From NCBI GenBank assembly GCA_048881705.1, contig JBHLSH010000004.1:5410-69409 (forward strand): a DNA stretch of 64,000 nucleotides. The letters run 5' to 3'. Both the position numbers and the translations under genes were made by a program. The DNA is from Candidatus Heimdallarchaeota archaeon (GTDB lineage: Archaea > Asgardarchaeota > Heimdallarchaeia > Hodarchaeales > Hodarchaeaceae). Positions 1 through 64,000 of the stretch are shown here, piece by piece. The first letter of the stretch is position 1. Every line of letters starts with the position of its first letter. The notes under the pieces are model-generated. The model worked only from the letters and a program-made list of their open reading frames with translations. It did no database searches and was not told the origin of the DNA.

Positions 1-32
1 GTTTATAATCCGACTGAAGCTTTTCCTTAATT

Positions 33-407
33 TCAGGAGAAATCCATAACAATATCTTGAAGTCTATCTGTAACTTCCTCTGCCAACTGTTCTAGCTCAA
101 TCCCCTGTAAAGTTTTGGAATTCTTCATTCGAGCGATACCGGAAAGCATGGGCCAGCAGTTGGAACATATTTCATCGTCAGTTTGAATGGCCAAAACCTG
201 ATCAACTAAAATTTCAATTTTAGCATAAAGTTTCTCGTCTATCCGGACCCCTAACAGTGGACATGTATATTGATTATTTTGGTACATCAAAGGCCTAAGA
301 TCTTGAGTATAACAAGTTGCCCCTTTTTTTAATTGTAAAACACATCCAGATTGAAAGTCGGGTAACTGGATGCGAAAGGGACATAGACCACGGCTGAGAG
401 TTTGCAT
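33..407 (-). CDS. Hypothetical Cys-containing protein (124 aa)
   Basis: ATG preceded on the minus strand by an AAAGGAGA Shine-Dalgarno-like motif; six Cys including CSNC; no recognisable family. Confidence 0.65.
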   Translation of the reverse strand: MQTLSRGLCPFRIQLPDFQSGCVLQLKKGATCYTQDLRPLMYQNNQYTCPLLGVRIDEKLYAKIEILVDQVLAIQTDDEICSNCWPMLSGIARMKNSKTLQGIELEQLAEEVTDRLQDIVMDFS

Positions 408-1156
408 TAAATTCTCCTTTTGCGGTGATGGGAGGTGACTTATCTTATTCAGAATTATTTAGTTTTTTTTGGGTGGCTGTAACGATCAGAGAGCTTAGTA
501 GTTAAATTGAGGAATCGATGTTTTTTATAGCTATTGTTTTGGAAAAGCCGAGTGGTATTCAGCTCAAGGCTGTTCCACTTATACTGAATAGGTGATGAGA
601 GGTGCATTGCATTTGAACAAAGGTTCATTAAAAACCAAAACTCAGACATGTAAATCACTTCAAACTTAAAACACCTTCAATTAGGCAATTACAGGAAAAG
701 GATAGGAGTTGGTCATCTGCAGTGATTTGAAAAACCGCGGGGATTAATGTCCAAGGTTTCGGAAGAACCCATTATCCCATAAGAAAGTTCTCTAAAAACC
801 AGAAACGGAGGCATTTCCATCTGTGTTTTGTATTTAAAACCGTCTAGAGCGATATCTTAGTAAAGAAGCGCCATAATTAAGAAAATTCACTCGAATTGGA
901 TCAATATCAAGAATAATAGAAAGAATACTGATTCCAGTTCTCGAGAGATATCACGAAACTAACAGTTTGAATATGACAATTAATTTAGAGATCACAAATT
1001 AGGAAACCTGCTTAATATACTATTTGGTTGTTTGGACTCATAATAACACACAAGATAACAGCGGCTCAAAAGCAGAAGAAACCCAGAATCTTTTGTTTCA
1101 TGTTTCTGAAATTCCCATCCAAGCTATTTTATATACAGCCAAGATCCCTCGGAGTC

Positions 1157-1471
1157 ATGGCTCCAGGAATATACCTCATTATTGAATTCGATTGGCCTGG
1201 TCATATTACTCCTGAAATTCGAAAAAACGCTTCTGAACTACATAGAGTAGTGGAGGACGAGGAATGGATAAGAGAAGTGGCAGCTGGAAGTAGCGGAATT
1301 GGAGGAATGGCGTCTTCAATCTGGATCTTCTGGTTACGCGATTATTCCTCTTTGGATATCCTATTACGGGATAAAAAAAATGCAATCCATCGTGCATATA
1401 TGGAATTCTTTGAAAAAATGATAAATGTCTCTGATCAGATAAAGGAGGAAATAATATTTGAGAAAGATTAA
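1157..1471 (+). CDS. Small hypothetical protein, possibly dimeric alpha/beta-barrel fold
   Basis: ATG at 1157 preceded by GGAG (ORF track extends to 1028); alternating strand/helix pattern; fold is a guess. Confidence 0.55.
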   Translation: MAPGIYLIIEFDWPGHITPEIRKNASELHRVVEDEEWIREVAAGSSGIGGMASSIWIFWLRDYSSLDILLRDKKNAIHRAYMEFFEKMINVSDQIKEEIIFEKD

Positions 1472-1647
1472 GCATTTAATTGCTGGAATTTGGAAATGTA
1501 AATTGGAAGACTAATATACTGAACTTTGGCACCCTTTGAATGACATAGTGTGATTTTAAATCTAGTTACGTGCCTATTTCATGATATTTAATTTCGATTT
1601 GACACCATAGGTTAAATTAACTCCACTGACAGACCAATCAAAAAAGG

Positions 1648-2844
1648 TTGAACAGCATGAGCTTAGATCAATTACGGGCCCAAATTACGAAAGATGCTCA
1701 AGGACTGGAACACTATCTCATAGATTTACGTCGAACCTTCCATCGTTACCCAGAGACCATGTATGAAGAATTCAAGACCGCGGAGAGAATTTTCGCAGAA
1801 TTGTCGAAGATGGGATATAATCCGATTAGTGCGGCCAAAACAGGGGTGATAGCGTCCATTAGTGGTGAAAATCCAGGTCCAACGGTAGCCCTGAGAGCAG
1901 ACATTGATGCTTTAAATGTTATCGAAGAGAACAAGGATTTAGAATATCATTCTACCATTCCAGGGAAGATGCATGCCTGTGGGCATGATGCGCATATGGC
2001 TATGCTTCTGGGTGCCGCCCGTCTTCTACAAAAGTACGTGAAGGACGTTAAGGGTACCGTAAAATTGATATTCCAACCAGCTGAAGAAGGGGGCGGCGGC
2101 GGTAAGCGAATTGTTGATGAAGGGCATATAAATGATGTAGATGCCATTTTTGGGATACATGTTTGGGGAACCCTTCCCAGTGGAACAATTGCAACGATTC
2201 CTGAGATGATGGCTAGTGCTGATTTCTTTCGAGTGATAGTCAAAGGACGTGGAGGTCATGCGGCTTCTCCCCACTTAACTGTCGATCCCACAGCTGTGCT
2301 TGTAGATATCTATAATGCTCTACAGAAAGTTTGTACAAGGGAGATTACACCATTTCAGCCCGTAGTCATATCTACTCCTGATATCTCTGCAAGTAAGGCC
2401 CATAATGTCATTCCTCCAATTGCCATTATGAAGGGCACCTTTCGCACGATGGACCCGGAAGTAAGAAATCATATAATAGCCCGAATCCCCCAGATCGTGG
2501 AGGGATATTGTACAGCATGGCGTTGCGACGGGGAGGTAATATTCAATGAAGGGGATATGATTCCCTATCCCCCCGTTATAAACCATCCCGAAGCGATCGC
2601 CAAGTTAAAGGTTGTTCTCAATGGATTTGAATCAGTTGAATCCATGCAACCTACAATGGGCGCTGAAGATTTCGCTTTCTATCTAGAAAGGATTAAAGGA
2701 TGTTTTATGGCCTTGGGAGTATATAATGAAGAAAAAGGTACCATATATCCAACCCATCATCCAAAATTTGACGTTGATGAAAGCATCTTATGGAAGGGAA
2801 CTGCGGTTCATGCTTTACTCGGTTTACTTTACTCTAAGGTATAG
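1648..2844 (+). CDS. M20D family amidohydrolase / carboxypeptidase
   Basis: RADIDAL, MHACGHDAH, QPAEE, GIH, GGHAA, GAEDF and HHP.F motifs. Confidence 0.93.
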   Translation: MNSMSLDQLRAQITKDAQGLEHYLIDLRRTFHRYPETMYEEFKTAERIFAELSKMGYNPISAAKTGVIASISGENPGPTVALRADIDALNVIEENKDLEYHSTIPGKMHACGHDAHMAMLLGAARLLQKYVKDVKGTVKLIFQPAEEGGGGGKRIVDEGHINDVDAIFGIHVWGTLPSGTIATIPEMMASADFFRVIVKGRGGHAASPHLTVDPTAVLVDIYNALQKVCTREITPFQPVVISTPDISASKAHNVIPPIAIMKGTFRTMDPEVRNHIIARIPQIVEGYCTAWRCDGEVIFNEGDMIPYPPVINHPEAIAKLKVVLNGFESVESMQPTMGAEDFAFYLERIKGCFMALGVYNEEKGTIYPTHHPKFDVDESILWKGTAVHALLGLLYSKV

Positions 2845-2883
2845 ACTGTGTAGTATTAACAGGATTAACGGATGGGTGAGGAT

Positions 2884-3912
2884 TCAGTGTTCTTCGAGCT
2901 TTGCTATCAAAGCTTCCACTTCTGGTATAGAGAGCCGGGAACGTTCTTGAAAGAGTCTATAAACTCGTTTGTGCATATCTAAATCTCTTATAATGACAGT
3001 AAGTGCTTCGGGGCGCATCCCAAGCTTATCAGGCCCCTGTTCAATTGAAACGACGATGTCAAACAAGCGTCGTGTGCATGCCATTACATCAAAAAGATCC
3101 AAATGCTCTAGCTTCTTCATACTTATCTCGGCGTATCTTTTTTTGAAGTAAAGGCGACGTTCTTGAGTTCTGTAGGCCTCTATAAGCATGAGAGCCCATG
3201 CAAGATCCATTCGATAATCTGATATAGCAAAACCACTCCAATCAATGACATAGGGCCTGTTATGCACATCGAGAATGATGTTATAGGGATGGAAATCATT
3301 ATGGGTAATCGCTAAAGATATCTCAAGATCCCGATTCATGGCTTCCTCTTGGATCCATGAAATAGGCTCTAAAAAACCCCCAAATCCGGAAGCCCTTATG
3401 GTAGCTCGATATTTATCCAATGTTTTCTCGAGAAATCCGATAGGCGAGTAAGATTTTACATAAGGTATCAATTTGCGCCATTTTAGTTCATGTAGCTGCA
3501 CTAACAGTGAAGCAAAGAGATCCACTGCTGAAGGATCGGACGAATCTCCAAGAAGCCCACCAAAGATTCTTTCCATAATACAGAATGGTTTACCGCTAAA
3601 TGGCGAGTTCTTTTGCTCTCCATAATGATAGACCTCAGGTACTGGGTAGCCTAGAGTTTTTAGATGCACCATTCCCGAGAATTCCCGTTTAGATTTTGCC
3701 TCCGCATCTTTTCCAGGATAAATCCGTAATATCAAATCCTGCTTGGGATGGATGCTTTCTGAAAAGGTGAAAGCGTATATCTCTGTCTCCCACCCATCAG
3801 CGAATCGTTCAAAGCTAGGAATCGAAATATTATCAATCTGGGGAAATTCTTTTTTATAATACTCCAGTAAACGATGTTTAATTTGTGAATCTGTCATTGA
3901 ACAGCTTTCCAC
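2884..3912 (-). CDS. Aminoglycoside phosphotransferase (APH/choline kinase-like) family protein
   Basis: Catalytic HNDFHPYNI (Brenner motif) and Mg-binding IDWS; N-lobe GWET...LRIY. Confidence 0.85.
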   Translation of the reverse strand: MESCSMTDSQIKHRLLEYYKKEFPQIDNISIPSFERFADGWETEIYAFTFSESIHPKQDLILRIYPGKDAEAKSKREFSGMVHLKTLGYPVPEVYHYGEQKNSPFSGKPFCIMERIFGGLLGDSSDPSAVDLFASLLVQLHELKWRKLIPYVKSYSPIGFLEKTLDKYRATIRASGFGGFLEPISWIQEEAMNRDLEISLAITHNDFHPYNIILDVHNRPYVIDWSGFAISDYRMDLAWALMLIEAYRTQERRLYFKKRYAEISMKKLEHLDLFDVMACTRRLFDIVVSIEQGPDKLGMRPEALTVIIRDLDMHKRVYRLFQERSRLSIPEVEALIAKLEEH

Positions 3913-4029
3913 GGATCATAGATTGATTTGAAGTTTGAATAAGCCTGAACATTCCGGATGAGGAGCATCGGGAGGTTAAGAGTCTTTATCACAATACCTT
4001 AAAAGAAGCGTTTTAACTTTGGTTTTAGT

Positions 4030-4317
4030 ATGCAACAAGCAAATAACCATGAAGACCCAAGTTTATTTCCCAAAACCCTATCAGAAATTAGTTTTTTCTT
4101 TGTATTTGGGATGATATGTTTGGTTTTAGGCATATTACTTATCTACATTCGAATAGATCTATTCCTTGGTTTTTTTGATACGTCTACTATTGATCAACTA
4201 AGGCCTGGACTTATATTCCCATTTTTTAACCTTTTCTTCTTTCTAGTTGTTTGTGGAGCGATCACTGGAATCGGATTCGCTTTTTTAGGATTTCTAGCCC
4301 ATCTTTTGAGAAGATAG
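4030..4317 (+). CDS. Small two-TM membrane protein
   Basis: ATG start; two hydrophobic segments. Confidence 0.55.
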   Translation: MQQANNHEDPSLFPKTLSEISFFFVFGMICLVLGILLIYIRIDLFLGFFDTSTIDQLRPGLIFPFFNLFFFLVVCGAITGIGFAFLGFLAHLLRR

Positions 4318-4393
4318 TAATCGAATGGAAAAAAAGGAAACAAACTTCTTTTAGTTAGGAATGATAAATCGATTCTCCTGGAACGGTTAATTA

Positions 4394-6496
4394 GTGTTGC
4401 CAAATAGGAGGAGATACGAAAAACTCCTGGAATCTATCATTGAATCAATCCATATATCAGTAATGTCCAAAGAATTAACAGTTGATAGTACAGAAGCTCT
4501 GAAATTCTCGGAACTTACAGGTATGCCTATTGAGGATTATGAGGTTTATCGAAAACTGGCCGCATTATTGATTCTAAATCGATTACGCTTCATCGTCCTT
4601 TTTAGACCCAAAACAGTCTCATTGAATCAAATGATTTGGAAGATCTTCGAAAACCTCCAAAAACAACACTCAAATCTTTTTGTATCATCAATCCTCGAAA
4701 AAATCGCTGTGAACAGCACGTTTCAAACAACTCCAGACGAGCTAAAGTTCATCAAAGAAGAAGGGTCCGATAAGATTATGGCGACGTTGTTCACGGCAAT
4801 CCTATCACAGAATAACCGGCGTAAATTAGGGCAATTTTGGACACCAGCTCCTATTGCTAATGTTATGGTAGACCTCCTTCTTCAGGGCCAAATCGATCGA
4901 ACAAAATCAATCTTAGATCCATGTACAGGTACTGGCATTTTTCTTCAGAAAATTTCGCAGTTCGAGAGGAAGGTTGACGCGAAGGTTGGGGGGATAGAAA
5001 TTCATCCATTACTCTATGAGATCGTACAGGTAAATTCGTACACAGAAAGAACAAACATCAAAATTTTGTATTCTGATTTTCTGACAACCCCGCCAATCCA
5101 ACTGCCTTACCTTTCTGAGGGAACTCTAGCTGTTACTTCTGGAAAGGATCTACAATCAATCCTCCAGCCTATTCCCTCTGTGGGCTACCATGGAATCATC
5201 TGTAATCCCCCTTACTCTCGTCACCATATTCTTTCAAAAGAAACAAAGGACATTGTGGGCAAAGATATTGAACGAACCTTTGGGGGAAAATTTTCTCGAA
5301 TTTCAAGTCAATTTATGTATTTTATCATTAAAGCTTTGAAACTCTTGATCCGAAATGGCCGAATGGTCTTCATCACTCCTACTATTGCCTTCGAGTCTCG
5401 TAACAGCCAGTATCTAAAAGAAATTCTTCGGAAGCGGTTTCAAGTTCGGTACATCATTGTTTTTCACCATTCATTGAATGTTTTCGAGGGAGTTGACACG
5501 TCAGCGTGTATTTTTGTCATTGACGGAAATTTGCCAAAACATTCTGATCTAACAAGGCTAATTGTTATCAATGACGACGTAGTAGTTCCTATTCTCGCTA
5601 AAATCGTAAATCAATCAACATCACGTATTACGAAGTCAATTTCCAGAGACACGGTCCGGATATTTGAAACAAACCAATTTAACCTTGACCCCAAGTTGAA
5701 CTGGACTCACGCACGGTCCTTTTCTTTGGGGGGTGATAGATCGAATGAAGTCCCTTTATCGCGTTTTTTTCACGTGATGCGTGGTATTGCCACTGGTAGA
5801 AATAAATATTTCGTCCTTACGGACGCTGAACGACGAAAATACAATCTACCCGAGACAGTTCTTGTTCCTACTATAACAAAAACACGTCTCGTCCAGAAAT
5901 ATATCCTCACAAATGATGATTTTTACCGATTATTAAATCAGAACAGGAAGGTGTGGTTGCTATATATTCAAGGTAATAGTTCCGTAGATAAACAGCCAAC
6001 ATTACGAGATTATCTGAAACATGGAGAATTGACTGGTGTACCTAATGGAAGTCTCGTCAAAAGTCGGAGAATCTGGTACCAGCTAGAAAGGCGTGAAATT
6101 CCCGTCTTAATTTTCACCTACCTTAGTAGAGGGGCATCTCGATTCATTTTAAACAATGCAGATGTGCGCCCCCTCAATACATTCCTTATGCTTTACCCTC
6201 AACCTAACATCGATTTGTCTTCTCGACAACTTCGTCTTCTTTGGGTTATCCTAAATTCAAATGAAACCAAAAAAGCCCTTAGAGAAACTGGACGTACCTA
6301 TGGGGGCGATACGCTCAAGGTTGAACCAAGAGAACTAATGATGACACCTATCCTAAATCCTTCGAGTGTTTCTACGGACGTCGAGTCAAAACTATTCAAT
6401 TTCGCTTTCGACCTTGAGATATCTACAGTTAAAGAGGCCCAAAAAGGAGTCCTCCCTGCCATTGATTCAATCGTGCGCAAGGAGCTATCAACATGA
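4394..6496 (+). CDS. N6-adenine DNA methyltransferase (gamma class, Eco57I/TaqI-like), solitary
   Basis: GQFWTP, motif I DPCTGTGIF, motif IV NPPY, RGIATG...YF target-recognition region; no flanking endonuclease. Confidence 0.88.
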   Translation: MLPNRRRYEKLLESIIESIHISVMSKELTVDSTEALKFSELTGMPIEDYEVYRKLAALLILNRLRFIVLFRPKTVSLNQMIWKIFENLQKQHSNLFVSSILEKIAVNSTFQTTPDELKFIKEEGSDKIMATLFTAILSQNNRRKLGQFWTPAPIANVMVDLLLQGQIDRTKSILDPCTGTGIFLQKISQFERKVDAKVGGIEIHPLLYEIVQVNSYTERTNIKILYSDFLTTPPIQLPYLSEGTLAVTSGKDLQSILQPIPSVGYHGIICNPPYSRHHILSKETKDIVGKDIERTFGGKFSRISSQFMYFIIKALKLLIRNGRMVFITPTIAFESRNSQYLKEILRKRFQVRYIIVFHHSLNVFEGVDTSACIFVIDGNLPKHSDLTRLIVINDDVVVPILAKIVNQSTSRITKSISRDTVRIFETNQFNLDPKLNWTHARSFSLGGDRSNEVPLSRFFHVMRGIATGRNKYFVLTDAERRKYNLPETVLVPTITKTRLVQKYILTNDDFYRLLNQNRKVWLLYIQGNSSVDKQPTLRDYLKHGELTGVPNGSLVKSRRIWYQLERREIPVLIFTYLSRGASRFILNNADVRPLNTFLMLYPQPNIDLSSRQLRLLWVILNSNETKKALRETGRTYGGDTLKVEPRELMMTPILNPSSVSTDVESKLFNFAFDLEISTVKEAQKGVLPAIDSIVRKELST

Positions 6497-6518
6497 TCTG
6501 TGGTTTAAATTTCTCGTG

Positions 6519-7118
6519 TTAGGGTTTTAAGCGGAGTTTGATGAGAGGTTGAGGTTTGGGATCTTTGAAAGGATCGCCTAAAGGTGAGTCCTCCAAAAAC
6601 GCTGCAATACAGTCTTTGAATTCCCCCAATAAAACTTCAATATCCACTCCCAGATATACTTTAGTGTCAATGTTTTTGACAACGTAATCCAGATTATGTA
6701 TTGTCTTCATAGCTAGGCTCCTTACCCCCTTTATTCGTCGTTGATGGCGTTTAAGAAAGACCGTTGCTAATTGAATAAGACCTTGAAGGAAGCGACCCAG
6801 GGGGGCCTTTTTTTCGCTAAGCTGCCAAATGCCCTCCCAGGTTTCATGGGCTTCCCACCAATAGCAGAAATTGTAGAGATCGAATCCGAATAGATAGGTT
6901 TGATTGGTTTGCCACGAATCTTTGGTAACCAGTTCAATACTATTAAGTTGGGCACCATAGCTATGGCCCTGTGGATCATTTAGAGGATGTGGAGTTACGG
7001 AAGGAAGGTGGGCATACGCAGGCAAAGGAAGGCTCGTGTACCTGATCCAATGAGGATCAATTGGAGAGGGTTGTTCGTTTTTTGAATTATTTGTATTCTT
7101 TAGGTAGGGATCGTTCAT
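6519..7118 (-). CDS. DUF309 family protein
   Basis: YNFCYWWEAHETWEGIW and FLQGLIQLA signature. Confidence 0.8.
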   Translation of the reverse strand: MNDPYLKNTNNSKNEQPSPIDPHWIRYTSLPLPAYAHLPSVTPHPLNDPQGHSYGAQLNSIELVTKDSWQTNQTYLFGFDLYNFCYWWEAHETWEGIWQLSEKKAPLGRFLQGLIQLATVFLKRHQRRIKGVRSLAMKTIHNLDYVVKNIDTKVYLGVDIEVLLGEFKDCIAAFLEDSPLGDPFKDPKPQPLIKLRLKP

Positions 7119-7272
7119 TATTGTACCTTACCTTATCATATGTTTTCAGTCTTGAATCACTTCCACCTGTTCCAAATTCTCATAAAGTTTGCAGCTATTA
7201 TTCATATCCTCCCGAATTCCACAAACGAATTGTTCTAAATTATTTTTGACAATTCCTAGGCAAGGTGTCTCT

Positions 7273-8238
7273 TTGCTCTCCCGTAATGAAAAGAGTTACC
7301 AAGCAACAGCGTATGTTCTTTTGCTTATTACTACCATTGTATGGGCAGGTACTTGGCCTCTTGGAAGGTGGCTAGTCTCGGAAAGCATCGGAGGAGAAAC
7401 GATTCCACCGATGATGATTGCACTTGTACGTTATTTGATCGTAGCTCCCGTGATTTTAATTCTGTTACGCTTAAAGGAGGGGACGCTTAATGTAGGCTTT
7501 GTAAAACTCCATTGGAAATTTTTCTGTTTTCTCGGAATCATATCGGTGACTATCTACCAGGCAGGTTATCTCATTGGAGAATTTTACACTTCAGCGAGTG
7601 ATGCAGTAATTATTATTAGCAGCCAACCATTAATTGTATTGATTTTGGCAAGTGCAGTATTTAAGATAGAAGAATTGAATCTTAAGAAACTGTTCGGGAC
7701 CTTATTATCCTTTTCGGGTATTTTATTGGTTTTTATCTTCTCTCCAAACACTTCGGTTTTAAATCGGGTTCTAGGAAACATCCTTATTTTTGTGGCAGCC
7801 ATATCATACTCAGTCTACCTAGTTGCTTCTAGACGTTTTATCAATGAGAATACTGGCCTATCGAAGACTTTTTCACCTTCTTCCCTTTATATTGTCTCTT
7901 GGGTGTCCTTTTTTGGGATGATAACGCTATTACCTGTGAGCCTTACAGTTCATCCTGAATACCTTGCCAATCCCGTGTTATTTTTGCAGATCCCTAGCAG
8001 AGTATGGTTTGGTATTCTATATTTGGCCCTCTTATCTTCAATTATTGGATATTGGTTCTATCTTGAAGGCATTAAACGATTGTCCGCAAGCCGAGCGGTA
8101 ATCTTTCAAAATTTGGTGCCAATTTTTGGAGTAATCCTCTCCGTAATACTTTTGGGGGAGGTTTTTGATGTTTTAATTCATGGATCTTCGATTACTCTAA
8201 TAATTTCGGGTATTACTCTTGTGAACCGGGAAAAATAA
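7273..8238 (+). CDS. DMT/EamA family transporter
   Basis: 10-TM two-repeat pattern (W-G-W...RY; SASDA...QP; LSASRA...LVP); TTG 7273 start chosen, ORF track extends to 7189. Confidence 0.88.
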   Translation: MLSRNEKSYQATAYVLLLITTIVWAGTWPLGRWLVSESIGGETIPPMMIALVRYLIVAPVILILLRLKEGTLNVGFVKLHWKFFCFLGIISVTIYQAGYLIGEFYTSASDAVIIISSQPLIVLILASAVFKIEELNLKKLFGTLLSFSGILLVFIFSPNTSVLNRVLGNILIFVAAISYSVYLVASRRFINENTGLSKTFSPSSLYIVSWVSFFGMITLLPVSLTVHPEYLANPVLFLQIPSRVWFGILYLALLSSIIGYWFYLEGIKRLSASRAVIFQNLVPIFGVILSVILLGEVFDVLIHGSSITLIISGITLVNREK

Positions 8239-8306
8239 GTTTCTTCCGTTGTCTCCATGCACCATCAGCGCTGAAATAGCCCATAAAAAGGATAAAGAGC
8301 CCCCGA

Positions 8307-9164
8307 TCAAAGGTCAGATTCTTCAAGGATCGCTTGAACTAAAGATCCCGTTCTATAACCGCCACAATCTATGGCTGCATATCGATATCCGAATTCCTTA
8401 AACCTTTGATTGATATCATCGAGAATTTGCCCCTCCAACAATTTTTCTCTCTCCTCGGCGGCGACCTCGACCCTCGCCAATCCGTCATGGTCCCGAACAC
8501 GGACGACGCGTATCCCGTATGTATCCATGAGATAGCGTTCAGCTTTTCCGACTCGTTGTAGTTTCTTCACAGTGATTCGCTCCCCTGGTGGAAATCGAGA
8601 ACTCAAGCAAGCAAGACTGGGCTTATCCGCATTGGGAAGCCCAAAATAATGGGCCAATTGTCGAATGTCGTCTTTGGTCAATTTGCCTTGCAGCAAAGGG
8701 GAATTCACGGAGTGTTCCTTAAGTGCACGAAGTCCTGGCCGATGCCCACGGACCTCGCTGAAGTTCGTACCCTCAACGATGACATCGGCCTTAAATTGTT
8801 CTGCAACTGTTTTTAATGCTTCAGACAATCCGTGCTTGCAATAATAGCACCTATCTATAGGATTGGCAACAAAGTTAGGATCCTCCAGCTCGTTTATACG
8901 AATAACACGGTGATTCCATTTTCTTTTTTCTGCTAACAGGGTTGCTTCTTCTACTTCGCCAGGCAGAACTGTAGGTGAATCGGCTGTAACGGTAAGCATG
9001 CGTTTTGCATAACGATAACCTAGCTCAGCCAGAACTGAGGAATCGACCCCTCCACTATATGCGATAACCACTGATTTCCCTTCAAAGAATTCTTTGAATT
9101 CCAGCAATTTTTCCTTTAAGCTAGGACTTAGAGCTTTTTTGTGCTGAACTGTCATATAAATCAT
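8307..9164 (-). CDS. larE: LarE-family ATP-dependent sulfur transferase (PP-loop)
   Basis: SGGVDS PP-loop, RCYYCK, RPGLRA, SLACLSSRF, RVRDH motifs. Confidence 0.88.
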   Translation of the reverse strand: MIYMTVQHKKALSPSLKEKLLEFKEFFEGKSVVIAYSGGVDSSVLAELGYRYAKRMLTVTADSPTVLPGEVEEATLLAEKRKWNHRVIRINELEDPNFVANPIDRCYYCKHGLSEALKTVAEQFKADVIVEGTNFSEVRGHRPGLRALKEHSVNSPLLQGKLTKDDIRQLAHYFGLPNADKPSLACLSSRFPPGERITVKKLQRVGKAERYLMDTYGIRVVRVRDHDGLARVEVAAEEREKLLEGQILDDINQRFKEFGYRYAAIDCGGYRTGSLVQAILEESDL

Positions 9165-9279
9165 AACTCATGACGTTTTGCTAAAAGGCTAATCTTTATT
9201 GAATAGGATGCTCAATAAGTGGGATATTTCCTTGGAAGCATAAACTTAACTTTTCGATACAATCACTATTTCCGCTAAG

Positions 9280-9627
9280 ATGTACAAAGTAGATAACTAC
9301 AAATTTGGTGAAATCAATGTATCGGGCGATTCCTACTACAGAGATTTAATTATATTTCCCGACAACATCCTTACGAACTGGTGGCGACGAGAAGGTCATG
9401 GATTATGTCTGGAGGATTTGGACGAGATACTAAGGAGACCAATAGGGCTGTTAATAATAGGCACTGGTTATAACAGCCGTATGCAGGTTACAAACGCCAT
9501 GAAAAAAGAGTTAGAGCAATTAAACATCAAAATTATCGCTGAAAACTCACGCAAGGCCGTGGAACTATATAACCAACTAGTGGATAAAAGGAATGATATC
9601 GCACTGGCCATTCATTTGACTTGTTGA
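9280..9627 (+). CDS. Mth938-like (DUF498/AAMDC) protein
   Basis: WWRREGH, IIGTG and C-terminal HLTC. Confidence 0.88.
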   Translation: MYKVDNYKFGEINVSGDSYYRDLIIFPDNILTNWWRREGHGLCLEDLDEILRRPIGLLIIGTGYNSRMQVTNAMKKELEQLNIKIIAENSRKAVELYNQLVDKRNDIALAIHLTC

Positions 9628-9687
9628 CCAGCTCCTCTTTCCGAGTTCAGGGCTTTAAAGTAACATAAGCCAGAAGCAGATAAAGAC

Positions 9688-11607
9688 TCAACTTATTATT
9701 TGAGGAATGCGAACGGTAAATGTACTTCCAACATCTAATTCAGAATGAACTGTTATATCGCCTCCATGCGCATCGACAATCGCCTTAGAAATAAATAGAC
9801 CAAGACCAGTCCCCTTTGAGGAATATTTAGATGATCTATGGAAGAAAGGCGTGAATAAAATCGGGATATCACACTGCTCTATTCCACATCCAGAATCCCT
9901 TACAGCGATATTGAAACCTCCCTCTTGCAGGGTAAACAATATTTCTACAACACTAGATTCTGGCGAATGTTTTACTGCATTGCTCACCAGGTTATGGACA
10001 ACCTGCATAAGAGACTCTTCATCTATGAGCAAAGATAGTTTCTCAGGATCCTTGATTGAACTCGTGACTGATATCTCTCTATCGGAGTATAGAAATTGAA
10101 CATCCTTTTGGACTGCCTTATAGAACTTAGAAAAAGGTACTGGCTGTAGCGTCACAGCAAATTGACCAGCCCTGATTCTGCTAGTATCATGGACAGAGTT
10201 TATGGATCTAGTCAATCTAAAGAGGTTTTTTCTCATTACTTGATTGATCTGTTCAAGTCTTGTTTTTAGTGTAGAGGTAGGTTCTTTCTCCAAAATTCTT
10301 TCAATTAGATCCGAATATCCTGTCAACACTGTTACTGGAGTTCGAAGCTCGTGTGAGGTCATAGCGATAAATAACTCTTGTAACTGCTTAAATTCCTGTT
10401 CCCTTTCTTTACGACCGGTACTGTCAATTAACGTGATGAAATCTGCGGGTTTTCCACCAAAAACTATCGTTTTTGAGTACTGGTCAACCCACCGTATATC
10501 ACCGTCCTTGGTCATGAGACGATAAGAGTAATTGGTGATTATCCCATCCTCTTCACCTAGTTGCTTTTTACGAGCTTGGTCTGCTGCAAATTCCAGATCC
10601 TCCGGATGAATTCGATCAGTGAAATCATCTGGAAAGTTCCAGCTCATCATTTCATCAATCGAATAACCATTAATCCTTGCTATGGATTCATTTACGTATT
10701 TAAGGCGATTATCCTGAATTATCGCAATCCCCAGGAGAGACTGCTCTGAAATAACCCTTAAAATGTCTTCTTTCTCTCCGATAGGCGTTTCCATAAAGGC
10801 CATAACACCCAATTTGTATTCATCAAAAACGCCAGGCAGAGAAAACGTTCTATACATCAATATAGGGAATAAAAAGATGCAAAAGGCAGATAAAAGGCTT
10901 GGAGAGAGAACCTGAATAGTGTAACCAGAAGCCAGGATGATGTTAGCAATCGTAAAGAGTAGAGTGTGCTGTAATTTCTCCGAATGGACTCCTTCCCTGC
11001 GTACAACCCGAAAAAACAACATGACGAAAAATAAGACACTTGTATATACGGGAATTAAGAAAAGAATCAGTGTAAAACTGTGAAACCCAGGGTGAGCATA
11101 CTGCCAAACGTCAGGTTGGCGAATCCATATGTATGGTAATGTAAAGTAGAAATAAACATAGAAGATCTCCCATAATGCCACGAAGTACCCGATTTTCAGA
11201 AATTTCGACCCTAGGAAATAAAGAATAAACATATTGCTCGCAAGGACGGCAATAGCGGAAAAGAAAATCGCAAGGGATACAATCACCCTTGCGAATTGCG
11301 CAATTATTTGATTTTCAAGATCGGGGAGAGGCCCCAAAGGGTATTCACTCAAAGGGAAGGATATTTCGAGCAAGATTTGCTCAATCAGAAGCAAAGAAAG
11401 AGCAATTCCAGCTGTACCAAGAAGGAGAACATACCAAAGGACATGGGTATCGTTTTTCAGATTTCTTTTGCGTGATCCGCTTAACGAAGCGCCAAAGTAA
11501 AGAAAACATGAAATGAAGATTAATAGAACGTATAATAACCGAAAAACTAGATCTGTTTCCGCCACATTTGCACCAAGCTTTTTTGACGAATAGTTATGAC
11601 GATACAA
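9688..11607 (-). CDS. Membrane sensor histidine kinase (about 7 TM + PAS + HisKA + HATPase_c)
   Basis: Hydrophobic N-terminal region; PAS HPED; SHELRTP; NLVSNAVK, DSGCG and GTGLGL boxes; start uncertain. Confidence 0.92.
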   Translation of the reverse strand: MYRHNYSSKKLGANVAETDLVFRLLYVLLIFISCFLYFGASLSGSRKRNLKNDTHVLWYVLLLGTAGIALSLLLIEQILLEISFPLSEYPLGPLPDLENQIIAQFARVIVSLAIFFSAIAVLASNMFILYFLGSKFLKIGYFVALWEIFYVYFYFTLPYIWIRQPDVWQYAHPGFHSFTLILFLIPVYTSVLFFVMLFFRVVRREGVHSEKLQHTLLFTIANIILASGYTIQVLSPSLLSAFCIFLFPILMYRTFSLPGVFDEYKLGVMAFMETPIGEKEDILRVISEQSLLGIAIIQDNRLKYVNESIARINGYSIDEMMSWNFPDDFTDRIHPEDLEFAADQARKKQLGEEDGIITNYSYRLMTKDGDIRWVDQYSKTIVFGGKPADFITLIDSTGRKEREQEFKQLQELFIAMTSHELRTPVTVLTGYSDLIERILEKEPTSTLKTRLEQINQVMRKNLFRLTRSINSVHDTSRIRAGQFAVTLQPVPFSKFYKAVQKDVQFLYSDREISVTSSIKDPEKLSLLIDEESLMQVVHNLVSNAVKHSPESSVVEILFTLQEGGFNIAVRDSGCGIEQCDIPILFTPFFHRSSKYSSKGTGLGLFISKAIVDAHGGDITVHSELDVGSTFTVRIPQIIS

Positions 11608-11982
11608 TTATTTAAGGGATGTCCAATCAAAGTGTAAAGGTACTATCTCTAAGCCTCCGTCAGTCTTTTTCTTCCACAAGCCGTGATTTCCGAAGTTGAC
11701 GGAAATAGCACCTTGCTGTAGCATGATTGTTTTCGGAGTTATGTCACCCTTCTAGAGATACGGTAGCTGATGGTACAAAGAAAGAAATTGAAAGCGAGAT
11801 CATCAATACTGCCTAAGCGGTCCTAAGCTAGAACAACGTACATGACCATAATACAACTGTAAACCCATTTTTTATCAAATTGAGCCTTCTTAGCAGAAAT
11901 TCCTAATGATGTGACAGAAGATGGATTTCGATTTAGTAATAACGTATGTTAGAGTTGTAAACCCTTGGGGGCATAGTATTAC

Positions 11983-13713
11983 CTAAAAGATGCCTATTAA
12001 AGCTATCATAATCGGAGTAAAGAGTAAAGTAATTACTGCTAACCATCTAGCCTGCTGAGGGATGTCAAATTTAATCTCTAGTTTAGTAATATCATCAACA
12101 AATCCCTCAGATTGAGTGAAAACCCCTCTATCCCCGATCCAAGATGCTAATGTCTCTGAATATGTTCCCTCGAATCGTCTTTGAAGTTCAATAATGCCGT
12201 GCCGTATTCGAGGATGATCTCGATCGACCAATGCTATGACTCGGGTAAAGACCCCATCTTCCAAGATTATTTCTCGATCGCCTCGCTTTATGGATCGTAA
12301 CTCGGTATCTTCAGAATCCAACTCCTTTGAAACACTAGAAACCGCAGAGAGATATCCAGAGATCAGCGCTTCGTCAGAATGGAAAAAACTTAGTTTAGAA
12401 GCAATAGGGATTCCTTCGGGGTGTTTAACTATGAGAACGTCATAGACCTGTGTAGGGGAATAATTCAAGATAACAAGGGCAAGAACGATTAGTACAATAT
12501 ATATGACTGCATTGATAAAGGCGAAAAGCTCAGGAGGATAAGCAATAGGGTTAGCAACTATATGCTCAAGGATCCCTGGTATGAAAAACGAAATAAAGAA
12601 GAAGAGAATAGTAATGCCAGCTAAGTACATCAGACTGGTGTTTTTTCTTGATTTCTTCTTAAATACCGTTAAGAAATCTTGAACACCCAATCTAATGGTT
12701 GAAAAGTCATCCCTTTTTACGAGAAACCATAATCCAATTATTAAGATTAGTAAGAAGTAAGGGATTAGCATAAAAACGTGAGCAGAAGTTGGTAGGGACG
12801 CAAAAATCAATGAATTGGTTGCCCTTATTATCGTAAGTCCAACATTGAAAACGAAATTAAGGGTAAATGGCAACACTACTGATCCTGTCTCAGAAAAAGC
12901 ACTAAATGAAATATACAAAATAAAAAAGAAAGATATAGCCATTCCCCAAAAGATTGGATCCAAAATGGCTCGAGGAAGTTGAGCCAACTTATCTGGGCCG
13001 TCAATCATAAAGAAGAAGATCAGGTAGATTACATAAAAGATGGTGGAGATCAAATTTGCCACCCCTGTGGAAAATCGTGCCTTGAATGAATTGTAGACAT
13101 AACTGAAGAAGAAAAACCCCGCAGATAACGGCCAAAGAAAACCCATCTCGATGAACCCGAAATAATACTCTGCATATAGCTGAACTGGCGTGAAAAGGGT
13201 ACCCTGTTTGTGATAAGCATGGAAAAAGAACATGGCCGTGAGATCGCCTCCCGAGGATACGAAAACCACTGGCGAAAGAATTGTAAAGAAAACAATGATA
13301 CCTAGTATCCCTAAAACGATCGCGCGCCGAAGAAGGCTAATCGTATTGTACTTCTGGGTTTTGTATGTATAACCTAGTTGACTCCAAGACCACCCGTCCC
13401 GTGATCGACGAATCCATAGACCAAAGAAGAGTGAAATTGAGAATAAGAGAACGTTAAACACTAGCGTGATTTGCACAATCACTCCGAAGTTACCTCCATC
13501 GAAACTCCCATATCCACGCTCCCCTAGAAACCCATCCGCGATGGGTCTGTACAAATCTAATACTCCTTCTAATAACGCCGAATTAACCAGCGTTATAAGC
13601 GTGAAACAAATTAGAAAGATGAAACTAATCTCAAGGATTTGAATGAATTGATCTAGTTTTGTTGCTTCAATCGAGGGGATTCGTGATTCGAAACTCGGTT
13701 CGAGGGTCGTCAT
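11983..13713 (-). CDS. CPBP (type II CAAX protease)-like polytopic protein with degenerate active site, fused to a longin-like domain
   Basis: W-SQLG, ANLISTIF and TGSVVLP...N CPBP scaffold; C-terminal GIPI...LISGYLSAVSS...IILE...FE longin pattern; terminal TM. Confidence 0.65.
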   Translation of the reverse strand: MTTLEPSFESRIPSIEATKLDQFIQILEISFIFLICFTLITLVNSALLEGVLDLYRPIADGFLGERGYGSFDGGNFGVIVQITLVFNVLLFSISLFFGLWIRRSRDGWSWSQLGYTYKTQKYNTISLLRRAIVLGILGIIVFFTILSPVVFVSSGGDLTAMFFFHAYHKQGTLFTPVQLYAEYYFGFIEMGFLWPLSAGFFFFSYVYNSFKARFSTGVANLISTIFYVIYLIFFFMIDGPDKLAQLPRAILDPIFWGMAISFFFILYISFSAFSETGSVVLPFTLNFVFNVGLTIIRATNSLIFASLPTSAHVFMLIPYFLLILIIGLWFLVKRDDFSTIRLGVQDFLTVFKKKSRKNTSLMYLAGITILFFFISFFIPGILEHIVANPIAYPPELFAFINAVIYIVLIVLALVILNYSPTQVYDVLIVKHPEGIPIASKLSFFHSDEALISGYLSAVSSVSKELDSEDTELRSIKRGDREIILEDGVFTRVIALVDRDHPRIRHGIIELQRRFEGTYSETLASWIGDRGVFTQSEGFVDDITKLEIKFDIPQQARWLAVITLLFTPIMIALIGIF

Positions 13714-13804
13714 CTTGGTTCCTCATCAAACACTGCAATCAAAAATGCGGATTTAAAAGTCAATTGATTCCAGCTTCTTAAAGCAAATATAAAGTCCAGT
13801 CTAT

Positions 13805-14641
13805 GTGAAGCTACGGCAGACATCGGTGATTTTCTTGCTAGATCTAATATCGGATTTTGAAAGCGATTTACAATGCCCAAAATGCGGCGGTAATCTGCAA
13901 CTCCAACGAAAAACCAGTAGTATTCGATGTCAGAACAACGATTCCCATAACTTCCAAATCATTGATGAGATCCCACGATTTGTGGAACAGAATGAAATTT
14001 CTCCTGAAGATGCAAAATGGGTATTTGATTACGATCAACGTGCGGAATCGTATGATGCTGCACTTGAGTTTTACAATGAAAAGTTGGGAACACACCTTCG
14101 TGACTCTTATCTAGAACTTGCGGATCACCTCCCTGTTCAGGAAAACCAATCAATTCTCGATGTATCAGTAGGAACTGGAAATGTGAATCTGGCGATAAAG
14201 CAAGTGTATCCCAATTTAAGGTTGAAGTTGGCAGGGATCGACCTTTCCATCGGATTTTTACAGGTGGCTCTTGAGAAGTTTAAGAAAGGCGGGATTCAGA
14301 GTCTGTTGCTGCATTCGCAAGTAAACTCTCTTCCATTCAAAAATAACAAATTTGACATAATTACACACTCAGGTGGGATCAATACTTTTTCAAACATTCC
14401 AAGAACTCTAACGGAATGGGTTCGGGTGCTAAAACCTGAGGGGACACTTGTTTTCGTTGACGAAGGCCTTTCACCGGCGGTACGCAAAACAGAACGAGGG
14501 GAATCCATTCTTAAATGGAACACCTTATTTTCTGCAAAACCTCCCCTTGATGACCTTCCGTTTAATGTTAAGAACATAAAACTTTGGTGGACCGCTAGAG
14601 GAACTTTTTATGTTATTATTTGCCAAAAAGGGGAAATTTAA
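13805..14641 (+). CDS. Class I SAM-dependent methyltransferase with N-terminal Trm112-like Zn ribbon
   Basis: CPKC...C and IPRF at the N-terminus; LDVSVGTG motif I, GIDLS, LPF...FD, VLKPEG. Confidence 0.85.
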   Translation: MKLRQTSVIFLLDLISDFESDLQCPKCGGNLQLQRKTSSIRCQNNDSHNFQIIDEIPRFVEQNEISPEDAKWVFDYDQRAESYDAALEFYNEKLGTHLRDSYLELADHLPVQENQSILDVSVGTGNVNLAIKQVYPNLRLKLAGIDLSIGFLQVALEKFKKGGIQSLLLHSQVNSLPFKNNKFDIITHSGGINTFSNIPRTLTEWVRVLKPEGTLVFVDEGLSPAVRKTERGESILKWNTLFSAKPPLDDLPFNVKNIKLWWTARGTFYVIICQKGEI

Positions 14642-14912
14642 AACCTTGATATTACTATTCAAGCCTCTCCAAAAAGACCGAGCTTATGCACTCCCATTTC
14701 CTCCTTTTTTCGGCATTATCCTGGAAACTAGGCAAATTCATGAGCGTTTCTCTTGAGTTGTGCTTTCCCTCAAAAACTGAAAATCACGGACTATTGCTGT
14801 GAATCGTAGTGTTGGTAAAATAAATCCCTCATTATGAGCATTCTAGGAAACAGGGGAATTAACCACGGATTCAGATTTTGAACTGTACCCGATTTAAAGG
14901 AAAGACAAGAAA

Positions 14913-15437
14913 ATGGAGCAAATTAAACTCACTAAACCTGAAGGATTAGATCCTCGTACGGCCACATGGGTTGCAGAAATGAACGAAGTACGCCAGCGAT
15001 TAATTACAATTATTGAAGATCTCGATGAAGCTGCAATCGATTTTACTCCCGATGAGCGGAGAATTGAAACAATCGGGACACTCTTATTTCACATCGCTGC
15101 AATAGAATTCTCATGGATATTTGAAGATATTTATGGAGAGGAATTTGAGGAAGAGGAGTGGAAATATGCCTTTGCCTTGCGGCCCAACGTGAATATACCA
15201 CAGATAAAAGGAAAAACAAAGGATTATTATATAAAAAGACTCGCAAATGTCCGAGAAAGGGTATTAGTGGTAATTCCCAAAGAAACAAACCTCGATCGCC
15301 TTGTACTCTCCGATGATAGTGCTTATTTTAGCATTGAGTGGATCCTTTTTCATCTTATTGAACATGAAGCAATGCACATTGGCCAGATATTGTTCTTGAA
15401 GAGACTATACGCGTTGTCTTTAGAGAAGGATGCCTAA
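14913..15437 (+). CDS. DinB/YfiT superfamily protein
   Basis: IGTLLFHIA...HLIEHEAMHIGQI His triad. Confidence 0.85.
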   Translation: MEQIKLTKPEGLDPRTATWVAEMNEVRQRLITIIEDLDEAAIDFTPDERRIETIGTLLFHIAAIEFSWIFEDIYGEEFEEEEWKYAFALRPNVNIPQIKGKTKDYYIKRLANVRERVLVVIPKETNLDRLVLSDDSAYFSIEWILFHLIEHEAMHIGQILFLKRLYALSLEKDA

Positions 15438-15487
15438 TCCCAGATTTGGGCTTGATTTGAAGTTATGAAACTTATGGAAGACCTATT

Positions 15488-15943
15488 ATGGTATTAAAGT
15501 TCGTTTTAGAAGCTCTCGGGCGCCATTTTGATGAAACACGAATTTTACTGAAACAGCTTACAGATGAGAATATTCAATCCAAACCAGTTGATACTGGCCG
15601 ACCCCTAGGCGAAATAATTTTACATATGATTCGTGCTTTCGAATTCTACTCAAGAGGGGTGGCCACGGGCAAATGGGAACCCCTATCCTACAATTTGAAG
15701 AAGTATAGCGATGTTAAGGCCATTCAGATGCTTTATGAAGATGTGGTGAGAAAGACAAGGGCCTTTTTGGCTGAAATAACTCCCACTGGTGCAATGAAAA
15801 CGATTTCACCGTCCACAAATTCGGCACCTGCGATAGCATTCCTTTTAGAGATGTTAGAACACTCCATTCAACATCGAGGCCAAATTCTTGTTTATTACCG
15901 TCTACTCGGAATAGAACCAAGATCGATTCCTTACCTCATTTAA
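15488..15943 (+). CDS. DinB/YfiT superfamily protein
   Basis: LGEIILHM...EHSIQHRGQI. Confidence 0.85.
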   Translation: MVLKFVLEALGRHFDETRILLKQLTDENIQSKPVDTGRPLGEIILHMIRAFEFYSRGVATGKWEPLSYNLKKYSDVKAIQMLYEDVVRKTRAFLAEITPTGAMKTISPSTNSAPAIAFLLEMLEHSIQHRGQILVYYRLLGIEPRSIPYLI

Positions 15944-16109
15944 TCAATCCAATGAATTTGTTTTCCAGCGAGACGAACCGAATCTTCAATATTTGGAAAA
16001 GTAGTTCATCATGTTACGCAGAAAGATGGTTTTTCCTCTCCGTTTCAAAATATAAAGCGTAATTGCATCTCTCACCCATTAACAAGGCTGAAATGAATTG
16101 AAAACCGTT

Positions 16110-16442
16110 TTATGACGTATCGATCCCCAGTAATTCAACCTCAAATATAAGCGTTGCATTGGGGGGAATAACGTTTCCGGCTCCCCTCTTTCCGTATGCT
16201 AATTCTGGTGGGATAGTGAATCTATATTTACTCCCAACGTTCATTGAAAGAACACCCTGATCCCATCCCTTAATCACGCGTCCTATTCCTACTTCAAATA
16301 CAAATGGTTCCCCACGGTCTACACTACTATCAAACTTCTTTCCATCCGTAAGCCATCCAGTATAATGGACACGACATCTATCGCCTTTCTTCGGTGTCGG
16401 CCCTGTTCCTTGGGTTAATATCTCAGTCTGTAGATCAACCAT
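16110..16442 (-). CDS. FKBP-type peptidyl-prolyl cis-trans isomerase (single domain, FKBP12-like)
   Basis: [37 protein letters not shown]. Confidence 0.96.
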
Positions 16443-16574
16443 ATTTGTGTTTACTCCTCGTTACTTGTTGTGCTAATTTCGTGGCTTTGATTCCATTGCT
16501 TTAGTAATAACACATTTATTTATGGATGTGAATGTATAATCCATTTGATTTTTGAAGCGCATTGAACCTGATTA

Positions 16575-17246
16575 TTATTCTTTTTCAAAGCATTTTTTGA
16601 TACGACTTTCCCACTTCTGTCCCTCGAGTAAAATACTTGCAATGCCAAGGAGAGTGACGAGACCCTCGATTTGTTTCCATTCAAGCTTATCTATGGTTTC
16701 TGAAAGCTCCTTTCCACTTTTCTCTTCTGCAACCAAAATAGATCTCTGTGTAAGCTCTGTTTCTTCTTCAAAAAACTTAGACAATACTTCAATCAGGCAA
16801 TTGAGAGAGGAAACTGTAGTGTCGAGTCTTTTTTCTAGAATATGGGCTAGTACTTCGTGCATTTCGCTATGATCTTTGATTATCTCTTTCTTTGTCCGCC
16901 CCTTGATTGGAAAGAAGATTTTTGCGGACCGCATGAACAAGGTTTGAGTTTTATGCTTCCTCTCTGGGGTCAAGTAGACCCTTTTTCCACCTTGTACCAC
17001 TAGTTTTTTTCCTTCTAGCTTCTTTAAATATCGATATATTGTTTTTGTAGATCTGTCCAGACTTTTTTCGCGAAGTGCCCCCTGAATTTCGGGTACAGTG
17101 TGTGGTCCCGTCCTGAGTATTGATAAAACCATCATATGATTTTGATCATCGAATAGATTTATGGTCTCAGGATCATTGATCTCCTGAATGATTGGTTGAG
17201 TAAACGTGATAGCATCTTGGTATTTTTCTGATTGGTCGATTGACAT
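16575..17246 (-). CDS. Winged-helix (ArsR-like) transcriptional regulator
   Basis: ILRTGPHTVPEI...KTIYRYLKKLE..KLV helix-turn-helix and wing; ATG 17246 chosen (ORF track 17276). Confidence 0.7.
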   Translation of the reverse strand: MSIDQSEKYQDAITFTQPIIQEINDPETINLFDDQNHMMVLSILRTGPHTVPEIQGALREKSLDRSTKTIYRYLKKLEGKKLVVQGGKRVYLTPERKHKTQTLFMRSAKIFFPIKGRTKKEIIKDHSEMHEVLAHILEKRLDTTVSSLNCLIEVLSKFFEEETELTQRSILVAEEKSGKELSETIDKLEWKQIEGLVTLLGIASILLEGQKWESRIKKCFEKE

Positions 17247-17412
17247 TGGACTCTCAAACCTACACACACGATTCACAAGTAGCGTGGTTCTTCAGTTTTT
17301 GCCGCAACACAACAATATAAAAAATCTCATGGATATGGGTAACTAATTCTCATGATGATGAGATTTTATCTGGGTCAAATCAAAAACGTAACATCTAGGA
17401 AGAAATAAGACG

Positions 17413-18327
17413 ATGACGAAATTTCAATATTGGGAACCTGAAAAAGGCCTCGAAGAAATTCAAGCAAACATCTATAACACAAACAATCCTGAGCAACAAC
17501 CCGCTACAGCCAAACAAATACGCGAACGATTTGAAGGAGAGAAAAATTTCGATCCTAAGACCGTTCGTTACGCTTTTTCTGATGATGGAAAACCTTTGGC
17601 ATATATCCAGGCAAGGGATTATGACCAAGTAAAGGAAACTCATCTTGGTTATCCCTGGGCACTGGATGGATGCCCGGCTGATGTGCAACACAGATTATTT
17701 GATGAAACGTTAGAATATCTTAAGCAACGTGAAATAGCGAAGAAATATGCAATCCGCATGAATGCTGGGATAGAGCAGAAAAACGTTCTAAGTTTTTTTA
17801 AGGAAAAGGGACTGCAGGAAGTATCTAAGAATTATCGATACAATGTCGATCTAACAAAGCTCAGTGAACAGGTGAATGACACACGTTTTACCGTGCGTAA
17901 GGGAACGAAGGAAGATATCGGATTACTGGTAGACCTTATAAAAGCAGATGGAAGGTACTCGGACCAGTTGTCCTCAGATGCCGAGATTGAGAAATATTTC
18001 TCAGAACGAGTCATCCCAGCGGATCACGCTATTCTAGTATTCGACGGAGAAACACTTGTGCAGGCGACAGCGCCTTTATTGTTCACACAACCTGGGGATG
18101 ATGAAGAACGGCTAATTTTGCGGTTCCATGGTCGACGCCCAGAAACAGCACCTTCCGCATGGAAACCACTTCTAATTGGGGTTGCACAAGAGTGCCTAGA
18201 AACGAATTACGGGACAGATAAACCTCTTTCGGTTTACCATGGTTCGACTGATCCCTCAGAAGAATTGGATTTTACCCTTTCACTTTCTCCAGCGAAAGAA
18301 GTCACAGGATATTCATTTGGGGTTTAG
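17413..18327 (+). CDS. GNAT-fold protein (probable tandem GNAT domains)
   Basis: LAYIQAR...LGYPW strand pattern, FFKEKG, second domain starting VRKGTKEDI. Confidence 0.55.
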   Translation: MTKFQYWEPEKGLEEIQANIYNTNNPEQQPATAKQIRERFEGEKNFDPKTVRYAFSDDGKPLAYIQARDYDQVKETHLGYPWALDGCPADVQHRLFDETLEYLKQREIAKKYAIRMNAGIEQKNVLSFFKEKGLQEVSKNYRYNVDLTKLSEQVNDTRFTVRKGTKEDIGLLVDLIKADGRYSDQLSSDAEIEKYFSERVIPADHAILVFDGETLVQATAPLLFTQPGDDEERLILRFHGRRPETAPSAWKPLLIGVAQECLETNYGTDKPLSVYHGSTDPSEELDFTLSLSPAKEVTGYSFGV

Positions 18328-18699
18328 CATCACCAAGGTAGATCCCCCTCTGCATTTTTTTTTCATTAACAGTAATCAACTAGCAAAAAGGCATGACTTC
18401 CTACAATCCAGGCAAATGCCAAGGTTTTTGTTTGCAACCCGATTTCTTAGGTTTTGGAAATGGAAACAATACTTCTGGGTATCCAAATAAATTATGAAAA
18501 CGAAATTAATGTTTGAGTTGTGTAGAAAGCTATCCTTGATCACCATTCGACATTTCAAAAGCAATTTCATGAAGATGATTATGGGAACCTGCTCTCCACG
18601 GAATCTTTAAGGCGGCAAAATGGTTTTCCTTACATTTCGAAATCACACTAGATAGGTTTATATGCTCTTTTCCCAACCGAGTAGAGAGGAAAAAAGCTT

Positions 18700-18966
18700 A
18701 TGTTTATCGTCAGCATTTTGAAATGGCTTATATTGCTTGCAATCGGATTTATTTTGGGAGCTGTTGTAGGAGCCGCTGTTTTATCAGAAAGTCAGGAAAT
18801 GGGCATCTTTTTAGGAGGAATTGTTGGATTGGCCGCATCACAAATACTTCAAGTTCGAGGTAATAAGAGTGAACTTGATCCAAAAACGAGAAGACGTTAC
18901 ATGGAGGGTGCAGCGGCACAACAACAGCGACAACGACTACGTCAACAGCAGCAGCGACGACGTTAG
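18700..18966 (+). CDS. Small two-TM protein with Q/R-rich tail
   Basis: Two Gly-rich TM helices, then AAAQQQRQRLRQQQQRRR. Confidence 0.6.
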   Translation: MFIVSILKWLILLAIGFILGAVVGAAVLSESQEMGIFLGGIVGLAASQILQVRGNKSELDPKTRRRYMEGAAAQQQRQRLRQQQQRRR

Positions 18967-19067
18967 AAGTATAAATCTAAATTCTAAGGTTTACGGGTAT
19001 ACCGAACACATATTACAGAGATTCGAGTTGAATCAGGCAGGAAATGATTTTATAGACTAGAACCTGT

Positions 19068-19577
19068 TCATTCCTCCTTCTTGATCGAGATCTCTTTTTC
19101 TATGTAATAATCACGAAAGGCTGGTAGTATTTCGATTATAAGTAAGTATGTTCCATAGATAAATGAAAAAATAAAAAAACCGCCAATTTCAAGCCAGTCC
19201 AAAGCCACCCTTTCCAAAAGTAAAGTGGTCAACCCCATAAATAGCCCAGAAAGTCCCAAAATGTTCACAACAATCATAAATGCTCTAAGATGAACATTAA
19301 ACCGAAGGAAAGGATCTTTTGTCCTTCTAGCCTTTGGAAGTATACGAAAGTGAACGAAACCAACCACTATTACGCATACGAGTATCAAAACAATTACCAA
19401 ATTTGAATGTAAGGCAAGAAAATCACCAGAAGGTTGCGGAAAGATCATTTGAACTACCAAAAGAACGAACAAGCTCAAAAAACTAGTCAACCATACAAGA
19501 AATAGCAGCAGTTTCCGGAATTTAACTATACTCTGGGTGATTTCGGTCTCTCTGTTCGAACCACCCATTCCAATCAC
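19068..19577 (-). CDS. Hypothetical four-TM membrane protein
   Basis: Four hydrophobic segments. Confidence 0.6.
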   Translation of the reverse strand: MIGMGGSNRETEITQSIVKFRKLLLFLVWLTSFLSLFVLLVVQMIFPQPSGDFLALHSNLVIVLILVCVIVVGFVHFRILPKARRTKDPFLRFNVHLRAFMIVVNILGLSGLFMGLTTLLLERVALDWLEIGGFFIFSFIYGTYLLIIEILPAFRDYYIEKEISIKKEE

Positions 19578-19592
19578 TGAATGATACGCGCT

Positions 19593-20495
19593 TTAAAAGG
19601 ATAAACGTCCAAAGATGTTTCTAAGTGTATAGATCGCCATGTGGGGATTTTCAATCAAGCGCCGTTTCAAATATGCAACGGCCGCACCCCAATGAGTAGC
19701 GAAGGGAACATATAGTCTGACCACATATCCTTTTTCAATTAGATTTTCCTGAATTTCTCGCCGTGGAACTCCAAGAAGCATCTGAAACTCGAAGTTTGAT
19801 GAAGGAATACCTTTTTCTTCAATAATCCCTACAACTCGCTCTATGGTTTTTTCATCATGTGTTGCGATTGCGACATAATGTCCACCATCTTGAAGTTCCT
19901 GGAAATATTCTACTAGTTTTTCCTTCATAATTTTCTTTTTGGTGTACGCGATATCGCTTTTCTCCAAATAGATTCCAATACAGAGACGTATATGAGCGTT
20001 TAAGCCCTGAAGTTCTTTAATATCGTTTTTAGTTCTAAACAAGCGGCTTTGCAGGACTGTCCCGAAGTTTGCAAATTCAGGCTTTAATCTTCGATACATA
20101 CTTAGCGTAGCATCAGTGTAGGCTGACGATTCCATGTCCATAGTCACTTGAACATTCACCTTGGCAGCCTCAGAGAGCAACCGCCGAAAATTCTCCAAAC
20201 AATAATCCTGGGAAATTCTAACTCCAAATGCACTCGGTTTAACACTAATACTGGCAAATTTTTCTTTCTTGATTGTTTCAATAATATCTAAATATATCCG
20301 TACAACTTTTTCAACTTCCTTTTTTGCTGTAAGCTCTTCTCCCAAGAGATCAATGGTTGACATTATCCTTTTTGTTGACCAAAGCATTCGGGCGCATTCT
20401 AATCCTTTTTCTAAACTATCTCCAGATACATACGGGCGGGCGAACCATCGAACCAAGAACCCAGGCATTAATCGGTTGACAATGAACGTTTTCAT
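19593..20495 (-). CDS. Proline dehydrogenase (monofunctional)
   Basis: DLLGE, SVKPS, MDME, VLQSRL.R, IRLCIGIYLE, ATHD, FQMLLG, YVPF...YLKRRL.ENP. Confidence 0.93.
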   Translation of the reverse strand: MKTFIVNRLMPGFLVRWFARPYVSGDSLEKGLECARMLWSTKRIMSTIDLLGEELTAKKEVEKVVRIYLDIIETIKKEKFASISVKPSAFGVRISQDYCLENFRRLLSEAAKVNVQVTMDMESSAYTDATLSMYRRLKPEFANFGTVLQSRLFRTKNDIKELQGLNAHIRLCIGIYLEKSDIAYTKKKIMKEKLVEYFQELQDGGHYVAIATHDEKTIERVVGIIEEKGIPSSNFEFQMLLGVPRREIQENLIEKGYVVRLYVPFATHWGAAVAYLKRRLIENPHMAIYTLRNIFGRLSF

Positions 20496-20900
20496 CCTCG
20501 TTGAGACTTCCTAAACCGAGAAAAGGATTAAAGGAATAAGATACGGAAGATATTAAAAAAATAATTGCATACTTACCATAAACTGGAGGAACAGGCTGAG
20601 ATTATGATGAAAATAGGTCATGCTTATCCTTTTTATATTCGATAATGTTCATTATATTATGAAAAAAGGTTAAATAATTTGGTCTTGGCCGAGATCGATT
20701 GCCGATGCTTCAATTTTTCCTTATAAAATCCGTTTGGGCATTAAAACTTGCGTAAAATACTCTGGGGGAATTCGCGTCCCTTTTTTATAAGTAACTGTAG
20801 ATTTACCTCCTTTCGCTGTTGAAATTAACCAAACTCCTTTTAATACGAAATATTATATCCATCTCCAATCTAAGTCCTAACCTAGCCAATTCCAAACCAA

Positions 20901-23069
20901 ATGATAATCAGTTCAATGGATGGTTCCTCTTTGGAAAGTCCGCCTATCAGATTTCTCTTTGAACCTAGGTCCGTTGCCATTATAGGAGCTTCTGCCAATC
21001 CCAAAAAAATCGGTTATCAAGTCGTGGATAATATTAACTACTCGGGATACCGAGGAAGGGTGTATCCGATTAATCCTAAAGGTGGCAAAATACTGGGATA
21101 CAATGTTTACAGGCATATCGAGGAAGTAGAGGGAGAAGTTGACTTGGCTGTTATCTGCATTCCCGCAAGGTACGTTTACAGCGCGGTTCAATCATGTGCA
21201 GAAAAGAAAGTAAAATTCCTCTCAATAATAACCTCTGGATTTTCCGAGATAGGCAAACTGGATGAAGAAAGGGAAATTGTGGATTTCGCTAAGAGAAATG
21301 GAATGCGGGTTCAGGGGCCAAATATATTTGGTATTTATTCCGCTAAATCCTCAATAAACGCTACTTTTGGAACTAGGGATATAAATCCTGGAAACGTGGC
21401 AATAGTCACACAAAGTGGGGCTTTGGGTGTGGCATTAATTGGCAAAACCAAAACTGAAGGCATCGGTCTATCATCTATTGTATCTGTCGGAAACAAATCT
21501 GATATCGATGAAGCCGATCTCATTGAATATTTGATAGATGACGCTCTGACCCGCGTTATTGTGCTTTATATTGAGGGGATCAAACGAGGTGAGAAGCTTG
21601 TCCAAATCGTTCGAAAAGCCACAAGAAAGAAACCAATTATAGTAATTAAATCGGGACGATCTGCACGTGGTGCAATGGCGGCTGCATCCCATACAGGATC
21701 TCTAGCTGGAGCAGATAATGTTTTTACGGACATTATGAAGCAAATCGGGGCGCTTAGAGCTATTAGCGTTCAAGAAGCACTTAATTGGGCCAAAGTTTTA
21801 GCTATTCAAGAGGATTTACCTAAAGGGGAACAAACGGTCATTGTAACCAATGGAGGAGGAATAGGTGTTCTGGCTACCGATGCCTGCGAACTTTATGGGA
21901 TTACGCTCTATGATGATCAGGACATTTTACGTAGTACCTTCCGTCCTGTTACTCCTACCTTTGGATCGACGAAAAATCCAGTTGATATTACAGGCGGAGC
22001 CTCAAATCAAGATTATGAGGATGCTATTCAGGCCGCTTTGGATAATGAGGAAATTCATTCTGTAATTTGTCTGGGTTGCGAAACCGCAAGTTTTGATTGC
22101 AGCCAACTCTCTGCTGTCGTAGAAAAAAAATTCCTAGTCAACAGGCCAAAAAAACCACTTATCTTCTCTTTTTTCGGAGGGGGCGAATTTGAAAGAGGAT
22201 TGATAGGATTTAAAGCCAAAGGAGTTCCAATTTTTCCTGATGTTTATGAAGCTGTCTCTTGTTTAGGAGCCTTATACTCCAATTATCGTACTCGGATTTT
22301 CGCGGATGAATCACCCACTACAGAGATGCCAGAAGTTCAGGTAGACATTGATAAGATAAATGAGATAACTTTTGGTGTTAGGAAGGAAAATCGGACGTTC
22401 TTACTAGCCAACGAAGCATTAGAAGTCTGTAGGGCGGCAGGAATTCCTGCACCTCAAAGCTACATTGCTAAAAACTTAGGAGAAGCAATTGAATATGCAG
22501 AAGAGATAGGATTTCCCGTGGTGATGAAGATTGTTTCAAAAGATATAATTCACAAAAGTGACGCTGGAGGGGTTGCGCTAAACCTTGAGAATAGAGATGA
22601 GGTAATTGACGCTTACGAAGCGATAATAAACTCAGCAAAAAAGTACAACCCTGATGCAGTGATTACGGGTGTTGAAGTTGTGACAATGGTTAACATGGAG
22701 GAAGCAATTGAAATCATAATCGGAGCGCGTATCGACAATTCTTTTGGCCCAACTGTGATGTTCGGCCTTGGTGGAATCTATGTTGAAGTTCTGAAGGATG
22801 TAGCCTTTAGAGCAGCACCTTTGACGAGAGGAGATGCTGGTGATATGGTAAGACAAATAAGGGCGTATCCGTTGTTAATGGGAGTTCGAGGCGAAGAAAG
22901 AAGGGACATAGAAGGATGTATTGATATTATTATGAGATTAGCAAAGGTTATTCTATCCTGTCGGGATATAAGTGAGATTGAAATCAATCCAGTATTGGCT
23001 TTCGAACAGAAGAGAGGTGTGCTAGCCATTGACACTCGAATATTGCTACAACCCTCTGAAAAAAGGTGA
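20901..23069 (+). CDS. ADP-forming acyl-CoA synthetase, fused alpha+beta (acetate--CoA ligase family)
   Basis: IGAS CoA-binding motif, QGPNIFG, TQSGA, ASHTGSL catalytic His, NPVD, HKSD ATP-grasp, EINP. Confidence 0.93.
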   Translation: MIISSMDGSSLESPPIRFLFEPRSVAIIGASANPKKIGYQVVDNINYSGYRGRVYPINPKGGKILGYNVYRHIEEVEGEVDLAVICIPARYVYSAVQSCAEKKVKFLSIITSGFSEIGKLDEEREIVDFAKRNGMRVQGPNIFGIYSAKSSINATFGTRDINPGNVAIVTQSGALGVALIGKTKTEGIGLSSIVSVGNKSDIDEADLIEYLIDDALTRVIVLYIEGIKRGEKLVQIVRKATRKKPIIVIKSGRSARGAMAAASHTGSLAGADNVFTDIMKQIGALRAISVQEALNWAKVLAIQEDLPKGEQTVIVTNGGGIGVLATDACELYGITLYDDQDILRSTFRPVTPTFGSTKNPVDITGGASNQDYEDAIQAALDNEEIHSVICLGCETASFDCSQLSAVVEKKFLVNRPKKPLIFSFFGGGEFERGLIGFKAKGVPIFPDVYEAVSCLGALYSNYRTRIFADESPTTEMPEVQVDIDKINEITFGVRKENRTFLLANEALEVCRAAGIPAPQSYIAKNLGEAIEYAEEIGFPVVMKIVSKDIIHKSDAGGVALNLENRDEVIDAYEAIINSAKKYNPDAVITGVEVVTMVNMEEAIEIIIGARIDNSFGPTVMFGLGGIYVEVLKDVAFRAAPLTRGDAGDMVRQIRAYPLLMGVRGEERRDIEGCIDIIMRLAKVILSCRDISEIEINPVLAFEQKRGVLAIDTRILLQPSEKR

Positions 23070-23074
23070 TTTAA

Positions 23075-24121
23075 GTGAAGAAGATAACAGTTGCATCCAC
23101 TCGTGAAGAAGCAGGAAAAACAAGTCTGATTATTGGCCTTGCCAAAGCATTATCACAAAAACATGCCAGGATCGGATATATGAAACCCTTAGGGGATCGC
23201 TTACTGTACCAGGAAAAGAAAATATGGGATTACGACTCGGCATTGATAAGGGATATCTTTGGCCTAGACGATAATCCTGAAGATCTCTCAATGGGTTTTG
23301 GACATTCGAAATTGCGCTATATGTATGATGCTGAGAGGACTAAAGACAAATTAGCTAATATGTGTTCAAAAGTTTCCGCAAACAAAGACCTGGTATTTCT
23401 AGAGGGAAGTAAGAACCTTTCTTTTGGGAGATCTGTATACCTCGATCCGCTCTCTGTCGTCAGGAGTACCAATTCGCAGCTATTGTTAGTTTTGAGTGGA
23501 GATGAGGATGGTATACTTGATGATATAACATTTCTTCAGAAGTGTGTAAACACGGAAGATGTTCCCCTCATGGGAGTCATCATTAATCAGATTAAGGATA
23601 TTGAAGGCTTTAGCGAGAATTATTTGCATTCTATTACGGATCTAGGAGTAAAAGTTTTGGGTGTTATTCCCTATCGCGAGGAATTAACTCATTTCACAGT
23701 TGATTACCTAAACCGAACACTAGAAGCCAAGATCATCGCTGGTGAGGGTGGAATGCAGAATGTTGCCAAACATGTATTTGTTGGCGCGATGTCCGCAGTC
23801 CAAGTTGTAAAGAAAGCTCTATGGGGATTGGAAAATAAGTTAATTATAACCCCTGGTGATAGGCCTGATATGATCATTGCAGCCCTGGATAGTAGTACCG
23901 CTGGAATTGTCTTAACAAATGGAATTTTACCCGAAGATCCTGTCATAGAATCTAAAGCGAATGCAAATAATATTCCATTGTTATTAGTTCCAGATGATAC
24001 CTTTGCAGCGGCAAAGAAGATAAACCAGATGGAAGTCCTGTTCACCCCCGACGAAGTCCAGAAGATCTCACTCCTTGAAAATCTTATCATGGAACACGTT
24101 GACTTAACTTCTTTTTCCTAA
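23075..24121 (+). CDS. Phosphotransacetylase-family protein (BioD-like + DRTGG domains)
   Basis: AGKTSL P-loop, GYMKP, LEG, GAM, ITPGDRPD. Confidence 0.85.
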   Translation: MKKITVASTREEAGKTSLIIGLAKALSQKHARIGYMKPLGDRLLYQEKKIWDYDSALIRDIFGLDDNPEDLSMGFGHSKLRYMYDAERTKDKLANMCSKVSANKDLVFLEGSKNLSFGRSVYLDPLSVVRSTNSQLLLVLSGDEDGILDDITFLQKCVNTEDVPLMGVIINQIKDIEGFSENYLHSITDLGVKVLGVIPYREELTHFTVDYLNRTLEAKIIAGEGGMQNVAKHVFVGAMSAVQVVKKALWGLENKLIITPGDRPDMIIAALDSSTAGIVLTNGILPEDPVIESKANANNIPLLLVPDDTFAAAKKINQMEVLFTPDEVQKISLLENLIMEHVDLTSFS

Positions 24122-24175
24122 CGCATCAGGAAATATACAAAACTTGCTAGCTGGGAGCTATGACGTCATCTTGTC

Positions 24176-27100
24176 TTAAGGCTCCGACCCTTGCTTTTGA
24201 GGTATTTGTGCAAACTGGTACAGTGTTAAGACAATAAAAAAACCGATTTCAAATCCTATAAGGATTAAAAACGAGACCAGAGGTAAAGGGAGGGAAACTA
24301 GTGTACTATCGAAAGGCCCCAGATCTGGAGAAAACGTCGGGATGGTCCTAAAAAGAAAAATAAGCCCGAACTGTAATATCAGGTGAACAAAAAGGAGGAT
24401 TACAAAGCCTAGTTGGCCTTCCCCGCCCCTATTTTTCACCCAGTCAAGGGCAGAAGTCAAAGATGTCCCGGGATTCAGTCCCTTATAGATCAACATTGCC
24501 CACATTCGTTGATACACAAAGCTGATGACTCCAGCAAGGCATATAACATAAAGAATAATTCCCCAAGCCATTAAAACTTGAAAGTTTTGTAAAAAGTCTG
24601 GAGGAAAGCCTGCTAAGAATGTAACCAACATGGTTCCATATAGAAACAAGAAAAGAAGCGATGGTATCATAACCACAAGTTGTGCAAAAATACCCCAAAC
24701 TACACTTGTCAAGGCAAATCGCAGGTAGTTCGTCTTTTTCCCATCATTACGAAGATATGAACTGATTGGTATAATGGTTGTCAATCCTACCGATAATAAT
24801 ACGGGGTTAATGCCGCCTATTTGGACATAATCGTAGGAAACACCCAATATCTGTTCAACAGGAACCAATAGGAAAAGAGGTATAAAGAGATCAAAGGGAT
24901 TTAAACCTCTAAGCAGTAGGTGTGGATCAAAAAGGTAATTGAGAGTCGAAAACAAGAGCAAAACCAGGAAAATCTGCCATATTTTTGTCTTATTTCTGCT
25001 TAAAAATTGCCTGATATATGTAAATGAGTGGAGAAATAGTGGATACGGTTGAACTCCTCCTTGCCCGAAATATTTTCCTGAAAATAGCCCATCCTCTGAA
25101 TATAACGGCATTTGTGCTTCTTGTATGAAATCTTTTCTCATGGGTCTACCAGAAATGGTAGCAACTACGTTCTTCTGACTGGACCGAAAAGACGGAACGT
25201 AAGTACTTGCAAGGGTTATAAGAAATGAAGCCAAAATCCAAAATAGGATCCGTTCAGGCGGAAAGTAAAGATCTATGGGAATATGAATTGAAACATACCA
25301 AACTAAAAGAATCGTTCCTATTAATCCATCCAACAGACCAATAACTAGTGCCGTAATACCCAAGGCCGTTGATTCTGACATAAAAATCCAAAGGACACCC
25401 CTTTTGGAAAGTCCAAAGCTCCTCATGATACCCATTTCTCGTTCCATGTGGAGAGTAGAGACGAGAATACAAACAAATTGAGCTACGCCAGCCAAGATGA
25501 AGGATTCAATAAATAAAACCTCAAAAATCCCCGTCTGAAACGTTAGAGATTGTTCAACAATTTCGGTTAGGAAATTAAGTTCATTTATCTCTTTGGCTTC
25601 AGGAAGCACTGCTCTAGCTGCAATCAATGCAGACTCCACTGTACTTCCTCCTTGCTTCTTACAAAGAAACCACTTTGCAAAAGTCGTGTTGAAATAATTT
25701 TGAAATTGGCTGGAGTTAATATAGAGGTATTCTCCACTCCCAAGGAACATGTTGGCCTTTATCACCGCAGAAAGGGTGAGATTGACAGTCATATTGCCAG
25801 GAATTTCTATGGAAACGTTTTCTCCTAAAGAAATCCCGAGTCGCTGGTATAAATTATTAGAGATTAAAGCATTGGTTGTATTTGCTGTTGTTGAATTTAG
25901 TAGTTGATATGATGGTTCATCTACATACGATTGGATCACAGGTTCCGCGAATTGCTGGTATTGGGAAGGATCGACTCCGAAAACGTACCCTGGGTATGAA
26001 TTGATTTGGGTTCGAATTTGCTGGACAAACGCAGATTTCTCTATCGCGGATCGACCGTCCAATAAATCAGTTCTATTTATCGGAAGAAGATCGTTATCCC
26101 GCGCCTCGGCGACCACGTCAACCGACCCCCATTGGTTACGAAAATAATCTGGAACTTCTGCAATTATAGATGCTGACATAGAGCCGACCACAATAATGAA
26201 TGTCAACGCCAAGGCTGAAGTCATTATTGTGAAAAGGGACTTTTGAAATTCTCTTGCGATGTTTCGAGTAGAAATTCTTCGTGTTACAAAATCGAACCAA
26301 ACAAGCGCTTTCATGGCTATTCTAGGTAGAAACACCAAGACACTTATTTCAATAAGAACTGTTCCAATAAAAATCATAAGAATCGTTAAAAAATGTAGAG
26401 AAATTATAGAAAAATCCAGAAACCTGGAAGGTCCTATAAAATATTGTAGGAAAACAGCAGTGACTGTTAAAAGCATTCCCGCACCGATTGTGTATTTCCA
26501 CGTCGAGTTGGACAACTTCAAGGTCGAATTAGGTGTGCGCATACGGGTATGAATATTCTGAACTATCGGCATTGTTTTAGCAATGAAGATTGGATACAAA
26601 CCTGCAGTCAATGCCACGCTGATTCCTGACATGAAAGTGGCAAAAATCGAAGAAAAGTGAAGTGAAACTGCTTGAAATTCGACACTTACGTAGTATTGGT
26701 CTATTATTCCAACCAAGATGTTTGCAAAACCTAGTCCAGCTAAGATACCTAAAGAACTGCCAATCAAACCATAGATCAATATTTCAATACCAATTACAGA
26801 AATAAGCTGCCCCGAGGACGAACCTACAGTCCGAAGGATTCCTATTTCTTTTTGCCTATCCTGAACAGAAATCGCCAAGACATTCGTTATGAATAAGAAT
26901 TCAACAACGAATGAAGCTATGATGACTAGATTCATGGCGGTCTGATAGGCACGGATTCCGTCTGCTTTGATGTCTGATAGGTCTTTTTCGACATACACAT
27001 TGAATTCAATGCCAATTTTATCTTTAACACTTTCAGCTACTTGCTTAATATTCAGAAAATCAGTAACAGAAGCGTCTACAGCGATGGTTAGCAAGGTTTG

Positions 27101-27766
27101 CCTTTGATCGACTGGAATAGCCGCGAGAACAGTGTCAATGTCTGCAATAATAAAAAGCGAGCCAAGTTTATTCCCAATACTGGACTCATCAGAAACTATA
27201 CCCCCTATTACTACATTTACGATATTGAGACCGGTAATAGCGGAGGATAAGTCAATAGTTTCGCCAATCTCCAAATTTAACGTGGTTTGAATTTGTTCTG
27301 AAATAATAACATCATTCTCGGAGGGAATCCGTGATCCTTCTATCAGATCGAAATAAGGAATGTCAGGATGTGTCCCAGGATCTACTCCATAAACCAAAAC
27401 GTTTGCTGAGAAATCCTCCCCCAGAAATCGAGAGGCGGCAAAGAAAATTACTGGACTAGCTGTCGCGACTCCGGCCGTTTGCCGAACATCGTTGGCTAAC
27501 GCCTTTAGTTCTGATAATTCCATCCAAGATGAAGGGTTTACAGTAATATCTGTGTAGTTTTGGTTTCGATTATTAAACGTAAAGTCATCATAAAGCGTAT
27601 CCACGCTAATCGCTATACCTGTTTCAAGAGCAACGGTTAAAAGCACACCAAAAATCAGGAGAAAACTTCGGTATTTCGAACGGGTTATATTTTTTCGAGC
27701 TAAACCCAGAGCCAATTTGAACTCGTGAATAAAGCGAAACGAAGCTTTCAAACCCGCCTTACCCAT
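24176..27766 (-). CDS. FtsX/MacB-like ABC permease with C-terminal extra membrane domain
   Basis: Two DR.KEIGILRTVG / EREMGIMRSFG FtsX motifs; about 300 aa of additional TM helices. Confidence 0.82.
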   Translation of the reverse strand: MGKAGLKASFRFIHEFKLALGLARKNITRSKYRSFLLIFGVLLTVALETGIAISVDTLYDDFTFNNRNQNYTDITVNPSSWMELSELKALANDVRQTAGVATASPVIFFAASRFLGEDFSANVLVYGVDPGTHPDIPYFDLIEGSRIPSENDVIISEQIQTTLNLEIGETIDLSSAITGLNIVNVVIGGIVSDESSIGNKLGSLFIIADIDTVLAAIPVDQRQTLLTIAVDASVTDFLNIKQVAESVKDKIGIEFNVYVEKDLSDIKADGIRAYQTAMNLVIIASFVVEFLFITNVLAISVQDRQKEIGILRTVGSSSGQLISVIGIEILIYGLIGSSLGILAGLGFANILVGIIDQYYVSVEFQAVSLHFSSIFATFMSGISVALTAGLYPIFIAKTMPIVQNIHTRMRTPNSTLKLSNSTWKYTIGAGMLLTVTAVFLQYFIGPSRFLDFSIISLHFLTILMIFIGTVLIEISVLVFLPRIAMKALVWFDFVTRRISTRNIAREFQKSLFTIMTSALALTFIIVVGSMSASIIAEVPDYFRNQWGSVDVVAEARDNDLLPINRTDLLDGRSAIEKSAFVQQIRTQINSYPGYVFGVDPSQYQQFAEPVIQSYVDEPSYQLLNSTTANTTNALISNNLYQRLGISLGENVSIEIPGNMTVNLTLSAVIKANMFLGSGEYLYINSSQFQNYFNTTFAKWFLCKKQGGSTVESALIAARAVLPEAKEINELNFLTEIVEQSLTFQTGIFEVLFIESFILAGVAQFVCILVSTLHMEREMGIMRSFGLSKRGVLWIFMSESTALGITALVIGLLDGLIGTILLVWYVSIHIPIDLYFPPERILFWILASFLITLASTYVPSFRSSQKNVVATISGRPMRKDFIQEAQMPLYSEDGLFSGKYFGQGGVQPYPLFLHSFTYIRQFLSRNKTKIWQIFLVLLLFSTLNYLFDPHLLLRGLNPFDLFIPLFLLVPVEQILGVSYDYVQIGGINPVLLSVGLTTIIPISSYLRNDGKKTNYLRFALTSVVWGIFAQLVVMIPSLLFLFLYGTMLVTFLAGFPPDFLQNFQVLMAWGIILYVICLAGVISFVYQRMWAMLIYKGLNPGTSLTSALDWVKNRGGEGQLGFVILLFVHLILQFGLIFLFRTIPTFSPDLGPFDSTLVSLPLPLVSFLILIGFEIGFFIVLTLYQFAQIPQKQGSEP

Positions 27767-28053
27767 TATTTGACCCCTCTTCTTATGTAATTCGCCGTGT
27801 TACCAATTATCTGATGATGGGAGGTATTTTCTGTCATTGAAATCTTTCTCGCTAATAAACCTTATCTAGATTGCGAAAGCGACAATCAGATGAGAGAAAC
27901 ACCCTGGAAAATCTTCGTACCCATGCACGTGAAAGAGACAAACACGCCAATTTTAAAGGCCATACTACGGGATTCATACATCCTTGCCCAAATTGAGCTC
28001 CTTGCTGCGAAACAGCTTTTCATTGAAGGGTCTGCTCTATAGGAAGGACATAA

Positions 28054-29511
28054 TCAACGGCTAATTGACTCGGCAATATGAAGAACTTGTTTTACTAGAA
28101 AAGTGAAATCATCTTTTCGGGATCTGTGGTTTGTCACAGCGGCCCTTATCGCATACTTTCCTCTTAAAGTAGTACCAGAAGGTATTGCTAGCCCTTTTTC
28201 GTGCAATTGTAGAACAATTTCATGATTTATTTCATTGAGTTGATCATTGGTTCTTACTCCGTCGTTATACCTAAAATTCACGATATTCATTGACGTAGGC
28301 GCAAGCAATTCAAGATAGTTTTCCTCTTCAATCAAACTGGCCAAAAATTTGGCTTGGTTGATGTTTTGCTCAATTAATCTACCGTATTTTGCAACACCAT
28401 GTTCTTTTATCGCCATCCAAACTTTCAAGGCCCTGAAACTGCGAGTCAACTCTATACTATAATCCGAATACCAAACTTCTCCTCCAGCTGTTCCCCGCCC
28501 ACCTGGCTCGTGTACTATATAATCAGCAGATAAATTTAAGGCCCTATAGTGGTCTTTTCTTCTCTTTACGAGTACGCAACCAGCATCAAAAGGTAAATAC
28601 ATCCATTTATGGTAATCGAAGGCAATACTGTCCGCTCTCTCTAATCCATCAACCAGATGTTTAGCCTTGGGCGAAAGCTTACACAAGGCACCAAATGCAC
28701 CATCAACATGAAACCAGATATCAAACTCTTCGGCCAAATCAGCAAGACCATTAAGATCATCGATTGCACCTGTATTCACGGTCCCCGCAGTGCCAATCAA
28801 ACACGTTGGTTTTAATCCTGCATCAATATCTGCTTCAATAACTTCCCTTAGTTTTACAGTATCGATCTGATATGTGGGTAGAACCGGAATTTTTCTGTAA
28901 GAATTAAGACCTATCCCTAATACTTGAATTGCTTTGTCCAATGAGCTATGAGTCTCTGTGGATCCGTAATAGATTAAATCTTTGGTACTGCCCTTGACTC
29001 CTTCACGTATTATATCATATCCGGCCTTTATGTTCCTAGCAACGATTAGTCCGATCAAGTTCGCCATACTCCCGCCTGAAACCAGCACTCCCGAGGCATC
29101 TTTATCGTAATCTAGCATTTCCTTCGCCCATTCTATCACTTGAGTTTCTACATAACTCGGAGCCTGTTCAAATCCACCAACATTTGGATTGATAGAAGAA
29201 GCTAGCATATCCGCAAGTACTCCAAAAGGAGTGCCAGTACCCATGACCCAACCCCAGAAACGAGGATGCACATTACCATTGCCATAATGAAGGACATTTC
29301 TTTTGAAGTCCTCGTAAATTTGATCACGGGACATACTTTTTTGGGGAATGGAACTTCGAAATGATGATTTTACCTCTGATGGCATCGGTTGCCATACTGG
29401 TTGATCTCTGATGTCTTTAAGAAAATCCATCATGTCATCAACCATTTTGTGTCCTAATGTTTTTAGTTCATCCCAGTTTTCAGGATCTAGAGTCTCCTCA
29501 TCAACATTCAT
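28054..29511 (-). CDS. Group II PLP-dependent (aromatic) amino-acid decarboxylase
   Basis: HPRFWGW, SGGSMAN, GTVNTGAID, HVDGAFG, DYHKW (PLP Lys), SRSFRALK; ATG 29511 chosen (ORF track 29646). Confidence 0.92.
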   Translation of the reverse strand: MNVDEETLDPENWDELKTLGHKMVDDMMDFLKDIRDQPVWQPMPSEVKSSFRSSIPQKSMSRDQIYEDFKRNVLHYGNGNVHPRFWGWVMGTGTPFGVLADMLASSINPNVGGFEQAPSYVETQVIEWAKEMLDYDKDASGVLVSGGSMANLIGLIVARNIKAGYDIIREGVKGSTKDLIYYGSTETHSSLDKAIQVLGIGLNSYRKIPVLPTYQIDTVKLREVIEADIDAGLKPTCLIGTAGTVNTGAIDDLNGLADLAEEFDIWFHVDGAFGALCKLSPKAKHLVDGLERADSIAFDYHKWMYLPFDAGCVLVKRRKDHYRALNLSADYIVHEPGGRGTAGGEVWYSDYSIELTRSFRALKVWMAIKEHGVAKYGRLIEQNINQAKFLASLIEEENYLELLAPTSMNIVNFRYNDGVRTNDQLNEINHEIVLQLHEKGLAIPSGTTLRGKYAIRAAVTNHRSRKDDFTFLVKQVLHIAESISR

Positions 29512-29787
29512 ATCGAACACTTCAAAGACCTCGGAGTTCGGCCCCTTATGAAGAATCTTCCCGCTGATTTCTCTGAAAAACGTAGAATTAAGGTTATCAA
29601 AACCCGAGATCATTCTTCGCTTTGGATATTCACCAGAAGTTTTCATTGTGTTTAATGGTAAAAAAACACTGAAATCGTTCCTTGGGATACATATCCCCCA
29701 TTCAATTCATTGAAAGCGCTCCGGAGATTCCATAAACCAACGTGCCACAGATAATGGCTGTACATCAGTTCTTAAGAAGGTTAAATC

Positions 29788-31584
29788 TTGAAAACTCTTG
29801 CATTAGGTCTTTTTCTAATAGTAATGATTTCGATGTCTCTCCCTTCAAGTTCATCTACCATATCAGGGGCCGTTTTTACCGATCAGAAGCAGTGGTCATG
29901 GAGTTATACAGAAGTGATTTCGGACAACGGCGAAATGGATTCGTTTTCTCCAGATTTGGCTGTTGATGACCTTGGCAATGTCCACGTTGTTTGGGCTGGT
30001 GAGAACGACTTTTCCAGGACAGGGATGAATTTTGACATTCTCTATAGGAGGTGGGACGTTTCCACTCAGTCATGGGGGGATTTTGAAATAGTTTATGACA
30101 CTGAGGGGGGGGCCTCTAATCCCCAAGTATTGATTGATAATGTTGGTAACGTTCACGTCACATGGCAGGACGATAGCGATTATGATGGTGTTGGGACGGA
30201 TGATGATATTTTCTATCGAATGAGAGACGAATCGACAGGTTTATGGGGGGACATCGAAGTGGTGACCCGGGAATCAGCGAATACAGACGTTTCCCGGCGC
30301 CCCCGATTTGTTGTTGACGCGAATAATGATATTCACTTGGTTTGGGATGACTGGACTCCTAATCTGGCGAATTCTGGCGCGGATTTAGACGTGTTCTATA
30401 AGCAGCGCTTCTCGCGAAACAATTCCTGGAGTCCTATGATGGTTATTTCTAGTAGAAGCAATGGGTCTTCTCAGCATTCCCAAATCGCAGTCGATTCGGA
30501 AGGAACCATTCACTTTGCATGGGATGATTTCACAAGCACCTTTGGGGGAAACGATCGGGATATCCTGTACCGTAAATATGTCCCTGGACTAAACTATTGG
30601 TCAGGGGTTACTGTTGTTTCATCTGAAAGCACAAATGACGCGTTCATCCCCTTTTTGATCACTGATGCCGCATCAAATGTACATGTTACGTGGACTGATT
30701 CAACAGACATGTTGAACAGTGGTCCGGATTGGGATGTCTTCTATAGGAAATATGATCATTCGCAGGGAATATGGAAAAATACAACCCTCGTTTCAGACGG
30801 ATTTATTGACGCGGGCTTTGGAGCCGAAATCGCTGTTGATGACCGAAACAATCCATCCATTGTGTGGTCACAGGGTGGATCCAACGATTACTTCGGATCA
30901 GGAGACGATGAGGATATCGTATATAGACAGTATGACGCGGTATCAGATAGCTGGTCCACAATGCACGTGGTATCGACGGAATCGAACCAAAGATCAACTT
31001 TGCCTGCCCTATCTATTGACAGATCGGGATTTGTCCATGTAGCATGGTATGATTACACATCGTATCAAAACGCAGGCTTCGATAGTGACATATTCTATAA
31101 GAAGTTCCATGGATTGCCGGCTGTCCCCACCTTGGAGGCAATTTCACCAAATCCTTCAACCAATGGCATAATTCAGTTACACTGGAATGAGGTTTATGGT
31201 GCGATAAATTACTTAATATATAGAAACCAAACACCCATAACCTCCGTTTCTGAATTAGATCCCATTGCCATGGTCACTGAGAATAAATTTGTTGATTATA
31301 TTAATACCAATGAGCAACATTTCTACTATGCAGTTTCAGCTGAAAACTATGACGGATTAAGTCAAATTTCAAACTCCGAATATGTACAGGTGTTGGTTTT
31401 AAATGGAAACTTCGGCACGAACGCGACTGATGGCTTCCCCAATCAGACTGCGTTCTTTGACGGATCATTGCCCGTGACAGTGATGTCCATAGTGATCTTT
31501 CTAGCCGTTTCTGCTTTTAGAAAGAGGAAAATCAGACTGCGAACCTCTCAAGGATCTAAAACTCGGAGGCCAGTAAAATGTTGA
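29788..31584 (+). CDS. Surface protein: signal peptide + 7-bladed beta-propeller + FN3-like domain + TM anchor (copy 1)
   Basis: Seven approx. 58-aa repeats (P.i.vD..g.vHv.W.D...DIfY); FN3 pattern W...Y.IYR...YYAV; TM followed by basic tail. Confidence 0.85.
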   Translation: MKTLALGLFLIVMISMSLPSSSSTISGAVFTDQKQWSWSYTEVISDNGEMDSFSPDLAVDDLGNVHVVWAGENDFSRTGMNFDILYRRWDVSTQSWGDFEIVYDTEGGASNPQVLIDNVGNVHVTWQDDSDYDGVGTDDDIFYRMRDESTGLWGDIEVVTRESANTDVSRRPRFVVDANNDIHLVWDDWTPNLANSGADLDVFYKQRFSRNNSWSPMMVISSRSNGSSQHSQIAVDSEGTIHFAWDDFTSTFGGNDRDILYRKYVPGLNYWSGVTVVSSESTNDAFIPFLITDAASNVHVTWTDSTDMLNSGPDWDVFYRKYDHSQGIWKNTTLVSDGFIDAGFGAEIAVDDRNNPSIVWSQGGSNDYFGSGDDEDIVYRQYDAVSDSWSTMHVVSTESNQRSTLPALSIDRSGFVHVAWYDYTSYQNAGFDSDIFYKKFHGLPAVPTLEAISPNPSTNGIIQLHWNEVYGAINYLIYRNQTPITSVSELDPIAMVTENKFVDYINTNEQHFYYAVSAENYDGLSQISNSEYVQVLVLNGNFGTNATDGFPNQTAFFDGSLPVTVMSIVIFLAVSAFRKRKIRLRTSQGSKTRRPVKC

Positions 31585-33341
31585 AAACGCCTGCATTGAG
31601 TCTTTTTCTCATGGTAATGATTTCGATCCCCCTCTCTTCAAGTTCATCTACCACATCAGGGGCTGTCTTTACCGATCAGGAGAAGTGGTCGTGGAGTTAT
31701 ACAGAAGTACTTTCGGATAATAGTGATTTAGATTCTGGTAATGTGGATTTAAAAGTCGATGATCGTGGGAATATCCACGTCGTTTGGTGGGACCAGCACG
31801 ATGTCCCTAGAACGGGAGATTTATATTCTGACATAATATATAGAAGATGGGATATCTCGACTCAGTCATGGAACGATCAAGAAATAGCTTATAGTACCAA
31901 TGGAAACACGTTAGGGCTTGACCCTAAAGTGTTGATAGACAAGGTCGGTTACGTCCACGTTATTTGGCTGGATGACAGCAATTATATGGATGTAGGAACA
32001 GATGCGGACATCTTCTATATAATGAGAGACGAACTAACTGGTGTATGGGGGGAAGTTGAAGTGGTGACACGGGAATCAGCGAATACAGGCTATTCTGCCG
32101 ATCCCCATTTTGCTGTTGATGGTAACAACGACATTCACGTGGTTTGGTGGGACACGACTTCTAATCTGGCGAATTCTGGAACAGATTCAGATATTTTCTA
32201 TAGGAAACGGTTTTCACAAAACAATTCCTGGAGTACCATGAGGGTCATTTCTGACACCAGCAACGAAAGTTCTTCAAGTCCACAAATCGCAATTGATGGG
32301 GAAGGAACTATTCATTTTGTATGGGATGATTACACAAGTAATTTCGGGGGAAACGACGTTGACATTGTATACCGTAAATATATACCAGAATTGGATTTTT
32401 GGTCTGGGATTACTGTGGTTTCAATCGAAAGTACGAGTAATTCACAGGAACCATCCTTGATCACCGATATGGATTCAAATATACATGTTGCCTGGCATGA
32501 TTCAACAGATATCTTTAATAGTGGCCCCGATTGGGATGTATTCTATCGAAGGTATGATAAATTACTGGAAAGATGGGAAGATACTACCCTCGTCTCAGAA
32601 GGGTTTGATAGTTGGAGTGTACTTCCGCGACTCGCAATAGATCAACACAATAACCCATCCATTGCTTGGACACAATGGGAATATGGAGACAACGGGGGAT
32701 TGGGAGACAATGATATCTTATACAGGGTATATGATGGAACGTTAGATAGTTGGTCCTCACTATATGTAATTTCGGCGGAATCCAGTGGTCTTTCAACTAG
32801 CCCCGCCATTTATATTGACAGATCGGGATTTGTCCATGTAGCATGGGTCGATGATACCATATATCAAAGTTCGGGCGCAGATAATGATATATTCTATAAA
32901 AAGTTGCATGGACTGCCGGCTGTCCCCACCTTGGAGGCAATTTCACCAAATCCTTCAACTACTGGGATAATTCAATTATACTGGAATGAGGTTTATGGTG
33001 TGATAAATTACTCAATATACAGAAACCAAACACCAGTAACCTCCATTTCAGAGTTAGATCCCATTGCCACGGTCACTGAGAACCAATTTATTGACCATAT
33101 TAATACCACTGAGCAGCATTTCTATTATGCAGTCGTAGCTGAAAACTATGACGGATTAAGTCAAATTTCAAACTCGGAATATGTCCAGGTGTTGTTTTTA
33201 CCTGGAAACTTCGGTACGAACGCGACTGATGGCTTCCCCAATCAGACAGCTTTCTTTGATGGATCATTGACCGTGACAGTGACGTCCATAGTGATGTTTC
33301 TAGCCGTTTCTGCTTTTAGAAGGAGGAGAATCAGACGGTGA
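31578..33341 (+). CDS. Surface protein, paralog of the preceding gene (copy 2)
   Basis: Same architecture, collinear with copy 1. Confidence 0.85.
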   Translation: MLKTPALSLFLMVMISIPLSSSSSTTSGAVFTDQEKWSWSYTEVLSDNSDLDSGNVDLKVDDRGNIHVVWWDQHDVPRTGDLYSDIIYRRWDISTQSWNDQEIAYSTNGNTLGLDPKVLIDKVGYVHVIWLDDSNYMDVGTDADIFYIMRDELTGVWGEVEVVTRESANTGYSADPHFAVDGNNDIHVVWWDTTSNLANSGTDSDIFYRKRFSQNNSWSTMRVISDTSNESSSSPQIAIDGEGTIHFVWDDYTSNFGGNDVDIVYRKYIPELDFWSGITVVSIESTSNSQEPSLITDMDSNIHVAWHDSTDIFNSGPDWDVFYRRYDKLLERWEDTTLVSEGFDSWSVLPRLAIDQHNNPSIAWTQWEYGDNGGLGDNDILYRVYDGTLDSWSSLYVISAESSGLSTSPAIYIDRSGFVHVAWVDDTIYQSSGADNDIFYKKLHGLPAVPTLEAISPNPSTTGIIQLYWNEVYGVINYSIYRNQTPVTSISELDPIATVTENQFIDHINTTEQHFYYAVVAENYDGLSQISNSEYVQVLFLPGNFGTNATDGFPNQTAFFDGSLTVTVTSIVMFLAVSAFRRRRIRR

Positions 33342-33451
33342 AACTTCCAAAGATCTTAAACTAGGAGTTCAAAGACTTTTAGACTCGCCTTTGGTATTGA
33401 CGCCCAAATTCGCGATCATTGATAAACGGAAATTTGGCAAATCCAGTCCTT

Positions 33452-35434
33452 TTAGTGAGAACCACCTTCTCTCATCATCTCTTTCATCTTCTCAGGATCC
33501 ATTCCCCTCTCCTTCATCCTTGCGAGCATTGATTCGGGGTCGATGCCATGAGATTTGGCCATTGCAAGGAGATATGGGGGGAGGGTGGGAATTTCGGCCT
33601 CTGTTCTGGCCTCAAGGCCCTCACCTATCTCTTCAACTCCTTGGTGTTTATAATACGTATCATAAAGTTCGGCATACACACCAGATTGACTTAACAACTC
33701 TTTATGTGTACCTAGTTCCACCAATTTCCCTTTTTCAAATACCGCAATGCGATCTACGTCCCGTATTGTTGTGAGTCTATGTGCAATCACAAAAGTTGTG
33801 CGTCCCTTGAACAATGCCTGTTGAGCTAGCTGAACCAAACTCTCAGAGTAAGCATCAAGTCGAGACGTGGCTTCATCCAGGACTAGGATTTTAGGATCTG
33901 CCAGCATCATCCGTGCGATAGTGATCATTTGGCGTTGACCTGAACTTAAACCTTTTCCGCTCTCCTGAAGCACGGTATGATATCCATCTGGTAATGCTTC
34001 GATAAAGTCATCTGCTCCAATCAATTTGCATAATTCGATTATTTCGCCATCTGAGATATCCCTATTGCTGTAGCGAATATTTTCGATGACGGTGTCGGCA
34101 AAGAGGTATGGTTCCTGTCCGATAAGTCCGATATTTGAATGTAGACTTGCTTGAGTAACATCGCGTAGGTCCTGATCCCCTATTAAGATTCTTCCTTCTA
34201 TTGGGTCAAAGAATCGTGTTACTAGAGCCGCAAGTGTCGTTTTTCCCGCTCCAGTATGCCCCACAATGGCTAGTTTTTCCCCTTTTTCCACTTTAAAGGA
34301 TACATTTTGAAGGACTGGTATGTCCTCAACATACTCATAGGAAACATTATCGAATGTAACGCGAGTGTCTGTTGTATCCAGTGACACCGCGTTAACCTTG
34401 TCTATGACTTGTGGTTCCTGCTCTAGTACATCAGCGACTCGATCCATTGCGGCCAATGATGCCTGAATCTGGGGATAAAACATGGCTATGTGTAAGAGCG
34501 GACTAAGAAAACGCTGTACCATAATGGTGCCAAGATATATCGAGCCTAATGACAATACGGTCGTCGATAAATATCCTCCTACAACCAGCGTCATTGCCAC
34601 AAGAATTGTAGAAATCATAGACACTGCAGGAAACATGAAATTAAATAGAGCCCCCATTTGTTTGAAATATTGATATGTTTTCTCGTTCAGATCGGATAGA
34701 ACCGTTGATGACCATTCTTCTCTATTAAATGCTTTCGCAATAGAAACGCCGGCAAGACTCTCGGCCATTTGTCCACTAACTGCACCATAGCTTCGTCTCA
34801 CTCCGTACATGATCTTTCTACCCAAACGTCCCAGTACAAACGCCAAAACTATTGCAATTGGAATCGCAAGGAGGGCAATACCCGCAATCAACCAACTGGT
34901 TACGAGTAGAATTATAAAAGTCCCGAGGCCCAATAAAATCTGCGAGGACATGTTGGAGAACACAGTGATTCCTGCCGCGAGTTCATCCGTGTCGGAGGTC
35001 ACTCGACTTGTCACATTCCCACTTTGTTCCTTTTTATGAAAACTCATATCTGCCGACACTAAATTTTCAAAAATGTCCTTTCTAACATCATGGAGCATGT
35101 TAGCCCTCACACGGGCAAGTAAATACGTATTGGAAGAATTTACCAGCCAAATTCCTAAACTTAATCCGACAAAGAGAATAAAAAGAGATGCGAGAAAGTC
35201 AGGGTTGGCAAATATTGTTCGGTTAACGACTGCATCAAGCCCAGCCTGTATTATTAGAGGAGATATAATACTACCGAGAGTATAGGCTAAAATTAACGCA
35301 CCAGATAATAACAGAGTGATTTTAAATTTCTCCAGGTAATTCCACAGCATGCCAATTAATTGTCTCGTAGATCTAGTATTCTGATGTTTTTCCGAACGAA
35401 AAGCGGACATAGGTCCTCTGTGACCGTGTGACAT
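33452..35434 (-). CDS. Type IV ABC exporter subunit (consensus Walker B / H-loop)
   Basis: TMD + NBD; GHTGAGKTT, LSSGQ, VLDEA, IAHRL. Confidence 0.93.
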   Translation of the reverse strand: MSHGHRGPMSAFRSEKHQNTRSTRQLIGMLWNYLEKFKITLLLSGALILAYTLGSIISPLIIQAGLDAVVNRTIFANPDFLASLFILFVGLSLGIWLVNSSNTYLLARVRANMLHDVRKDIFENLVSADMSFHKKEQSGNVTSRVTSDTDELAAGITVFSNMSSQILLGLGTFIILLVTSWLIAGIALLAIPIAIVLAFVLGRLGRKIMYGVRRSYGAVSGQMAESLAGVSIAKAFNREEWSSTVLSDLNEKTYQYFKQMGALFNFMFPAVSMISTILVAMTLVVGGYLSTTVLSLGSIYLGTIMVQRFLSPLLHIAMFYPQIQASLAAMDRVADVLEQEPQVIDKVNAVSLDTTDTRVTFDNVSYEYVEDIPVLQNVSFKVEKGEKLAIVGHTGAGKTTLAALVTRFFDPIEGRILIGDQDLRDVTQASLHSNIGLIGQEPYLFADTVIENIRYSNRDISDGEIIELCKLIGADDFIEALPDGYHTVLQESGKGLSSGQRQMITIARMMLADPKILVLDEATSRLDAYSESLVQLAQQALFKGRTTFVIAHRLTTIRDVDRIAVFEKGKLVELGTHKELLSQSGVYAELYDTYYKHQGVEEIGEGLEARTEAEIPTLPPYLLAMAKSHGIDPESMLARMKERGMDPEKMKEMMREGGSH

Positions 35435-35438
35435 TTAT

Positions 35439-37226
35439 CTAGCCTCCAATAACTTCAGGTAAATTGGCAAATATTACCTTGTACTGTTCGCATTCTCTTA
35501 GCAGCGTTTCGTGGCTGCCATATGCGCAGATATTTCCTTTATCAAACAAAATAATGAAATCCGATTCTAAAAGAGTACGAAGGCGCTGGGTTACCACGAT
35601 CGATGTCCGATTTTCCATCAGCTTATCCAAAGCGCGACGGAGCAACATTTCAGTTTTAGAATCGATTGCAGAGACAGAATCATCCAACAACAGAACTTTA
35701 GGATCCGCTATTAGCGCCCGAGCAATTGCAATGCGCTGGCGTTGACCCCCCGACAGCTTGGATCCCCTTTCCCCTATTTGGGTCTCGAGACCTTGAGGTA
35801 ACTCCTCTATAAACTCCCATGCTTGAGCTTGAATCGCTGCGGCCTTGATTTCTTCATCAGTAGCGTCTGGCCGGGCAAAGGCGATATTTTCACGAACAGA
35901 AGCGGAAAAGAGAAAAACCTCCTGTTCAACCATTGTAATCCCCCTACGGAGTTCTTTTGCTGGTATGGCAGTGAAAGGTACGCGACCAAGACTTATAGTA
36001 CCCTCTGTCGGATCGTACAATCGTAACAATAACTTCAGGAAAGTCGATTTACCTGACCCGGGGCCACCAATTACGGCAACTTGGGCACCGTTGGGAATCT
36101 TGAGATTGATATTTTCGAGCGCGTATTTGGTTGACCCGGAGTATTTCATGTGAACGTTTTCAAAAATAATATCACCACTCCAATCAGGAAGATTTCCCTC
36201 GGTTGCGTTGTCGGGAACAGGGTCTGACCATGTTATTTTATCCCAAATTCGATCTGCATTCATTTTACCAGCTCGGATGTTTATTAAGGCCATTGGAAGC
36301 ATAAAATTCATGAACTGTAATGTTAACAAGAGGGACACGGATGCTGTGAAGGCACCCACGGCTTCACTTGGATTAACAGCCGTTTGAATGTTGATTAAGC
36401 CTATTCCAAATATTATTGTAGTTACCGCGATAAGAACAAGGGCTGGCCAAAAGAAGGCCGATAATCTACCTTCTTTTGTAACCATTTCGGCATATCTTGA
36501 GCTTCCGAGATTAAATCTTTCTTTTTCCTGATCTTCTTGGTTGAAACTACGCACTACCTCAATTCCTCGGAAAATTTCTTGAGAATCTCGGGTTACAACT
36601 GCGAGTCTGGATGCCAGTTCACGTCTAATAGGGCCAACGATTCCTGCGTATCGAATAACAAGCACAAAATAAATAGGAAATCCGATGATAACAACAAGGA
36701 AGAAGCGAGGATCAAATGCGTAAAATGAAATCATTACAAATCCCATGCTTAGGAGACTGCTGAGCAGCATCCGTAGAGAAGGATTGATCCCCATCCGCAT
36801 CTGAGAGATTTCATTCATTGCCATTGAGAGAAGACTACTAGAATCTATCTCATCATGGAATGTCATGGAATGGGATTGAATCGTATCAAAGAATTCTTGT
36901 CGCGCATCACGCTCATAACGAAACGCAGCCACAGTCCAAGAATAGTTTGTAATAAAAGTAAAGAGAAATGACAGAAATGACGTTATCGCAATTCCTAAAC
37001 AGATAATCAGGAAGTTGGAGTTGAAGGAGAAATTCTCATCTGCAAGAGCACTAAATGCCATGCCTAACAATAGACTCGGTGCAACTGTTAAGAAGGCACT
37101 GATAAGCGAAACGCCCAAACTGAGAAAAACTAGTTTGGGACTCCGCCAGAAAAAACTCAAGTACCAATGTGTGGCTGACCGATAACGCTTCGTTGGTAAA
37201 TCTGCACTTGTTTTGTATGCCTGCAT
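35439..37226 (-). CDS. Type IV ABC exporter subunit (degenerate catalytic residues)
   Basis: GGPGSGKST, LSGGQ, LLDDS (E>D), VTQRL (H>Q); ATG 37226 chosen. Confidence 0.93.
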   Translation of the reverse strand: MQAYKTSADLPTKRYRSATHWYLSFFWRSPKLVFLSLGVSLISAFLTVAPSLLLGMAFSALADENFSFNSNFLIICLGIAITSFLSFLFTFITNYSWTVAAFRYERDARQEFFDTIQSHSMTFHDEIDSSSLLSMAMNEISQMRMGINPSLRMLLSSLLSMGFVMISFYAFDPRFFLVVIIGFPIYFVLVIRYAGIVGPIRRELASRLAVVTRDSQEIFRGIEVVRSFNQEDQEKERFNLGSSRYAEMVTKEGRLSAFFWPALVLIAVTTIIFGIGLINIQTAVNPSEAVGAFTASVSLLLTLQFMNFMLPMALINIRAGKMNADRIWDKITWSDPVPDNATEGNLPDWSGDIIFENVHMKYSGSTKYALENINLKIPNGAQVAVIGGPGSGKSTFLKLLLRLYDPTEGTISLGRVPFTAIPAKELRRGITMVEQEVFLFSASVRENIAFARPDATDEEIKAAAIQAQAWEFIEELPQGLETQIGERGSKLSGGQRQRIAIARALIADPKVLLLDDSVSAIDSKTEMLLRRALDKLMENRTSIVVTQRLRTLLESDFIILFDKGNICAYGSHETLLRECEQYKVIFANLPEVIGG

Positions 37227-37349
37227 TGATATTCTTCCGCAAGAAAGGGTGTTTACGATATGAAGGAAAGCTATATATATAGGTTTCCTGCATAGTTTCG
37301 AATGGATATAACAGAGTTCTGTAGGTATGTACATGGAGACGTCGCTCTA

Positions 37350-37964
37350 ATGGAGGCTAATCACCTCGAAAATGAGTCTACGTTCGAAATCAAGGCAGAA
37401 GAATTACTAAAGAGATGGATGAGGGGATATCGGCGCGGAAGTCTTCGTTTCTTTATTCTCCATCTTCTTCTTCATCACAGTCGCCACGAAAACATGGAAA
37501 AATCACAGCTATCCCATGGTTCTAAACCAAGATCATACCATGGATATCACCTAGCTCAAACGATTAGAGACATAACCGAAGGTAAATGGCACCCAAAAAC
37601 TGCCAGTATTTATCCAATCTTGAAGGAATTAAAAGATGAAGGAATTATAGAAGAAGTTCCTCAGTCGATGGAAGAGACTGGCCGCGGATCGAAGCATTAT
37701 CGTCTAACTTCTTTTGGGAAAAAGGTGGGAGCCAAGCTCGAAGATGCTCGTATGGAATTTTCTAGGCCGTTATTTGAACATGGATCTATGAAATCAATTC
37801 TTCCACTGCTAAGGCTTGCTAGTACGCATGATGAGGAAAAAATCGATAGGTTCCTTGAATCTGTTGATCAAGAAACCTTGAAGAAGGTATACAAACAATT
37901 AGAAAGAGCTATTCATGACGTTGGGTTTCTGCAAGAACGAATAGGCCATAAAATGGACCGCTAA
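37350..37964 (+). CDS. PadR family transcriptional regulator
   Basis: RRGSLRFFIL, HGY.L, SIYPIL..L..EG, HYRLTSFGK; divergent from the ABC exporter. Confidence 0.88.
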   Translation: MEANHLENESTFEIKAEELLKRWMRGYRRGSLRFFILHLLLHHSRHENMEKSQLSHGSKPRSYHGYHLAQTIRDITEGKWHPKTASIYPILKELKDEGIIEEVPQSMEETGRGSKHYRLTSFGKKVGAKLEDARMEFSRPLFEHGSMKSILPLLRLASTHDEEKIDRFLESVDQETLKKVYKQLERAIHDVGFLQERIGHKMDR

Positions 37965-38073
37965 TCTCCTTCAAATGCCCAAATAAATCACAAAATGATA
38001 CTTTGCGGATAGAAGGTAATCCTATTACCGAATCCTCCTGGGGGAAAAGAAGGATCTTGTGGAGAATGCAATT

Positions 38074-40512
38074 TTAAGAAATGCCGCGGTGGTACAACAT
38101 ATCTGGAAGAGAACTACGCCAAGTCCTCCAAGCCAGGAGAGCTGTGGAGAGGAATACACTAAAAATTATAGAGCTTATTACAATGATCCAAAGATCTAGC
38201 GGTACGTATACTGGCATGTAAATTTCCTCAATCAAATAATCATAGCTTGGCTGCAATAACGCGAGACTCAATGGAATACCGATTATGAGCCCAAAAACAC
38301 CATAAAGCGCGTTTTCTAGAAAAATTACTTTCATGATCGTTCGACGTTTTGATCCCATTGCTCTCAAAGCCAAGAATTCCATCTCCCGATCCATCATCGC
38401 CAGTGACATGCTAGAAAACGTAAAAAGTATTAACGCGGTTAAACCTAGTAAACCAATGAAAATTAACAGCCCCATCATTGCCTCCATCATTGACCCTATT
38501 GTGATCAAGATCTCTTTTGTCTCTGAATAAACGTAGGGAAAATATCGATCAACAATCTGTGATTTAATTTCAACCTTGCGAGCCTCAGTTACCGTACTGC
38601 TATAGCTGAAAACAAATCCGGTAACATTTCCAGAGGTTGCAATACCCTGCGTAAATGCAGTATTCTGCTGCAATCCTTCAATCGTCCACAGAAGCGCAGT
38701 ATCAAACAGTTCGCCAGTGATCCCAACAATTTCGAGATTGAAGACATTAACTGGGTCAAACACCACCTTTATAACGTCCCCAACTCTAATTCCGTGTTCT
38801 TTTGCGAGTTCACTTCCAATCAGAATCGAGTCTTTTCCCAGATCGCTCATCTCGAAATTTTGGTCTCCAACAACGACGTGGTAAGATCTCAGCGTCGAAT
38901 TTTCATGGAATAAATGGATAGGAGCCCGGACAACTTCATCGTTGAAATCAGAAATAAAAACATTAGTTCCGATGTATCCTTCTACCTTATCGATCCCATC
39001 AATGGTTTGAACGTAAGTTTTGATAGAGAATTCGGAGGAAGGCTTCTGTAAATAAACATTTACATCGTGATTCTCATATAATGTAAAATTCTGATCCATA
39101 GTATAGACTAAATCAAAAACGAGACTTCCTGCAGCAACCAGAATTATCATCGACGTAGCAACAGCTATTAATGTCGATAATGAACGCTTTTTATTCATAA
39201 ATACTGTTCTAAGAGGGATTTTTGTGCTGAATCGTCGAAATATCCTGAATGGTCTCAAAATCTTCTCCATAAGAGGCTCCTGGCCAAGTTGGCTCTTTGA
39301 ATACGGAGCAACCATAGCTTCACGTGGCGTAAGACGTAATACAGGCATCGTTGCCATAAATGAAACCACGCTGATGAAAATGACAGAAAAGAGAGAACCT
39401 CCTATCCAAATGATTGGATTTTGTCCTATTTTTATGACAGTAAAACCATGCCAATCACCCCTAATGCCAACTGCAACCATACTTAGGCCCATCGCTCCAA
39501 ACCACCCGATTCCAATACCGATGAGACCGAGGATTACTCCAAATCCCAGATAATGAGAAAAAACAATACGCTTTTTCACACCTAAGGCGCCATACAAACC
39601 AATGTGAGTCCTTTGTGCTTGAACGAGTTTACTTAATGAGTTGTAAATCGCCGTGGCGCCTGCAATTAAACCAAAAAGGCCAAAAACTAAGCCAAATTTG
39701 TCATGAGGATTATCGAACTGAAAAAACTCGTAATCAGGTGTCCTATCCCAATAAAGAACCTTTTGTATCCTTTCGGATCCAATGTAATCAGAAAGAACAC
39801 GATCAGCGATTTGACTGGCATTGTGGGACCGAGTGGTGGTTTTAACTAGTATTTCATTGGTGCCTCCCGACCCCAGAAACACTTCAAGACGGGCAAGAGG
39901 AACATAAATAATGCATAACTCCCCATTAAATGCGGCCGAATTTGTCTGTTCATCCACGGGGTAAAAATAGTCCGAATCAATGGCAATCCCCGAAATGGTA
40001 AAATTCTCTGAAAAGGGTCCATATGAAACCCGAAGTGATTCGTTCACCTTAATAGGGGTTGGTCCACTAAGAAATGGGGCTTTGAAATGCTTTTCAAGCA
40101 ATATTTCAGAGTTTGCGGATGGTTTCTCTCCTAAAACGAGCTTTAGAGTGTTGATCTCATTTAATGAGAAATCAACCCCGATAGTATATGCCTTATATTT
40201 CTCGCCCTTATATTCCACAGAGGTATAGAGAAAAATACGTCCTTCAAGATTTTCAATCCCTGCTTCTTGGACTTCCTGCCTTGATAACCAAGCGGAAATA
40301 TTGTCTCTTGGAATATATTCGTTCAATCGGATACGGAGATCGGCATTGTTAAGGTTCTCGTGATGCGCAGCAATAGTTTCATCGTAAGAATCTTTTACAT
40401 TAAGTAAACCTAGACCTAAAGTTATTGTAATGGCTACGGTAATGACAATCACAAATGAACGGAATTTATTAAACCGAAATTCCCTGAAAATTTTCTTTGT
40501 AAGAATCCTCAA
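38074..40512 (-). CDS. FtsX/MacB-like ABC permease
   Basis: QRTHIGLYGALG and DREMEFLALRAMG motifs; 4-bp overlap with the upstream ATPase. Confidence 0.88.
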   Translation of the reverse strand: MRILTKKIFREFRFNKFRSFVIVITVAITITLGLGLLNVKDSYDETIAAHHENLNNADLRIRLNEYIPRDNISAWLSRQEVQEAGIENLEGRIFLYTSVEYKGEKYKAYTIGVDFSLNEINTLKLVLGEKPSANSEILLEKHFKAPFLSGPTPIKVNESLRVSYGPFSENFTISGIAIDSDYFYPVDEQTNSAAFNGELCIIYVPLARLEVFLGSGGTNEILVKTTTRSHNASQIADRVLSDYIGSERIQKVLYWDRTPDYEFFQFDNPHDKFGLVFGLFGLIAGATAIYNSLSKLVQAQRTHIGLYGALGVKKRIVFSHYLGFGVILGLIGIGIGWFGAMGLSMVAVGIRGDWHGFTVIKIGQNPIIWIGGSLFSVIFISVVSFMATMPVLRLTPREAMVAPYSKSQLGQEPLMEKILRPFRIFRRFSTKIPLRTVFMNKKRSLSTLIAVATSMIILVAAGSLVFDLVYTMDQNFTLYENHDVNVYLQKPSSEFSIKTYVQTIDGIDKVEGYIGTNVFISDFNDEVVRAPIHLFHENSTLRSYHVVVGDQNFEMSDLGKDSILIGSELAKEHGIRVGDVIKVVFDPVNVFNLEIVGITGELFDTALLWTIEGLQQNTAFTQGIATSGNVTGFVFSYSSTVTEARKVEIKSQIVDRYFPYVYSETKEILITIGSMMEAMMGLLIFIGLLGLTALILFTFSSMSLAMMDREMEFLALRAMGSKRRTIMKVIFLENALYGVFGLIIGIPLSLALLQPSYDYLIEEIYMPVYVPLDLWIIVISSIIFSVFLSTALLAWRTWRSSLPDMLYHRGIS

Positions 40513-41240
40513 ACACTAGTCACCTTTTTTATCCTTTTGACCGTAGGAAAATCCTCAAGCGACACAATTTGGCCATCTCGAAGATGAAATACCCGATGGG
40601 CTTTCTCTGTAATGCTGATATCATGTGAAACAACGATATAAGTTCCACCAAATTTCTCATTGAGTTCTTTCATAAGTTCGGAAATCTTTTGACCTGTTAC
40701 GTAATCTAAGTTTCCAGTGGGTTCATCAGCAACAACGATTTCTGGATTTTTAACTAGTGCGCGAGCTATGGCCACTCTCTGTTGCTCCCCACCAGAAAGT
40801 TGGCTTGGAAACCGATCTATTTTATCGTGCAAGCCAACAGCCTCCAACATACTTTCGGCTCTTTGTTTTATCCCATTTCGTTCCCCTTTAAATTCCAAAG
40901 AAAGGGCTACATTCTCCCAGGCCCGTAAAGAGGGAATAAGATTAAAAAATTGGAAGATCCAGCCAACCTTATTACGACGGTATTCGGATAGTTTCCCACT
41001 CGACCACTGAGTAATCTCCTTACCACCTATCTTCACGCTCCCACTGGTGGGAGAATCAATGCCGCCAATCTGGTTAAGTAATGTGGTTTTTCCAGACCCA
41101 CTTGGGCCCAGTACAACAGCAAATTCTCCTTCGTATACTTCCATATTTATTCCGCGCAGAGCTTTAATGGTTATTTCTCCAATATAGAAATCACGGTGAA
41201 CATCAGAGACTTTTACTGCTATGCTTTTGGATTCAGCCAT
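40509..41240 (-). CDS. ABC ATP-binding protein (LolD/MacB type)
   Basis: [38 protein letters not shown]. Confidence 0.95.
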
Positions 41241-41418
41241 TTTGGTACCCGCCTTTAGAATTTAGACTTTCTATACAGAATTAATTGGTTTAGAGGAAAT
41301 TTCTTTATTTGCGAAATTGACGCAATTTTCCAATATATATAACTTTTGATAGTACCAAAATCTAATGGGCCCAACCCAATTCGAAAGGAGAGAACTCCAG
41401 AATTGGTACCACCGGATT

Positions 41419-42576
41419 TTAATATCCGATGGTCATTCCAATGAAGTCAAAAATTCCAATAAACAAGGTAATTCCCAACAAAATTGTAAACAACCGACGT
41501 TCCTTGAGCGGAATGACTGATAAGCAAGGGTAAAACCACATCCAGTACCATGGAAATGCAGTCGCATATATCTTTAAGAATCCAAGTAAAATGACAAAGG
41601 GAATCCAATAAGATCTCGTGAAGATGCCCTCGAACCTCTTTACTGTGGACTCATTGGTTGAAAGTGCTCCAAGCCAATAGAAAAAAGCCAATATTAGCAC
41701 CCCTGTAGAGAGTAAAGAGGAGACACTGGGATGAAGTATTAATAGAGGGTTTGAAGCCAGCTGCCCAGAATATTCTCCCAAATTTCCGAAATGCCCGAAA
41801 TAGGTGAGAATGTAATTTGATACAAGTAACGGGAAAGAAAATGCCAGGATGGTCATACTCATTGTTAAAACGCCAGTGACTAGGAGTTTCACTCTGTGTC
41901 GATCAAGAACCGCAAAATAAGGTAACAACAAGACGGATACATATTTCCAGTTAAAGCCAATCCCAATACTCAAATAGCTCAAAATCTTGTTATATGGGCG
42001 AAGGAATATCGGAAGTAGTAAGAAAAAGACAGTTAATGCAGTTGATTGACCCTCAAAAGCCGAAAATGGAATAGAAAAAAGCAGGTACGAGAGAGAAAAC
42101 AAGATTTCTGATGTTTCAATATTCTTGATTCCTTGGTAATGGAGCTTTTCTCTGCGAAACAATAGGAGCAGGAGAAAGAAGTTGGTAATATCAATCAATG
42201 ATAGTACCCACTTCGCAAGGATAGGGGAAACTGGTAAGGGAGCTAAAACAGCCCAAAAAAGCAACTGGAGAGAGGGATAATCAAAAGTGGTATTTGGATA
42301 GGATAGCAATCCCGATGCGGGGTCTCCTATGCTATAATTTGGATCTATCTCAAGGGGAGTTTTATCATATACCGTAAATCCATATCGCCAGAAGGCCCTA
42401 CCGTAAAAGAGATTTCTTTCAAAGTCACTGGTTACTAGAGGACTTACTAGAGCACCTATAACAAGGTGGAGGATAATTAGAATAAAAAAAACAGCTTTTA
42501 GGGAACCTAAATCGCTAATGATCGAGCGCAATTGTGTATAATACCGATTCCAAGGCGGGATATCTGAATTCTGCAT
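41419..42576 (-). CDS. GT-C superfamily glycosyltransferase (GT87-like)
   Basis: TSDF...G...Y...DYP, EGQS and G...K.....LP pattern within about 10 TMs. Confidence 0.6.
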   Translation of the reverse strand: MQNSDIPPWNRYYTQLRSIISDLGSLKAVFFILIILHLVIGALVSPLVTSDFERNLFYGRAFWRYGFTVYDKTPLEIDPNYSIGDPASGLLSYPNTTFDYPSLQLLFWAVLAPLPVSPILAKWVLSLIDITNFFLLLLLFRREKLHYQGIKNIETSEILFSLSYLLFSIPFSAFEGQSTALTVFFLLLPIFLRPYNKILSYLSIGIGFNWKYVSVLLLPYFAVLDRHRVKLLVTGVLTMSMTILAFSFPLLVSNYILTYFGHFGNLGEYSGQLASNPLLILHPSVSSLLSTGVLILAFFYWLGALSTNESTVKRFEGIFTRSYWIPFVILLGFLKIYATAFPWYWMWFYPCLSVIPLKERRLFTILLGITLFIGIFDFIGMTIGY

Positions 42577-42637
42577 GGAAATCGCCAGGAAGAAAATATT
42601 ACCTCTATCTCATACGGGGATTCATTCGTAATATTGG

Positions 42638-44071
42638 TTAGGCAAGAGATTCCACATTTTCGCTTCTGCTAACTCTCATATTGGTCATGCTGAATAAAGT
42701 GATCACAAGAAATCCAAGAAAGAAAAATGCGCCTTGAAAGTTGCTCAATCCAATGTAAAAAGCAGTTAGGATTGCTAATATTATTACCATTGAGGCCTCA
42801 AATACCTTGATATCTAGATCAATAACAGGATTACTTTCACTTGCTCTTTGAGTCCTATAAAAGGGTTCTGGCTTATTAATGAGCGATCTAGTAAGACCTA
42901 TGGTCGATGGGACAAGAATCATGATCGTATAAACTAATAACAAGGGGTAGAATATCAGATCAGTCATTCTTCCAAACATCCAGGTAGAAATAATCGTGAA
43001 AATCCCAACAAACAAACCAGTAAATCCCAAGAGGATGAAAATGATTGCGAAACCCAAGTCCTGGCTGATATTTATAGAAAATAAGACCAGATTTAGTGGA
43101 ATGAGTGTAAGTAACAGCGGTAGTACAATAGTTGGTGAAATATGTATCAATAATTGAAGATCTCTTAACGCCGAAGATCGAGCGTTTTTATCGTTGAAGA
43201 GCTTTTTAATTGCCTGCGTTTGGCCAAAAGCCGCCCTTTTATAGGTTTTTTTGAAGGCTTTGAAGCTAACTGGTGCCCCTACATTATACACAATTGCATC
43301 CTTCTCGGCCAAAACATTCCACCCCCGAATTCTGGCGTTAATAGACATATAAATATCTTCACTCATGGTATCCCATGGCATCTCCTCCACAATTTCCTTC
43401 CTGAACACAGCACCATTTCCTGTTATGAAGTTCGGAAATTTCATTGATCCTTTCATTATTGCGAAAAGATAGCCTGGATTATATATTAATCTGGTTAATC
43501 TGGTTAAAAAATCATTATGAGGGAACGCATTTCTGGCCAAGACAAAACCAACATCATTACGTTCGAAATGAGGTAAGGATTTTCTGAGGAAATCCCTATG
43601 TAAGTAGCTATCCCCAGCAATAACTGCAATAATATTCTTTGTTGTATATTGAGTTGCCAGGTTTAATGCTCCAGCTACAAACTTAGTAGAGGCATTTTTT
43701 CCATCCCCAAACCTATCCTTGTATATCAATTTTATAGACAAACGATCAGTAAACTGATTCACAACCGCCTTGGTTTGATCCTTGATTTTTTTGATATCGG
43801 TCTGATCTATAATTATGATCTCAATCTTTTCTAAGGGGAAATTTTGTTCGTAGATACTATTGAGGAGCTTGTTGATCATACTTGGCTCTTCATTGTAGAT
43901 AGGGATTTGAATAGTGACGCCGCCAATGGCATCCAAATCGTAATCTCTGATTGGTCCCTTGAATACCCTAAAGAAGATGTAGCGGACGGTGATAAAAATC
44001 ATGTCTATATTATATATATTCATCAGAAACATAATCAGAAAGTACGAGAGAATTGTTAGTTCGTTAATCAA
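42638..44071 (-). CDS. Membrane GT2 (cellulose-synthase-like) glycosyltransferase with altered motifs
   Basis: QIPIYNE, AGALN, TGNG, SED; TM helices on both sides. Confidence 0.82.
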   Translation of the reverse strand: MINELTILSYFLIMFLMNIYNIDMIFITVRYIFFRVFKGPIRDYDLDAIGGVTIQIPIYNEEPSMINKLLNSIYEQNFPLEKIEIIIIDQTDIKKIKDQTKAVVNQFTDRLSIKLIYKDRFGDGKNASTKFVAGALNLATQYTTKNIIAVIAGDSYLHRDFLRKSLPHFERNDVGFVLARNAFPHNDFLTRLTRLIYNPGYLFAIMKGSMKFPNFITGNGAVFRKEIVEEMPWDTMSEDIYMSINARIRGWNVLAEKDAIVYNVGAPVSFKAFKKTYKRAAFGQTQAIKKLFNDKNARSSALRDLQLLIHISPTIVLPLLLTLIPLNLVLFSINISQDLGFAIIFILLGFTGLFVGIFTIISTWMFGRMTDLIFYPLLLVYTIMILVPSTIGLTRSLINKPEPFYRTQRASESNPVIDLDIKVFEASMVIILAILTAFYIGLSNFQGAFFFLGFLVITLFSMTNMRVSRSENVESLA

Positions 44072-44501
44072 ACTGGGTCCCTTATATTTAGCACGAACAA
44101 ATTGAGTGCTGCTACTAAATAATCATTATCAGTGTAAAATGCCTTTCATTGGGTATTTAACAACATCTGCATGATTTTTCTATCGTTTTTTAAGCCTTTC
44201 AATTTATTATTGTTTAAACTCACCGATTGAAAGGAAGTTTGCTATTTCCCAGCAAGGTGGGTGGTTTGTGGATAAAAAGAATTCTCAAAATTGGGACTTT
44301 TTCTCTAATGAAGGATCGTCTCATATGACTTCCTTTGGGTTTCTCAGGAGACAAACCGATATCTCTTCTTACAAGGACGGTTTCCAATTCTCGTGACATA
44401 ACAGCTTAATCTTATATCAAAGACTCTATAAATTCACTCCATTTTAGGAGTTTTGACAAGGAAAAAGATAAAAAGGATATCCACGGGGGCCACATTACTA
44501 A

Positions 44502-45701
44502 ATGGGCGTAGAAGTAAGAAAAAAAGTGTTTTCCCGCATTAGACGTTATTTGAATTCAAATCCAAGCGATCTTCAGGGAGTACAAAGTCTTAGAGAGGCC
44601 AACGGTGTAAAAGATAGAGTAGATGCTGTGATTCGACGATTGGACGAATTTTCGCCCATCGAAACTCTAAATTGGAACCTAGAGGATCGAAAACTCTATC
44701 GTGAGAGTGCAATAGCTGCAGGAATCCATTTTATCAGACAATATCCAATGATGTTTCATACCCCCAACTCCCTCCGTGCATGTTTTGGGATGCCAACGCG
44801 AGCGGATAGGAAGAAAGGACGGTATTCGTCAATTTTTCTTAGGAATGAAGCTATTGACAGGCAACTTCGTCCAAAAATCCCTGATTTGGAGGATTTAAAG
44901 AAGATTCTCCAAAAACAAAGTCGCAATGGGAAATTTCACGAAGTTTCCGCTATTGAGGCACATCTTGAACGGATCATGAAGAGAGATTACCAAGAGGAGG
45001 AAATTCAAAAACCTATTTCTGATCACCATCCTAAGAGTATTGAGCATCTAAAACTATTTTTGACCGAATTTGGATTCGAAGACCTTCAGGAACATAGTGA
45101 AGTTGAGGACGAAGAAGATCTCCAAAACGATGACGGAGTTTTACTTGCTCCTGACTTGATTGGGAGATTTCAGGGCAAAGAATGTTGGATTGAACTCAAA
45201 GAATATCGAGAACATCGTTTTAATTCGAAGGTTCTTTTCCAGGTTTTTCGATACTTACAGCAAAACTCATTGGTTTTCCTCGTTACTACCTCAGATCTAC
45301 CAAGCTTTACGCAATTGCTGGACCAGCAAAACTGGACACGTAAAGCATTAAAGAGCTGGGGCAGGCAACAACAGAATCGTCTAAACTCGGAGTTTTCAAC
45401 ATGGAATTCAAAGCAAACGAAATTCTATGACTACGGCACTTCGTTAAATCTGACTCCACGTCTAGAAGCTATCTATCTAACTATCGTAGGGGAGGTTATT
45501 AAGGAAGAACTGGGCGTCTTGGGTACAGAGATTAATGGGATCCAGAAATTTCTAAAGATACTTTCTCTACTCCCTCAAGAGATCAAAGTTTTTAATTTTG
45601 ATGACATTTTAAGAGATGGCCGTGAACTAGCTTCAACTTCAACGATCCTTATTAAGATGGATTATATTAGTCCAAAACATTCTCCGAAAGAAGGATCTTA
45701 A
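44502..45701 (+). CDS. Putative PD-(D/E)XK nuclease
   Basis: PDLIG...WIELK...QVFRY. Confidence 0.55.
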   Translation: MGVEVRKKVFSRIRRYLNSNPSDLQGVQSLREANGVKDRVDAVIRRLDEFSPIETLNWNLEDRKLYRESAIAAGIHFIRQYPMMFHTPNSLRACFGMPTRADRKKGRYSSIFLRNEAIDRQLRPKIPDLEDLKKILQKQSRNGKFHEVSAIEAHLERIMKRDYQEEEIQKPISDHHPKSIEHLKLFLTEFGFEDLQEHSEVEDEEDLQNDDGVLLAPDLIGRFQGKECWIELKEYREHRFNSKVLFQVFRYLQQNSLVFLVTTSDLPSFTQLLDQQNWTRKALKSWGRQQQNRLNSEFSTWNSKQTKFYDYGTSLNLTPRLEAIYLTIVGEVIKEELGVLGTEINGIQKFLKILSLLPQEIKVFNFDDILRDGRELASTSTILIKMDYISPKHSPKEGS

Positions 45702-45703
45702 CC

Positions 45704-46456
45704 CTAACTCAAAAGGAATAAAGTTGGTCCACCGAAAAGCGGCCATAAAAACAATAATCCCATTGTCATAACCAAAATTCCCACGAAACCTTCAAATACA
45801 CGGTAATGTTTCCTGATAAAGGAAGTAAGTGGTAATAAGGGGAAGAATATCAGAAGAAAGTACGGAAGGAACACTCCGATAGAAAATAATGTCATTCCAA
45901 CGCTAGTGAATATGACATTGCTTGCAGCTGTGACCAAAGCGAGTAGTACAATGAATGCAGGGAATGCGCAGGGCAATGCGATTATAGAATAACCCATTCC
46001 GAGAATAAACAGATCCAGATTTCGATAAGTTTCTTTCTGCATAACTTCGGTAACACGTTGAGGGACGGGAATTCGCCCAAAGGTTAGTTTTCCCAGTCGG
46101 GGAGAAAGAAAAAGAATTCCTGTTAAAATGAGTAGAATTCCTAGGAGGTAGGTAAGTGGACGATATGCATTGGTCAAAAACAGCCCTAATTGTTGCCAGA
46201 TGTGTAGATATACGATTGAAGCCCCGGCGAAGGCAAAAACTATCCCACTAGTCAGCAAAATGACCCATTGGAAGGCCTGCCTTCTGGTGTGAGACGGTGT
46301 GGTTTCTAGTTGATTCGAGGTTGTCTTATCCAAAACTCTGAAAATCGTAAGTGGCATGATGGGAAATAGACATGGCGATAACGCGATGTAAAGCCCAACT
46401 ATAAAAAAGAGAGGCAATCCAATGGATTCATCAATCTTGATGCCGTAAATAAGCAT
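45704..46456 (-). CDS. ccdA: CcdA/DsbD-type cytochrome c biogenesis / electron-transfer membrane protein
   Basis: LSPCLFP and LPCAFP Cys pair in a 6-7 TM protein. Confidence 0.85.
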   Translation of the reverse strand: MLIYGIKIDESIGLPLFFIVGLYIALSPCLFPIMPLTIFRVLDKTTSNQLETTPSHTRRQAFQWVILLTSGIVFAFAGASIVYLHIWQQLGLFLTNAYRPLTYLLGILLILTGILFLSPRLGKLTFGRIPVPQRVTEVMQKETYRNLDLFILGMGYSIIALPCAFPAFIVLLALVTAASNVIFTSVGMTLFSIGVFLPYFLLIFFPLLPLTSFIRKHYRVFEGFVGILVMTMGLLFLWPLFGGPTLFLLS

Positions 46457-46502
46457 GAAAAACCCTCAGAAAGCAATAGGTTTTGAATCTAAATTTGTAT
46501 TA

Positions 46503-47153
46503 TCAACCTTGCTGAATCCAACGTGATAGATCATTAAAACTGGTAACTCCTTGTTCCCAGTGACGGATGATTCCATTATCATTGATAAAGACAAGCGTAG
46601 GGATGAAGTTGACCTGATATTTGATTGCACCTTCCTGGGAGTAATCGAATCCCACAACCCACTCCATAGAATGTTGGGCTTTGAACGAGGCTAGGGTAGG
46701 AAGGTCATCGTCGAGGCTGGCCGAGACCGATAGAATTTGAACCTGTGGATATATAGATCGAACCTGTTTCAATACAGCGATCACATCGATGCAAGGAATG
46801 CACCATGTGGCAAAAAAATCCAAGATAATCGGCTTACCAATATAATCAGACAAACTAACGACACTTTCGTCCAATAGTTGAAAGGAAAAGTCGGTTTGAG
46901 AAACGTTATCTGCGATTATTGAATTGTCATCATTTTTGGGCTGTATACTCGCTAGATCACCAAATGACAGTAAACCGATCCCTAAAATTACGATGATGAA
47001 AAGTGATCCAACGGCAATGGGCCTTGTAAACGATTTTTTTGTCACGACACCGTTATTTTTCTGTTTTTTCTGGAGAGAGTCCAAGGAGGCCAGGACCTCT
47101 ACTCTTTTTTCATCTGATGTCTGGTTGCGTTCTTGCGTCCCAGGTATTCCCAT
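46503..47153 (-). CDS. Membrane-anchored TlpA/ResA thioredoxin-like protein
   Basis: TM anchor, FFATWCIPC, cis-Pro motif IPT. Confidence 0.88.
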   Translation of the reverse strand: MGIPGTQERNQTSDEKRVEVLASLDSLQKKQKNNGVVTKKSFTRPIAVGSLFIIVILGIGLLSFGDLASIQPKNDDNSIIADNVSQTDFSFQLLDESVVSLSDYIGKPIILDFFATWCIPCIDVIAVLKQVRSIYPQVQILSVSASLDDDLPTLASFKAQHSMEWVVGFDYSQEGAIKYQVNFIPTLVFINDNGIIRHWEQGVTSFNDLSRWIQQG

Positions 47154-47423
47154 TGAACGACGGCGTGAACTCAGGATAAAGAACTTCCTTACATTATCTA
47201 GCGCTTATACAAGTAACAAGCGGCTTTAAACCGTTTTCTCTTCGATTCAACAAGTCCGAGTTTAAAAAACCTCCAATGGTTTGCCAATGCAAATAATGCA
47301 AGAATATAAAACCCTAAATCTCCCAATAATCACAGTTGCGGTTTATTCTTTCCAGAAAGGGCATTTATTGTTTCATTGAACCGAACTTCCCAACGGAGCG
47401 GTTCTGGACATTGATTTCTTTTT

Positions 47424-48176
47424 TTACCAATAAAGCTTCTTTGCAGGCGTATATTCTTGAGTGTAGTCTTCCAAGATCTGCCCGTCAGAGAGACGAATAA
47501 CCCGATCCCCCAAGGGACAAATTGCTTCATTATGGGTAACAACGATTACAGTTCTGTTTTGCTCTTTTCCAGTCATTGCCTCCATTATCTCTAATATAGC
47601 GCGACCGATAGTATAATCGAGATTGCCCGTGGGTTCATCAGCCAGTAGGATCTCTGGTTCTTTTGCAAGTGCTCGTGCTATGCTCACTCTTTGTTGTTCA
47701 CCGCCTGAAAGTTCTTTAGGAAAGTGATTCATTCGGTCTTCAAGTCCCACTCTTTTAAGGTATTCGATGGCCTTTTTTCTGACGCTAGAGGAGTCGAAGG
47801 TAACGGAAGTGTTGTTATCTGGTTGTTTTTTAACACCAACCAACTCCAGAGCATACTCAACGTTTTCTAGTGCCGTCAAGCGCGAGATAAGATTGAAAAA
47901 TTGAAAAATTACACCTACTTTCTTTCGACGATATACAGTTAACCACTTGGCGGAGAGAGTTGAAAGCGGGATCTCATCAACCGTCACTTTCCCCCTAGTA
48001 GGGATATCCAAACCCCCTATCATATTCATCAGGGTCGTTTTTCCAGCTCCGGAAGGTCCAAAGACTATAACTAGTTCTCCTCTGTCAACAGTCAGATTCA
48101 CACCATTTAACGCCCGAATTGGTTTCTCTCCAAGGATATACTCCTTTTCTACTTCCTCTAATTCAATAAACGCCAT
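47424..48176 (-). CDS. ABC ATP-binding protein (LolD type)
   Basis: [31 protein letters not shown]. Confidence 0.95.
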
Positions 48177-48187
48177 TTCTAGTTCCT

Positions 48188-50719
48188 TCAGACTACCCTT
48201 TCTTTGGTGGCTTCAGCCAAGTTTAGGCGGAGAGTATTTCGCAATGGAAAATATTGAGCAAGCAGGATCCCAGAGAATGTCAATACAAAGCTTAGAAGCA
48301 TTGTTTCGGTACTAATAAAGAGCTTGATCCGGAAAAATTCCAAATCAAGGATTACATCCATGAAAAACCATAACAAGAGCCAGCCAAAGATTAAACCAAA
48401 GAATGTTCCTATAATCGTAATGGTTAAGTTTTCCACGGTCACGTTCCTTACAATATTTCGGTTAGGAGTTCCAATGGTAAGTAAAGTAGCCAGCTCTCTT
48501 TGTTGTTCTTGAAGATTAATATAAACCGTATTATATACCATAGCTACTGCCAAAAGTACGGCAAAAAAGGCCACTACGTACATGATGGCATATATCACAT
48601 TGAGAAGATCAACTAAATCGGTAGTTTGCTCAGCTCTTGTAAAAATGTTACGGACGTTAAAATCAAAAGATGTCCAGATGTTCTCACGAATGCTTTCTAG
48701 ATTTTCTAACTTTGAATTTTCCAGTTTCAAAAGAATGGAGTTGGCAGGCGAGCCAGGAAAATTACTTTCCTCTTTGAGACGATCTAGGCCCACGTACGCC
48801 ACTAGACCATTGAATTCGTCCACGATGCCACTCACGGTGAATGTTACATTTTCCATCTCAAAATGGGCTCTTAAAGGGGCAGTACTAACCAGTTTCGTTA
48901 ACTTGGGTAGTTCCAGGCTGACATTATCTCCTCTCCAAACCCCCAGCTTTTCGGCAACAGGAACTGAAAGAACAATACCCCGATTACTAAAATTACCTTC
49001 TTCAAAGACGAATTTATGACCATAATATCCATTAATCTCCTTGATTCCGATTAATTGAACTGTTTTTTCTTCTATGGACTTTGTTGACGTCACCGTTGCT
49101 CCCGAAAGCAAATGATACGTACCATTTGATACTCCATCTATTCTTACAAGTGCATTAACGATATCAGAGGCATTGGTGGGTACTTCATTAAAATCAATCC
49201 TCAAATCCCAATCTTCAACCTCTGTATATTGGGTGACCAGTGCACGATTCATTGATTCGACCATTCCAAATCCCATTGTAACCAAGGAGACCGAAATCAC
49301 AACAGCAAACACAGAGGAAAACAAACGCCTTCTGCTACGGAATATATTTCTGAGGGGAAGACGAAAACCAGTCACTCTGGGCTTGATCATGAATTTATTC
49401 AGAATTCGCTCCACAAGTGGTACTCTTCCAGTAGTGATGTGGAGAGAAGGGTCAAATCGAAGGCTTTCTGCGGGAAGTGATTGTATAGCACCACGTACTG
49501 GCAAATATCCTCCCAGCAGACCCGTTGCCAAACCCAAAAAGACTCCCACAACAACGATAGGCCATTCAAAGGTGACGCGAGCTGGAAAGGGTATCTTGAT
49601 CACGCTTATGTACATTGGACTGAAGATGCTAGAGAATCCCACTCCCAAGAATACTCCGAGGATTGTTCCGATAATGGCTATAGTAAAACCAATTCCAACG
49701 TATTGAGTAATTATCGTTCGCCGACTGTATCCAAGGGCCTGCGCAACACCGATATCTTTTCGCTCTGCCACGACCATACGACCGAGGAGAACGTAAAGTC
49801 CCCCCATTGCCATACCAAGGAGGATCAAAGGCAAAACAAATCCAAATTCCCTCGCCTCTTCTATATCCAGCCGAAGTAGATAATATGATACCTGTTTGTC
49901 TATATCTATTGGTTCTCCTAATTTGAGATTGTGGTTTTCCTCAAGAAAATTCCTCATCCTGATCGCTATGCTCTCACGGGTCGTTGCAGTCAGAGAAGAG
50001 TCAAGTCTGACCGAAATCTCGTTTACTTTTCCTGGTACACCCAGCAAAAGCTGGGCAGCACTTAAAGGCATAAAGATGACGCCAAATCGACGGGGGCTTG
50101 GAAGAATATCTGCATATGAACCCATGTTCATCAAATACTCGGGGGATGCGATAATCCCTTCAATCTTGAATACCGCTTTTTCGTCTCCAACCGCGATGTA
50201 CTCGTTTGGTTCTAGTTTCCAGTACTCAGCCAGATGTGCTTCGACATGACTGACGTTCTGATATTGGCTTAGGGCCGAAAAATCGTTACCAGACAGAAGT
50301 TTATACCCATTAACTTTCGGCTGTGTACGAAATTTCCCCAGCAAATCTGTTGTACTATATGCAACAATTCTTCCGTTCTGGCGATTACCCCGTATCTCAA
50401 AAACTGTGTCATAAACAATCCGAAGTTCAAAATCCACGATTCTTGATTCTTCTTCAGCAAATTCTGTTAGATAACTAGTTAAATTCCCATAATCAATCCA
50501 AGCATCGCTCCCAGAGCCTCCTGGATTTGCTGTTTGAACAGTGAAACTTGCCATATCATAATCGTTGAATGCTCCTTGATACGTAGTATCTAGATGGACG
50601 AAGGCAGAAAGTAAACTTATGAATGATACTATTCCGACGGCGATGATCAGAGCAATAGACAGAAATCGGATTTTATTGGCATTAATTGCCCTAAAAATGT
50701 TTTTCAATGTTTTTGCCAT
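48188..50719 (-). CDS. FtsX/MacB-like ABC permease
   Basis: ERKDIGVAQALG and QQRELATLLTIG motifs; ATG 50719 with GAGG upstream. Confidence 0.88.
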   Translation of the reverse strand: MAKTLKNIFRAINANKIRFLSIALIIAVGIVSFISLLSAFVHLDTTYQGAFNDYDMASFTVQTANPGGSGSDAWIDYGNLTSYLTEFAEEESRIVDFELRIVYDTVFEIRGNRQNGRIVAYSTTDLLGKFRTQPKVNGYKLLSGNDFSALSQYQNVSHVEAHLAEYWKLEPNEYIAVGDEKAVFKIEGIIASPEYLMNMGSYADILPSPRRFGVIFMPLSAAQLLLGVPGKVNEISVRLDSSLTATTRESIAIRMRNFLEENHNLKLGEPIDIDKQVSYYLLRLDIEEAREFGFVLPLILLGMAMGGLYVLLGRMVVAERKDIGVAQALGYSRRTIITQYVGIGFTIAIIGTILGVFLGVGFSSIFSPMYISVIKIPFPARVTFEWPIVVVGVFLGLATGLLGGYLPVRGAIQSLPAESLRFDPSLHITTGRVPLVERILNKFMIKPRVTGFRLPLRNIFRSRRRLFSSVFAVVISVSLVTMGFGMVESMNRALVTQYTEVEDWDLRIDFNEVPTNASDIVNALVRIDGVSNGTYHLLSGATVTSTKSIEEKTVQLIGIKEINGYYGHKFVFEEGNFSNRGIVLSVPVAEKLGVWRGDNVSLELPKLTKLVSTAPLRAHFEMENVTFTVSGIVDEFNGLVAYVGLDRLKEESNFPGSPANSILLKLENSKLENLESIRENIWTSFDFNVRNIFTRAEQTTDLVDLLNVIYAIMYVVAFFAVLLAVAMVYNTVYINLQEQQRELATLLTIGTPNRNIVRNVTVENLTITIIGTFFGLIFGWLLLWFFMDVILDLEFFRIKLFISTETMLLSFVLTFSGILLAQYFPLRNTLRLNLAEATKERVV

Positions 50720-50733
50720 AATTCCTCGCCAGG

Positions 50734-51459
50734 TTACCAAGAAATTTGATTAGCATCTAGAGGATTTTGTGTTTCGACGGAGTCGACCTCTCCAGACCGT
50801 AACCTTACAACACGATGTCCTATCTGGGCAATCTTTTGATTATGAGTAACTAACAGCACAAGGATCTCTCGCTGCCTATGGGTTACCATTTCCTGAATCA
50901 CGGAAAGAACTTTCCTCCCTTCTTTAACTGAAAGTTCACCGGTTGGTTCGTCGCATAATAAAATTTGAGGTTCTTTTGCGAAGGCCCGTGCAGCCGCAAC
51001 TCGTTGCTGTTCTCCCCCAGACATCTGACTAGGAAAATGGTAGGCTTTTTCATCCATCCCGACAGCTTTAAGATACTCAAATGCCTTTTTTTCGACTTGT
51101 CTCCTAGCTTTAATTTGACCAGCCAACTCTACAGAATAAGAAACATTCTCCAGGGCGTTATAAATGGGTAAGAGATTGAAGAATTGAAATACAAATCCGC
51201 AGTTAGTCCTTCGAAACTTGCCCAAATCCTTATTACTTAGTTCTGTTATCGAAAGATCACCAAAACTGATTCGTCCCGATGTCGGACGATCGATGCCACC
51301 GATGACATTCAATAATGTAGTTTTACCGGAACCAGATGGCCCCAATACAACCGTAAGCTCACCTGGATCTAATTCCAAAGAAACCCCAAAGAGGGCAAAG
51401 ATTTCATGACCACCCATTTGATAGGTTCTGCTGACAGCTTCCAATTCGACAAGGCCCAA
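50734..51459 (-). CDS. ABC ATP-binding protein (LolD type)
   Basis: [30 protein letters not shown]. Confidence 0.95.
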   Translation of the reverse strand: MGLVELEAVSRTYQMGGHEIFALFGVSLELDPGELTVVLGPSGSGKTTLLNVIGGIDRPTSGRISFGDLSITELSNKDLGKFRRTNCGFVFQFFNLLPIYNALENVSYSVELAGQIKARRQVEKKAFEYLKAVGMDEKAYHFPSQMSGGEQQRVAAARAFAKEPQILLCDEPTGELSVKEGRKVLSVIQEMVTHRQREILVLLVTHNQKIAQIGHRVVRLRSGEVDSVETQNPLDANQISW

Positions 51460-51492
51460 TGGGTAACCACTCAGTATTTTGATTCAAAGGGA

Positions 51493-51900
51493 TTAAAGAC
51501 CAACAATACCCGGATCATACTCTTTTACTACCTTCGTTCCTTGTTTTAGGAAAAAGAAACGGCGTAAGTGTAATAGAAAAGCTCTTTTCGTGGATTCGTT
51601 CTCCGTAGTTACCACTCGCAATCCTAGTACCAATTTACCGATGCTTTGGCCATCTAATAGGCCGGATACGAAGATATGGTATATAGGGAAAAAAATGACA
51701 AACCAAAGAATTATTCCGTAATCTAGAAGGAACGGTTTCAGATCAAACGGAAGAATCTTGCTCCAAAGAATATCATATTCCCAAATGGCACCATAGTGCG
51801 AAATGATCGCAATCACAATTCCGATCATGGCATCGATAGCCAGGGCAAGGATTCGATTCATCATAGATGCTTCTATTAGTTCAATCCTTTCTTTTGACAT
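51493..51900 (-). CDS. RDD family membrane protein
   Basis: RILALAID and GQSIGK.VLGLRVV. Confidence 0.88.
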   Translation of the reverse strand: MSKERIELIEASMMNRILALAIDAMIGIVIAIISHYGAIWEYDILWSKILPFDLKPFLLDYGIILWFVIFFPIYHIFVSGLLDGQSIGKLVLGLRVVTTENESTKRAFLLHLRRFFFLKQGTKVVKEYDPGIVGL

Positions 51901-51919
51901 TTTATTTCAGCTCTGAGGT

Positions 51920-53956
51920 TTAAGATGATTCTTTCTTATTTTTTCTAGCCATTTTACGAGAAAATGGCCTTAACATGATGACTAGGCCCATTAAACCAAA
52001 TAGGAACTCAAATCCTGATATTTGGCCCCCTCCTGGGGTAACTTCCCGCAGACGTGTGGTTCTCCCCGTCTCTCGGAGAGCAAAAAAGGTAACATATCCT
52101 TCAATCGTTGCTTCCCAGGAATGGTGTATTTCATTATAATTGGTGTGAACTTCCGCCCATTTTTGATCCGCGTCATTCCATGCCTCCCATTCATGTACAG
52201 GGAACGTTGAGGTATTTTCAGCTGATTCTATCGAATACTCAAGAGTAATGAAGAGCAATTCAGTGGGATTCGAACAGACAAATTTTACTATGAAGGCATG
52301 AGAGGGACTTAGTACTGGAAAACTCTCGTCGACTGTCTTTGTAAGATTAAATTCTTGGTAAACGCTAGAAGTCAGGGTAAGAATAAACCAAGGACTCCCC
52401 GTAGCATCTACTACAACGAGTCGTTTAGGCTTGTAAGCCTCCAATTTCCAAGTCCACTCAAAAGCGCTCGTATAAATGCTAAAGATTATCAATTTTTGAG
52501 CTGTATTATTCGCTTCGTCTGTACCATATAATATTAAGCGGTAGGTCCCGTTTGAAAGATTTGGTAACAAGATCGAATGATTAGAATTCTCCGTTGTACT
52601 AAAACTTACGATTTTGAAAGGTTCCAATAAATAAGAGATTTTGCCATCTTCTGACATTGAAACGGTGAGATTTAGGGTCCCTTTTATTACGGATCCGTTC
52701 ACAAAGCCATGAATGTTTAATATAGGTTTGGTATTATCAATGAAAAAGACGTATCGAGCCCTTGTCCAAACATCTTCGGCAGGATTTATAACGAAGACTT
52801 CCAGTATTCTAATTCCCTCAATGAGTGGGGAGAAGACAGGAACCACCTCCCCGTCCGTTAAGGTTACGTTTTGAGTTCCATTCCAGCTATAGAGAAAAGA
52901 ACCATTGCTTGTCGTAAACGAGACGTTAATTGTGTCAGAACCTTTAATCCTGCTTCCATTGACCGGATTATTAAGGATAACACCTGGAACAGAATCATCG
53001 GTCAAATACCGATAATAATAGGCATTCTTTAACCCCAAACCGTCCACTGCCGTTATAAATAGATCATGGAAGGTATTTTCTGAGGGAAGAGGAAGTAGAA
53101 CAGAGGTATTAGCCCCATCATCCCATTGATAGTACGCTTCAGATATTCCATATGGAGACGATATTATTGGAACAAGTATGGTTCCAGAAGGGAGAACAGA
53201 GCCATTCTTGGGAGACAATGTCATTGAAGGGCCTGTATAGCCTGTGGGGAGTTCTCCAAATGCTGCGTAAGTCAAATTATAGTAAAAAAGAGATATATAA
53301 GACATATTCAAGTTCAGGAATAATCCATATGATGAATAGGTAATGTTAATCCAGCTGGGAGGACTTAATTCAGCCTCCAGAATCCAAGTATTGAATGCCC
53401 CAACATTTGGAATGGTAGCTATTCCACCATCATACACGGTCAAATTTATGCCTCCCCACTTGAATAGATAACCATCATAGAATCCAGAAGTATTTATCCA
53501 GAAGTCAAAGGTATCCTGCGCTAATCCAAACGTCCAATCATAATAGTTTGATGCATTGTAGAAATGATCCAGGCTCGTTCGATTTACACTTGTTAGGAAA
53601 GGAGAGACAAAGGGATCGTTATTAGCGTCAAGAGACAAGGGATATTCACATTTTGTATCCCAGTGAGTTTTATTGAGCTTCAGAACTGTAACGTTGTAGT
53701 TCCCTTCGAACGTATACTGTGTTTCGAAGATACCACGGCTATATCTGTTCACCGTAAGGTTAGTTCTTGGCAGAAACGATTCATTGCCAGGTAGCGTTTT
53801 GGTTGAAAAACGATTACCAGATTTTTCTATAAAGAATGTTGATTCTGGTTCAGAATCATTAGTAAACGGAATCACGACAATATCTGATATAACCAAAACA
53901 TGGGTAGAAGTTGAGAGTACCAGAATCGTTAGGAGGAATTTTAATAATTTCATCAT
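51920..53956 (-). CDS. Heavily N-glycosylated surface protein with Ig-like domains and PGF-CTERM-like tail
   Basis: Signal peptide; about 27 N-X-S/T sequons by my count; D...P...P.NGS Ig repeats; ISGFE + TM + basic tail. Confidence 0.8.
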   Translation of the reverse strand: MMKLLKFLLTILVLSTSTHVLVISDIVVIPFTNDSEPESTFFIEKSGNRFSTKTLPGNESFLPRTNLTVNRYSRGIFETQYTFEGNYNVTVLKLNKTHWDTKCEYPLSLDANNDPFVSPFLTSVNRTSLDHFYNASNYYDWTFGLAQDTFDFWINTSGFYDGYLFKWGGINLTVYDGGIATIPNVGAFNTWILEAELSPPSWINITYSSYGLFLNLNMSYISLFYYNLTYAAFGELPTGYTGPSMTLSPKNGSVLPSGTILVPIISSPYGISEAYYQWDDGANTSVLLPLPSENTFHDLFITAVDGLGLKNAYYYRYLTDDSVPGVILNNPVNGSRIKGSDTINVSFTTSNGSFLYSWNGTQNVTLTDGEVVPVFSPLIEGIRILEVFVINPAEDVWTRARYVFFIDNTKPILNIHGFVNGSVIKGTLNLTVSMSEDGKISYLLEPFKIVSFSTTENSNHSILLPNLSNGTYRLILYGTDEANNTAQKLIIFSIYTSAFEWTWKLEAYKPKRLVVVDATGSPWFILTLTSSVYQEFNLTKTVDESFPVLSPSHAFIVKFVCSNPTELLFITLEYSIESAENTSTFPVHEWEAWNDADQKWAEVHTNYNEIHHSWEATIEGYVTFFALRETGRTTRLREVTPGGGQISGFEFLFGLMGLVIMLRPFSRKMARKNKKESS

Positions 53957-54086
53957 GGCGCCATTCGATAAGATTCATTGAATCAGGACGTCTTTTCAAA
54001 GTTTGGCCACATTGTTGGCATTAGAATAACACTACCAACAACGCACTCTTGCAGGAAGAACCATACCCCATACAGATAAGTATATG

Positions 54087-54118
54087 TGTGTACAGTGTGC
54101 ACAGGAGATTATAAACCC
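54087..54118. promoter_or_regulatory. Candidate RHH operator plus bidirectional TATA box
   Basis: TGTGTACA-G-TGTGCACA (54087-54103), imperfect palindrome; ATTATAAA at 54108-54115, about 20 bp before the RHH start. Confidence 0.45.
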
Positions 54119-54133
54119 ATTACAAGGTAGTTT

Positions 54134-54319
54134 TTGATGAAAACTTCCACGATCACAATTCGCCTGCCCCTAGAAACTCTCCATGAGATAGAGCGCTTAT
54201 CTACAGTAACAAAGCTCCGACCCTCAGTATTGTGTGCTTACGTGTTGCAGGACAAATTACACCCCTGGGTTCGTGAATACATCGAACGCTTATCAAATGA
54301 ACTGGAAGACTTGGAATGA
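54134..54319 (+). CDS. Ribbon-helix-helix (CopG-like) DNA-binding protein
   Basis: TITIRLP strand followed by two helices; ATGA overlap with the next gene. Confidence 0.7.
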   Translation: MMKTSTITIRLPLETLHEIERLSTVTKLRPSVLCAYVLQDKLHPWVREYIERLSNELEDLE

Positions 54320-55062
54320 TCGAGATATTATTCTTTGCCAGCTCCCTAATATCTATTCTGGCGTTTGCAGCTATTAGCTTGTATTCTGGCTTGAAATTCT
54401 TTAAAGTTTGGCGTCTATTCCGTGAGGAGGCCTTATTCCATCTATTCACCCTCTCTCTAGGACTCGTGGTCTATTTTATCGTTATTAGCGGGCTGGTTTT
54501 ATGGTATGATCCGAGTTCATCTATAGTTATAATCGTTAGAATGATAAATCCCATATATTCGTTTTTATGCCTTGAAATGAGCTTATTCTATCTTTCGGCC
54601 TTCGTAAATAGGCGGATCATTCTGGAAAAATATATCCCGTGGACCTACGGCATCACATTTGGTTTGGCGGTGGCTTTGACGTTTGTTTCAGAAAATGATC
54701 CTTTTTATCCGGTTCTATTCTTAATATCGTTTGGATTTCCAATCTTATTGGTTGGTTTTATTGGCATACGGGTTTTGATGCGGATTCGAGAAATCATCCG
54801 GACCGAAGACATAGAAGACCTTAATAAAGCCTTTTTAAATTCGCTAATGATTGTTGTTCTCGCGTTAGGAGTGGGAGCAGGAAGTGACATTCTACTTCTT
54901 GCGTTACTGATACTTAGCAACGCTGAATTTTGGTCCATACTGATTCTTCTTATTGGCATTATTGGACCGATAATTCTGGTCTCATTTACTTGGTTTATGC
55001 GCGATTTTTTCCGAAATCTAGAGAAAGCAAACGTCCCACATCTGTTCAACATGTTAAGTTAG
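54316..55062 (+). CDS. Orphan 7-TM membrane protein
   Basis: Seven hydrophobic segments, amphipathic C-tail, no catalytic domain. Confidence 0.7.
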   Translation: MIEILFFASSLISILAFAAISLYSGLKFFKVWRLFREEALFHLFTLSLGLVVYFIVISGLVLWYDPSSSIVIIVRMINPIYSFLCLEMSLFYLSAFVNRRIILEKYIPWTYGITFGLAVALTFVSENDPFYPVLFLISFGFPILLVGFIGIRVLMRIREIIRTEDIEDLNKAFLNSLMIVVLALGVGAGSDILLLALLILSNAEFWSILILLIGIIGPIILVSFTWFMRDFFRNLEKANVPHLFNMLS

Positions 55063-55196
55063 AGTAAACGGTCACAATGAACTGCACTCTGGGGTAATAA
55101 TGTAATCGAGACCGAACAGAAATTTGGAGTATGAAACGCCTTTGAAATAACTTCTGCCGGGATTTTGGAGGCAAGTGGGAAGAAATGACCTCGTTT

Positions 55197-56417
55197 CTAA
55201 GCATCGATGTCAGTAAGTTCGATTAACTTTTGAGCCTCTTGGATTCTCTTTTGTATTGGGGGATGAGATGCGAATAGGAGAGTCTCCCACTTCGGGGGAT
55301 TGATATCAGTCAAATTTTGATCCCCTAGCTTGATAAAAAGACTTCGAATAGTTCTAAAGTCCGGAAAGAGGCTCGTTGCGAAATTATCCGCAGCTTGTTC
55401 AAGCCGTCGGGAATACCACGATCTTGGGATATTGAATACAAGTAAAGAAATAAGCGAGAAACTTAAACCGAGAATCGGAATATTACCAACGTTACCGATG
55501 TCTGTTGAATAATCAAATAATAATGCCAGAACTGGGAAAATTTGGGCAGTGAGAAAAAACAGGAGAAGAGTTGTAAATGATCCAATCAAAATTCCTCTCC
55601 ATAGATCCTTGTTTTTGAAATGTGCAAGCTCGTGTAAGAGAATCCACTTGATTTCTTGAGTAGTATACTGTTCTAGCATTGTATCTGAGACTATTATGCG
55701 TCTCGTATTACCCAGACCAAGTAGAGCTGCGTTTCCAGTAGTGCTGGTCTCTCCAAGATTCCAAATATATGCATCCGTGGTTTTCACTCCTTGCCGAGTA
55801 ACCACATCGATTAGTTCTCCCGCAAGAGCTGGATAGTCATCCGCCAATGGTTTGAACTTATAGAAACGTGGTAGAAGGAGAATCGGAGCAAGATTGGCTA
55901 AAATAACAGTGAATAATAAAGAAGCCAAGGCAGTTCCGAACCACCAAACATCTGGGTAGCTACGGAGAATCCAGTAAAAAACCTCAACGGTAACGATAGA
56001 GATCACATATCCAATTCCCACCCGCTTCAAATACCGAAAGATCCATTGACGGTTTGTTAATTTTGATAGTCCGAACTTTCGCCCCAGCTGAATATGCAGA
56101 TAGAAAGATATTGGTAGATCCCAAACAGAAATTACAATATACGCAAGTGAGAAGAACGTGGCCACAATAATAAAGGAATCAGTAGAGAATCCTTCCGTAA
56201 TCCAGCCTTGGAAGTGAACAGTAATTCTGCTCAGAAGGACAAAGATTCCTAGAACTGCCGAAAGTATCCATAGAAGAAGACGATAACGTCGAGATTTTCT
56301 CCTGTAAAAACGGGCCATTTCTCTTCGTTCTGGATCGAATTCCTCAAGTAGCTGGGGAATGTGAGGTTTTTGATCAATTTCATTACCTTGACCCTCAAAT
56401 ACAGGTATCATTATCAT
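55197..56417 (-). CDS. M48 family Ste24/ZMPSTE24-like membrane zinc metalloprotease
   Basis: PRFYKF.PL, NAAL.GLG.TRRI.V.DT, HELAH, EQAAD.FA, SHPP...RI. Confidence 0.92.
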   Translation of the reverse strand: MIMIPVFEGQGNEIDQKPHIPQLLEEFDPERREMARFYRRKSRRYRLLLWILSAVLGIFVLLSRITVHFQGWITEGFSTDSFIIVATFFSLAYIVISVWDLPISFYLHIQLGRKFGLSKLTNRQWIFRYLKRVGIGYVISIVTVEVFYWILRSYPDVWWFGTALASLLFTVILANLAPILLLPRFYKFKPLADDYPALAGELIDVVTRQGVKTTDAYIWNLGETSTTGNAALLGLGNTRRIIVSDTMLEQYTTQEIKWILLHELAHFKNKDLWRGILIGSFTTLLLFFLTAQIFPVLALLFDYSTDIGNVGNIPILGLSFSLISLLVFNIPRSWYSRRLEQAADNFATSLFPDFRTIRSLFIKLGDQNLTDINPPKWETLLFASHPPIQKRIQEAQKLIELTDIDA

Positions 56418-56697
56418 AGTCCTTTAGTCGCCTTGGGAAATTAAGATTTTTAATGTTTTTCTCAGAAAATGCTCCCTCAAAGCGGTTAAGAGTATCTTAG
56501 GTTCGAGTTAACAACATAATTAAGGTCAAGGTACTCATTCTGATATGGAAGTCGACATTCTGATGAATATTTATCTGAAAGAACTAAAATATGATGTTTT
56601 AGATTCCCAGCTTCATTTAAAAATCCATTTCACAAAGCTTAAATTTCCTATTTAGGAAAAAATACAATAATATCCTCATTAATTAGGCGTTTTTATA

Positions 56698-57606
56698 ATG
56701 ATGTATTCCCACGCGCCGCATAAAATTCTATTCATGGGTCTTGGAGCTAGTGGGAAGAGTTCGATCCGCGCTGTTGTGTTTGAAGGTAAATCGCCCGAAG
56801 AAGTCAAGAACTATGATGCAACCATAAATTATTACAGGTCTGCAAAGACAATAATTGATGCTGCGTTTCAAATCTTTGACTGTGGGGGCCAGGAGAACTT
56901 TATTTCGGCCTTCATAGGAGACCAAGCAGAATTTATGTTTAATAACGTAAAGATTCTTTGTTGGGTAGTAGATGTAGGGGATCCTGATCAGATCTCAACA
57001 TCGAAGTTTTACTTCGATCATGCTGTAAATCGGTTGGCAGAATATTCTCCTGAAGCGACGATCTTTTGTTTGTTTCATAAAATCGATTTACTCTTGCCAG
57101 AGATGGTCGGTAAAGTAGAAGCCACCATGAAAAAGTATTTCAATGCAGCGGGCAATTTTGACGTCCATTATTATTCTACTTCAATTTTCACTGAATCTAT
57201 TTATCACGTGATGGGTGAATTAATTCGTAAACTTATTATAAGGTCAGGTACGGTAAAAACCGTTTCTGAAGCAATACAAGATTTCGTTAACACAAATACT
57301 GAAATCTCTGGTATAGCTTTATATACCGAGGAGGGCTTGCCAGTTCTTGAAGAAGGCTTTTTAAGCCAAAAAATCGTTTTACCTGCGAATTTATGGTTAT
57401 CGAATAAGAATAGGCTACGTAAAGAATTTAATATTTCCGATACCTATAAAACAGCTCTAGAGACCAAAAATTATCTTTTGATTTCACAACTGGTTAAAGG
57501 AAAAGAAACTTTACTCATTGCGGGAATAGCAGAAAAAACAGTACCTATTCAATTTTTGATGACAAAGATGGACCAATTTGCTGCGGTGTTGACCAATCTA
57601 TTCTAA
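56698..57606 (+). CDS. Rag/Gtr1-like small GTPase with roadblock-like C-terminal domain (Rag-1)
   Basis: G1 GLGASGKSS, G2 ATINY, G3 DCGGQ, G4 HKID, G5 TSIF; CTD begins IALYTEEGLPV. Confidence 0.9.
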   Translation: MMYSHAPHKILFMGLGASGKSSIRAVVFEGKSPEEVKNYDATINYYRSAKTIIDAAFQIFDCGGQENFISAFIGDQAEFMFNNVKILCWVVDVGDPDQISTSKFYFDHAVNRLAEYSPEATIFCLFHKIDLLLPEMVGKVEATMKKYFNAAGNFDVHYYSTSIFTESIYHVMGELIRKLIIRSGTVKTVSEAIQDFVNTNTEISGIALYTEEGLPVLEEGFLSQKIVLPANLWLSNKNRLRKEFNISDTYKTALETKNYLLISQLVKGKETLLIAGIAEKTVPIQFLMTKMDQFAAVLTNLF

Positions 57607-58628
57607 CTTGGTTTATCCTCATCACCAACGGCTTTAAGACAAATAAGATTATTCTCAATCGTTATCTGGGGAAGCAATCCTGCTTCTTTTGCGTCCAAAA
57701 ATAAATGTATTATCAATTCAGGAGTCAATCCCGACTGCCGGGATAATGTATCAATGCTTATTTCACGTTGGTTTTGAAGAGATTTTAAGGCAAATTTGAC
57801 GACATCCTGACGGCGAGGAGCCAATTTTTGCTCGAAAAAAGCATCCAGATCTTCAAAGGTAACCAAGCTATCATCTAGCCGGATTCTAAAATGAATCCCG
57901 TTTTGAGCTGGTGCTTCAATTCCGAATTTGGTCAACATCCTCTGGATTTCGAATGGTTCGCTAATTAGCTCAACTTTGAACATAATTCCTTGTTTAAAAT
58001 CTTGTTTAAAATCATTAACAGTTTGTAAAAGCTTACTTTTCTGCCCAGGAGTATATTCTTTTCTAATAAGCGCTTTTATTTCTTTATTGGAATGATCCAC
58101 GAGTATTATGGGAGCATCACCGGATATTAGAGAGATATGAGACATTGGTTCCACCTTATCAAGAGGTGAAATATAGTAGCTTTCAATACGAGTATCTATG
58201 ATCTGAATCCTTTCATCAATCTTCTTCATAGTCTCTGCATCAAGATCGGTATCGGTTTCGATTCCATATATCTGTAAACTTCTCTCTAGTAATTTTTTAA
58301 TAACCCCAACGTAACGCATAATGCTATAGGATCGTGTAATAATCCAAAAAACAATAATCCTTCCAAATTGGGCAATACGTTGATCCACGGTATTGCCAGG
58401 CTTTAATGTAAGGCAAAAACCCAGCGTCAAAAGGGGTTCCTTAGGAGTTGGCAAAGGACCATACGATCTAATCTCATTCTGTTCGGGAAAATCGGATCCC
58501 ATCGCAGTTAGCAGTCTAAATGCCATATTCAATGCTTCATCTTCGTTAAGAGGAGACGAATTGTAGATATTAGTAGGGCCAATGTCCTCAAATATCGTTA
58601 CAACTAGGCCATCAGTTGTTTTTTCCAT
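57603..58628 (-). CDS. uDENN/longin-like + gelsolin-like + winged-helix protein
   Basis: LVVTIFEDIGP N-terminus; IILVDHSNKEI...EP.E gelsolin-like core; ISIDTLS...AGLL..I.I winged helix. Confidence 0.55.
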   Translation of the reverse strand: MEKTTDGLVVTIFEDIGPTNIYNSSPLNEDEALNMAFRLLTAMGSDFPEQNEIRSYGPLPTPKEPLLTLGFCLTLKPGNTVDQRIAQFGRIIVFWIITRSYSIMRYVGVIKKLLERSLQIYGIETDTDLDAETMKKIDERIQIIDTRIESYYISPLDKVEPMSHISLISGDAPIILVDHSNKEIKALIRKEYTPGQKSKLLQTVNDFKQDFKQGIMFKVELISEPFEIQRMLTKFGIEAPAQNGIHFRIRLDDSLVTFEDLDAFFEQKLAPRRQDVVKFALKSLQNQREISIDTLSRQSGLTPELIIHLFLDAKEAGLLPQITIENNLICLKAVGDEDKPS

Positions 58629-59179
58629 CGTGGTATCCTCCAGTACCGGCGATTATTATTTCACTCTACGAATAGTTTCTGGACAATCTATGTCGATTTT
58701 TTGTATCTCTAGTTTTTCAATGTTTTGAAACCGAAATTTCTCGCGTCTTTCATCTGAACCTGCAAGGTTACTGGTTAAAAGTTGACCTGGATTAATCTTT
58801 CTTGTGATTTAGCTATTTTTCATTCATGCGTCAACTCTCTATATGATTCTATCTTACAAATCCTGAAATGCCATGAAATGCTACAAGAACGGATAAGATT
58901 CTCCATTATCATCATGATCAAACGATTACGGGTTACTTCGGTATTGAGATTCCATCCACACCTTAGTGAGGATACCTAGATCATTTCCTCAAAAGATTTA
59001 AAAAAACAGGATAAAAAACCCAATCGATCAATATGTTTAATCAGGCTTCTGGATTTTGTTGTTGCTAGGAACAATCTCTTCTTACCAGAAGTCTGCCCCC
59101 TCTCTCTATCTATTTCTTCTGGTAACATGAGAGACAACTCAAAATCTATCATTTACGCAAGAAAATCCATATTAGATCG

Positions 59180-60601
59180 GTGGTCAATATGAAACTATAC
59201 AATTCTCTAACGCAACGAAAGGAAGAATTTATTCCTATTGTGGCTGATAAAGTTCGTTTTTATTCTTGTGGCCAGACAGTTTACCAGGATGCACACGTAG
59301 GAAACGCCAGAACATATTCCTTTTGGGACATATTAGTCCGATATCTCCGTTGGCGTGGATTTGATGTTTTTTGGGTACAAAACTTTACTGATGTTGGACA
59401 TTTGACCGATGATGCCGACTCGGGCGAAGATAAAGTAATCAAAAGCGCCATTGCAAAAGAAATGCAGCCAATGGTGCTGATAGAGAATCAGATTAGACGT
59501 TTCTTTGAAGAAATGGATGCCCTGAACATTCAAAGAGCGGATATTTACCCACGGGCGACGGCAGAGATTCCAGAAATGATAGAGTTTATTAAGGACCTTT
59601 TAGATGGTGAATTTGCTTATGAGGTAAATGGCTCGGTCTATTTTGATATAACCAAGTTTCCAAAATACGGAGAGTTAAGTCCAACAACCTACACAGAAGA
59701 ATCGGAAGGGGCCAGAATCGCCATAAATCCAGAGAAACGTAACCCAAAAGATTTTGCACTATGGATTAAGGCGCCCCCAGAGCACCTGATGAAGTGGCCT
59801 TCCCCTTGGGGTCTGGGATATCCTGGATGGCATTTGGAATGTTCCGTAATGTCACAAAAGTACTTGGGAACCACCATAGATATTCACGCGGGCGGAATTG
59901 ATCATTTGCATCTCCATCATCCCAACGAAATTGCCCAGTCGGAGAGTCGAACTGGGGAGAAATTCGTCAATTATTGGGTGCACGCTGCTTTTCTTACGGT
60001 AGAGGGAGAAAGAATGGGCAAATCGAAAGGAAACTACATTCTTGTGCGAGATCTTCTACAAGAACACGACCCGATGGCTGTTCGTTTATTTTTGATAAAT
60101 TCACACTACCGTAAAAGCGTTGACTTTAATCAGCAAGTCTTTGAACAAGCAAAAACTCTTTTATCGCGGATACGAACCAATGTTGCATCACTTCAAAGCT
60201 CTAAGGGTGGAAAAAACCGCAGTCTCCAAAATGCAATTACCTTGGTAGAACAGGAATTTATATCTGCCATGGATGATGATCTAAACACTGTAGGCGCGTT
60301 GCAGGCTATCCTTCACTTCGTTAAAAAGGTTAATGCCGCATTAGATAACGAGAAAAGCATTCTCGATGAAGCGTGCGGTAAAATTATCCTGTTGATGGGA
60401 ATTCTCGGTATTCAACTGAGTGATTTCCAAGAAGGCACTGCTTCAGTTGCAGGCCTTATAGAATTATTGGTCTCCCTTCGAGACCAGCTTCGGGACGCCA
60501 AACAATACGAAATTGCTGATAAGATCAGAGCCCAATTACTAGAACAAGGAATTCAGCTCGAAGACAAACCAAATGGAACCATCTGGAAAAAAAGCCAATA
60601 A
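59180..60601 (+). CDS. cysS: Cysteine--tRNA ligase
   Basis: YSCG.TVY, HVGNA, NFTDV, PWG.GYPGWHLEC, HHPNE, RMGKS. Confidence 0.96.
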   Translation: MVNMKLYNSLTQRKEEFIPIVADKVRFYSCGQTVYQDAHVGNARTYSFWDILVRYLRWRGFDVFWVQNFTDVGHLTDDADSGEDKVIKSAIAKEMQPMVLIENQIRRFFEEMDALNIQRADIYPRATAEIPEMIEFIKDLLDGEFAYEVNGSVYFDITKFPKYGELSPTTYTEESEGARIAINPEKRNPKDFALWIKAPPEHLMKWPSPWGLGYPGWHLECSVMSQKYLGTTIDIHAGGIDHLHLHHPNEIAQSESRTGEKFVNYWVHAAFLTVEGERMGKSKGNYILVRDLLQEHDPMAVRLFLINSHYRKSVDFNQQVFEQAKTLLSRIRTNVASLQSSKGGKNRSLQNAITLVEQEFISAMDDDLNTVGALQAILHFVKKVNAALDNEKSILDEACGKIILLMGILGIQLSDFQEGTASVAGLIELLVSLRDQLRDAKQYEIADKIRAQLLEQGIQLEDKPNGTIWKKSQ

Positions 60602-60695
60602 AACATGTTGGTCTAGTTAGATTGAGCTAGAACTGCATCATCCGCAGTTAATGAAGATATTCTTAGAACGCAAGGCAAAATGACAATAGAGTAAC

Positions 60696-61598
60696 CTATA
60701 ACAAATCCTCTACAAGTCCAGCCAACTGATCCATCTTCACCATCATGTACTGAAGAGGAGCAATTTTATGAGCGACACCTGTAAGTAAAAGCTCTGATTT
60801 AATTCTCTGAAAGATAAAAAGATAGTCATTTGTTTCCATGGTCGTTTTAAACGTATCAGATCTGAACTCAGTTACAAGACGGTCTAGGGTGGTTAACAAT
60901 AGGTTTGCAGGAACAACTATCAGATTGGCTAAATCTCCTTCTTCAAAAACTGGCAATCCCTCCTCAGTATATACCGCAATCCCGGATAGTTCTTTGTTTG
61001 CTTCAACGAATTCCTGGATTGCTTCGCTTACTGTTTTGGCTTTAGTGTTCTTCCGAATAATGCCTTGTACAATTTCACCGACAGCTGAATAGATACTTTG
61101 GTCAAAGATAGAAGTCCCTTTATAATGGATCACAAAGTTTCCTCTATTGGGAACAAAATATGATTTCATAGTTTCCAATATTTGTTCTTTCATGTTCAAA
61201 AGAATCAAGTCTATTTTATGAAAAAAGCAAAAGATTTCAGCATGAGGGGAGTATTCATCTAGGCGTTTAACAGCTTGATCGAAGTAGAATTTGGATGTTG
61301 AAACTTGATCAAAGTCGGATACATCTACAACCCAGATTAGAAGATCTACATCTGAGAATATAAACTCCGCTTGTTCTCCTACGAAAGCGGAGATAAATGA
61401 TTCTTGGCCCCCGCAGTCAAAGATTTGAAATGCACTGTCAATAATGTGTTTCGATGAGCGCGTATAGTTGATAGTCGCCCGATAGTCTGTTACATCGATA
61501 GGCGATTTTCCTTCAAAAGCTACGGCGCGAATACTACTTTTCCCTGATGCTCCAAGACCCATGAAAAGGACTTTTTGTGTGGTTGGTTGTGAAGTCAC
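60696..61598 (-). CDS. Rag/Gtr1-like small GTPase with roadblock-like C-terminal domain (Rag-2)
   Basis: Same G1-G5 motifs as Rag-1; CTD begins IAVYTEEGLPV. Confidence 0.9.
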   Translation of the reverse strand: MTSQPTTQKVLFMGLGASGKSSIRAVAFEGKSPIDVTDYRATINYTRSSKHIIDSAFQIFDCGGQESFISAFVGEQAEFIFSDVDLLIWVVDVSDFDQVSTSKFYFDQAVKRLDEYSPHAEIFCFFHKIDLILLNMKEQILETMKSYFVPNRGNFVIHYKGTSIFDQSIYSAVGEIVQGIIRKNTKAKTVSEAIQEFVEANKELSGIAVYTEEGLPVFEEGDLANLIVVPANLLLTTLDRLVTEFRSDTFKTTMETNDYLFIFQRIKSELLLTGVAHKIAPLQYMMVKMDQLAGLVEDLL

Positions 61599-61628
61599 CC
61601 CATATCACGCTCACTCGAATTCCAACGA

Positions 61629-61638
61629 ATTTAAACCC
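61629..61638 (-). promoter_or_regulatory. Candidate TATA box for Rag-2
   Basis: GGGTTTAAAT on the minus strand, about 30-40 bp before the GTG at 61598. Confidence 0.35.
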
Positions 61639-61654
61639 TTGATTCTACTATAGA

Positions 61655-64000
61655 TTAGTCTTCCTTTATCAACTCTGTTGTTCCATATATCTTTTCATAG
61701 GACAAAATGATTTGGGATACATATTTTCGAACTTCAATAATCATTCTTCTGATTGTGTCCTTCTCTTCTGGGCTTTCATCCATTAAGATGTGGAGAATAT
61801 GCACTTTCGCCTGAATTTCATCCAGAAATTGATTGACCAATGGAAATAATTCCTGATGAATTAAAACATTTAACGTAAGGTCCTCTTGTTTTCCACGCGA
61901 ATCGGGTCTGTTTAGAGCAAAGCCAAACGTCATCGATTTAATCCGGGCCCCGTGACTTAATACAAAGTCATAGCTCGAAGAGATTTCCCGACTGAATTCG
62001 TCACAAAATCCTGTACTGCTGAAAGATCGATCAGATAGGTCAACAAGCTTTCTAAAATTATCGTTAAGAATGGCAGGCTCAACAATTATTGGGATCGGGC
62101 CATGTCGTTGATCAAAGAAGGAAACCACAATTCCAACGGTATGTTCATCCCAGGAATTCCTTACCTCGGTTTCATCAACATCCGAACATGATCCTAGCAC
62201 TAGCTCTTTGTCAAGGCCAACGATTTCAGGCTTTCTTATAAATTTGACATACACTATTGATCCAAAGATGGCGGAAATGATTGTTATCCCGATTATTATT
62301 AATACAAATGTTGGATCGATCCCTGGTGGCGAAAATGTAAATCGAGTTTCATTGATCCTTTCTGGATCATTGTTTATATCGTACGCTATCCCTCTATTTC
62401 CTAATGAATCCAGTGTCTCGATATAGTAGATTATTTCTCTTGAAGTTTGATTGTGATCGAACCTGACTGTAGCCGTGTATCCGTAGATACCTCCATCATC
62501 GCTGGTTTGGGTCATTTTTACAGTACGCCAATTTTGCCTTATGGCCGAACCCGCACCCCCCGTAGAATTGGGTTTTTGGAAATAATAATACAAGATAACA
62601 TCAGCTATTTCAGACCCGTAATCCACAATATCTGTATAAAATGTAATATTGGTGGGATTCAATTCATCATTAAATTCAAATCGTGGCATTCCCGTAACAC
62701 GGGGTGGAGAACGATCCTCTACAACAAAAGAGTCCATATAAAGGGTGTATATACTGAAGTCTCGAGCGTTATAAGTAACGACACTGCTCGCTTCAATCCT
62801 GACGGTTAGCATAGTATCAAGAAATTCTGTCTTAAAGTCTTCCTTGGGTAATTGGTATAATAGCGCCCAGATGGAATCATTGTTTGCATCTTTAATGGCA
62901 CGGTACGGGACTCCAAGGCTATCATTCAGAGTGATTTCGATGCGGTCAATTGGGATAAGATTGGTTGCTACTATCGTTAGGTTATACATACCCTCATCGT
63001 AATAGTAGCTTCCTTCTCCTTCATTATCCTCAATAAGGGGCGTTATGATCAAATCAAGAATCTTGGGGCGACTTTCGACTATTAATTCTGGGAAGGTAGT
63101 TCCAGTTCCAATATCTGTTCCATCAAACGGAGTAACAACACATTTCCAGTGATCGCCTGGAAAAGTTTCCGAATGAGGTATAGTCGTTGAATTCTGATAG
63201 GTTAAAATCTCAATCCATGTTCCAGACTCAAGCTGATAATACCATTGAATCAAGGATTTATCTTGGTCAATGGGGATATCTGAGTCCTCAAATTCATAGT
63301 AGATTGATAAATCCTCATCATCTACAAAGAAGATCTGAATTGTTAAGGAAGTTCTTATGTCTGGATCTACTAGACTGTTATTTGGATCGAAAACATAATT
63401 GTAGTTACCTATAATCGGGATTGTATTTAATATAATTGTTGCTGAGGAATTATACTGAATTGAATAATTCTCTCCATCGAATACTCGTAAGGTAAATCTC
63501 CAAGAATCCCCTTTTGAGGTAATCATGGATGGAATTGTTTTCAAATTGCTGTAAGCAGCTTGTAGCTGATTATTTCGATACCATCCGATGATCCAATTAA
63601 TGTCCTCAATATCATTGTCCGCATCGCTGTATAGCCAAGTTGCAGTTAAGTCATCAATAGTACTGGGGGAGGGATTAATACCTAAACCCGATGCCATTGG
63701 CTTAGAATTTAATATTGTTACATTGAATGAGGTGAAAAGAAGCCCGTAATCTCTACCATCTTTTGGACGGAGGCTGAAATACCAAATGTCACCCTTACTG
63801 GTTTCACTTGAAGGTATTAATTTTGTATCATTAAGAAGAATCTGTAATTCTCCATTCTTGTACCATCGAATCAATGATCCCGCCTCAGGATGACTTTGAT
63901 TGTCAAAATAATCATAATAGGCTATTAAATTGTCCAGTGTTGTAGGATTTAGGGTCAAAGACAGGTTTTCAGCGGTGGGAGGGTCATTTGTTGAGGCCCC
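61655..64000 (-). CDS. Large single-pass surface protein (Ig-like repeats) with cytoplasmic uDENN/longin domain; 5' end lies outside the window
   Basis: Frame open to the window edge (GASTNDPPTAENLSL...); N..P...P...WY.N Ig repeats; TM at approx. 62240-62310; IVVSFFDQRHGP...DSRG domain. Confidence 0.8.
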   Translation of the reverse strand, partial: GASTNDPPTAENLSLTLNPTTLDNLIAYYDYFDNQSHPEAGSLIRWYKNGELQILLNDTKLIPSSETSKGDIWYFSLRPKDGRDYGLLFTSFNVTILNSKPMASGLGINPSPSTIDDLTATWLYSDADNDIEDINWIIGWYRNNQLQAAYSNLKTIPSMITSKGDSWRFTLRVFDGENYSIQYNSSATIILNTIPIIGNYNYVFDPNNSLVDPDIRTSLTIQIFFVDDEDLSIYYEFEDSDIPIDQDKSLIQWYYQLESGTWIEILTYQNSTTIPHSETFPGDHWKCVVTPFDGTDIGTGTTFPELIVESRPKILDLIITPLIEDNEGEGSYYYDEGMYNLTIVATNLIPIDRIEITLNDSLGVPYRAIKDANNDSIWALLYQLPKEDFKTEFLDTMLTVRIEASSVVTYNARDFSIYTLYMDSFVVEDRSPPRVTGMPRFEFNDELNPTNITFYTDIVDYGSEIADVILYYYFQKPNSTGGAGSAIRQNWRTVKMTQTSDDGGIYGYTATVRFDHNQTSREIIYYIETLDSLGNRGIAYDINNDPERINETRFTFSPPGIDPTFVLIIIGITIISAIFGSIVYVKFIRKPEIVGLDKELVLGSCSDVDETEVRNSWDEHTVGIVVSFFDQRHGPIPIIVEPAILNDNFRKLVDLSDRSFSSTGFCDEFSREISSSYDFVLSHGARIKSMTFGFALNRPDSRGKQEDLTLNVLIHQELFPLVNQFLDEIQAKVHILHILMDESPEEKDTIRRMIIEVRKYVSQIILSYEKIYGTTELIKED

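Follow-up and report, generated by a model that had tools for sequence, protein, structure and literature searches.

A giant Heimdallarchaeial surface protein ends in a folliculin-class longin tail next to a Rag-like GTPase gene

A gene for a giant surface protein and a gene for a Rag-like GTPase follow one another on the minus strand near the end of the window, by which we mean the whole 64,000-nucleotide stretch of DNA analysed here. The sequence comes from a Candidatus Heimdallarchaeota archaeon, a member of the Asgard archaea, which are close relatives of eukaryotes. The features are as follows.

61655..64000 (-): 3' part of the giant receptor gene (residues 2886-3666 plus stop), which continues beyond the window to G000:C4:78064
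63398..63964 (-): two of about 11 tandem beta-sandwich repeats of about 95 aa (residues 2898-3086), delimited in alignment A4
62243..62311 (-): single transmembrane helix (residues 3449-3471), with a Kyte-Doolittle 19-residue mean of up to 2.76
62174..62242 (-): juxtamembrane linker (residues 3472-3494, RKPEIVGLDKELV...), conserved in paralogue tails
61658..62173 (-): longin domain of the cytoplasmic tail (residues 3495-3666), at the C-terminus of the protein, from AF2 and VIA-align
62096..62101 (-): GP motif (G3519-P3520) in the beta1-beta2 loop, from alignment A1 and the predicted Rag-2 interface
61895..61897 (-): codon for R3587 (CGT = Arg), a residue of the beta4-beta5 loop and candidate arginine finger
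61599..61654 (-): spacer of 56 nt from the receptor stop (TAA) to the Rag-2 GTG start
60696..61598 (-): Rag-2, a 300-aa Gtr1/RagA-type GTPase (Pfam PF04670), proposed client of the tail
56698..57606 (+): Rag-1, a paralogous 302-aa Rag-like GTPase (phmmer E 8.2e-115 to Rag-2), given for context only

The receptor gene extends well past the window edge. Inside the window it appears as a minus-strand open reading frame at 61655..63958, 767 aa from an internal TTG and open at the window end; followed past the edge, the gene encodes 3,666 aa. The receptor gene reported by the first-pass annotation is real, and the reading frame it called is an artefact of the window edge. Its arginine codon at 61895-61897, residue 688 of that frame, is indeed CGT read as the reverse complement; because the gene extends to G000:C4:78064 and encodes 3,666 aa, we number this residue R3587. 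The same annotation correctly placed a single transmembrane helix before the tail, and the gene end 56 nt ahead of Rag-2 on the same strand. The spacer holds a TTTAAAT about 30 nt ahead of the Rag-2 GTG, which we infer could be a promoter element. Rag-2 itself matches the Gtr1_RagA G domain over residues 9-200 (PF04670, E 5.1e-39, Pfam). Its DCGGQ switch II and HK.D motifs are invariant across the Rag-2 alignment (A3), and its 154 homologues mostly bear Hodarchaeales, Hodarchaeota or Heimdallarchaeota names. The records closest to the giant protein are likewise labelled mostly Hodarchaeales or Heimdallarchaeota.

The giant protein has a single-pass (type I) layout, with an N-terminal signal or anchor, a large ectodomain, one transmembrane helix and a cytoplasmic domain. 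Its parts run from a signal anchor through five DUF2341-LamG units, about 11 beta-sandwich repeats and the transmembrane helix to a 172-residue tail. Only two segments of the full protein are hydrophobic, the N-terminal anchor (residues 6-28) and the helix at 3449-3471, and a single strong one lies ahead of GIVVSFFDQRHGPIPI. A transmembrane-like segment sits 19-40 residues ahead of the longin domain in 95 of 104 homologues. The ectodomain carries 88 N-x-S/T sequons, against 53.5+/-6.8 in shuffles, and the tail carries none. Among six LamG-type paralogues the tail is 47-68% identical, versus 32-47% for the ectodomain.

The ectodomain combines LamG units with a tandem beta-sandwich array. Pfam finds five copies of DUF2341 plus Laminin_G_3 in the N-terminal two-thirds of the 3,666-aa protein, outside the window. 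The repeats, spaced 93-97 aa apart, yield an all-beta AF2 model (pLDDT 90) that best resembles Ig, FN3 and macroglobulin-type domains (Z 6-7.7). Foldseek returned no match for them at E<0.001, Pfam no family and the PDB sequence search nothing, and the earlier label of "Ig-like" repeats fits them no more than loosely. LamG and beta-sandwich domains would suit ligand binding and, just as well, an adhesin or envelope role.

The tail is modelled with confidence as a longin domain. Its AF2 model (pLDDT 91, pTM 0.87) runs from a short N-terminal helix through beta-beta-alpha-beta-beta-beta-alpha-alpha-alpha, and so contains the beta-beta-alpha-beta-beta-beta-alpha-alpha order by which longins are recognised. 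VIA-align ranked an Asgard longin first (8yqg_B, Z 14.3, rmsd 3.2, 141 aligned residues), and the folliculin-complex chain 6nzd_H also scored high (Z 12.4, rmsd 2.7, 135 aligned). Further matches were Lst4 (Z 12.0), chains of the C9orf72-SMCR8 complex (Z 11.9 and 10.3, the latter 6lt0_B), a SEA complex chain (8adl_S, Z 10.8) and a GATOR1 chain (8fw5_C, Z 9.9), while roadblock, GAF and PAS folds reached about Z 7. Foldseek placed LOV/PAS domains in its top rows. We rejected that identity because those superpositions have a TM of ~0.36 and an rmsd of ~10 A, whereas the longin rows have TM 0.45-0.57 and were ranked first by VIA-align.

Sequence profiles point to the same class through the relatives of the tail. 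Of 107 homologues, 30 match the Folliculin family PF11704 at E<=1, the best of them at 1.7e-4, while the next family is matched by only 5; two paralogues in the same genome reach E 0.005. The window tail itself has no Pfam or NCBIfam match, even at thresholds of E 10 or 1; in the profile comparison proposed in the first-pass annotation, the Folliculin signal comes from relatives of this copy. PDB sequence searches with the tail, the family profile A1, a paralogue tail from contig C19 and a 430-aa soluble longin returned no FLCN, NPRL2 or SMCR8; their matches were coiled-coil or designed-helix noise. Soluble Asgard longins score 25.5 bits against PF11704, for which the cut-off is 23.3 bits, and hhalign aligns the tail family to them with 98.5% probability (E 1.7e-15), placing GP on GP and arginine on arginine. 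Their own profile (A5) found a single PDB entry, 8YQG, at E 0.0015. Fold and profiles together support assigning the tail to the longin class of FLCN, SMCR8 and NPRL2. The earlier comparison of the tail with FLCN and SMCR8 is supported at that level, with a qualification: homologues have no DENN or NPRL2-type domain after the longin (median 5 residues past the domain, maximum 15), and because its longin lacks a following DENN domain the protein is not a full FLCN-family member.

Two loop motifs are nearly invariant in the tail family. The HGP at residues 3518-3520 lies between model strands E12-21 and E25-32, and R3587, within ...ALNRPDSRGKQEDLT..., lies in the loop between strands E77-88 and E96-106. 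In domain numbering, alignment A1 conserves G25 in 107/107 sequences, P26 in 105/107, R93 in 106/107 and E97 in 104/107; the first-pass annotation had made conservation of the arginine a test of its proposal. Around this arginine the window copy reads DSRGKQED, against a family consensus of EARGGxEN. R3587 aligns to the arginine of soluble Asgard PF11704-type longins and falls at about PF11704 profile position 61, by arithmetic from the matched ranges. Its candidate counterparts are the loop arginines FLCN R164, SMCR8 R147 and NPRL2 R78. Profile position, topology and a published statement on Asgard longins make R3587 a candidate equivalent of FLCN R164. A GP motif plus arginine finger is the signature common to FLCN, NPRL2, SMCR8 and one class of Asgard longins (PMC12290439).

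Structure prediction docks the tail on the nucleotide face of Rag-2. The complex of Rag-2, tail, GTP and Mg scored 0.65, against 0.00 for the best of three controls; 58 of 80 solved complexes attain that mark, as do 2 of 110 mismatched pairs, although our run, unlike this calibration set, used custom alignments and a riding ligand. Between runs 95% or more of the contacts coincide, and the partner's pLDDT is 85 or higher. The predicted interface comprises Rag-2 residues 16-17, 38-41, 43-44 and 65-68 and tail residues 20-27, 44-56, 93-96 and 98. In this predicted geometry the GP and arginine loops sit on the Rag-2 P-loop and both switches, elements of the nucleotide pocket into which the first-pass annotation expected the arginine to point. 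The score may reflect likeness to the solved FLCN-RagC, GATOR1-RagA and C9orf72-SMCR8-Arf1 structures.

Genomic neighbourhood and gene fusion link this longin class to Rag GTPases. A Gtr1_RagA gene lies at the 3' end of each of the three LamG-type homologues looked up in other assemblies, and in the genome studied here Rag abuts two of six LamG-type paralogues. Among the roughly 28 loci for which the sequence runs on for 3 kb or more downstream, Rag lies within 10 kb at nine and within 3.5 kb at six. The chance of a Rag neighbour is ~2-3% per 10 kb, a rough estimate from 9 Rag-like matches in 3.96 Mb, which makes the excess roughly tenfold. Congeners show downstream same-strand, convergent and upstream arrangements. 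Only about one third of family members stand beside a Rag gene, and about two thirds have none nearby. Beyond congeners, 13 of the 14 relatives fetched are ~470-aa proteins of one kind from other Asgard families, and all four scanned with Pfam are longin plus Gtr1_RagA fusions; one relative, L074, is a longin plus Ras-family fusion.

Tail-bearing proteins form an expanded family, with up to 11 copies per genome and lengths of up to about 10,000 residues. On contig C19 three such giants are encoded consecutively, each with a longin tail; no Rag gene was found nearby, and the third tail lacks the arginine. Longin GAPs of eukaryotes act as heterodimers of two longins, the second, non-catalytic members being FNIP, NPRL3 and C9orf72; the C19 cluster, with its third tail devoid of the arginine, is a lead towards such a partner. 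A 341-aa neighbour of the receptor gene gave nothing against the tail family by BLASTP or by hhalign to A1, and with an hhalign match to A5 that is weak (E 0.0034, probability 9.6%) it is not an obvious second longin.

Known systems share parts of this arrangement. One close counterpart is the longin of human FLCN, which works within FLCN-FNIP2 as a GAP for RagC/D (PDB 6NZD, 8DHB). Both have the longin fold (6nzd_H belongs to an entry titled lysosomal folliculin complex), a GP in the beta1-beta2 loop and, at a putatively equivalent position, an xRG arginine in the beta4-beta5 loop; the tail family adds a weak but consistent PF11704 signal and a predicted docking on the Rag-type nucleotide face. 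They differ in that the archaeal tail has no DENN domain, no FNIP-like partner that we found and only ~12% sequence identity. FLCN is part of a soluble, lysosome-recruited complex, whereas the archaeal longin forms the C-terminus of a single-pass surface protein of 3,666 aa. NPRL2 (GATOR1) and SMCR8 (C9orf72-SMCR8-WDR41) share the fold class and the GP-arginine signature (PMC12290439), but they belong to soluble multi-subunit complexes and carry extra C-terminal domains, in contrast to a single membrane-anchored longin. The Asgard proteins annotated "Folliculin/SMCR8 longin domain-containing" and the longin-Rag fusions are clear homologues of the tail, with GP and arginine aligned. The fusions are soluble, ~470 aa long and carry Gtr1_RagA in cis; the receptor family keeps the longin separate with Rag next door, and, unlike soluble Asgard longins, grafts it onto a transmembrane helix and giant ectodomain. 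The best structural match, the Lokiarchaeota Roadblock-Longin protein 8YQG, is soluble, joins a roadblock to its longin and lacks the xRG arginine at the aligned position (HMMER alignment). Plexins, single-pass receptors of eukaryotes whose cytoplasmic part contains a GAP domain for Rap, follow the same idea of combining receptor and small-GTPase GAP; their RasGAP-like fold is unrelated and their ectodomains differ, and we imply no homology.

Our leading interpretation, which we rate at about even, is that the tail docks a Rag-like GTPase, likely as a GAP that works beneath the cell membrane with R3587 as its arginine finger. The giant single-pass surface protein, probably glycosylated, holds its last 172 residues about 25 residues under the membrane; they form a cytoplasmic longin that is a putative homologue of the catalytic ones in FLCN, SMCR8 and NPRL2. 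The tail would dock on a GTPase of the Rag type, with Rag-2 from the gene 56 nt downstream the likeliest partner, and its GP loop, helix alpha1 and R3587 loop would meet the P-loop and both switch I and switch II. Activation of the GTPase would be the likeliest outcome. Receptor architecture and the neighbouring Rag gene suggest a direct link from membrane to Rag. Our analysis shows the architecture, the fold class, the conserved motifs and the genomic and fusion linkage to Rag; it predicts the docking geometry, and from these we infer GTPase catalysis as well as a possible influence of the ectodomain on the tail.

The tail could instead be a membrane anchor or scaffold that recruits Rag-like GTPases to the cell membrane, much like the Ragulator roadblock and longin platforms of the lysosome, or an effector site or GEF, its arginine serving binding or structure. 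Signalling might also run inside-out, the state of Rag deciding where the giant surface protein is placed or how it clusters. We consider this possible, if less than probable. Most longin and roadblock domains serve as platforms or GEFs (PMC10933270, PMC3747258), linkage, fusion and docking fit binding without catalysis, and a second longin partner was not found; 8yqg, the structure that matches best, is a dimer of longins. Yet GP and the loop arginine, near-invariant here, occur in GAP longins and are absent from GEF and scaffold longins (PMC12290439), and the predicted interface is the GAP-type face of P-loop and both switches rather than the Rag C-terminal roadblock domain.

The client might also be another small GTPase, Arf-like or Ras/Rab-like, with Rag adjacency at this locus one special case. 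C9orf72-SMCR8 acts on Arf (PMC12290439), the L074 fusion pairs a longin with a Ras-family domain and most family members have no neighbouring Rag, but we think this unlikely given the predominance of Gtr1_RagA among the scanned fusions, the recurrence of Rag adjacency over several paralogue lineages and arrangements, and a Rag-2 complex prediction that passes its controls. Least probable of all, in our estimate, is a tail unrelated to GTPases that oligomerises or sorts giant adhesins or S-layer-like proteins beside a coincidental Rag. That longins dimerise, as in 8yqg, and that the C19 giants follow one another away from any Rag would fit such a role; it leaves unexplained the near-invariant GP and arginine on surface loops, the Rag fusions, the roughly tenfold excess of Rag neighbours and the complex prediction.

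Arginine-bearing Asgard longins and longin-Rag fusions have been published (PMC12290439; Liu et al., bioRxiv 10.1101/2020.10.19.343400). In the literature searched we found neither a giant receptor of this membrane-anchored form nor its linkage to Rag, and the word "transmembrane" is absent from the texts of Traffic 2025 and Liu et al. (bioRxiv 10.1101/2020.10.19.343400). One of these studies asks whether Asgard longins with a GP motif and arginine finger serve ArfR or Rag (PMC12290439); neighbourhood, fusion and predicted docking, three concordant computational lines, point to Rag. The system also offers a small soluble construct for a direct GAP assay, a tail of 172-195 residues with a 300-residue Rag.

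Beyond the interpretation of the tail as a Rag-docking, likely GAP module lies a wider proposal, which we advance tentatively and regard as somewhat unlikely as a whole. Heimdallarchaea would possess an expanded family of receptors whose longin tails are arginine-finger GAPs, so that contact at the ectodomain directly sets the nucleotide state of Rag. Such a family would give a giant sensor or adhesin in the cell membrane its own FLCN-type regulator, an architecture that we know of in no eukaryote, and would bear on the organisation of Rag signalling and membrane identity in cells that did not yet have endomembranes. If true, receptor and GAP would be united in one chain in the plasma membrane of a prokaryote, a forerunner of lysosomal nutrient signalling by FLCN/GATOR-Rag.

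The receptor is far larger than the first-pass annotation had called it. Its minus-strand frame (61655-64000) is open, leaves the window (G000:C4:5410-69409) and extends on the contig to C4:78064, giving a protein of 3,666 residues (P0001). The called 767-aa ORF begins within the gene, at a TTG, and its residue 688 is indeed the candidate arginine finger, R3587 of the full protein, and the claimed codon is there, CGT on the coding strand at bases 61895-61897 inside ALNRPDSRGKQEDLT; the called gene length does not stand, as the window cuts the gene. Strongly hydrophobic segments occur in the full protein only at residues 6-28 and 3449-3471, bearing out one transmembrane helix before the C-terminal 172-residue cytoplasmic domain (the tail).

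The ectodomain is built of repeated modules. The N-terminal 1,900 residues comprise five DUF2341 plus Laminin_G_3 units in Pfam, and the window-encoded portion matches no Pfam family. In residues 2040-3090 a unit of 93-97 aa recurs about 11 times in tandem, and a single modelled repeat is an all-beta sandwich (pLDDT 90). The repeats had been described as Ig-like; the sandwich agrees, a strict Ig assignment does not. Because the model resembles Ig, FN3 and macroglobulin domains at Z 6-7.7 only and has no Foldseek match with E < 0.001, the term is acceptable for this predicted fold in a loose sense only. The ectodomain (residues 29-3448) carries 88 N-x-S/T sequons versus 53.5+/-6.8 in shuffles, and the tail has none, a distribution that fits an outside-in type I topology. 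This excess, with only 5 Cys in 3,420 ectodomain residues, suggests a surface protein heavily N-glycosylated and with few or no disulfides.

We assign the tail to the FLCN-class longins with high confidence. Alone, it has no match in Pfam, NCBIfam or PDB sequences. Searching all 1.84 billion representatives with HMMER yielded 140 relatives (proteins up to 5,809 aa), and the domain is the extreme C-terminus in every one. In an alignment of 107 of these (A1), the GP of the HGP motif (G3519-P3520) is kept as G in 107 and P in 105, and the Glu after the Arg in 104. The Arg itself, whose conservation among Asgard homologues the first-pass annotation had asked about, is present in 106 of 107. A TM-like segment lies 19-40 residues upstream of the domain in 95/104, and a median of 5 residues follow it. 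The AlphaFold model made with A1 (pLDDT 91, pTM 0.87) predicts a short N-terminal helix, then beta-beta-alpha-beta-beta-beta-alpha-alpha-alpha; the first hairpin carries GP, and the loop joining beta4 to beta5 carries the Arg. Exhaustive structural comparison of this model placed longins of the GAP class at the top.

Structural matches of the tail model (chain identities from entry titles)
8yqg_B, Asgard longin: Z 14.3
6nzd_H, lysosomal folliculin complex: Z 12.4, rmsd 2.7, 135 residues
4zy8_C, Lst4: Z 12.0
7o2w_A, C9orf72-SMCR8 complex: Z 11.9
8adl_S, SEA complex: Z 10.8
6lt0_B, C9orf72-SMCR8-WDR41: Z 10.3
8fw5_C, GATOR1: Z 9.9

Roadblock, GAF and PAS folds fell below the longins, at Z near 7. 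A LOV/PAS identity offered by Foldseek rows was dropped (TM just ~0.36, rmsd ~10 A). A weak profile likeness to Folliculin appears in the family rather than in the tail alone: 30 of 107 members touch PF11704 (Folliculin) and at most 5 touch any other family. For two own-genome paralogues the PF11704 match has E 0.005 and spans profile positions 47-116, where the Arg lies. Of the FLCN/SMCR8-type domain first proposed, the longin fold class and GP hold and the conserved Arg is a candidate equivalent, whereas the DENN domain that defines FLCN and SMCR8 is absent, so the tail should be named 'FLCN-class longin', not 'folliculin'.

Giant tail-bearing proteins form a large Asgard family. The window's genome encodes nine copies of the domain, all C-terminal, in ORFs of 987-4,342 aa; RPxxRG is intact in eight, and the ninth has Q for Arg. 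The six LamG-type copies (DUF2341/LamG ectodomain) share 47-68% identity in the tail and 32-47% in the ectodomain. Across the phylum 78/251 genomes have a match, and in the window's genus 15/16 do, each with 1-11 copies, the longest frame reaching 10,431 aa. In four congeners (G062:C193, G102:C10, G211:C52, G119:C87), open frames of 8,821-10,431 aa, extremely large among archaeal proteins, end in a longin tail. A species-representative collection yielded 36 loci, every one from an Asgard MAG; most carry the label Hodarchaeota, Hodarchaeum or Heimdallarchaeota, and the nearest (95% identity) bears the submitter's label Thorarchaeota. At G000:C19:4-17876 (L029), three consecutive giant genes of 3,423, 1,546 and 986 aa each end in a longin tail. 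The Arg kept by the first two is Q in the third, reminiscent of catalytic/non-catalytic longin pairs such as FLCN/FNIP. Other genomes have the same set (P0091 and P0104 loci), and this divergent three-gene subfamily, contig C19 included, has no Rag nearby.

Soluble relatives tie the domain to GTPases. In other Asgard families the profile found ~470-aa proteins (L066-L079), and Pfam divides all four of those scanned into an N-terminal PF11704-type longin (<=25.5 bits; cut-off 23.3) and a GTPase of the Gtr1_RagA family (E 1e-20 to 1e-27). Profile-profile comparison aligned the tail family with these longins at probability 98.5% and E 1.7e-15, GP on GP and ARG on ARG. A standalone 430-aa longin of the same type (G000:C1:94137-95429, minus; motifs EEAGP, PDPSVRGKN) aligns likewise, GP on GP and Arg on Arg; it scores 23.3 bits against PF11704 in the genome search, equal to the cut-off, and 22.9 scanned singly. 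A 163-aa ORF beside it may be Roadblock/LC7-like, judged by eye.

Rag genes neighbour the receptor on its own contig.

57603-58628, minus: 341-aa protein, no Pfam match, in convergent overlap with the end of the Rag-like gene Rag-1
59180-60601, plus: cysteinyl-tRNA synthetase (tRNA-synt_1e E 5e-103), between the 341-aa protein gene and Rag-2
60696-61598, minus: Rag-2 (Gtr1_RagA E 5e-39)
G000:C4:80945-92404, past the window end: second giant receptor (L028), 3,065 aa, tail 57% identical, EARGGQ

As first described, the receptor gene ends 56 bp before Rag-2 in the same orientation. The spacer (61599-61654) holds TTTAAAT ~30 nt before the Rag-2 GTG start and, on inspection, no T-run after the receptor stop; Rag-2 may be driven by its own promoter. 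The cluster is not one operon, since the synthetase gene sits within it on the opposite strand. The first 75 residues of the 341-aa protein align weakly with a soluble Asgard longin profile (hhalign E 0.0034, probability 9.6%, GP on GP) and not with A1; by sequence it may be another longin. The second receptor gene diverges from the first and converges on the gene for a 744-aa 'Rag-long', which joins a Gtr1_RagA domain (E 9e-31) to ~550 uncharacterised residues. Rag-long homologues of ~700-750 aa flank receptors in other genomes too.

Linkage to Rag recurs elsewhere. In other assemblies, each of the three LamG-type homologues examined is followed directly at its 3' end by a Gtr1_RagA gene, convergent or same-strand, some with a second Rag close by. 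In the genome collection, ~28 loci have >=3 kb downstream, with a Rag within 10 kb in nine and within 3.5 kb in six, counts that include related, non-independent genomes. Rag-like matches number 9 in the 3.96 Mb own genome and 9-12 per congener, from which we estimate a chance rate of roughly 2-3% per 10 kb. In the own genome a Rag adjoins 2/6 LamG-type paralogues, which are divergent neighbours with Rag genes on both outer flanks. Coordinates in five congeners show, as we read them, at least three arrangements, and this variation disfavours simple inheritance of one locus.

Tail-Rag arrangements in congeners
Rag immediately downstream, same strand: G102:C1, G241:C112
Convergent ~740-aa Rag-long: G102:C4, G102:C50, G241:C28
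Rag just upstream: G139:C9, G211:C28

Modelling predicts that the tail docks on Rag-2. The complex of tail (A1), full-length Rag-2 (alignment A3), GTP and Mg scored 0.65 (0.00 in the highest-scoring of three controls), a mark attained by 58/80 solved complexes and 2/110 mismatched pairs, although our run used its own alignments and a riding ligand, unlike the calibration set, and the score may reflect likeness to similar complexes already solved. Runs agreed in >=95% of contacts, with partner pLDDT >=85. Predicted contacts on Rag-2 are 16-17 (P-loop), 38-41 and 43-44 (switch I) and 65-68 (QESF of DCGGQESF, switch II); on the tail, numbered from the domain start, they are 20-27 (FDQRHGPI), 44-56 (helix alpha1), and 93-96 and 98 (RGKQ, D), R93 being R3587.

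Parts of this picture are established. Asgard longins that bear GP and the Arg finger and are annotated as Folliculin/SMCR8-type are published (PMC12290439), as are longin-Rag fusions and the joining of NPRL2-like longins to two-component signalling domains (bioRxiv 10.1101/2020.10.19.343400). Tran et al. noted longin-GTPase and roadblock-GTPase fusions and reported that the GTPase genes of MK-D1 as a rule do not share operons with longin genes (PMC10933270). None of these three texts contains the word 'transmembrane', and a literature search of incomplete coverage found no description of the transmembrane or giant-ectodomain form or its Rag neighbourhood.

Overall, the first-pass observation holds and its receptor-GAP interpretation is partly supported: architecture, fold class, conserved motifs and Rag linkage are shown by computation, and docking is predicted. 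Several roles for the tail compete. It could have a scaffold, GEF or inside-out role; GP plus a loop Arg is the signature reported to set GAP longins apart from those that act as GEFs or scaffolds (PMC12290439), so a GAP acting through R3587 is the most likely single role, by our estimate close to an even call. A pure oligomerisation module is a further rival. The client could be another GTPase, and a 355-aa relative (L074) joins its longin to a Ras-family GTPase, not a Rag. Direct engagement of a Rag-like GTPase is probable; we infer that the client would be Rag-2, Rag-1 or others, possibly with a second longin. Regulation of the tail by the ectodomain, with signalling under its control, is the least likely element, an improbable one at present. 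The best-supported reading is that a membrane-tethered FLCN-class longin would dock onto a Rag-like GTPase at the nucleotide-binding face, with R3587 as the putative arginine finger.
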